From: Candidatus Undinarchaeota archaeon
GTDB lineage: Archaea > Undinarchaeota > Undinarchaeia > Undinarchaeales > UBA543
Length of the DNA: 25,694 nucleotides
Assembly (NCBI GenBank): GCA_964636545.1
Contig: CAZWSR010000010.1
Location: forward strand, 1-25,694
Direction: 5' to 3'
Shown piece by piece: positions 1 through 25,694 of the stretch. The position numbers were made by a program, and so were the translations under genes. The notes under the pieces were generated by a model, which saw only the letters and a program-made list of their open reading frames with translations, was not told the origin of the DNA and did no database searches. Numbering within the stretch: position 1 is the stretch's first letter; each line of letters opens with the position of its first letter.

Positions 1-66
1 ATGTCTAAACTCCTCTTCTGCTTTGTTCAAATATTCTTTCTCTTTTCTTTTTGCTTGAGACGCCAT
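1..66 (-). CDS. N-terminal fragment of a hypothetical protein running off the window edge
   Basis: ATG at 66 reads MASQAKRKEKEYLNKAEEEFRH with no stop before position 1; TATA-like TTATAAA at about 89-95 on the minus strand. Confidence 0.5.
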   Translation of the reverse strand, partial: MASQAKRKEKEYLNKAEEEFRH

Positions 67-102
67 TGAAATATTAAAGTACTCAGAACTTTATAACCCC
101 AC

Positions 103-435
103 TTATACTCTAACTTTCTCAGCCAAACTTTTCTCAGTGTGCTGGAAAAGCATAACATCGTAAAGTTTCACCAATTGCTTTGCAACTGGGTTTTCTAGAT
201 TTAATGTGTATAATTTTGCTTGTCCGATATTGCGAGTATGCTTCACAAGCTCTGCATTTTCAAAATAATGCCAGATTCTATGCAAAGTTGCCCATCCTAT
301 ATTGGAATTGCGAGTTATGTCAGACAAGGAGTAATCCAGCCCCTTTCCACCAATTAAAAACTCCAGAACCTTGATTACTGGCGTGTTGCCAAGTGCGTCA
401 CTGAAAAACTTTTTTTCTTCCATTAAATATTCCAT
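103..435 (-). CDS. Winged helix-turn-helix protein (ArsR/MarR-like), possible antitoxin or regulator; start may be the second ATG at 423
   Basis: PVIKVLEFL...YSLSDITRNSNIGWATLHRIW...LVKHTRNIGQAKLYTLN fits an HTH plus wing; AGGAGG precedes the start region. Confidence 0.8.
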   Translation of the reverse strand: MEYLMEEKKFFSDALGNTPVIKVLEFLIGGKGLDYSLSDITRNSNIGWATLHRIWHYFENAELVKHTRNIGQAKLYTLNLENPVAKQLVKLYDVMLFQHTEKSLAEKVRV

Positions 436-749
436 TATCTTTCCTCCTTATAAAACTTCCCATTTTGGTATAGTGATGTATCATAATAACTAATACCCAG
501 AAAATGGTAAATCTCCTTTTTCTTCCTTGGATTCAAAGAAACATGTAACTCATTAGTCTTTTTCATTCTCAAAATAAAACCAAGATTATATAATTCCTTT
601 ACAGCAGTGCGAACTCTTTTCGTCCCAATACTATGTCTTGGAAGAATTTTAAGCATATTCCGCTCTTCAGTATGACAACCTCCCCATTTCGGCGGCTTGA
701 ACTCCATTAAATTTTTCAATAATCTGTCTTGAATTGATTTCTTGTCCAT
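435..749 (-). CDS. Small basic hypothetical protein, probably wHTH-like, coupled to the downstream wHTH gene
   Basis: Motifs WGGCHT..NML, AVKELYNLGFI and HVSLNPRK; 1-nt stop/start overlap with 103..435. Confidence 0.7.
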   Translation of the reverse strand: MDKKSIQDRLLKNLMEFKPPKWGGCHTEERNMLKILPRHSIGTKRVRTAVKELYNLGFILRMKKTNELHVSLNPRKKKEIYHFLGISYYDTSLYQNGKFYKEER

Positions 750-886
750 AAAAAACGAAGCTAATTTATTATTTATAAAATTTCACCAACTGGGGTGAGT
801 TTATGGGGTGTGCTGATTCTGATTTATAACTCCACCGCCCCCCAATCCGAAATCTTTTTAAAATAACAACATAAAGGGTTGTAACA

Positions 887-1474
887 ATGAGTAAAGAACT
901 TGTTTTAAAAAAAGTAGAAGGAAAAATACTATCTCACTTATATCCTTATAGATTTTTATTAGCAAAACAGCCTAAAAAATATCCTGCAGAAATTAGTAAG
1001 AACTACATGAAATCAAAAGGCATGCTTGGAACAAGAAATCAAAATTATATAAAGAATCTGGAACAAAGAGGACTTGTTGTAGAAAAAAATGAAAAACTTA
1101 GTCCAGATGGGCGAAATAGTAGATATGTCAAAAACCTAAAAAGGCGTTATATTATTTTATTAATAACAAGCAAAGGTGTAGCAATAGTTGAAAGATTGAA
1201 AAGTGGAGAGAAACAGATTACAAGAAAAAAACGTGGTAGAAAGAAAGAAGTAACAGACCTTTTGTATTTAGTCCTCGTCCATATACGTGCAAAAGAAGAT
1301 GGGGCAATGCTACGAAAGGAAATTTCTGATGTTCTTGACCTAAACCACAAGAAAACAAATTACATCATAAACGCACTAGTAGATGAAAAACTAGTTACAA
1401 AAGAAAAGATATTAGAAAATAGCCCCCTTATTTTCAAAATAACTCCAAAAGGTCGGAAAATGGCAGAAGAATAA
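887..1474 (+). CDS. Tandem winged-helix (MarR-like) DNA-binding protein
   Basis: Two units ending in MarR-type wing motifs (YIKNLEQRGLV...LLITSKG and YIINALVDEKLV...FKITPKG); very basic. Confidence 0.75.
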   Translation: MSKELVLKKVEGKILSHLYPYRFLLAKQPKKYPAEISKNYMKSKGMLGTRNQNYIKNLEQRGLVVEKNEKLSPDGRNSRYVKNLKRRYIILLITSKGVAIVERLKSGEKQITRKKRGRKKEVTDLLYLVLVHIRAKEDGAMLRKEISDVLDLNHKKTNYIINALVDEKLVTKEKILENSPLIFKITPKGRKMAEE

Positions 1475-1549
1475 TCCAAACTAAGGGCATAATTAAAACT
1501 CCTCAACCGCCCCAACATCTTTAAATAACTCTACTAATTACTCAATCCT

Positions 1550-2362
1550 ATGAATTCGAAAATATTTGCAATTTTCATAATACTCCTGCTTATTTTTGCA
1601 GCAGGATGCACAGTAAAAGTCGGCCCTGAAGCAGAAACTGATGAAGTTGGTGAAGAGGCAGTAGGTAGTGGGCAGGAGGCAGTAGGCTCTGAAACTCCAA
1701 ACTCCACACTCCAAACTCCAAACTCTGAACAAACTGAAACAACTGACTGCAGTGCTCTCTGGCTCAACTACAAACAACATGTTGCAGATGGTTTCAGCCA
1801 CACAGCAGCCGTTGCATTAACTGATCCTTGCGTTAACTCATACACCCCAACTGCAGCAGAATTAGCACAAGCAGAAGCAGGAACAACGCCGCCTTCTTCC
1901 GGTTCTTCAAGTTCTTCTTCAGCACCATTAACTGAAAGCACAACAGAATTCTTAGAATATCTAAATGCAAACATATACACAACTTTCTCTGATCTTCCTG
2001 AAAGAATCCTTTTAGTTAAAAAATCAACTGACTCTGCAACTCTTACATACAGTACTAGCAACCGCGATCCAAGTCAAGAATCAGTTTACTTGTGCGGCGT
2101 TCTTCTTATGCATTACTCAGACATTGATGAAGTAAATGTAACTGGATACAATGCAGAAAACAAAGAAATGGAAGCTGCTAAGAAAACTTTCAAGAGAAGC
2201 AAGTTCAATTTCAATAATTACAAAACTTGGTTCCCAGACTATGTTTATGATGAATGTGAAGGCGATGACGATTGTGCTGACAACAATGACTGCACAAAAG
2301 ACCTTTGCAAAGAGAACAAGTGCTATAACTCAAAAATAGTCAACACTGGATGCCCAGCTTAA
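1550..2362 (+). CDS. Secreted lipoprotein with low-complexity linker and C-terminal Cys-rich module
   Basis: Signal peptide with lipobox-like FAAG-C; Ser/Thr/Glu linker; C-terminal C-x5-C-x5-C-x4-C-x4-C pattern (CEGDDDCADNNDCTKDLCKENKC). Confidence 0.8.
   Translation: MNSKIFAIFIILLLIFAAGCTVKVGPEAETDEVGEEAVGSGQEAVGSETPNSTLQTPNSEQTETTDCSALWLNYKQHVADGFSHTAAVALTDPCVNSYTPTAAELAQAEAGTTPPSSGSSSSSSAPLTESTTEFLEYLNANIYTTFSDLPERILLVKKSTDSATLTYSTSNRDPSQESVYLCGVLLMHYSDIDEVNVTGYNAENKEMEAAKKTFKRSKFNFNNYKTWFPDYVYDECEGDDDCADNNDCTKDLCKENKCYNSKIVNTGCPA
1657..1726 (+). repeat. Heptamer tandem repeats within the lipoprotein CDS
   Basis: ggcagta ggtagtg ggcagga ggcagta, then aaactcc aaactcc acactcc aaactcc aaactct; 1665-1686 is identical to 6494-6515. 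Confidence 0.85.
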
Positions 2363-2845
2363 ATGGAAAACAAAGTAATCCTTGACACCTCGGTACTTAT
2401 GATCCCTGGCAGAAACACTTCTCGCGATATTTTCTTTGAATTACTCAAACTTCTTGGAAATTTTGAAGCAATTGTGCCAAGCTATGTTATTGCTGAACTG
2501 CAAGGAATTGTGGATAATAATAAAAAATCCAGAAAAGTCCGTGATGCAGCTAAAATCGGGCTTGGTTTAACTGAAAAACTAGCTGCTGAGCGAGAACTTG
2601 AGAAAGCAGCACGCACTGGTCTAAAGAAAGCTGTTGTTCCTGGTTTTGTTTATGATTTGCATATTGAAGAAGCACACAAGTCAATGAAAACAGTTGATGA
2701 CTCATTAATTGACTTTTCAATGAAACTAGGAGCAAGATTATGCACTTCTGATAAAGGTTTGCTGAAAAAAGCTGAAGCAAAAGGTTTGAATGTGCTGTTT
2801 ATTGGTGCTTTGAAGTATCCGAAGCGGAGTAGAACAAAAAAGTAA
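2363..2845 (+). CDS. PIN-domain nuclease (Fcf1/Utp24-like)
   Basis: VILDTSVLM, VIAEL, VDDSL and LCTSDKGL PIN acidic motifs; usual position upstream of rpoE1. Confidence 0.85.
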   Translation: MENKVILDTSVLMIPGRNTSRDIFFELLKLLGNFEAIVPSYVIAELQGIVDNNKKSRKVRDAAKIGLGLTEKLAAERELEKAARTGLKKAVVPGFVYDLHIEEAHKSMKTVDDSLIDFSMKLGARLCTSDKGLLKKAEAKGLNVLFIGALKYPKRSRTKK

Positions 2846-2895
2846 TCTATATATACTAATTTAGAAGAGACACTATAATCTTAGGGGAGAATAAA

Positions 2896-4878
2896 ATGAA
2901 TTTACTAAATCTTATAGCACCATCTGGCGCAATTATTGCTCTTGTATTTGCGGTCATACTAGTCCGCGAAATCAAGAGACAAAGCCCAGGCAATCCTAAA
3001 ATGGTTGACCTGGCTGAAAAAATCAAAACTGGCGCATCAACGTACTTGAAACGTCAGTACATGACACTCTCAGTTTTCGTAATTATTGTAGCTGGTGTTC
3101 TGTTTTTCCTTATTGCAAGACTTACAGCACTCGCTTTTGTAATCGGTGCTCTATCTTCTGCTTTTGCAGGATACACTGGCATGATGGTTGCAACAACTGC
3201 TAATGTTAGAACAACTCAAGCAGCAAAATCAAGTTTGCACAAAGCACTCAGAATAGCATTCTCAAGCGGATCTGTAATGGGGCTCACAGTAGTCGGTCTT
3301 GGCCTACTTGGTGTAACTCTACTTTACACATTTTTCGGAGATATTTCAATGTTGTTCGGATTCGGTTTCGGAGCAAGTTCAGTAGCACTATTCGCAAGAG
3401 TTGGCGGTGGAATTTTCACAAAATCAGCTGATGTTGGTGCAGACCTTGTTGGTAAAGTTGAAGCTGGGATTCCAGAAGATGATCCACGAAATCCTGCAGT
3501 TATTGCAGACAATGTTGGAGACAATGTTGGAGATGTTGCTGGAATGGGTGCTGACCTTTTCGAATCTTATGTTGATTCAATAATTGCTGCAATGGCACTC
3601 GGTGTTGTTGGTGTAACATTCGGCGCACTTCAGCTAACTGCAAATACAGCAATTCTTCTTCCAATGCTCTTGGCAGGAATCGGTATCATCTGTTCTGTTT
3701 TCGGAAGTTTCCTAGTTCTATCAATGAAAAATGGAAAACCACAAAATGTAATGAATATGGGAATTTTCGCAAGTGCTGGTTTAACTGCAGTTGTCTCATT
3801 CTTTGCAATTTGGTATCTAACTGGAACTTATCACTTGTTCATTTCATTAATTGCTGGTCTAGCATCCGGCCTCGGAATCGGAATGGCTACAGAATATTAC
3901 ACTTCTGACAGCAAAAAGCCAGTTCAGAGCATTGCACTTGCTTCAAAAATGGGCTCAGCAACCAACATCATAACTGGTCTTTCAGTTGGTATGTTCAGCA
4001 CAGTCATTCCAGTACTCCTTGTTGTTGCTGCAATACTTGTTTCATTCAACTTCGGCGGTATTTATGGAATCGCAATTGCTGCTGTTGGTATGCTTTCAAC
4101 ACTTGGAATAACTCTCGCATCTGACACATACGGCCCAGTCGCTGACAATGCAGCTGGAATTGCTGAAATGGCAAAAGTCGGTGCAGTAGTTCGAAAACGC
4201 ACAGAACAATTGGATGCAGTTGGAAACACAACTGCTGCAATAGGCAAAGGGTTTGCAATTGGTTCAGCTGCACTCACCGCACTTGCATTATTTGTAACAT
4301 ATGCAGAAACAGTTGGTCTTAGCACAATAAACTTATTAGTTCCAAAAGTCGTGGTCGGCTTATTCCTAGGCGCTCTTCTTCCATATTTGTTCTCAGCATT
4401 TGCAATGAGGGCAGTTGGAAACGCAGCAATGTCAATTGTTGAAGAAGTTCGCAGACAATTCAAGCAAATTAAAGGTTTGATGTCTGGAAAAGCAGAAGCT
4501 GACTATGTCCGATGTATTGATATCAGCACAAAAGCAGCACTCAGAGAAATGCTTCTTCCAAGCTTTATTGCAGTTCTTTCACCAATTGCAGTTGGTCTTA
4601 CACTCGGAGTTGAAGCTCTTGGTGGCTTGCTTGCCGGAGCAGTAGCTTCTGGTTTCTTGCTTGCTATTTTGATGTCAAACTCTGGCGGTGCTTGGGACAA
4701 TGCAAAGAAATACATTGAAGCTGGAAATCTTGGTGGAAAAGGCTCAGATGTTCACAAGAACGCAGTTGTTGGGGACACAGTCGGAGATCCATTCAAGGAC
4801 ACTGCAGGACCTGCATTAAACATCTTAATCAAGTTAATGTCCATAATCGCTTTGGTATTCATACCATTGTTCCTTTAG
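2896..4878 (+). CDS. hppA: Membrane-bound K+-dependent ion-translocating pyrophosphatase, probably Na+-pumping
   Basis: Multi-TM protein with [29 protein letters not shown] and DTVGDPFKD; GNTTAAIG has the Ala of K+-dependent enzymes; DLFESY has Glu at the Na+-PPase position. Confidence 0.97.
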
Positions 4879-4959
4879 CGAAACATTTATAACACGACAG
4901 AGGAACAATTTGGTGCTTATCTTAGCTATTATGTTCACTTAAATTGAGGGTTAATAATC

Positions 4960-5577
4960 ATGTATCAAATCGTTGAAATTGAAGACACTGTCCGCGTTGT
5001 TCCTGACAAATTCGGGAACACTCTAGAGGACACACTAAAACAGATTCTAGCTGAAAAGTATGAGAGCAAGCTAGATCGTGATCTGGGTGCTATTGTATCA
5101 ATAACTGAAGTTAAAACTGATGGAATTGGCAAGGTAATACCAGGAGACGGCGCTGCTTTCTACAATGCTACTTTCAAAGCTTTAACTTACAAGCCAGAAC
5201 TACAGGAAGTTGTTGATGGTGAAGTAATTGAAGTTGTGGAGTTCGGTGTTTTTGTACGCCTTGGACCACTTGATGGTCTTGTGCATGTTTCACAAATAAC
5301 TGATGATTATCTAAATTACGATGAAAAAGGAGCACGTTTTGTTGGAAAAGAATCCAAGAAAACAATTGGGCAAGGTGATCTTGTTCGCGCTCGTGTTGTC
5401 ACAATTAGTTTGAAAAAGAGCAAAGAAAACAAGATTGGTCTTACAATGAGGCAGGGCGGTCTTGGAAAATACGATTGGATAGCTGACAATAAAAGTGAAA
5501 AAAAGAAAGCTGACGAGAAAGACAATAAGAAAGACAACAAAAAAGACACTAAAAAGAAGGGGAAATCTAAGAAATGA
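4960..5577 (+). CDS. rpoE1: DNA-directed RNA polymerase subunit E' (Rpo7)
   Basis: GDGAAF, S1 domain FGVFVRLGPLDGLVHVSQI, and KIGLTMRQGGLGK. Confidence 0.97.
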   Translation: MYQIVEIEDTVRVVPDKFGNTLEDTLKQILAEKYESKLDRDLGAIVSITEVKTDGIGKVIPGDGAAFYNATFKALTYKPELQEVVDGEVIEVVEFGVFVRLGPLDGLVHVSQITDDYLNYDEKGARFVGKESKKTIGQGDLVRARVVTISLKKSKENKIGLTMRQGGLGKYDWIADNKSEKKKADEKDNKKDNKKDTKKKGKSKK

Positions 5578-5759
5578 CCAAAAAAGCATGCAAAAGTTGC
5601 AGATTCATAAGTGAAGGACAAGTTTGTCCAATTTGCCAAGGTACTGAGCTTTCTGCTAGATGGCGCGGCCTTGCTGTTATAATTAACCCAGAAAAATCTG
5701 AAGTAGCTAAAAAACTTGAGATTAACCAAAAAGGAGAATATGCATTAATTGTTCAGTGA
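5574..5759 (+). CDS. spt4: Transcription elongation factor Spt4 (RpoE'')
   Basis: ACKSC...CPIC zinc ribbon, WRGLAVIINPEKSEVA, GEYAL; ATGA overlap with rpoE1. Confidence 0.96.
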   Translation: MTKKACKSCRFISEGQVCPICQGTELSARWRGLAVIINPEKSEVAKKLEINQKGEYALIVQ

Positions 5760-5764
5760 TTACT

Positions 5765-6268
5765 ATGGAAATTGAAGAGATTAGTTCAAAAGAAAACCTG
5801 TTCTTGAAAAGGAAAGAACTTGTGCTTAAAGTGACTGGTGAAGGCGCCACTCCAAAGAAGAACGAACTTCTTGACAAGCTTTGTTCACAGTACGATTTGA
5901 AGGACAAGAACCTTGTTGTTATTGAAACTATTAAAACTGTTTTTGGAAAAACTGAATGCGAAGCAATTATCAAAATTTATGAGTCTGAAGAAGCATTAAA
6001 ATCAATTGAACCTCAGCCAAAAAAGACAAAGGATAACACACCTTCTGATGTTCCTGATAATGATGGTCAGATGAAAGTTGATCTTGGAGATGACAAACCA
6101 GCTGAAAAGAAAGAAGAAGCTCCAGCTGAAAAGAAAGAAGAGCCAAAACCTGAAGAGAAACCAGCAGAAGCCCCAAAAGAAGAGGAGAAGAACAATGTCC
6201 AGACCTCAAAATCTGATACTGGACAAGTCTTGAAGCAAGAGAAGTCTGACAAGCTTCAAGAGGAGTGA
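5765..6268 (+). CDS. rps24e: 30S ribosomal protein S24e with long acidic C-terminal extension
   Basis: KENLFLKRKE, GATP, IKTVFG and KIYES..LKSIEP; operon position. ATG 5765 chosen over GTG 5756. Confidence 0.92.
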   Translation: MEIEEISSKENLFLKRKELVLKVTGEGATPKKNELLDKLCSQYDLKDKNLVVIETIKTVFGKTECEAIIKIYESEEALKSIEPQPKKTKDNTPSDVPDNDGQMKVDLGDDKPAEKKEEAPAEKKEEPKPEEKPAEAPKEEEKNNVQTSKSDTGQVLKQEKSDKLQEE

Positions 6269-6273
6269 TTTAA

Positions 6274-6612
6274 ATGGCAGAAGAACAGAAAAAACAAACT
6301 GGAAAAAAGAGAAATTACAAGGGAAAATTCAATTTCTATGAAGTCAAAGGCGAAACAGTAGAGCGCAAGAACAAAGTTTGTCCAAAATGCGGACCAGGCG
6401 CTTTTCTAGCAATTCACAAAGACAGATTATCTTGCGGTGGTTGCGGTTATACTGAACCAACTGGCGCTGCACCTGCAGAAAACAGGGCAGAATGTAGTGG
6501 GCAGGAGGCAGTAGGTGATAAAGAACCTCAAACCCCAAACCCAAAACCCCAAACCTCTGAAAAAGAAGCTCCAAAAGAAGAAAAGAAAGAACCAGAAGAA
6601 AAGAAAGAATAG
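6274..6612 (+). CDS. rps27ae: 30S ribosomal protein S27ae with C-terminal extension
   Basis: [26 protein letters not shown] zinc ribbon. Confidence 0.96.
6486..6557 (+). repeat. Heptamer tandem repeats within the rps27ae extension
   Basis: ggcagaa tgtagtg ggcagga ggcagta, then gaacctc aaacccc aaaccca aaacccc aaacctc. Confidence 0.85.
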
Positions 6613-6613
6613 T

Positions 6614-6964
6614 TCAATCTACTAAATCTCTTAACACATCTACAATAGCCACTGTGGGTGCTATGTAAATCATATTATTTATGAAAACTCGTCCTAACCA
6701 TGAAGCAGGGAAACTGTAGAGTGTTTTTAACATTAAAAGTGCAAAAATCGAAGTAAACATACCAATTATCATTCCAAGTGGATTCATTCCAAGCATCATG
6801 TTAATGAATTGAACAAAGAACAGCATTGCTGAAAACGCTACTAATATTCCTAATGAAACTGGACGTCCAGTAGCTAACATAAATGTCAACACAATTGCAC
6901 TTATTACAAAAATTCCTCTAACAATTAATCCAGGAACTGTGATGTGAGCTTTATTATTTTTCAT
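6614..6964 (-). CDS. Hypothetical small multi-pass membrane protein
   Basis: Three to four hydrophobic segments; overlaps the 3' end of the DtxR-family gene, so likely co-transcribed. Confidence 0.75.
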   Translation of the reverse strand: MKNNKAHITVPGLIVRGIFVISAIVLTFMLATGRPVSLGILVAFSAMLFFVQFINMMLGMNPLGMIIGMFTSIFALLMLKTLYSFPASWLGRVFINNMIYIAPTVAIVDVLRDLVD

Positions 6965-7319
6965 TCAGAAACCTCGCTAATTTGTTTATTGTGCTTCCTG
7001 AAAGTGCGTGTTCTATTTTGCATGCTTCTCTGTGCGCCTGCTTTGGGTCTACTCCTAATTTTTTTATTAAAAATTCTTCAGAAATTTCGTGATTGTGCTT
7101 TATCTTCTTGCCAATCTCTCGTCCTTTGGTTGTTAGTTTGATGTCTTGGTATGGGGCATATTCAATTAATTTATCTTTTTTTAGTTTTGTTAATGCTTGA
7201 GAAACATTTCCTTTTGTGGTTTTTAGCTCATCTGCTATTGTTTTTGTTCGAATTTTCTCTCCACTCTGATCTAACTGATAAAACAATTCCATATATTCTT
7301 CAAGATTTTCTTTATTCAT
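6954..7319 (-). CDS. DtxR/MntR-family metal-dependent transcriptional regulator (no FeoA domain)
   Basis: EEYMELFY, IADEL...VSQAL, LTTKG, HEISEEFL and EACKIEH metal ligands. ATG 7319 chosen from TATA spacing. Confidence 0.93.
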   Translation of the reverse strand: MNKENLEEYMELFYQLDQSGEKIRTKTIADELKTTKGNVSQALTKLKKDKLIEYAPYQDIKLTTKGREIGKKIKHNHEISEEFLIKKLGVDPKQAHREACKIEHALSGSTINKLARFLNEK

Positions 7320-7324
7320 TAAAT

Positions 7325-7342
7325 TGTTTAGCATACTAAACA
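7325..7342. promoter_or_regulatory. Probable DtxR/MntR operator (autoregulatory)
   Basis: Perfect palindrome TGTTTAG-cata-CTAAACA between TATA box (7343-7349) and ATG; TTAG-N-CTAA cores are typical of DtxR-family sites. Confidence 0.7.
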
Positions 7343-7377
7343 TTTATAAGCTTTATGGAAAATTGAATTGTAATATC

Positions 7378-7472
7378 TGCGGAGAAAGGGTGTGTGCAGT
7401 GGGCAGCCGAATTTCCCCCTGAGGATTTTTGCCACCCACTGCGAGACGGTAACCGCTAATTAAAGCAGGTTA
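7378..7472. ncRNA. Candidate structured RNA of unknown class (copy 1)
   Basis: GC-rich intergenic island; stem GCAGTGGG 7396-7403 / CCCACTGC 7435-7442; stem TAACC/GGTTA; four blocks shared with 19999-20062. Confidence 0.5.
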
Positions 7473-7487
7473 AGTATGATTTGTTTG

Positions 7488-7718
7488 TTATTCTGCAACA
7501 AGTAATGTTTGAGTTTTTACTAATTCTGGGATTTGTCGTACTTTATCCAGGATTATTGTATTCAATATTTCTTCAGTATCAGCACTTATCTTTGCAATTA
7601 TGTCAAATTTACCAAACACAATATGAGCTTCTTGAACTCCGTTTATATTGTTCAACTGATCTACAGTTGCTTTCTCTGTATTTGGGCTTATTTGTCCAAG
7701 GATATAAGCATTAATCAT
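7488..7718 (-). CDS. Stand-alone Lrp/AsnC ligand-binding (RAM) domain protein
   Basis: AYILG...GVQEAHIVFGKFDIIAKI...TQTLLV with no HTH; ATG 7718. Confidence 0.88.
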   Translation of the reverse strand: MINAYILGQISPNTEKATVDQLNNINGVQEAHIVFGKFDIIAKISADTEEILNTIILDKVRQIPELVKTQTLLVAE

Positions 7719-7935
7719 TATCCATTCCCGTAAGTTATACAACTTCTTACTTATTGTTCATATATATAGTTTACTTCAGCTTGTATTTTCTGAATAATAT
7801 TCAGCTTTTTCATCAATTTTTTAAATTTTCTTCGTGTTTTCCCTGTTTTCGAATTAGTTTTATGAATAATATCTCTCTTTTTTATTACCTATTAAACATT
7901 AATTATATATATGCCAAGTTTTGTAAATATTACCT

Positions 7936-8427
7936 ATGACCAATCATTCAGATATAGATTCAATTGATACCTCCCTTCTCAAGCTTCTGCAGAAGGATGG
8001 GTACTGCGTTCCAAAAACAACCAAGCTAGCAAAGGAACTAAATCTGCCTGCTGCAACTGTGCATTCCAGAATAAAAAAATTAGTTGACAAAGGCGTTATC
8101 CAAACTTTCCAAGCAGTTCTTGATGGAAAAAAAGCTGGAAAATCTTTAATTGTTTTCACAATTCTAAAAGTTGTTTATTCAGATCGTTACAGTGACAAAA
8201 AATCAATGCTTGATTTTGCTAAAAAATTAACTGATATTCCAGAAGTTATGGAAGTTCACTCTTGCTCAGCTGATTGGGATTATTTCCTGAAAATGAAAGT
8301 CAAAGATACAACTGATTATAATCGTGTGTTAACAGAAGAACTGTTGCCTCTTGGCGGTATTGAAAAATCTGAGAGTGTTGTTGTGTATGGAACTTACAAG
8401 GAAAACCTTAACATTTCTCTTCCGTAA
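7936..8427 (+). CDS. Lrp/AsnC-family transcriptional regulator
   Basis: IDSIDTSLLKLLQKDG, LAKELNLPAATVHSRIKKL..GVI, and IPEVMEVHSCSADWDYFLK. Confidence 0.93.
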   Translation: MTNHSDIDSIDTSLLKLLQKDGYCVPKTTKLAKELNLPAATVHSRIKKLVDKGVIQTFQAVLDGKKAGKSLIVFTILKVVYSDRYSDKKSMLDFAKKLTDIPEVMEVHSCSADWDYFLKMKVKDTTDYNRVLTEELLPLGGIEKSESVVVYGTYKENLNISLP

Positions 8428-9286
8428 TATCGCACCTTACAAGAATTAGTTCTTTTTCTGCATGTATTTTTCCTTTTAGTCCTGCTTGTGCTAGTTCATC
8501 CAGAATAGCTTCTTTAGAATACCAAGTTGAGAAAAATTTTGTTGTTGGTGAGAAGAAATATGTTTTATCATCTGCATCATTTCTAATCTCTACAATATCT
8601 TCCCCATACACATTTCCATGTTTCTTATAATAATCTCGAGCTTTTTCTATTTTGTCTCTGTTAAATACACTAAACAAGAAGTGTCCAGATGGAATATTCT
8701 CTTTTATATTTTTAAATGCTGTAACTCTGTCATCTCCTAATGGAATATTTCCAATTGTTCCAAACATGCAAGTTGCAATAACTGGAGTTTTCAACTGCAA
8801 TTTCTGAAGGTTTACTGCATCTGCTCTGAAAAATGTTATTTTACCATTAACTTTCAGTATCTTTTTCAGTTCCTGTGCTTTAGTAAGCATGGTTCTTGAA
8901 ATATCAAATGCGTAAATTTTCTTGATTTTCGGTTCTTTGTGATAAGTAAATGGTATTCTTCCTGGGCCACAGCCAACATCCAAAAGCGTGCATCCATCTA
9001 TGATATGGTCTTCAATAAATTTTTCTTCCATTTCAAGCTGAGCTTTAATAATCGGATCTAAATTCTCCTCCTTATTCAAAATCGGCATGACGCAATGCTT
9101 TGTATAATCATCTGCAGCTGAAGTATAACATTCTTCAGTACTGTTACTTGTTAAAGTAATATATTTTTTAATAAAAGTCTTTGATGGAATAATGGACTCG
9201 TGTTCTAAATAGTACTTTGTTAGTTCTGTTGGACTCCGAATGCCTGCAAACTCATTTAGAGCCTTAAAATCGCCATCCCCCTGCAT
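8408..9286 (-). CDS. Class I SAM-dependent methyltransferase, substrate unknown
   Basis: LLDVGCGPG motif I, AFDISRTML and FFRADA. Start 9286 preferred from TATA at about 9310-9318; the ORF is open to 9349. Confidence 0.88.
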   Translation of the reverse strand: MQGDGDFKALNEFAGIRSPTELTKYYLEHESIIPSKTFIKKYITLTSNSTEECYTSAADDYTKHCVMPILNKEENLDPIIKAQLEMEEKFIEDHIIDGCTLLDVGCGPGRIPFTYHKEPKIKKIYAFDISRTMLTKAQELKKILKVNGKITFFRADAVNLQKLQLKTPVIATCMFGTIGNIPLGDDRVTAFKNIKENIPSGHFLFSVFNRDKIEKARDYYKKHGNVYGEDIVEIRNDADDKTYFFSPTTKFFSTWYSKEAILDELAQAGLKGKIHAEKELILVRCDITEEKC

Positions 9287-9377
9287 ATTTTTTCTTGCGT
9301 TCACCCTTGTATATAAGTTTTTTGGGAAAGGGCCTGTTCCAAAAAGCATTAAAACTCCTAAATCTGCACTTTACTCG

Positions 9378-10013
9378 ATGAAAACTCAAATATCGCCATC
9401 ATTATTGTCAGCTGACTTTGCTAGACTTGGTGAGCAAATGAAAGAGCTTGAGGAGCTTGCTGACTCATGGCATTTTGATGTGATGGATGGTCACTTTGTC
9501 CCAAACATCAGTATTGGTGTTCCTGTTCTAAAATCAATACGAAGCATAACGAAAAAGCCAATAGTTGCTCATTTGATGGTCGAGCATCCTGAAGATTATA
9601 TTGAAGTATTTGCTAATGCTGGCGCAGATGTTATTGAGTTTCATATTGAAACTGTTCCTGAGCCGCAAAAATTAATAGACCAAATACACAACCTTGGAAA
9701 AAAAGTCGGGATCGCGCTTAATCCAGACACTTCTCTTGATATGGTTGTTCCTTACTTGAAAAAAATTGATCTTGTGCTTCTAATGTCTGTAAACCCAGGT
9801 TTTGCTGGACAGGAATTTATTGATATTTCTGACAAAATCAAGGAGCTTCGTGAACAGTATAAGGGTGACATAGAAGTAGATGGTGGAATAACTGATGAAA
9901 CTGCAAAAATAGTTCATGGTGCTGGAGCAACTATTCTAGTGTCTGGCTCTCATATTTTCAAATCTGCAAACTCTTCTCAAACAATCAAACAGCTACGAAG
10001 CAGTCTATCTTAA
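9378..10013 (+). CDS. rpe: Ribulose-phosphate 3-epimerase
   Basis: ISPSLLSADF, HFDVMDGHFVPN, MSVNPGFAGQ and IEVDGGI; ATG 9378. Confidence 0.97.
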   Translation: MKTQISPSLLSADFARLGEQMKELEELADSWHFDVMDGHFVPNISIGVPVLKSIRSITKKPIVAHLMVEHPEDYIEVFANAGADVIEFHIETVPEPQKLIDQIHNLGKKVGIALNPDTSLDMVVPYLKKIDLVLLMSVNPGFAGQEFIDISDKIKELREQYKGDIEVDGGITDETAKIVHGAGATILVSGSHIFKSANSSQTIKQLRSSLS

Positions 10014-10861
10014 TTTGCTCGGCTAAGTATTTTATCAACTGTAATGTCGAAGATCAGAGTTTTTCCTGACAATAGATGATTATAATCAACAATCACTAAT
10101 TCTTCATCTGCTTTTATAACTCTACCAACTTGTCCTTGTTTATTAATGGCAGTGCTTCCTATTTTTGGGATGTGCCTCATTGTTATTTCTGCTTTTCCAA
10201 TTTCAATACATTTTATTGGCCACCACATCAATATTGGGTTGTAATATGCTGATTCTTCAACAAGTAGTTGTTCAAATCTTACTTCTCCGAAAGTTTCGTC
10301 AATATCAACTATTTTTAACGACCAAGGATAATTCTGCATTGTTATAATATTCCCAATCACAAGCTCATCACCTATTTTTGCTTCTGCATCTTCTATTATC
10401 ATGTCAACATATCTCATTATCTTGTATGTTGCTGGCATTTCTTCCCACAAATTCATTTGGGTTTCACCATATCCATATTTCGGAGAAACAGATACTCTTT
10501 TTTCTTCTCCTTCTTTCATTTCTTGAACATTAAATTCTATTCCTTTGATTACTGTTCCTTCACCAACTGTGAAGACTGTAGTATCATTTTCAAAAACTGT
10601 TCCATCTTCATGCATTCCTACATATGCTACACGAATTCGGTCTCCAAGTCCTACTCCAGGATTATACATAAATGAAACAACAAGAATTGTTATAACTACA
10701 ATTACAACAAGTGCACTCAAATAAAAATACGGCATTTTGCTTCTCTTTTCAAATCGCTCTTTTAATTTTGTCCCTGCTATTTTTTCAACAGCACGGCCGA
10801 TATCACTCTCAATTTTTGCAGCTAGATCTTTCTTTTTTTTCGCAGTTATTTTTTTAGCCAT
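10010..10861 (-). CDS. FKBP-type peptidyl-prolyl isomerase (SlyD/archaeal type) with N-terminal membrane anchor and enlarged insert
   Basis: GDRIRVAYVG..DGTVF, GEGTVIKG, PKYGYG and VDYNHLLSGKTLIFDITV; one TM segment. Confidence 0.88.
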   Translation of the reverse strand: MAKKITAKKKKDLAAKIESDIGRAVEKIAGTKLKERFEKRSKMPYFYLSALVVIVVITILVVSFMYNPGVGLGDRIRVAYVGMHEDGTVFENDTTVFTVGEGTVIKGIEFNVQEMKEGEEKRVSVSPKYGYGETQMNLWEEMPATYKIMRYVDMIIEDAEAKIGDELVIGNIITMQNYPWSLKIVDIDETFGEVRFEQLLVEESAYYNPILMWWPIKCIEIGKAEITMRHIPKIGSTAINKQGQVGRVIKADEELVIVDYNHLLSGKTLIFDITVDKILSRAN

Positions 10862-10904
10862 AGCATTTCAATAAAATTCACTTGTTTTTAAGTCTTATGA
10901 TATA

Positions 10905-12263
10905 CTACATTCCAGGGATTTTGCCTTTTAACATGCGCATCATCTTGCCCATACCTCGTTTGTTCCCACTAACCTGCTTCATCATCTTCTTTGTCATGTT
11001 ATATTGTTTCAATAGCATACGGACATCTTCAACTGAAACCCCAGCACCCTTTGCAATTCTCTTTACTCTGGCGCCGCTCAAGACCTCTGGGTTATTTAAT
11101 TCTTCTTTTGTCATTGAATCCATTATTGTTGTGAATTTCTTTATTCGCTCTTCAGACATCTGCATCTGGTCTTTTGGTAAATCAACACCCATTGGCAGCA
11201 TTTCCATAATCTTGCTCATGGATCCCATTTTCTTCATGCCTTGAATTTGTTTGTAAAGATCCTTCAAAGTGAACTTGCCTTTTGCCATTTCTTTCATTTT
11301 GTCCTGATCTTCTTCATCAAAAACTTCTGCTGTTTTCTTAATCAGGGTTTCAAGATCTCCCATTCCCAAGAGCTTTGAAATAAACTTTGTTGGATTAAAT
11401 TCTTCAAGTGCATTTATTCCTTCACCAACACCAACGAATTTTATTGGAACGCCAATTGTTGCGCAGGCTGACAAAGCACCACCACCCTTTGCACTTGAAT
11501 CAAGTTTTGTTAAAATAACTCCTGTAACTCCAACTGTTTCATTAAAAGCGCGTGCCTGCTCAGCTGCTTTCTGGCCAACATCTGCTGGCATTATTAAAAT
11601 TTTCTCCTGAGGTTTGAAAGTGTCATTAATGTGTTTGAGTTCTTTTGTAAGTTCTTTGTCAATTGTGTTTCGTCCTTTTGCATCTTGTGTTAGTGCATCT
11701 CGTCCTGCAGAATCAACAATTACAATATCTGCATCTTTTACATTTGCTTCATTTTCTTTGAGTATTTTGATTGGGTCTTTGCCGCCCCCAAAAACCGGAA
11801 TATTATTTTCTTCTCCCAATTGCTTTAATTGCTCATAAGCTGCTGGTCTCCAAGTATCTGTGGAAATCATTGCAACCTTGAGTCCTTTTTTCTGCAAGTA
11901 TTTTCCTAATTTAGCACAAGTAGTTGTTTTTCCAGCACCGAAAAGTCCAACCAGCATTATTTTCCCTTTTTCCTCAAGTTTTAGTTCGCCTTCTTCTCCT
12001 GCAAGTGCTTTTAGAAGTTCCTCATGAACAATATTGACGACATGTTCGCGCTTTGAAAGTCCTGTTTTTGGTTTTTCCTCTAGTGCGCGTTTCTTGATAC
12101 TCTCTGACATTTCAAAAACAAGCTTAACATTTACATCTGATGCCAAAAGCGCACGCTGTATGTCCTTTACAGTTATCTCAAGAGTCTCTTTATCAATGTA
12201 TCCGGACCTTGCTATCTTTCGCAAGCTTTCTCTTAGTGCACTTCCTAGTTTGTCCAATACCAT
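10905..12263 (-). CDS. srp54: Signal recognition particle protein Srp54
   Basis: GLFGAGKTTT, DTWRPAA, DSAGR and TKLDSSAKGGG; Met-rich M domain with RIAKGAG. Confidence 0.98.
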   Translation of the reverse strand: MVLDKLGSALRESLRKIARSGYIDKETLEITVKDIQRALLASDVNVKLVFEMSESIKKRALEEKPKTGLSKREHVVNIVHEELLKALAGEEGELKLEEKGKIMLVGLFGAGKTTTCAKLGKYLQKKGLKVAMISTDTWRPAAYEQLKQLGEENNIPVFGGGKDPIKILKENEANVKDADIVIVDSAGRDALTQDAKGRNTIDKELTKELKHINDTFKPQEKILIMPADVGQKAAEQARAFNETVGVTGVILTKLDSSAKGGGALSACATIGVPIKFVGVGEGINALEEFNPTKFISKLLGMGDLETLIKKTAEVFDEEDQDKMKEMAKGKFTLKDLYKQIQGMKKMGSMSKIMEMLPMGVDLPKDQMQMSEERIKKFTTIMDSMTKEELNNPEVLSGARVKRIAKGAGVSVEDVRMLLKQYNMTKKMMKQVSGNKRGMGKMMRMLKGKIPGM

Positions 12264-12365
12264 GCTTTATCCTCTTATGACTGGGCTTAATATTTGTTGT
12301 GGTTGGTGCTTTTTAGGCGAAAACTTTTATACTAACTAATGCATTGAAAAACTGAGGGGAATGTG

Positions 12366-12506
12366 TTGGATGATGAAAAGTCACTAGGTCCAGTTACTGG
12401 ATTACGCGCAGGTCTTGTCGGGTGCTTAATCTTGATTTTGATATGTCTAATGCTATATTACACATTTTGGCCCCTTGTTAAGATTGCTGCTACTTTTGTT
12501 GCATAA
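12366..12506 (+). CDS. Small single-TM protein with class III (pilin-type) signal-peptide-like N-terminus; absent from ORF track
   Basis: TTG start (GTG at 12363 also in frame) after GAGGGG; MDDEKSLGPVTGLRAGLVGCLILILICLMLYYTFWPLVKIAATFVA. Confidence 0.55.
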   Translation: MDDEKSLGPVTGLRAGLVGCLILILICLMLYYTFWPLVKIAATFVA

Positions 12507-12525
12507 ATGTTGGTTATATTTGTTC

Positions 12526-12612
12526 AGGTAGTAGGTAGTAGGCAGTGGGTTGTAGGTTAGGTTATTCCTACTGCCCACTGCCCACTACCCAGTGCCCACT
12601 ACCCAGTGCCCA
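12526..12612. repeat. Intergenic heptamer inverted-repeat element
   Basis: aggtagt aggtagt aggcagt gggttgt agg, 10-nt spacer, then cctactg cccactg cccacta cccagtg cccacta cccagtg; arms are imperfect reverse complements. Confidence 0.9.
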
Positions 12613-12659
12613 TCTCCATGACCAAAAGGTTTATATCTGATTTTTGTCCATTTTTTAGT

Positions 12660-13259
12660 ATGCATATGTCAAAACATATATTCGCAAGCTTTGTACTGGG
12701 AAGTAGCCTACTCTATTTGCTAAATATGCCAATTTTTTCAAAAGAGCTTATTGTTATGGTGCTTGTCGGTGGTGGTGTGGATTTTGACCATCTCATAATC
12801 CAAATGATGCATGGCAACTTATTCCATCCAGAAAAGATGGCTCGTCACTTTGCAGCCACTAAAGACAGCCATACTGGTTTCTTATATTTATTTCACACAT
12901 ACGAGGCAATGACTCTTGTTGCTCTCGCCGGTCTCTTAAATCCAATGTTCTTCTTCGCATTTGGTGCAATGGCTTTGCACTTTGTTTGTGATGCTATTTG
13001 CAATTTCAGGGACACACATACTTTCGAGTGGATTGAAGATTATTCAGTAATTTATTATCTCTATAACAGACGAGATTATCATGTTGTTGAAAAAGTTTTT
13101 GTAAAATCTCTTAAGATGATGAATCCAATGAGTTCAAAAAGCATTTTCAAACTTTTTGCAGTATATGCTGCTTATGTTTATACAAATCCAAAATTCTTCT
13201 TCGGTTCTTTTGTTGATTTTCCAATAAGAATTGTTAAGTGGATGGTTTCTAAATTATAA
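12660..13259 (+). CDS. Membrane protein, putative metal-dependent hydrolase (YdjM-like His/Asp pattern)
   Basis: KHIF, DFDH, FHT and HFVCD spaced among TM helices; ATG 12660 or 12666 lies about 25-30 nt after TTTATA. Confidence 0.7.
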   Translation: MHMSKHIFASFVLGSSLLYLLNMPIFSKELIVMVLVGGGVDFDHLIIQMMHGNLFHPEKMARHFAATKDSHTGFLYLFHTYEAMTLVALAGLLNPMFFFAFGAMALHFVCDAICNFRDTHTFEWIEDYSVIYYLYNRRDYHVVEKVFVKSLKMMNPMSSKSIFKLFAVYAAYVYTNPKFFFGSFVDFPIRIVKWMVSKL

Positions 13260-13334
13260 TGGTGGGCCCAACCGGATTTGAACCGGTGACCTCCGCCATG
13301 TGAAGGCGACATCATACCACTAGACTATGGGCCC
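13260..13334 (-). tRNA. tRNA-Val (anticodon CAC), intronless, CCA encoded
   Basis: Acceptor GGGCCCA/TGGGCCC, anticodon arm TCGCC-TTCACAT-GGCGG, T arm ACCGG-TTCAAAT-CCGGT, 3' ACCA. Confidence 0.98.
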
Positions 13335-13393
13335 GAGAAATATATCTTCTTCTCACAGCAATGTTTAATAAGGTTTTCTGCATTCTATTTACT

Positions 13394-13582
13394 ATGACAA
13401 CTTGTCCAAAATGCAAACTTGAAATCAACCAAGCAGATCTTGTAATCTGTGCTAAGTGCAATGTTGAGCTTCATAAGGGATGTTCTCGTACTTATGGTCC
13501 AAAAATTGAGAAAAAGCGATATTGCAGGCATTGCCGTAAGGAATTAGATGAAGACAATCCAACTTGGGTTGGGATGGGATGA
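13394..13582 (+). CDS. Small zinc-finger protein (PHD/RING-like C4HC3 spacing)
   Basis: CPKC-x9-CAKC-x4-H-x2-C-x13-CRHC; ATGA overlap with rnp4. Confidence 0.75.
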   Translation: MTTCPKCKLEINQADLVICAKCNVELHKGCSRTYGPKIEKKRYCRHCRKELDEDNPTWVGMG

Positions 13583-13896
13583 AAAAGCAAAAGCGTGGAA
13601 ATGTCAAACAATCTCTGAAAGAACTTGCTAGAGATCGAATTAAAATTCTTTTCAAACATGCTGAAAAAGCAACTCCTGAAGCTGCTCAGAAAGCTGTTAA
13701 ACGAGCTCGTGCAATTGGGATGAAATATCGGGTGCATATGCCAAAGGATGTTAAGAGAAAATATTGCAAAAAATGCAATGCTTTTTTAAGGCCAGGGGTG
13801 AATTGCACAATTCGATTAAATCAGAAGAAACAGCCGCATGTTGTGATTACTTGTAAGGGTTGTGGGGCAATTATGCGGGTGCCGTATAAAAAGTAG
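13579..13896 (+). CDS. rnp4: Ribonuclease P protein component 4 (Rpp21)
   Basis: LARDRIKILF, ARAIGMKYR, KRKYCKKC..L.PG and ITCKGCG..R.PY. Confidence 0.96.
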   Translation: MKKQKRGNVKQSLKELARDRIKILFKHAEKATPEAAQKAVKRARAIGMKYRVHMPKDVKRKYCKKCNAFLRPGVNCTIRLNQKKQPHVVITCKGCGAIMRVPYKK

Positions 13897-13962
13897 GTAT
13901 CAGGTATCAGCCCTCGGCCCTCAGGACCTGACTGCTGAATGCTGACAGCTGACACCTTAACC
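13896..13962. repeat. REP-like 4+4 heptamer palindrome, copy A
   Basis: ggtatca ggtatca gccctcg gccctca GGACC tgactgc tgaatgc tgacagc tgacacc TTAACC. Confidence 0.9.
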
Positions 13963-14047
13963 AACATAACCAAAAACTTATAAACACCCTTCTTAATGAA
14001 TTCTTCACCAATGGGGATTGGTTCTGCGCGGCAGGAGAAATAAAACT

Positions 14048-14668
14048 ATGGTAAATGCATACGACGTACCTGCATCAGATCTTATTGATGCAGTTGCAAA
14101 AGAACTAAAAAATAATGAAAAAATACAGCCTCCAGAATGGATGGCTTTTGCAAAGAGCGGAGCTCATGTAGAGCGACCGCCTCAGGACGAAGACTTCTGG
14201 TATATCCGTGGAGCATCAATGCTTCGCAAGATTTACGTGAAGGGCAACCTCGGAACCGAGCGCTTGCGAACTGAATTTGGTGGGAAGCGAAACCGCGGAG
14301 CAAAACCAGGACAGCACAGAAAAGCTGGCGGATCAATTATTCGAAAACTTCTCCAGCAATTTGAAGCAGCTGGTCTCATTAAGAAAATGAAAACCGGTCG
14401 CGTAATTGCACCTGCTGGTCAGAAACTTTTGGATAATACTGCTTACACACTTTCTAAAAAGCCAAAAACCAAAGAAGAGGCAGTTGAACAGGTTAAGGAA
14501 AAAGCAAAAGATATGGCTGAGAAACTTCCAGAACAGAAATCTGAGAAACTGAAAATCAAACCTGAAAAGAAAGAAGATAAGCCAAAAAAGGAAGAGCCAA
14601 AACCAGAGCAGAAACCTGAGAAGAAAGAAGAAAAGCCAAAAGAAGACGCCAAACCTGAAAAGAACTAA
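14048..14668 (+). CDS. rps19e: 30S ribosomal protein S19e with Lys/Glu/Pro tail
   Basis: DVPASDLI, PEWMAFAKSG, ERPP, WYIRGASMLRK and GSIIRKLLQQFE; ATG 14048 after AGGAG. Confidence 0.97.
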   Translation: MVNAYDVPASDLIDAVAKELKNNEKIQPPEWMAFAKSGAHVERPPQDEDFWYIRGASMLRKIYVKGNLGTERLRTEFGGKRNRGAKPGQHRKAGGSIIRKLLQQFEAAGLIKKMKTGRVIAPAGQKLLDNTAYTLSKKPKTKEEAVEQVKEKAKDMAEKLPEQKSEKLKIKPEKKEDKPKKEEPKPEQKPEKKEEKPKEDAKPEKN

Positions 14669-14677
14669 TCTTATTCT

Positions 14678-15055
14678 ATGGACTCAACTTCAGAAATTGA
14701 TGCAATTAGACAGAAGAAGCTTGCAGAGCTCCAGCAACAGCAAGAAGCACAACAACAGCAAGCTCAGCAAGAAGCAGCTGCAAAACAGCAAATTGAAACA
14801 GTTCTAAAGCAACTTCTTACTCAGGATGCATGGGAACAGTGGAATAATCTCAAATACCGCGACTCAATTTCTGGAACAACTTATGCTCATCAAGTTGCAA
14901 TAACTCTAATTCAAGCAACCCAAGGTGGGCAAATTCAAGGTCCAATAAACAAGGAGCAGTTGAAGCGTTTCCTAGCAGTTGTTCAGCAAAAAACACGGCG
15001 CGAAATAAATATCAAAGGTCTTTCTGAGAAATTCCGAAGCAAAAGCTCACAATAG
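14678..15055 (+). CDS. PDCD5-like DNA-binding protein (COG2118), divergent
   Basis: IDAIRQKKLAELQ, poly-Gln, LKQLLTQDA, VAITLIQ and INKEQLKRFL; canonical position after rps19e. Confidence 0.88.
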   Translation: MDSTSEIDAIRQKKLAELQQQQEAQQQQAQQEAAAKQQIETVLKQLLTQDAWEQWNNLKYRDSISGTTYAHQVAITLIQATQGGQIQGPINKEQLKRFLAVVQQKTRREINIKGLSEKFRSKSSQ

Positions 15056-15097
15056 TAGTATTACTTCAGCAGAATTCTTATTTTTGAAACATACAGC

Positions 15098-15262
15098 TCA
15101 AGCTTGGGAAGTTAGAAGTCCGATTATTATTCCTAAAACAATTCCTACCGTTATTCCCAGTACCATGTTGCCATTTAATAAAATCCCGTAAAGTACGCCT
15201 GCCAAGCATCCAAATGCTGTGCCAAGTCCTATACCATACGCGAGTTTTGTGTCTGTTGCCAT
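15098..15262 (-). CDS. 54-aa glycine-zipper membrane protein; absent from ORF track
   Basis: MATDTKLAYGIGLGTAFGCLAGVLYGILLNGNMVLGITVGIVLGIIIGLLTSQA with two GxxxG runs; TATA-like TTATAAA at about 15285-15291. Confidence 0.7.
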   Translation of the reverse strand: MATDTKLAYGIGLGTAFGCLAGVLYGILLNGNMVLGITVGIVLGIIIGLLTSQA

Positions 15263-15296
15263 TAAAATCTGGTATGTTTAGGGTGTTTATAAGTGT

Positions 15297-16052
15297 TTAT
15301 AACTCAGCATTCATTCTTTTTGCTAGTGCTTTCTGGCTGTCTATTAGTTTGTTCATTTCATCTACAATCTTTTCCTGAGCTGATTCACTTTTAGCATTTT
15401 TGATTTTGCTTACAGTTGCCATTGCAGACTCAACATCGTTCTGAATATCATTTGTATAAACTCGAATATTGTCATAATGTTTCCCTTTCAATAATTGAAT
15501 AACTATTTTCACATTTTTCAGTAATCTGTCCATAAATTCTATAACTGCATTTTTAATGAAGCCCTTGATGCCGGATTCTGTTGTTATATATTTTACTGCA
15601 GCCTCTATTTCTTTTTCAAGGTTCTCCATCAATGAAAGTATTCTTAGATAATCTGGAGTATCTTTTACTAAATAACTCTGAACCTCTATTATAATTTTTT
15701 TAAATGTCTCTAGATATTCTGTTGCTTTTGTTTTTAGTTTCTGTTTTGTAGCTTCTTTTTCTGCTGCTGTTTCCGCAGTTTTTGAAGTTTTCTTACTTCT
15801 AAACAAATTCTTTAAAAACCCGTCACTGCTACTACTGCTACTTGTTGATGTGCTTTTACTACTGAACAATCTACTGAAAAATCCTTTTCCAGTTGATGAT
15901 TTCTTTTTCCCAGCTTTTCTGAGAAATATAAATAATACAATAACCACTACAACAATTCCAATTATCATTGTTGTATTTCCTGCTCCAGCTGATCCAAAAT
16001 CAATTCCTAGAAAATTACTTCCTCCTGCGCCCCAGCGTGAATCAACTACCAT
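15297..16052 (-). CDS. Membrane-anchored helical hypothetical protein
   Basis: One N-terminal TM segment, basic and Ser-rich linker with repeated GF(F/L)xxLF, long helical C-terminus. ATG 16052 chosen from TATA spacing. Confidence 0.75.
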   Translation of the reverse strand: MVVDSRWGAGGSNFLGIDFGSAGAGNTTMIIGIVVVVIVLFIFLRKAGKKKSSTGKGFFSRLFSSKSTSTSSSSSSDGFLKNLFRSKKTSKTAETAAEKEATKQKLKTKATEYLETFKKIIIEVQSYLVKDTPDYLRILSLMENLEKEIEAAVKYITTESGIKGFIKNAVIEFMDRLLKNVKIVIQLLKGKHYDNIRVYTNDIQNDVESAMATVSKIKNAKSESAQEKIVDEMNKLIDSQKALAKRMNAEL

Positions 16053-16135
16053 GCATAAACTGTGTACCTTTTTGTTTATAAATCTGATTGACACCCACCA
16101 AAACTCCTATATACTCACAATCAACCCCAATACTT

Positions 16136-16741
16136 ATGAAAGCAATACTGCTCTACTCAGGCGGAAAGGACTCAACTTTAGTAGCGCACTTGCTCAAGAT
16201 GCTTGGTTACGATTTCAAGTGTGTTACAGCAAACTTTGGGGTTGTTCCAGATTGCGTTAATGTAGCCGGCGATGTTGCTAAAACCCTTGGTTTTGAACAT
16301 GAAATAATGCAAATGCCACGAGAAATCCTGGAAAAAGGTGTTGAAATGTGCATTACAGAAGGATACGGTCGTCCTGGAATTAATTATATTCATCACGAAG
16401 TCCTGGAAGCAGCCTGCAAAAAGTATGGCGCCGAGTTTCCAGTAATTGCTGATGGTGGAAGGCGCGATGATAAAACACCAAAAATCAAATATCCTGAAAT
16501 TCAGAGCTTGGAAGCACGTCACAAAATCCAGTATTTCTGCCCACTAAATGGTTTTTCATACGCTACCATAAAGTATTTAACAGACAAACTCTTCGAAATA
16601 AAGTCTATCAGAGCAGGAGAGATACCGACTTCTGAATACGAAACTGAAATTAGAGAAATACTGCGTATTCGCAAGGAAGATCCATCAAAAATATTCCCTG
16701 CACATCATACTCATACAATTGTGAGAGGTTACAAAAAATGA
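16136..16741 (+). CDS. PP-loop (adenine nucleotide alpha hydrolase) protein, COG2117-type
   Basis: [11 protein letters not shown]-loop, [12 protein letters not shown] and SEYETEIR; conserved position before rpl39e. Confidence 0.9.
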
Positions 16742-16893
16742 CTGCACGAAAAAGCCTAAACTACAAGTTGCGGCTTGCTAAACGAATAAAACAGAATACA
16801 ATCGTTCCACTGTGGGCTATAATGAAAACCAAGAGAAAAGTACGAACTCATCCACAGAGACGTTACTGGCGAAGATCTGCATTGAAGGTATAA
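16738..16893 (+). CDS. rpl39e: 50S ribosomal protein L39e; absent from ORF track
   Basis: [51 protein letters not shown]. Confidence 0.96.
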
Positions 16894-16894
16894 A

Positions 16895-17305
16895 ATGGCT
16901 GAAGAAACTAAAGAAATCAAAAAGGAAGAGGTTGCACCAAAACCTGAGCCAAAGCAGGACAAGCCAAAAAAAGAAGGTATATTAGCTCAAGCAAAAAAGA
17001 TGGCCGAATCAAAAAAGACAGGTAAGCCAGAAAAGAAAGAAGATCCAAAAAAAGAAGTTAAAAAAGGACCTGCACGAGTTTTCACAATTCCACTAAAAGT
17101 TGGACAACCACGCATGACAAAAACAAGGCGTGCAGTTAAACAAATTCGATTATTTGTTGAAAAGCACACAAAACAGGAAGCAGTTATTGATGAAGCACTT
17201 AATGAGCTTATGTGGTCCCGAGGAAGGAAAAAACCACCAGCAAGCATTAGGGTTTCTGTTGAGACAAGCGAAGACAATAAAGCAGTTGTTTCACTTAAGA
17301 AATAG
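16895..17305 (+). CDS. rpl31e: 50S ribosomal protein L31e with N-terminal Lys/Glu extension
   Basis: RVFTIPL, RAVKQIRLFVEKH and LNELMWSRGRKKPPASIRV. Confidence 0.95.
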   Translation: MAEETKEIKKEEVAPKPEPKQDKPKKEGILAQAKKMAESKKTGKPEKKEDPKKEVKKGPARVFTIPLKVGQPRMTKTRRAVKQIRLFVEKHTKQEAVIDEALNELMWSRGRKKPPASIRVSVETSEDNKAVVSLKK

Positions 17306-17313
17306 GAGATAAA

Positions 17314-17631
17314 ATGACAAACAAAACATTCAAAGTTTCAGGCACTTATTCTTTTAGGCGAGGCACTTATCCTTTTGTAAAAACAGTTACTTCTGAAAAT
17401 GAAGAATCTGCTCGCGAAGTAGTTTTCTGCGTAATGGGTTCAAATCACAAACTAAAACGCGGTGAAATGGAAGTTACTGGTATTGAAGCTGTTTCAGAAA
17501 CTAAAGCAAAAGCAGTAGCAAAAGAAATTAAAGCTGAAGAACCTGAACCACAAAAACCAGCAGCTCCAGAACCAACTACTCCGGCCCCAGAACCAGAAGC
17601 ACCTGAACAGCCAGAACAACCTACTCAATAA
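17314..17631 (+). CDS. rpl18a: 50S ribosomal protein L18a (LX) with Pro/Glu tail
   Basis: FKVSG, FVKTV, ARE.VFCVMGSNHKLKR. Confidence 0.92.
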   Translation: MTNKTFKVSGTYSFRRGTYPFVKTVTSENEESAREVVFCVMGSNHKLKRGEMEVTGIEAVSETKAKAVAKEIKAEEPEPQKPAAPEPTTPAPEPEAPEQPEQPTQ

Positions 17632-17632
17632 A

Positions 17633-18073
17633 ATGACAAATAAACAACCTGATAATGATTTTCAGCAAAAATATATGCAGTATAATGTTTGCAAACAGCA
17701 AGCACAAGGCTTGATGAAGGAAATTTCTGTATTAAATCAAACTGCACAGAGTTTAAGCACTGCAAAAGAAGTTCTTTTAACTGTTGATGCTGCAAAAGAC
17801 AAATCAGAAGTTCTTATTCCTGTTGGCGGGAACACATTTCTTAAAGCAAAAATGGATGACACAAACAATGTTCTTATGGGTGTTGGCTCTGATGTTGTTT
17901 TGAAAAAATCAGTTTCTGATGCTCGTTCTTCAATTGATGAACAGCTTGCAAATCTGAATTCTGCTGGTGACAAGCTTGCTGGCGAGATGAAAGCTCTAGA
18001 AGATAAAATGAAAGTGCTTGAGCCAGAACTGCAGAAGAGAATGATGGAAATGCAGAAAGAACAGAAGAAATAA
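17633..18073 (+). CDS. pfdA: Prefoldin subunit alpha
   Basis: Coiled coil, EVLIPVGGNTFLKA...VLMGVGSDV hairpins, coiled coil. Confidence 0.95.
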   Translation: MTNKQPDNDFQQKYMQYNVCKQQAQGLMKEISVLNQTAQSLSTAKEVLLTVDAAKDKSEVLIPVGGNTFLKAKMDDTNNVLMGVGSDVVLKKSVSDARSSIDEQLANLNSAGDKLAGEMKALEDKMKVLEPELQKRMMEMQKEQKK

Positions 18074-18121
18074 TCTGTTCCAAAATCCTTATAACCAATA
18101 GATTTTATCCAAAACATTACA

Positions 18122-19642
18122 ATGTTTGAGAATTTAAAAAAGAAGCTCAAGAAGGCCATAAGCAAGGTCTCAGGAAAGATTGACGAGCCAGAGCCAGAAG
18201 TAATTGAAGAAGAAATTTTAGAAGATGCTCAAGCAGAAGAGAAAGCTGAGGAAATTATTGAAGAAGCTGAAAAAGTAGAAGAAGCAATCTCTGAGAAAGA
18301 TCATGATCACGAAGCTGAAGTTGAGGAAGTTATTGAAGAAACTCTTAAAGAACCAATTCCAGAACCAGAACTTGAGCTTGAAAAAGAAACTGAAAAAACC
18401 GAAGAGCTTGAAAAAGAACTTGTTGAGGATGAGAAAGCTGAGGAGCTTATTGAAGAAATCAAGGAAGAGCCAAAAACTGAGGAAGAAGAAAAACTCGAGG
18501 AAAAAACCGAAGAACTCATTGAAAAAGTCCTTGATACTGAACCAAATGAAGTCGAGATTAAAGAAGCTAAAAAAGAGCTTGCTGAATCACCTGTTGTTGA
18601 TCTTGATGATGCTGAACTGCAGATAATTCAAGAGGCTGAAAAGGAAGCAGAAGCTGAAATTGAAAAGCACAAAGAAGTTCTGAAAAAAGAAGGTGAAGGA
18701 TTTTTCAAGAGGATGTTCAAGAAGAAAGAGAAACCTCCTGAAGAACCAAAACCAACACCAAAACCTGAAACACCTCACGCAACCTTGATGGAGAGGCTTC
18801 GCAACAAAAAGCTTTCTGATAAAGACATGGACAAGGTTCTCTGGGATCTTGAGCTCGCACTTATTGAAAATGATGTTGCAAAAGAAGTTACTGAAAAAAT
18901 CAATAATGATATAAAGCAAAAACTTCTTGGCTCTGAATCTTCTCGCCAAAGTGTACAAACCATAATCACTGACACACTCAAAAACTCACTTAATGATATT
19001 TTAAGAAAAGAAAAAATTGATATTGCTCAAAAAGCCAAGGACAAAACCGAGAAGCCGTATGTTATTTTGTTCTTTGGATTTAATGGAACTGGCAAGACAA
19101 TGACAATAGGTAAGTTTGCAAAACTACTCAAAAATGCTGGTCTAACTTGCGTAATGGCTGCTGGAGATACTTTCCGTGCAGCTGCAATTGAACAACTTGA
19201 AATTCATGCAAACAATCTTGGTGTTCCAATAATTAAACAGGAGCGCGGTTCTGATTCAGCTGCAGTGATTTATGATGCAATTGATCATGCAAAAGCAAAA
19301 GGAATTGATGTTGTGCTTGCAGATACTGCTGGCCGGTCTGATACTAATATTAATTTAATGGATGAGCTAAAGAAAGTAGTTCGAGTTAATTCTCCTGATC
19401 TGAAAGTTTTTGTTGGAGATGCTTTAACTGGAAATGATGCAGCTGACCAAGCAAAAGTGTTCCACGAATCAGTTGGAATTGATGCTTCTGTGCTTACAAA
19501 AATTGATTGTGATGCAAAAGGTGGGGCATGCTTATCTGTTTCTTATGTAACTGATGCTCCAATTGTTTATCTTGGAACTGGGCAGGGTTATGACGACATG
19601 GAACCTTTTGAACCAGAATGGTTTTTGAACAAGGTATTTTAA
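18122..19642 (+). CDS. ftsY: SRP receptor FtsY with long acidic N-terminal domain
   Basis: GFNGTGKT, DTFRAAA, DTAGR, TKIDCDAKGG and GTGQGYDD. Confidence 0.98.
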   Translation: MFENLKKKLKKAISKVSGKIDEPEPEVIEEEILEDAQAEEKAEEIIEEAEKVEEAISEKDHDHEAEVEEVIEETLKEPIPEPELELEKETEKTEELEKELVEDEKAEELIEEIKEEPKTEEEEKLEEKTEELIEKVLDTEPNEVEIKEAKKELAESPVVDLDDAELQIIQEAEKEAEAEIEKHKEVLKKEGEGFFKRMFKKKEKPPEEPKPTPKPETPHATLMERLRNKKLSDKDMDKVLWDLELALIENDVAKEVTEKINNDIKQKLLGSESSRQSVQTIITDTLKNSLNDILRKEKIDIAQKAKDKTEKPYVILFFGFNGTGKTMTIGKFAKLLKNAGLTCVMAAGDTFRAAAIEQLEIHANNLGVPIIKQERGSDSAAVIYDAIDHAKAKGIDVVLADTAGRSDTNINLMDELKKVVRVNSPDLKVFVGDALTGNDAADQAKVFHESVGIDASVLTKIDCDAKGGACLSVSYVTDAPIVYLGTGQGYDDMEPFEPEWFLNKVF

Positions 19643-19643
19643 T

Positions 19644-19871
19644 CTATACTATTTCTTTTACAATCTCTTTCAGGGAATAATGAGCACCAATTAAAATTAT
19701 AATACCAATAAGTAGTGAAACCCACAAGCTTAGGATTGGTTTGCTTGGAAGTAAATACTGGTCACTTAATCCCCAAACTCCGCGCCAGATAGAAATTACT
19801 GCAAATATTATAATTAATGTGAATAGTATCTGGTGTTTGGTTCTCAATTGTTCAAATTTCTTAAAGACCAT
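19644..19871 (-). CDS. Small two-TM hypothetical membrane protein
   Basis: HQILFTLIII...WRGVWGLSD...SLLIGIIIL; AGAGGA precedes the ATG. Confidence 0.8.
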   Translation of the reverse strand: MVFKKFEQLRTKHQILFTLIIIFAVISIWRGVWGLSDQYLLPSKPILSLWVSLLIGIIILIGAHYSLKEIVKEIV

Positions 19872-19998
19872 ATGTCCTCTTTATCAGTTCTGGTTTAATA
19901 CTATTTAAAACCAATTATCTCTAAATCTTACTTTTTCTAATATAGTGCATTTGTCATATATTCCGAAACATATATAACTGGCTTTATACACGGAATTC

Positions 19999-20062
19999 TT
20001 GGGAAAACCCCCTGAGGGCTCAAATGGTGTGTGGGAGACGGTCACTCATTGGTAAGCAGAGT
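19999..20062. other. Second, permuted copy of the motif at 7378-7472
   Basis: CCCCCTGAGG 20008-20017, GGTGTGTG 20026-20033, GAGACGGT 20035-20042, AAGCAG 20054-20059. Confidence 0.45.
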
Positions 20063-21474
20063 ATTTCTCTTACTGGTGGTTTGATTCTACTTTTTTCTTC
20101 TTTCATACTATTTTTTTCCCTATATGCGAGCGGCGCTTTGGCGTTCCCCCGCCCCGAAGTGCCAGTGTTTATAATTATTATAGAGAAGTGTCTAATGGAA
20201 AATTCCTTCCGCGATTTCATCTTGTTGAAAAATGGCTAACTTCTGAGCATTCAATGTCTTATTATGGTTCTGATTATGATCAACCTGCTTGCGGTTCTGA
20301 TTTAATAGATTCTGCAAATGCTTGTACAGTTGATCTTGTTCGCGAAGTTGTTGCACAAGCAGAAGGGCAAAATACTCCCTTTCAAGCATATGCGCACAAC
20401 AATAAACTTCATCTCATACTCATCCACGCTGGTGAGAATCAAGCAAAATCCTCCATTTTGCATGGTAACCGGCAATCCCTCCTCCACACTAAGTGGCAAT
20501 TTTTGGAAACCCCCATAAAGCTGCGAGACGGTACAGAAATCCAATCCTACGTCTTGGTTTCTGAGGAGGACGGGATTGCTGCTATTTCCCATGAAATTGG
20601 ACATGAGCTTGGCTTACCTGAGCTTTACGACCCTGACCAGAGTTCAGATGGAATTGGAATTTGGGGTTTGATGAGCCTGCAAACCGATCTTGACAACCCA
20701 GTTGGAATGTCTGCTTGGTCTCGTTCTTTTCTTGGGTGGCAACCTACTGTGGTTGTAAATCGTTCTGGAAATTATGAAATAACTCCTGAAACTATTTTCA
20801 AAGTTCCAATTACAGATTCTGAATACTTCCTTTTGGAAAACAGACAACAAACTGGATTTGATTCTGAATTACCTGGGAGTGGAGTTCTGATTTGGCATGT
20901 TGATGAATCAGTTCAAAATAAGCAGAATCCATTATTCTTGAATTCTGATGAAACTCACAGATTCTTGGATTTGGAAGAAGCACACGATCTTTCACAAGAT
21001 CTTGATGTTGGAAACGATGCTAATCTTGCAAATCAACTCAATTATGGTGAGGAAGAAGATGCTTGGTATTTTGAACCGCAAATAATGAAATGCAAAGGTC
21101 TTGCTGATTTGCGAATATTTCCAAGATGCCATCAAAGTGATTTTACTCCATATTCAAATCCTAATTCAAATTCAAACAGTGGTGCAGTAACAAACATTTC
21201 AATAATGGTGCAGAGCGAGCCAGGTCGTGTTATGAATGTTGCCATTATAATTCCAGAAAATCAACCAGCCACTCAATACGTAATTCCAGATATTCCTGAA
21301 CCTGTAAAAAATACTGATTCCAAAGCTCCTACAACTAATGCACTTCTTATGACTCCTTCTAACTTTTTGGAGAGTCGCAAGAGTCCGCTTTCAACATATT
21401 CAATGGCATTTGTTATTTTCATGATCGATCTTGTCCTATTCGTGGCAGTTACATCAAGAAAAGGAGGTGGTTAA
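20024..21474 (+). pseudogene. Frameshifted M6 (immune inhibitor A-like) metalloprotease with signal peptide and C-terminal TM anchor
   Basis: Signal-peptide-like segment in the 20024 frame; SVYNYYREVSNGK, IHAG, HEIGHELGLPELYD, YFLLENR and GVLIWHVDE in the 20188 frame; the frames differ by 1 nt. Confidence 0.65.
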
Positions 21475-21477
21475 AAA

Positions 21478-21654
21478 GTGATACTTGATTTGCTTGGTGC
21501 ATTATCATTGCTCTGGATTGTTAAATTAGCAGCAGTTGGCGTTTTCGTGTATGTGTTTGTGAAATACTTCAAATATTTCATGGTTGCAGGCGCAGTAGTG
21601 GTAATAACATTCATGCTGGTTTCAATTTTTTCATTGTTCCTGCCGCTGTTTTAA
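21478..21654 (+). CDS. 58-aa two-TM membrane protein; absent from ORF track
   Basis: GTG after strong AGGAGGTG; MILDLLGALSLLWIVKLAAVGVFVYVFVKYFKYFMVAGAVVVITFMLVSIFSLFLPLF. Confidence 0.75.
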   Translation: MILDLLGALSLLWIVKLAAVGVFVYVFVKYFKYFMVAGAVVVITFMLVSIFSLFLPLF

Positions 21655-21661
21655 ATAAAAT

Positions 21662-21736
21662 TGCAGGTGGTTTATGGTTCTATGCTTTTTTTGCATGGCT
21701 CTATTTTTCCTCCCCCTCAAACTACCTGCACTTTTT
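21662..21736 (+). terminator. Long stem-loop followed by T tract; terminator or 3' structured element
   Basis: TGCAGGTGGTTT 21662-21673 pairs with AAACTACCTGCA 21719-21730 (one G-U), followed by CTTTTT. Confidence 0.5.
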
Positions 21737-21792
21737 ACCTTCCGATTTCTAATACATAAACTATTAAATACTCAATTTTGATTTCAAAAACT

Positions 21793-22734
21793 ATGATTAG
21801 AGTAGGTGTTATAGGTGCTGGCAAGTGGGGCAAGAACCATGTTAGAGTATACTCTCAACTTGAGAACTGCGAGCTTGTTGGACTAGCTGACATAAATCCT
21901 GAAACCAAGGCGCTTGCTGACGAATTTAATACTGGATTTTTCACTGATTATCATGAAATGCTTGAAAAATGCGATGCTGTTTCAATTGTTGTACCTACTG
22001 ATCTGCATTATGAAATTGTCAAAGAATGCGTAAATGCTGGCAAACATGTGCTTGTTGAAAAGCCATTAACAAAAAATGCTGAGCAGTCAGCAGAACTTCG
22101 GAAACTAGCTGAGGAAAAAGGAGTTTATTTGACTGTTGGCTATTTGTTCAGATTTAATGCAGCTGTTCAGGAATTAAAAAAGCGCTTACCAGAACTTGGT
22201 GATATTCAATACATAACAGCAAGATATATGCATTCAAACAAGCCACCACGCAAGGACTCTGGAGTTGTTTTTAATTTCGGTGTTCACTTAATTGATATTC
22301 TAAGTTTTGTTCTTGAACAAAAACCAAAGAAAGTTTATTGCAAATCAAAAAGCTTTTTGTCAGAACGAGAAGATGCTGCAATTGCAACAATGGATTATGG
22401 CAGTTTCATGGCAGAGCTTGAAATGAGCTGGCTTCACCCGCTAAAGAAACGTGATATGTGGGTAATTGGTTCAAAGAAAAAAGTTTACATTGACTTGCTT
22501 GAGCAAATGATGACAATTTATACAATTGAAGTTAGCTATGACGGCAACAAAATTGAGCCAGAACAAAATATTGAAATTCACAAAAACGAGCCACTGAAAG
22601 AAGAATTAACAAGTTTTATTAGCACAATTGATTCAGGAAATTTTGCAAATGGCAATGATGCTTATGACACTACAAAAATTTGCGAACTTTGTTTAAAATC
22701 ATCTGCAGAAGGAGTTGAACTTTCAAATGAATAA
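21793..22734 (+). CDS. Gfo/Idh/MocA oxidoreductase, WbpB/WlbA-like nucleotide-sugar 3-dehydrogenase
   Basis: VGVIGAGKWG, GKHVLVEKP, RFN and GVHLID; gene context. Confidence 0.9.
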   Translation: MIRVGVIGAGKWGKNHVRVYSQLENCELVGLADINPETKALADEFNTGFFTDYHEMLEKCDAVSIVVPTDLHYEIVKECVNAGKHVLVEKPLTKNAEQSAELRKLAEEKGVYLTVGYLFRFNAAVQELKKRLPELGDIQYITARYMHSNKPPRKDSGVVFNFGVHLIDILSFVLEQKPKKVYCKSKSFLSEREDAAIATMDYGSFMAELEMSWLHPLKKRDMWVIGSKKKVYIDLLEQMMTIYTIEVSYDGNKIEPEQNIEIHKNEPLKEELTSFISTIDSGNFANGNDAYDTTKICELCLKSSAEGVELSNE

Positions 22735-23347
22735 ACAATATAAAAATGTTAAACTTGGTGAAAACTGTGAGCTAGGTGGCAATAATGAAATCGGAGTTAC
22801 GCCTCGCGGAAAAACTGAGGGCGAACTTGAAACAGTTATTGGAAATAATGCAGTTATTCGCTCAAACACAGTAATTTATGCTGGAAATAAAATTGGAAAT
22901 AATTTACAAACCGGTCATGGTGTAATGATTCGTGAAGAAAATGAAATTGGAGATGATGTTTCAATTGGAACAAATTCAGTTGTTGAGCATCATGTGAAAA
23001 TCGGAAACAAAGTGCGAATGCATACTGGAGTTTTTGTTCCAGAATACACAATTATTGAAGAAGGTGCATGGATTGGACCAAAAGTTGCAATTACAAATGC
23101 GCGATTCCCTCTTGGAAAAGATATTAAACAGAGATTAGAAGGAGTTACAATTAAAAAGAATGTGAAAATTGGGGCAAATGCAACAATCTTGCCTGGTGTT
23201 ACAATTGGTGAAAATTCATTAATTGGTGCCGGAAGCGTTGTTATTTCAGATGTTCCAGAAAATAGCGTTGCTGTTGGAAATCCAGCAAAGGTCATCAAGA
23301 AAGTTGATGAACTGAAATATGATGATGGCGTGAAGCCGTATGATTAA
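22727..23347 (+). CDS. Hexapeptide-repeat N-acetyltransferase, WbpD/WlbB-like
   Basis: Left-handed beta-helix repeats; IGANATILPGVTIG...GAGSVV...GNPAK. Confidence 0.92.
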   Translation: MNKQYKNVKLGENCELGGNNEIGVTPRGKTEGELETVIGNNAVIRSNTVIYAGNKIGNNLQTGHGVMIREENEIGDDVSIGTNSVVEHHVKIGNKVRMHTGVFVPEYTIIEEGAWIGPKVAITNARFPLGKDIKQRLEGVTIKKNVKIGANATILPGVTIGENSLIGAGSVVISDVPENSVAVGNPAKVIKKVDELKYDDGVKPYD

Positions 23348-23348
23348 A

Positions 23349-23415
23349 GGCGTCAGCGGTCAGCCCTCAGCAGTCAGGACCTGATGGCTGAAGGCCGAGG
23401 GCCGATACCTTAACC
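23349..23415. repeat. REP-like 4+4 heptamer palindrome, copy B
   Basis: ggcgtca gcggtca gccctca gcagtca GGACC tgatggc tgaaggc cgagggc cgatacc TTAACC. Confidence 0.9.
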
Positions 23416-23429
23416 AAAAGGACAAAAAA

Positions 23430-24530
23430 ATGAAAGTACCACTAGTTGACTTAGTTGCACAATACAACTCAATTAAAGAGGAAATGGATATCGCAATCCA
23501 GGGAATTCTGGACAGCGGTCAATTTATTTTAGGTGAACCAGTTAAGAAATTTGAAAAAGAATTTGCTGATTACTGTGGAGCAAAACGCTCTGTTGGTGTT
23601 GGAAACGGCACAGCTGGATTAAAGCTCGCACTTCTTGCTTGTGGTATTGGAAAAGGCGATGAAGTAATTACAACTCCGCACACATTCGGTGCAACAACTG
23701 AAGCAATCATTGACTGTGGTGCAGTTCCAAAATTCGTAGATATTGAAGAGAAAACCTACAACATTGATCCTCAATTAATAGAAGCAGCTGTAACTGAAAA
23801 AACAAAAGCAATTCTTCCAGTTCATCTTTATGGCCAGACTTGTGACATGGGAAAGATTATGGAAATTGCAGAAAAGCACAGTTTAAAAGTTATTGAAGAT
23901 GCATGTCAGGCACATGGTTCAGAATACAATGGAAAGCGAGTTGGTGCAATTGGAGATGCTGGGGTTTTTAGTTTCTACCCTGGAAAGAATCTTGGAGCAT
24001 ATGGTGATGCAGGCGGTGTGACTACAAATTCTGATGAAATTGCTGATAAGATTTTAATACTTCGTAATCACGGCAGAACTGGAAAATACAAGCACGAATA
24101 TTTTGGAATGAATGACAGAATCGATGCTTTGCAAGCAGCTGTTCTTTCAGTTAAACTTCCTCACATGGATAAGTGGACAGACATGCGGAGAGCAAATGCG
24201 AAGATTTACAATGAATATCTGGAAGGGTCAGATGCAATAATTCCATTTGAAGCAGAGTATGCAAAACATGTTTATCATTTGTATGTTGCAAGAATTCAGA
24301 ACAGGGATGCAAGATTAGCAAAACTACAGGAGAAAGAAATTGGAGCTGGAATACATTATCCAACACCATTACATCTCCAGCCCGTTTTCAAGAATCTTGG
24401 ATATAAAGAAGGCGATTTCCCAGTAACTGAGAAGATTGCAAAAGAAATAATTACACTTCCAATGTATCCTGAAATGCCAAGAGAACAGATTGAGTTTACT
24501 TGCACTAGTTTGAAAGAAACATTACAATAA
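23430..24530 (+). CDS. DegT/DnrJ/EryC1/StrS PLP-dependent sugar aminotransferase, WbpE/WlbC-like
   Basis: [16 protein letters not shown] and [15 protein letters not shown] (PLP lysine). Confidence 0.95.
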
Positions 24531-25475
24531 AACCTGCAACAAATTAAACAAATACCCTGTAAATATTATTCCAAGTGTTACAATTCCAAAGAATATTAGA
24601 ATAAGTTTCAGTTTCATTGCCCTTCTCAAAATAATTGCTTCTGGGAAACTTAATGCAGCAGTTGCCATCATAAATGCTAATGCTGTTCCAAGTGGCACAC
24701 CTTTGTTAAAGAGCACAACTGCGATTGGCACTATTGCTGCACAGCTACCATACATTGGAACTCCAAGCAGAACTGCAATTGGGACAGTGAAAATTCCGCC
24801 TTTGCTAATAACTGATTGTATTACTTCTGAAGGAATGTAATTGTGAATAATTGCGCCAACTCCAACACCAACAAGTATCCAAATCCAGAGTTTTTTAAGA
24901 ATTGAAAGTGCTTCATCTATTCCAAATAAAATTCGCTCTTTCAGATTTAAATAATTTTGCTCTTTTAATTCAGCTGATTTAACAATATCTTTTTCAAGGT
25001 ACTTTTCCAAACCAAGTTTTCCCATTATTAATCCAATAATCACACCAAGAACCATACCACTTAGTACATAAAGTGCAGTGATTTTCCATCCAAAGAATCC
25101 AAGCATTAGCACAACTAAGTACTCATTTACAAGTGGTGAAGTAATTAAAAATGAAAAAGTTACTCCAAGAGGAACTCCGGATTTAATAAAACTCAGGAAA
25201 ATTGGAATTGAGGAACAGGAACAGAATGGTGTAATTGCTCCAAAAGTTGATGCAACAATGTTACTAGCTCCAAATCTTTTCTTGCTTAGCCAATTACGAA
25301 CTTTTATTGGAGAAATATATGTTCTTAAAAACCCAACAATTGCTATGAAAACAAACAGCATCAGCAATATTTTCACTGTGTCAGAAAGGAAAAAATTAAG
25401 ACTCTTCATTGCATGCGAAGCTGGATCTAGACCAGCGAGTCCATACATTATCCAATCAATACTTGCTTGAATCAT
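24522..25475 (-). CDS. DUF318/ArsP-family permease
   Basis: About eight TM segments; [16 protein letters not shown] and GVPMY motifs. Confidence 0.9.
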
Positions 25476-25479
25476 TTAG

Positions 25480-25581
25480 TTAGTGACAGCTACAGCTGCA
25501 CCCACAACCTTTTTTTGGCTTTGATTTTTTCTTTATCCATTTGTCAAATCTTTTCCAAAGACTTTGTTTCTTTTCAGTCAT
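25480..25581 (-). CDS. 33-aa basic peptide with Cys-rich tail; absent from ORF track
   Basis: MTEKKQSLWKRFDKWIKKKSKPKKGCGCSCSCH; GGGGG upstream; overlaps the previous stop and ends 4 nt before the permease ATG. Confidence 0.65.
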   Translation of the reverse strand: MTEKKQSLWKRFDKWIKKKSKPKKGCGCSCSCH

Positions 25582-25694
25582 CTTTAACCCCCATTGATTT
25601 TTTATAACCAGGACAGTTTTCGCATTTTGAATCAACTTTACTTTTCCCTGATTTATAGCTATCTATTGCTTTTTTCAAAGCACTAATTCCTAAT
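25574..25694 (-). CDS. C-terminal fragment, possibly an IscU/NifU-type Fe-S scaffold protein
   Basis: LGISALKKAIDSYKSGKSKVDSKCENCPGYKKSMGVKDD; ALKKAI..Y resembles the IscU terminal helix. Only 39 aa visible. Confidence 0.45.
   Translation of the reverse strand, partial: LGISALKKAIDSYKSGKSKVDSKCENCPGYKKSMGVKDD

Follow-up and report, generated by a model that had tools for sequence, protein, structure and literature searches.

A heptamer-repeat cassette read in frame in a lipoprotein gene and in the ribosomal protein S27ae gene of an Undinarchaeota archaeon, and its probable origin from dispersed repeat modules

Two Genes of the Window Carry the Same Heptamer Cassette

The stretch of DNA analyzed here (the window) comprises 25,694 nt, positions 1-25,694 of contig CAZWSR010000010.1 in assembly GCA_964636545.1 of a Candidatus Undinarchaeota archaeon. 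This assembly (G000 below; G001 and G002 are genomes of the same genus, and C-numbers denote contigs) amounts to 840 kb in 39 contigs with 37% G+C and is 83% complete; its host is a tiny marine archaeon. The archaeal host is marked in the window by the neighboring genes for Rpb7/RpoE, Spt4, S24e, S19e, SRP54 and an H+-pyrophosphatase. A search of the window against Rfam returned one tRNA and nothing else. Two genes carry a cassette built from 7-nt units, each consisting of a module A followed by a module B (F1, F2 and F6 are unit families listed further below):

1550-2362, + strand: gene of a putative lipoprotein of 270 aa with a signal peptide and an AAGC lipobox, no Pfam family
1656-1687, + strand: module A of the lipoprotein gene, AGGCAGT AGGTAGT GGGCAGG AGGCAGT AGG; peptide EAVGSGQEAVG
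1692-1733, + strand: module B of the lipoprotein gene, AAACTCC x4.9, F2 right arm; peptide TPNSTLQTPNS
6274-6612, + strand: gene of ribosomal protein S27ae, Pfam Ribosomal_S27 zinc ribbon at aa 20-60, cassette in the C-terminal tail
6485-6515, + strand: module A of the S27ae gene, GGGCAGA ATGTAGT GGGCAGG AGGCAGT AGG
6524-6555, + strand: module B of the S27ae gene, AACCCCA x4.6, F6 right arm

A preliminary description of this DNA had reported a 22-mer common to both genes. Indeed, GTAGTGGGCAGGAGGCAGTAGG is exact at 1665-1686(+) and 6494-6515(+), no match of any kind occurred in 100 dinucleotide shuffles, and the chance expectation is 0. A third copy with 2 mismatches was found at 12567-12588(-), inside an intergenic F1 array at 12526-12612, in agreement with the likeness already noted between the first block and this intergenic repeat. 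Tandem Repeats Finder (TRF) reported AGGCAGT x4.6 at 1656-1687 and AAACTCC x4.9 at 1692-1725 in the lipoprotein gene, AACCCCA x4.6 at 6524-6555 in the S27ae gene, and AGGTAGT x4.6 facing ACTGCCC x6.1 at 12526-12612. Of the F1 units at 6485-6515, the first two (GGGCAGA ATGTAGT) are degenerate and were not scored by TRF. Both sites translate to SGQEAVG and then to a TPN-type peptide, so that the heptamer blocks and peptides of the preliminary description were recovered at both. The lipoprotein ORF reads EEAVGSGQEAVGSETPNSTLQTPNSEQT across the cassette. In its module A, a G at position 7 of unit 3 turns the sole in-frame TAG into GAG, and its module B is followed by a degenerate terminal motif, CTGAACAAA.

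The ribosomal proteins S24e (5756-6268), S27ae (6274-6612) and S19e (14018-14668) all possess long K/E/P-rich C-terminal extensions past their Pfam domains. The tail of S24e also contains a non-periodic module of 70 nt (window 6192-6261) that is 90% identical to a stretch in the tail of a class II aldolase gene (G000:C14:3812-3881). This module is in frame in both genes as NVQTSKS(D/K)TGQVLKQEKS.. and includes two short inverted repeats.

Both Sites Are Bridged by Contigs From Several Public Runs

Four public runs, belonging to four studies, yielded contigs that cover site 1 (1656-1725) without gaps, and site 2 (6494-6555) was bridged by contigs from three runs, with 0-1 differences in each case; runs X1 and X2 look like a single data set. 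In run X4, a contig break falls within the S27ae cassette, at 6501/6507. The lipoprotein cassette was identical letter by letter in an independent metagenome contig, and a metagenome scan with the exact 22-mer yielded as sole matches the lipoprotein gene of the same organism. These contigs speak against an assembly chimera, which the preliminary description had named as a possible source of the match.

No unit-number variants were seen at the two cassette sites in the bridging contigs of the four runs, from which rare variants drop out. In the minor contig joints (1686>1692, 1725>1692 and 1685>6192), the sides measure only 29-31 nt; these joints were excluded as unit-number variants and may derive from other repeat loci or from other organisms. 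One contig of run X3 (depth 11.8, shorter side 29 nt) fuses the end of module A at 1685 to 6192, which hints at another locus or strain where module A abuts the 70-nt module of S24e and the aldolase. In addition, the summed contig depth over the F1 hairpin (window 12228-12628) reached about 2,400 in X1 and X2; in X4 it was about 900, and elsewhere 5-10. Therefore, F1-type arrays far exceed the copies of G000 itself in those samples.

A Genome-Wide Population of Heptamer Elements

The genome-wide scan for 7-nt periodicity that had been proposed earlier singled out period 7. With at least 17 of 21 matches required, 68 arrays of period 7 and 37 of period 14 were obtained, and the other periods between 4 and 15 that are not multiples of 7 gave 2-17 each. 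TRF listed 163 period-7 rows over the whole genome. With at least 15 of 21 matches, 168 arrays were found, which fall into about six unit families:

F1, unit RGGYAGT: 49 arrays
F2, unit GRRTTTR: 30 arrays
F6, unit GGTTKGR: 14 arrays
F4, unit ATCRGGG: 12 arrays
F5, unit GTCAGCM: 9 arrays
F3, unit CGTTATT: 8 arrays
Other period-7 units: 46 arrays

A GC-rich octamer family, GGGGCNCN, is present beside these heptamer families. The typical element has a G-rich left arm and a C-rich right arm separated by a short loop; the arms are inverted and made of 4-5 units (approximately 32 nt). Among 128 elements, 26 have AACCAA in the 25 nt that follow them, 13 are preceded by TTGGTT and 2 show both, whereas the reversed arrangement of these flank motifs occurred 0 and 3 times. 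Only 51 of the 168 arrays lie in ORFs of at least 100 aa, although such ORFs make up 90.3% of the genome (binomial p 7e-78), which indicates strong selection against insertion into genes. Intergenic elements of the window folded much more stably than their shuffles, with z values of -3.1 to -6.4:

12526-12612, no strand assigned: intergenic F1 hairpin, left AGGTAGT x4.6, loop, right ACTGCCC x6.1; z -5.0 and -4.9 on the two strands
13892-13962, no strand assigned: hairpin between genes, made of F4/F5 heptamers around a TCAG core, with TTAACCAA at its end; z -4.5 and -4.1
23347-23428, + strand: heptamer hairpin element plus TTAACCAAAAGGACAAAAA; z -3.1 and -6.4

The longest array of the genome lies elsewhere (C6:2360-2449, AGGTTTG x12.9); its opposite strand encodes (KPQTPNL/KPQTSNP)n near the N-terminus of an ORF of 332 codons.

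The Coding Cassette Combines Half-Elements of Different Families

The coding cassette is built from an F1 left arm (module A, RGGYAGT) and an F2 or F6 right arm (module B, AAAYYCC), and it folds no better or worse than its shuffles (z +0.05 for 1650-1740 and z -0.15 for 6485-6565). When neighboring F1 and F2/F6 arrays, separated by no more than 60 nt, were classified, 14 F1 hairpins, 8 F2/F6 hairpins, 8 chimeras with A followed by B and one other mixed pair were counted. The ratio of eight such chimeras to one other mixed pair indicates that the polarity of left and right arm is kept without complementarity. Six of the eight chimeras lie within long ORFs, namely those of the lipoprotein, S27ae, ribosomal protein P0, Spt5, a class II aldolase and one unknown protein, and the remaining two, with T-containing junctions retained, are located at the 5' ends of genes. 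Short flanks are common to the cassettes of different genes: AGGTGA after module A, TCT before module B and CTGAAC after it. The spacers between A and B vary from 0 to 37 nt, and exact identity among coding copies extends over 22-24 nt only.

Alignment of the coding A modules showed GGGCAG[G/A] directly followed by AGG[C/T]AG[T/A] in 10 of 10. The removal of the stop codon in one and the same unit in all ten points to one ORF-competent sub-family rather than ten separate repairs.

A second two-module cassette, made of F4/F5 units and TTTTGGC units, was observed at G000:C9:4966-7452 and C7:26976-27452; it reads SALSNQQSGKKPTAKSQQPK in the linker of a class I tRNA synthetase and SAVSSQPSGKKPTAKSKESK in the tail of L21e.

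Frame, Codons and Host Genes of the Cassettes

Three heptamers equal 21 nt, and no frame of a perfect F1 array is free of TAG. Among the in-frame copies of the strict set (n = 10), the unit junctions were GAG (5), GGG (3) and AAG (2), and T-initial junctions were absent (0 of 10); they were found in 27 of 33 out-of-frame and 37 of 42 non-coding junctions. Two further rows with TGG junctions were set aside, as they belong to the antisense frame of the HMG-CoA reductase gene. This selection of the frame suggests that the cassettes are translated. The open phase reads (E/K)AVGSGQ(E/K)AV and then KPQTPNP or SKLQTPN, a run of small hydrophilic residues, and the module A peptide G[ST][GR]Q[EKG]A[VE] was found in 13 ORFs including S27ae. 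The preliminary description had stressed that the lipoprotein and S27ae cassettes share their frame; this is true, but less telling than it appears, because whichever frame a heptamer array is read in, the result is the same 7-aa peptide in cyclic permutation. Within the module, serine is encoded by AGT, glycine by GGG and glutamine by CAG, codons with genome shares of 21%, 10% and 39% in their respective families. The codons are thus dictated by the heptamer and not by the codon usage of the genome.

Pfam domains were detected in 17 of the 19 array-bearing ORFs scanned. The housekeeping genes typed in this way encode:

HMG-CoA reductase (three inserts), PEP synthase (two inserts), class II aldolase
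SMC, class I tRNA synthetase, D-aminoacyl-tRNA deacylase, Trm1, diphthamide synthase
SpoU methyltransferase, UPF0020 methyltransferase, HSP20, T2SSE ATPase
Spt5 and the ribosomal proteins P0, L1, S4 and L21e

The cassettes are located in the tails of S27ae, P0, L1, S4, L21e and SMC, in inter-domain linkers of PEP synthase, the tRNA synthetase and the lipoprotein as well as in the N-terminal extension of Spt5, and otherwise in loops. In the AF2 model of the lipoprotein, aa 16-63, which include the cassette, lack secondary structure and have pLDDT values below 50. For HMG-CoA reductase the AF2 model is of poor quality as a whole (mean pLDDT 57.9); its three inserts appear as coil segments with pLDDT below 50, and the model thus weakly suggests that the inserts are coil.

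Comparison With Relatives

The cassettes were compared with the orthologues of related genomes, as follows:

S27ae, compared with G002 (same genus): no cassette, the tail being K/E/P-rich and about as long
Lipoprotein, compared with G002 and five database homologues: no cassette in any of them, the acidic linker being variable
P0, Spt5 and aldolase, compared with G001 and G002: without A-B cassette
HMG-CoA reductase (G000:C1:155393-156748), compared with five relatives: three net insertions relative to all five, each some 22-29 aa long

Orthologues of the same genus thus do not carry the cassettes, and the motif was absent from every orthologue examined; the conservation of the peptide in orthologues that the preliminary description had considered was not what the alignments revealed. 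Both cassette ORFs of the window are open and are homologous to their orthologues on either side of the cassette. The cassettes of the lipoprotein, S27ae, P0, Spt5 and the aldolase lie within segments that are disordered and present in the relatives as well. The earlier proposal that a spreading DNA repeat writes linkers into unrelated genes therefore needs to be divided: the spread itself is supported (13 ORFs, orthologues without cassettes, fixed codons and the 82-nt copy described below), whereas the cassettes mostly rewrite or extend linkers existing in relatives, and clear net additions were found in HMG-CoA reductase only.

Each insert of HMG-CoA reductase consists of an octamer array and a heptamer array. 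The enzyme of G001, which is the closer relative, possesses the octamer part at site 1 and the octamer part together with a different heptamer array at site 3, which indicates that composites also accrete in place. The GC-rich octamer pattern (GGGGCNCN, GAPGRRGA-type peptides) was matched 35 times in G000, 22 times in G001 and 5 times in G010, with 0 matches in 14 other relatives. With at most 1 mismatch allowed, the F1 pattern was matched 55 times in G000 and twice in G005; the remaining 11 genomes of the order had no match. Counts for F2-like patterns are indicative only, as the reversed-pattern control was not clean. G010, which belongs to the same order but another family, has a heptamer family of its own (GAGTTTT GGGTTAT GGGTTTT) with 66 pattern matches on many contigs. 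The tendency to expand heptamer repeats hence recurs in the order with different units. Outside the archaea, RGGYAGT arrays were found in bacteria of many phyla (more than 123 loci among the matches listed), frequently paired with an inverted array or standing next to a foreign one. The presence of arrays of the same unit in so many bacterial phyla shows that local slippage can generate such arrays.

Evidence for Copying and Search for an Agent

The hairpin element at 23347-23428 is identical to C6:45543-45624 over all 82 nt, including the same unit variants, and the flanks of the two copies are unrelated on both sides. This demonstrates that hairpin elements of this kind get copied. Moreover, 51 pairs of elements share at least 85% identity over at least 55 nt, and the hairpin at 12526-12612, with TTGGTT/ACCAA ends, is missing from the syntenic spacer in both G001 and G002, where synteny was read at the SRP54 locus. 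Downstream of S27ae, a tblastn search with 12 window proteins against G002:C3:44000-57500 gave no match.

No target-site duplication was found at the 82-nt copy pair nor at the 12526-12612 insertion. In the 83%-complete assembly, Y1_Tnp (PF01797) had 0 matches, RVT_1 had none, and a single TnpB-type zinc-ribbon match remained under the cut-off. A 3.6-kb island (G000:C2:82347-86027; L194:1848-5528) is flanked by inverted copies of CTATACACCTGTATAG plus an F1 array and may represent an integrated element. Inside it lie small ORFs, a tRNA-like stretch and inverted repeats of TCTCACAAA type that are nested in one another. The island was considered as an autonomous partner and rejected in this role, as Pfam and PHROGs revealed just winged-helix regulators and unknowns.

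Origin of the Cassettes and Alternative Explanations

Our preferred explanation, to which we assign a probability of roughly 0.7, is that the cassettes are lineage-specific repeat modules that were copied as DNA and are tolerated in disordered linkers, tails and loops. The lineage harbors a large population of small non-coding elements of its own, built from degenerate 7-nt units (8-nt units in one GC-rich family) and organized as a left arm of 4-5 units, a loop and a right arm, often with TTGGTT...AACCAA-type ends. Elements with both arms from one family form hairpins, nearly all copies of which lie between genes. An F1 left arm joined over a spacer to an F2 or F6 right arm instead gives the non-folding chimera that is open in one phase. 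According to this model, ORF-competent copies of it would have entered many genes once the lineage had separated from its nearest sequenced congeners and would persist only where an extra flexible peptide is harmless, as in linkers, tails and surface loops. The cassettes would then be translated passengers and not a selected motif. That the coding copies arose via the same copy-paste process as the hairpins, and that the cassette peptides are functionally neutral, we infer from these patterns. Copying could be the work of an enzyme that acts in trans and is not covered by the 83%-complete assembly, or it could proceed by template switching or gene conversion between dispersed arrays. What counts against the model is that neither a mobilizing enzyme in this assembly nor a target-site duplication was found, that coding copies agree exactly over 22-24 nt only and differ in their A-B spacers, that the same unit forms arrays in many bacterial phyla, and that G001 has parts of the composite at two sites of HMG-CoA reductase.

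The strongest competitor, which we consider unlikely although it may account for part of the pattern, is expansion in situ: polymerase slippage favoring 7-nt units would let each gene grow arrays in its own low-complexity linker, and the likeness between genes would be convergence on preferred units. That such a process exists is suggested by the over-representation of heptamer SSRs in many prokaryotes with a bias towards about 4 units (PMC4692102), by the RGGYAGT arrays of many bacterial phyla, by the unit families that other genomes of the order have expanded (as G010 with its 66 matches) and by the partial arrays of G001 at sites 1 and 3 of HMG-CoA reductase, which suggest accretion in place. 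Slippage would not, however, lead one to expect an exact 82-nt copy between unrelated flanks, the stop fix in the same unit of module A in all ten coding copies shown, a single architecture in 8 of 9 mixed F1/F2-F6 neighbors, or AGGTGA, TCT and CTGAAC flanks common across genes together with arms of uniformly 4-5 units; the lack of unit-number variants in the contigs of four runs points in the same direction, bearing in mind that rare ones can stay hidden. Still less probable in our judgment is a selected short linear motif, in which GSGQEAV and the KPQTPNP after it would serve as a functional tag for binding, processing or modification, recruited convergently, with the DNA periodicity as a by-product. 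The peptide is nearly invariant in the 13 ORFs, and the in-frame junction is never Trp, even though TGG is open and common in non-coding copies. A selected peptide would nevertheless not account for AGT, GGG and CAG being fixed despite their minority status, nor for the same DNA occurring untranslated as hairpin arms; the motif is moreover missing from the orthologues, and its hosts span a secreted lipoprotein, ribosomal proteins and cytosolic enzymes.

Almost no weight is given to an artefact of assembly or binning, by which repeat-induced chimeric joins would have made the shared 22-mer. In its favor are the assembly in 39 contigs and the X4 break inside the S27ae cassette; against it stand the bridging contigs at both sites, the identical independent metagenome contig across the lipoprotein cassette and the homology of both open ORFs on both sides of the cassette. 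Copying of repeat modules as DNA remains our explanation of choice. A bolder version of it is possible at best and we regard it as doubtful: the order would harbor a hitherto undescribed repeat-building and repeat-dispersing system without a recognizable transposase, working with 7-8-nt units and a left/right-arm logic that does not depend on complementarity, and its ORF-competent chimera would actively add new peptide segments to proteins of the informational core (S27ae, P0, L1, S4, Spt5 and SMC) in a reduced genome.

Relation to Known Repeat Systems

Cyanobacterial STRR sequences are comparable heptanucleotide arrays. Judged as heptanucleotide SSRs or STRRs, the arrays of G000 show the excess of period 7 and the intergenic bias; unit-number polymorphism was not seen in the contigs of four runs. 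Heptanucleotide SSRs with a preference for about 4 units, GGGAATC in Xanthomonas and GGGGA(C/T)T in Nostoc, are described in PMC4692102, and these bacterial SSRs are, like the G000 arrays, mostly intergenic and under-represented in coding sequence, near gene ends and sometimes in inverted pairs. In contrast to them, G000 has about six families on one arm/loop/arm build with common ends and an exact dispersed copy, as well as a translated sub-family in more than a dozen genes.

The closest system in behavior are the Rickettsia palindromic elements (RPEs). According to PMC10969869, these are mostly non-coding short dispersed repeats of which many lie in frame in unrelated housekeeping genes, each gene copy adds a conserved peptide at a position compatible with the fold, and no linked transposase is known. 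The likeness consists in dispersed in-frame repeats in unrelated genes that are absent from orthologues. RPEs measure about 100-150 bp and are palindromic in genes too (PMC10969869), whereas the archaeal coding cassette is a non-folding chimera of half-elements of about 60-95 nt made of 7-nt units. By its build the cassette does not count as a member of the RPE family: the coding copy is not palindromic, is shorter and is heptamer-built. REP/REPIN and MITE elements (described in part in PMC10969869) are short hairpins that, like the elements of G000, occur dispersed in many copies at the junctions of operons and have a flanking motif that is conserved. They differ from those of G000, for which no RAYT/Y1 transposase was found in the 83%-complete assembly and no target-site duplication seen, and in which the arms are tandem arrays and not unique sequence.

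Significance

The literature searched contained no paper that describes, for archaea, palindromes made of heptamers or repeat cassettes read in frame. If our explanation is true, the cassettes would be an archaeal counterpart of the "selfish DNA in protein-coding genes" of Rickettsia, in a sharper form: the units are simple 7-nt repeats, the chimera has two defined modules, the hosts include ribosomal proteins and Spt5, and all this would take place in a strongly reducing genome. On the practical side, such cassettes can mislead comparisons of orthology, domain boundaries and tail lengths in DPANN genomes. The organism would moreover offer a system for asking how the excess of heptamer repeats, noted in prokaryotes for a long time, arises and how repeat DNA turns into new disordered protein sequence.

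Follow-up and report, generated by a model that had tools for sequence, protein, structure and literature searches.

Heptamer-built palindromes at gene junctions of an Undinarchaeota genome: possible copies of a REP-like intercistronic cassette

Reports of intergenic heptamer arrays go back to 1990 for cyanobacteria and came later for Xanthomonas and for giant sulfur bacteria. Mazel et al. reportedly described, in 1990, the cyanobacterial STRR heptamers as genome-specific tandem sets in intergenic DNA, and Elhai et al. are said to have found, in 2008, small dispersed repeats (SDR) nested in such heptamer arrays. G-rich heptamer repeats of Xanthomonas (GGGAATC or GGGANTN) and Nostoc (GGGGAYT) were described by Rehm et al. 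2015 (PMC4692102, cited here for some of its sections), where Calothrix heptanucleotides are also mentioned. According to those sections, convergent pairs capable of forming a stem-loop account for 70 of 186 in Xcc and 75 of 183 in Xac, the G-rich arm leading on either strand, and the repeats keep their gene contexts among related species while their length and sequence differ. Direct repeats of TAACTGA occur in marine Beggiatoaceae, some cyanobacteria and Bacteroidetes (MacGregor 2015, PMC4679880, likewise cited in part).

Here, we analyzed a window of 25,694 nucleotides (contig CAZWSR010000010.1) from a Candidatus Undinarchaeota archaeon, in which a first-pass annotation had pointed out two palindromes. 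The archaeal cassette to which they are assigned below falls within the class of heptamer-array repeats already described in Xanthomonas, Nostoc and Beggiatoaceae. Like the archaeal arrays, the Xanthomonas and Nostoc repeats consist of tandem 7-nt units in which some positions are conserved and others variable, and the polarity of the archaeal hairpins is that of the Xanthomonas convergent pairs (PMC4692102, in the sections cited). The bacterial repeats are mostly of four units and mostly intergenic in those sections; the archaeal arrays (279 rows at period 7 in TRF) have copy numbers clustering near 4-5, and 87 of the 120 period-7 regions in the host genome lie outside crude ORF calls, although those calls cover 94% of the genome. 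The Xanthomonas and Nostoc repeats are bacterial, have one vocabulary per genus and are read as G-quadruplex formers (PMC4692102, same sections), whereas the archaeal host has at least six vocabularies and the family of the two palindromes is not rich in G runs. Compared with that class, a tail with TAA and a Shine-Dalgarno (SD)-like motif, a tight stop-to-ATG fit and a unit identical at two loci are found only in the archaeal cassette; all described cases of the class are in bacteria, and in this respect the archaeal arrays differ by host and not by architecture. Like the archaeal arrays, the TAACTGA sets are forward sets of 2-6 copies just upstream of start codons, with forward stop codons and a patchy phylogenetic distribution, and (TAACTGA)n read in another phase is (TGATAAC)n, which would fit the archaeal 3'-arm unit YGANNNC. 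They are, in the portions of PMC4679880 cited, direct only (one inverted set among 170), built of a single heptamer and mostly ending 1 nt before the start, without the hairpin and the tail of the archaeal cassette. The annotation's term "undescribed system" was therefore too strong, given the arrays described in Xanthomonas and Nostoc (PMC4692102) and in Beggiatoaceae (PMC4679880), both as cited in part. The word "archaea" has no occurrence in the text of PMC4679880. No published description was found of heptamer arrays in archaea or of the stop-hairpin-SD cassette form. To our knowledge, no such cassette has been described among the cyanobacterial STRR/SDR repeats. The STRR units of the NNNCAGT and NNGGTCA types presumably resemble vocabularies of the host genome, and an insert of about 25 nt nested within the 3' arm of arrays in a congener (G001) resembles what is reportedly seen for SDR within heptamer repeats.

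The window encodes proteins of archaeal type by Pfam (S19e, S24e, S27a, L31e, Rpr2/Rpp21, prefoldin), and the features that concern the two palindromes are as follows.

13564..13896, plus strand: gene 5' of copy 1, RNase P subunit Rpr2/Rpp21 (PF04032, 6.9e-19)
13896..13956, plus strand: hairpin copy 1 of family A (four GNNNTCR, centre GGACC, four YGANNNC), predicted fold -28.5 kcal/mol, z -3.8
13957..13968, plus strand: tail of copy 1, TTAACCAACATA; with the hairpin, the segment missing in congener G001
13977..13984, plus strand: TATA-box-like motif CTTATAAA of the S19e gene, native and outside the insert, conserved in congeners G001 and G002
14048..14668, plus strand: gene 3' of copy 1, ribosomal protein S19e (PF01090, 4.7e-51)
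22715..23347, plus strand: gene 5' of copy 2, hexapeptide-repeat transferase (PF00132)
23347..23428, plus strand: 82-nt stretch identical to a locus on contig C6 of the host genome (hairpin 45545-45605 and tail), with unrelated flanks
23349..23409, plus strand: hairpin copy 2 of family A, predicted fold -30.1 kcal/mol, z -2.8
23410..23429, plus strand: tail of copy 2, TTAACCAA (TAA inside), then AAGGACAAAAAA; AGGA at 23419-23422
23430..24530, plus strand: gene 3' of copy 2, DegT/DnrJ/EryC1 aminotransferase (PF01041, 8e-126)

Both palindromes are built exactly as the annotation had said: its full pattern is matched with 0 mismatches at exactly two places, both on the plus strand, and has no match in 100 dinucleotide-preserving shuffles. 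Copy 1 reads GGTATCA GGTATCA GCCCTCG GCCCTCA, GGACC, TGACTGC TGAATGC TGACAGC TGACACC, and copy 2 reads GGCGTCA GCGGTCA GCCCTCA GCAGTCA, GGACC, TGATGGC TGAAGGC CGAGGGC CGATACC, each followed by TTAACCAA. Their reported start near a stop codon was also borne out, since the TAG of the Rpr2/Rpp21 gene (13894-13896) provides with its final G the first base of the first unit of copy 1 (stop offset -2), and 1 nt lies between the TAA of the hexapeptide-repeat transferase gene (23345-23347) and copy 2. On the other side, the AGGA in the tail of copy 2 is 11 nt 5' of the aminotransferase ATG. The S19e gene starts at the ATG at 14048 (the ORF list puts the start at the TTG at 14018), and an SD-bearing leader separates this ATG from CTTATAAA, which in both congeners adjoins an empty or differently filled site. 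In independent data, run X9 has a contig that covers 13296-14112 and shows 0 differences, and sister copies of the family are matched by four metagenome contigs (L096, L107, L110 and L114). The 20 runs listed, from 16 studies, include no RNA run.

Across the 0.84-Mb host genome (G000), family A comprises 19 loci with at least 2+2 units, both palindromes among them, and the 3+3-unit pattern matches 15 places, compared with 0 in the control. Context was counted over the 17 tail-oriented copies, one of which (C4:26973) was oriented by a weaker TTAAAC match and has the canonical tail on the opposite strand. Of the 17, 16 share their strand with the upstream gene and 15 with the downstream gene; the first unit begins 2-10 nt past the upstream stop in 13 (in 1 the stop is inside the element), and the distance from the last unit to the ATG is 20-30 nt in 11, some copies ending instead before the TATA box of the downstream gene. 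The genes 3' of the copies are functionally unrelated. The tail has a fixed layout, TTAACCAA, one base and AGGAYAAA, and its TTAACCAA part is in phase with the 3' arm as a degenerate fifth unit. Loosening the tail pattern slightly (to AAC[CA]AA, any two bases, GGAYAAA) gave 12 matches, 11 of them directly 3' of heptamer hairpins. Genome-wide, AGGA/GAGG peaks at -9 to -15 and TATA-like motifs at -28 to -33 relative to ATGs, and the 16S 3' end is ...GATCACCTCCT. The orientation bias of the family may follow solely from selection on the SD-bearing tail.

The 5' arm is free of stops in every frame in all 17 copies, while all three sense frames are stopped in 14 of them, which occurred in 0 of 2000 shuffles and in 18% of random 72-nt genomic windows; the third-frame stop comes from the tail in 10 of the 17. 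Units at the same position resemble each other across copies (identity, of 7, of 5.56 vs 4.93 for the 5' arm and 5.37 vs 4.49 for the 3' arm; 0 of 2000 permutations reach these values), and this shared position-specific order shows that the copies descend from a common sequence.

Family A is one of the at least six hairpin vocabularies of this genome, in which blocks of period 7 number 66, the other periods from 4 to 12 giving 0-15 blocks and shuffles 0-1. Among arrays of at least 55 nt, 43 of 52 form hairpins with at least 60% pairing; they are divided into 42 hairpins and 2 non-hairpins in intergenic DNA and into 1 and 7 within ORFs (Fisher p = 2e-6). A G+T-rich 5' arm is seen in 38 of the 43 host hairpins and in 8 of 8 of congener G001. 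The window holds further arrays of other vocabularies.

12526..12612, no strand assigned: heptamer hairpin from a different vocabulary (AGGYAGT x4-5 / ACTRCCC x6), located 5' of SRP54 in a divergent spacer, predicted fold -46.2 kcal/mol, z -5.3
1655..1733, plus strand: two-block in-ORF heptamer array (AGGCAGT-type, then AAACTCC-type), not self-complementary, 51% paired
6486..6561, plus strand: two-block heptamer array (GGCAGT-type, then AAACCCC-type) within the C-terminal extension of S27a

The Pfam domain of ribosomal protein S27a ends at residue 60 of 112, and tblastn of the two window proteins with in-ORF arrays found no orthologue in G001.

Empty orthologous sites, for which the annotation had suggested looking, were found in both congeners. 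The site of copy 1 is empty in G001, where positions 8227|8228 of contig C2 are contiguous and the host has about 72 extra nt, and at the site of copy 2 in G002, which is without the element, the aminotransferase ATG overlaps the upstream stop (TAATG). The unrelated flanks of the 82-nt identity between copy 2 and the C6 locus indicate the bounds of a copied unit; the C6 copy was confirmed by metagenome contig L110, and its site is empty in both congeners. More broadly, G001 lacks, at its syntenic sites, about 20 of the 85 period-7 regions of the host that could be tested, and at empty orthologous sites the stop and start codons can be adjacent or overlapping. At least 11 sites carry an array in both congeners, with conserved SD/ATG flanks and vocabularies that differ, so simple insertion would be insufficient to account for them. 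One empty site of G001 (e94) holds a single unit-like TCGTTAC where the host has a full array, which fits growth in place. Comparison of filled and empty junctions gave ambiguities of 1-4 nt only (TA, AATG), with no target-site duplication consistent across the junctions compared, and no presence/absence polymorphism at 13896 or 23349 was seen among the matches listed from four DNA runs with short contigs.

TTAACC as a preexisting target, which the annotation had raised as a possibility, is not supported by the same sites: the empty ones lack the TTAACCAA tail, which arrives with the element. The co-occurring transposase families that it had suggested identifying did not appear, since Y1_Tnp (PF01797), RVT_1, DDE_Tnp_1 and DDE_3 had no match in the 83%-complete host assembly and a TnpB-type domain, the fifth family searched, scored 16.9 bits, below cut-off. 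Neither outcome that it had named against itself was observed, as the family is not limited to two copies without empty sites or a conserved flank, and the palindromes were not found to be ends of a catalogued IS or MITE. Its comparison with REP-like mobile elements holds for the multicopy (19 loci), extragenic, imperfectly palindromic character, the empty sites and the identical 82-nt unit, and fails for the transposase. REP sequences are palindromes of 20-40 nt with a conserved GTAG-type head. The archaeal palindrome is 61 nt long, is built of heptamers with unpaired variable positions and has as its conserved nonpalindromic part the 3' tail TTAACCAA with a ribosome-binding-like motif, where REP has the GTAG-type head. 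Like REP/BIME/REPIN (Bertels & Rainey 2011, PMC3116915, cited in part), it is a short and imperfect palindrome that is extragenic and multicopy, lies between cotranscribed genes, is lineage-specific in sequence and behaves as nonautonomous mobile DNA; unlike them, it has neither a GTAG head nor, in the assembly searched, a RAYT/Y1 transposase. As for a MITE, no related autonomous IS transposase was found with the five Pfam families in the same assembly.

Overall, we give about even chances to the reading that both palindromes are copies of a REP-like, copy-and-paste, nonautonomous intercistronic heptamer cassette equipped with stops and a ribosome-binding site of its own. The copied unit of about 82 nt consists of a 61-nt imperfect hairpin (four GNNNTCR, GGNCC, four YGANNNC) and the tail. 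The 3' arm and the TAA of the tail would close all three frames, the 5' arm staying open in all of them, and the tail would provide an SD-like motif suitably spaced for the downstream gene, a combination that may be what makes the cassette tolerable at gene junctions. The predicted mRNA hairpin (about -28 to -30 kcal/mol) would have helices of 4-5 bp with periodic internal loops and, by analogy with REP/BIME in bacterial operons, the probable role of the cassette is that of a stability barrier or a translational uncoupler. The copying route could be an enzyme, host recombination or template switching. A wider reading, possible but doubtful, is that heptamer hairpins are a cross-domain class, formed and renewed by a mechanism that may be shared. 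Within this archaeal order, the cassette would then land exactly on overlapping operon stop/start codons, being able to do so because it brings three-frame stops and a ribosome-binding site, and the replacement of vocabularies in sister species, with tail and SD kept, would be template-driven rewriting (concerted evolution) and not independent insertions.

The pairing within the hairpins bears on what is selected in them. In eight aligned copies, standard pairs in register make up 76.8% of cells, a share that falls to 18-44% once the partner is shifted by 1-3 columns; of the 28 pairs, 15 are invariant and some columns are nearly unpaired (0/8, 1/8 and 2/8). Since these columns are almost never paired, the stem has the regularly spaced internal loops that the annotation had ascribed to mismatches at variable positions. 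Complementarity at variable positions is 1.41 of 3, compared with 1.17 of 3 in random unit pairs, and covariation is absent (score of 0.034 vs a shuffled mean of 0.040; 326 of 500 shuffles equal or higher), so the constant 4-nt blocks at period 7 are kept and the exact sequence is not, in line with the periodic architecture proposed earlier. Mismatches on the tail strand (31 G·U vs 46 A·C) show no wobble signature on the sense strand, and the antisense RNA is predicted to fold more strongly (-33.7 and -39.4 kcal/mol) than the sense (-28.5 and -30.1). A search of the whole window with Rfam at the gathering threshold left the palindromes unmatched, its sole match being a tRNA at 13263-13334 on the minus strand.

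These observations weigh on the explanation that the hairpins are host cis-regulatory RNA, that is, selected intercistronic or 3'-UTR structures serving as mRNA stabilizers, processing sites or translational uncouplers, in which a protein would read the periodic geometry of 4-bp helices and 3-nt loops and not the sequence. The strict sense orientation and the placement between stop and SD or TATA would be expected of such RNAs, as would one architecture kept through at least six vocabularies, the exclusion of hairpin-forming arrays from ORFs, significantly stable predicted folds and the occupation of many spacers in both congeners, though their vocabularies differ. We nevertheless hold it to be unlikely, given the missing covariation, the about random pairing at variable positions, the lack of sense-strand wobble with a better antisense fold, the absence of an Rfam family match, the functionally unrelated downstream genes and the congeners whose same genes have orthologous sites without elements. 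The hairpin is unlike an intrinsic terminator, as it is followed in the sense direction by TTAACCAA and an A-rich tail with no T-run, T-rich sequence being on the antisense side only. A bulge-helix-bulge splicing motif was set aside (such a motif has opposed 3-nt bulges, whereas the loops here are symmetric, 2x2 or 3x3), as was a tRNA-like hairpin with CCA (ACCA lies 4 nt past the stem).

A mutational origin in place, in which slippage makes heptamer SSRs and template switching the second arm with no transfer between loci, is quite unlikely in view of the 82-nt unit that is identical, nonrepetitive tail included, at two unrelated loci. The position-specific order of units across copies and the clean empty sites with overlapping stop/start codons speak in the same direction, and slippage would give a broad length spectrum, whereas the number of units per arm varies little, around 4-5. 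Such an origin would nonetheless agree with the single unit-like seed at the empty site in G001, with the different vocabularies of congeners at the same spacer, with a G+T-rich 5' arm that could reflect strand-specific fold-back bias and with the overrepresentation of heptameric SSRs in many bacteria, for which slippage has been proposed (PMC4692102, in the sections cited). Highly improbable, in our judgment, are double-stranded DNA binding arrays, whose 7-bp units would be operator- or centromere-like sites bound by one protein dimer each, on the model of omega (ParB of pSM19035). The formal match is close: 4+4 contiguous 7-bp units with four constant positions run arrow-arrow and then reversed, and omega arrays likewise consist of contiguous heptads, direct or inverted, of which pSM19035 parS requires at least four for full activity (PMC9499535, cited in part); the symmetric G·U and A·C counts also fit a constraint at the DNA level. 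However, omega arrays have one conserved heptad, WATCACW, and overlap promoters of the plasmid's own genes (PMC9499535, in the part cited), whereas most family A copies lie between cistrons, and each of the at least six vocabularies, changing between congeners, would need a coevolving protein. A search for a cognate ribbon-helix-helix partner with RHH_1 (PF01402) gave a match in none of the 3 genomes belonging to the array-rich genus, compared with 11 of 14 further relatives that mostly lack arrays, and about 120 sites in 0.84 Mb are many for an operator or centromere.

The heptamer architecture fills about 120 places in a marine archaeon genome of roughly 1 Mb. The tiny genome and three sequenced congeners yield clean filled, empty and replaced sites and one identical 82-nt unit at two loci, and the logic of the cassette (open 5' arm, three-frame stops, SD) is explicit and testable. 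This makes it a compact system for questions on how repeats spread, on the period of seven and on the effect on operon expression.

Finally, related patterns were sought in other organisms. A metagenome scan for the arm with the tail gave 30 loci, four of them from the host archaeon. Several others are heptamer arrays of other organisms ending in CCTTAACCAA; since a single mismatch separates CTTAACC from a CTGAACC unit, these were not counted as evidence that the tail is conserved. In viral contigs, the hairpin pattern had 0 matches and the arm-plus-tail pattern 5, one of which (L118) covers the same contig range as L115, a non-array sequence. Arrays of the TCRG type are multicopy in genomes of Gemmatimonadota, Acidobacteriota, Planctomycetota and Alphaproteobacteria.

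The two 61-bp palindromes share the identical build claimed for them in the first-pass annotation: four GNNNTCR units, the centre GGACC and four YGANNNC units, followed by TTAACCAA. The full 67-nt pattern was matched exactly (0 mismatches) in the window only at 13896-13962 and 23349-23415, and it was absent from 100/100 dinucleotide-preserving shuffles. Their positions and neighbors, the protein genes assigned with Pfam, are as follows.

13263-13334, - strand: tRNA gene, close upstream of Rpp21
13896-13956, + strand: copy 1, between the RNase P subunit gene (Rpr2/Rpp21) and the S19e gene
23349-23409, + strand: copy 2, between hexapeptide transferase and DegT aminotransferase genes of a sugar-modification cluster

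A start close to a stop codon was confirmed at both places: the upstream ORF ends at 13896 for copy 1, where its TAG shares the G with the element's first base, and at 23347 for copy 2, where the stop is TAA. The regular internal loops described earlier also recurred in the predicted folds. The + strand RNA of either copy forms one hairpin of short helices between loops (-28.5 kcal/mol, z -3.8, for copy 1; -30.1 kcal/mol, z -2.8, for copy 2), and the opposite-strand RNA folds somewhat more strongly (-33.7 and -39.4 kcal/mol, respectively). Copy 1 is spanned by a contig from an independent run with 0 differences.

The finding is real, and behind these palindromes stands a system that extends across the genome. 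Searching the host assembly (G000) for at least two units on either side of a short centre yielded 19 loci of this hairpin, termed family A. A TTAACC-like tail lies within 16 nt at 17 of the 19, and six have the exact 4+5+4 build (61 nt), with a median pairwise identity of 82% among these six. At 17/21 matches, G000 contains 66 period-7 blocks, versus 0 to 15 for periods 4 to 12 and 0 to 1 in shuffled sequence. A looser threshold gave 120 period-7 regions, among which at least six vocabularies of heptamer units were recognized; the letters A to F are our own labels.

A: GNNNTCA
B: AGGYAGT / ACTRCCY
C: GARTTTR / YAAAYTC
D: TCGTTWT / AWAACGA
E: GGNATCG / CGATNCC
F: RGGTTKG / CMAACCY
Unlettered: NNNAGCT type, beside tRNA genes

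Arrays of the NNNAGCT type abut tRNA genes at G000 C1:93217, C1:135568 and C13:2006, and the same places are without them in the congener G001. Hairpins (at least 60% pairing) are formed by 43 of the 52 arrays of at least 55 nt, with a median arm of 35 nt and a median pairing of 72%. Our crude ORF calls cover 94% of the genome; 87/120 regions lie outside them, and convergent spacers hold fewer than expected (7 versus ~13.5). Hairpin-forming arrays are nearly confined to spacers (42 hairpins and 2 others, versus 1 and 7 within ORFs; Fisher p = 2e-6). Regardless of vocabulary, the 5' arm is the G+T-rich arm in 38/43 G000 and 8/8 G001 hairpins; the five exceptions all belong to family A, which is nearly balanced. 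Further arrays in the window are as follows.

1655-1733: inside an unannotated ORF for a secreted-looking protein
6486-6561: within the C-terminal extension of ribosomal protein S27a
12526-12612: AGGYAGT / ACTRCCC hairpin, of a vocabulary other than A

Both in-ORF arrays are of the non-complementary kind. Each consists of two blocks of different vocabularies with no pairing between them, and they code for low-complexity peptide (…EAVGSGQEAVGSETPNS…). In four marine metagenome runs, contig depth summed to 228-541x over the bin holding the 12526-12612 hairpin (12365-13031), versus ~3-10x over neighboring bins; therefore, sequences resembling that array must be very abundant in those samples.

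Context was counted over the 17 tail-oriented family A copies. A same-strand gene lies upstream in 16/17 and downstream in 15/17; the single copy off-strand to both neighbors, C4:26973, was oriented by script from a weaker TTAAAC match and has its canonical tail on the opposite strand. An upstream stop was found 2-10 nt ahead of the first unit in 13/17, with a TAG borrowing the element's first G in 5 of the 13, and in one copy the upstream frame enters the element and ends at a 3'-arm TGA. The 5' arm is stop-free in every frame in all 17 copies. Within the 3' arm plus tail, all three sense frames are stopped in 14/17, versus 0/2000 shuffles and 18% of 72-nt windows taken at random from the genome, and the tail TAA closes the frame left open by TGAs in 10/17. 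An ATG follows 20-30 nt past the last unit in 11/17. The tail consensus is TTAACCAA, one base, AGGAYAAA; when relaxed (AAC[CA]AA, two free bases, GGAYAAA), it gave 12 matches, of which 11 come straight after heptamer hairpins (8 family A, 2 B, 1 D). AACCAA is found between -40 and -3 of 32/599 ATGs, so gene starts do not in general carry the tail. Upstream of ATGs genome-wide, SD-like GAGG/AGGA is most frequent between -9 and -15, and TATA-like motifs between -28 and -33; one 16S 3' end reads ...GATCACCTCCT, and in copy 2 the AGGA of the tail precedes the ATG by 11 nt.

G000 was compared with G001 as a whole genome (733,777 bp). G001 contains 59 period-7 regions, in which other vocabularies dominate, GGCKTTA / TAAMGCC among them. 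Some of its arrays carry a ~25-nt insert nested within the 3' arm, of type ATTCAGCTGCTCAAACAGCTCAAAAC in the GGCKTTA / TAAMGCC arrays at G001:C1:7206-7309, C1:8590-8680 and C7:35272-35380. Small dispersed repeats (SDR), reportedly described by Elhai in 2008, are nested in cyanobacterial heptamer arrays, and the G001 inserts resemble them; cyanobacterial STRR heptamers were reportedly described by Mazel in 1990. Both flanks are syntenic in G001 for 85/120 G000 regions. The empty orthologous sites anticipated for the element exist: ~20 of these 85 regions are missing from G001, with abutting flanks. At least 11 spacers are filled in the two genomes by arrays of different vocabularies, with the SD/ATG or TATA flank conserved. 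Site 1 is empty in G001 and holds an unrelated 271-nt insert in the second congener, G002. At site 2, G002 reads ...TACTAATGGAT..., the stop overlapping the start; in G001 the site is filled by an array of the NNNAGCT type, which contains TTAACCAA twice and likewise ends in AGGACAAAAAAATG. The family A site C2:16515 is empty in G001 and has a different vocabulary in G002.

The strongest single fact is an 82-nt identity between window 23347-23428, which includes copy 2, and a stretch at the end of G000 contig C6, covering the hairpin and tail to GGACAAAAA, with unrelated flanks. The C6 copy was confirmed by a metagenome contig (L110), and its site is empty in G001 (gtaATGtac) and in G002. The best-supported reading, to which we give about an even chance, is a copy-and-paste, REP-like heptamer-array repeat, here as a stop-hairpin-SD cassette, a form that would make it nearly harmless between cistrons. 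No target-site duplication was consistent across empty/filled junctions. Among five families tried in the 82.8% complete assembly, no Y1 transposase, reverse transcriptase, IS4/5-type DDE or IS630-type DDE was found, and the score for a TnpB-type domain was no higher than 16.9 bits. As for known classes, the element does not fit REP/REPIN (no RAYT found, no GTAG head) or an intrinsic terminator (hairpin without a T-run), and it is unlikely to be a MITE (no consistent TSD seen, no transposase found among the five families tried). No Rfam family matched the hairpin.

An origin in situ, through slippage and template switching, with which a single unit-like TCGTTAC at one empty G001 site (e94) could be compatible, appears quite improbable. 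Unit identity out of 7 was higher at the same than at different positions (5.56 versus 4.93; 5.37 versus 4.49), a level reached by 0/2000 permutations; thus, the copies go back to a common sequence or follow a consensus specific to each position, and did not expand independently. Selection for an RNA structure, suggested by the predicted folds, seems unlikely. In an 8-copy alignment, 76.8% of cells pair in register versus 18-44% when slid, and 15/28 pairs are invariant, with some columns never paired. No covariation beyond shuffles was detected in these 8 copies (0.034 versus a mean of 0.040; 326/500 shuffles as high). Variable positions are complementary at 1.41/3, versus 1.17/3 for random unit pairs; their complementarity is not maintained. 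Tail-strand mismatches comprise 31 G·U and 46 A·C, and hence there is no wobble signature for sense RNA. A DNA-binding array, consistent with the regular units, has a slim chance of being correct: RHH_1 proteins, which we take as the prototype of heptad-array binders, occurred in 0/3 genomes of this genus versus 11/14 other relatives.

A 3+3-unit hairpin pattern occurred in 2/41 archaeal genomes searched, G000 (15 places) and G002 (1). A four-unit TCRG array was present in 7/61 genomes: G000 36, G001 16 and G007 11 (controls 0), G010 10 (control 7), and a single match each in G002, G016 and G040. Among the archaea sampled, it therefore clusters in a single order, in two of its families. When each prokaryotic species was represented by one genome, the strict hairpin pattern matched at 11 loci, all of them in bacteria and mostly heptamer hairpins themselves. 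Five of those genomes carry 17, 243, 22, 174 and 56 four-unit TCRG arrays (controls 2, 86, 6, 12 and 0), the 243 (control 86) belonging to G042, a genome flagged as unpublished; their arrays are frequently +/- pairs, 30-100 nt apart. MAGs of Gemmatimonadales, Terriglobales, Planctomycetaceae and Alphaproteobacteria (G041-G045; loci L029, L030, L032, L037 and L038) each contain between tens and hundreds of TCRG-type arrays, in vocabularies particular to them.

Heptamer repeats have been described in bacteria. According to Rehm et al. 2015 (PMC4692102), two Xanthomonas species carry 186 and 183 arrays of GGGAATC-type heptamers, mostly of four units, with 70 and 75 arrays in convergent pairs able to make stem-loops; gene contexts are the same in both species, with length and sequence changed. 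A G+T-rich 5' arm is likewise described for these pairs, as in the G000 and G001 hairpins. The same authors mention similar repeats in Nostoc and the absence, at that time, of detailed literature on heptameric repeats. According to a 2022 preprint (10.1101/2022.06.06.494920), Nostoc heptamer repeats affect recF/recO expression. Beggiatoaceae, cyanobacteria and Bacteroidetes have TAACTGA direct repeats immediately ahead of start codons (MacGregor 2015, PMC4679880); in another phase, TGATAAC, they fit the family A unit YGANNNC. No account of such arrays in archaea was found in the literature searched, including the accessible parts of PMC8044849 and PMC12699852.

The G000 assembly comprises 840,427 bp in 39 contigs, the window being one entire contig. 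Its archaeal information-processing genes (SRP54, FtsY, Rpr2/Rpp21, S19e, S24e, S27a, L31e, L18Ae, prefoldin and an Rpb7-like subunit; Pfam) indicate a small-genome archaeon, perhaps DPANN-like, judging from the small genome. Window DNA was found in 20 DNA runs from 16 metagenome studies, on seawater and hydrothermal vents; no RNA run was listed with it. A 12-bp palindrome, TGACATATGTCA, absent from the window, has 12 occurrences in G000 and 14 in G001 (1 mismatch allowed), often beside a TATA box and beside heptamer arrays, and is kept at orthologous places (examples: G000 C1:91586, C5:49153 and C6:24845; G001 C2:33442 and C8:74043); it may be an operator. Long Lys/Glu/Pro-rich extensions on S19e, S24e, S27a, L31e and FtsY (14500-14668, 5756-6268, 6274-6612, 16895-17060 and 18122-18800) are the source of most direct-repeat families reported for the window. 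A PIN-domain protein gene adjoins a membrane H+-pyrophosphatase gene (2363-2845 and 2896-4878), an ordinary arrangement.
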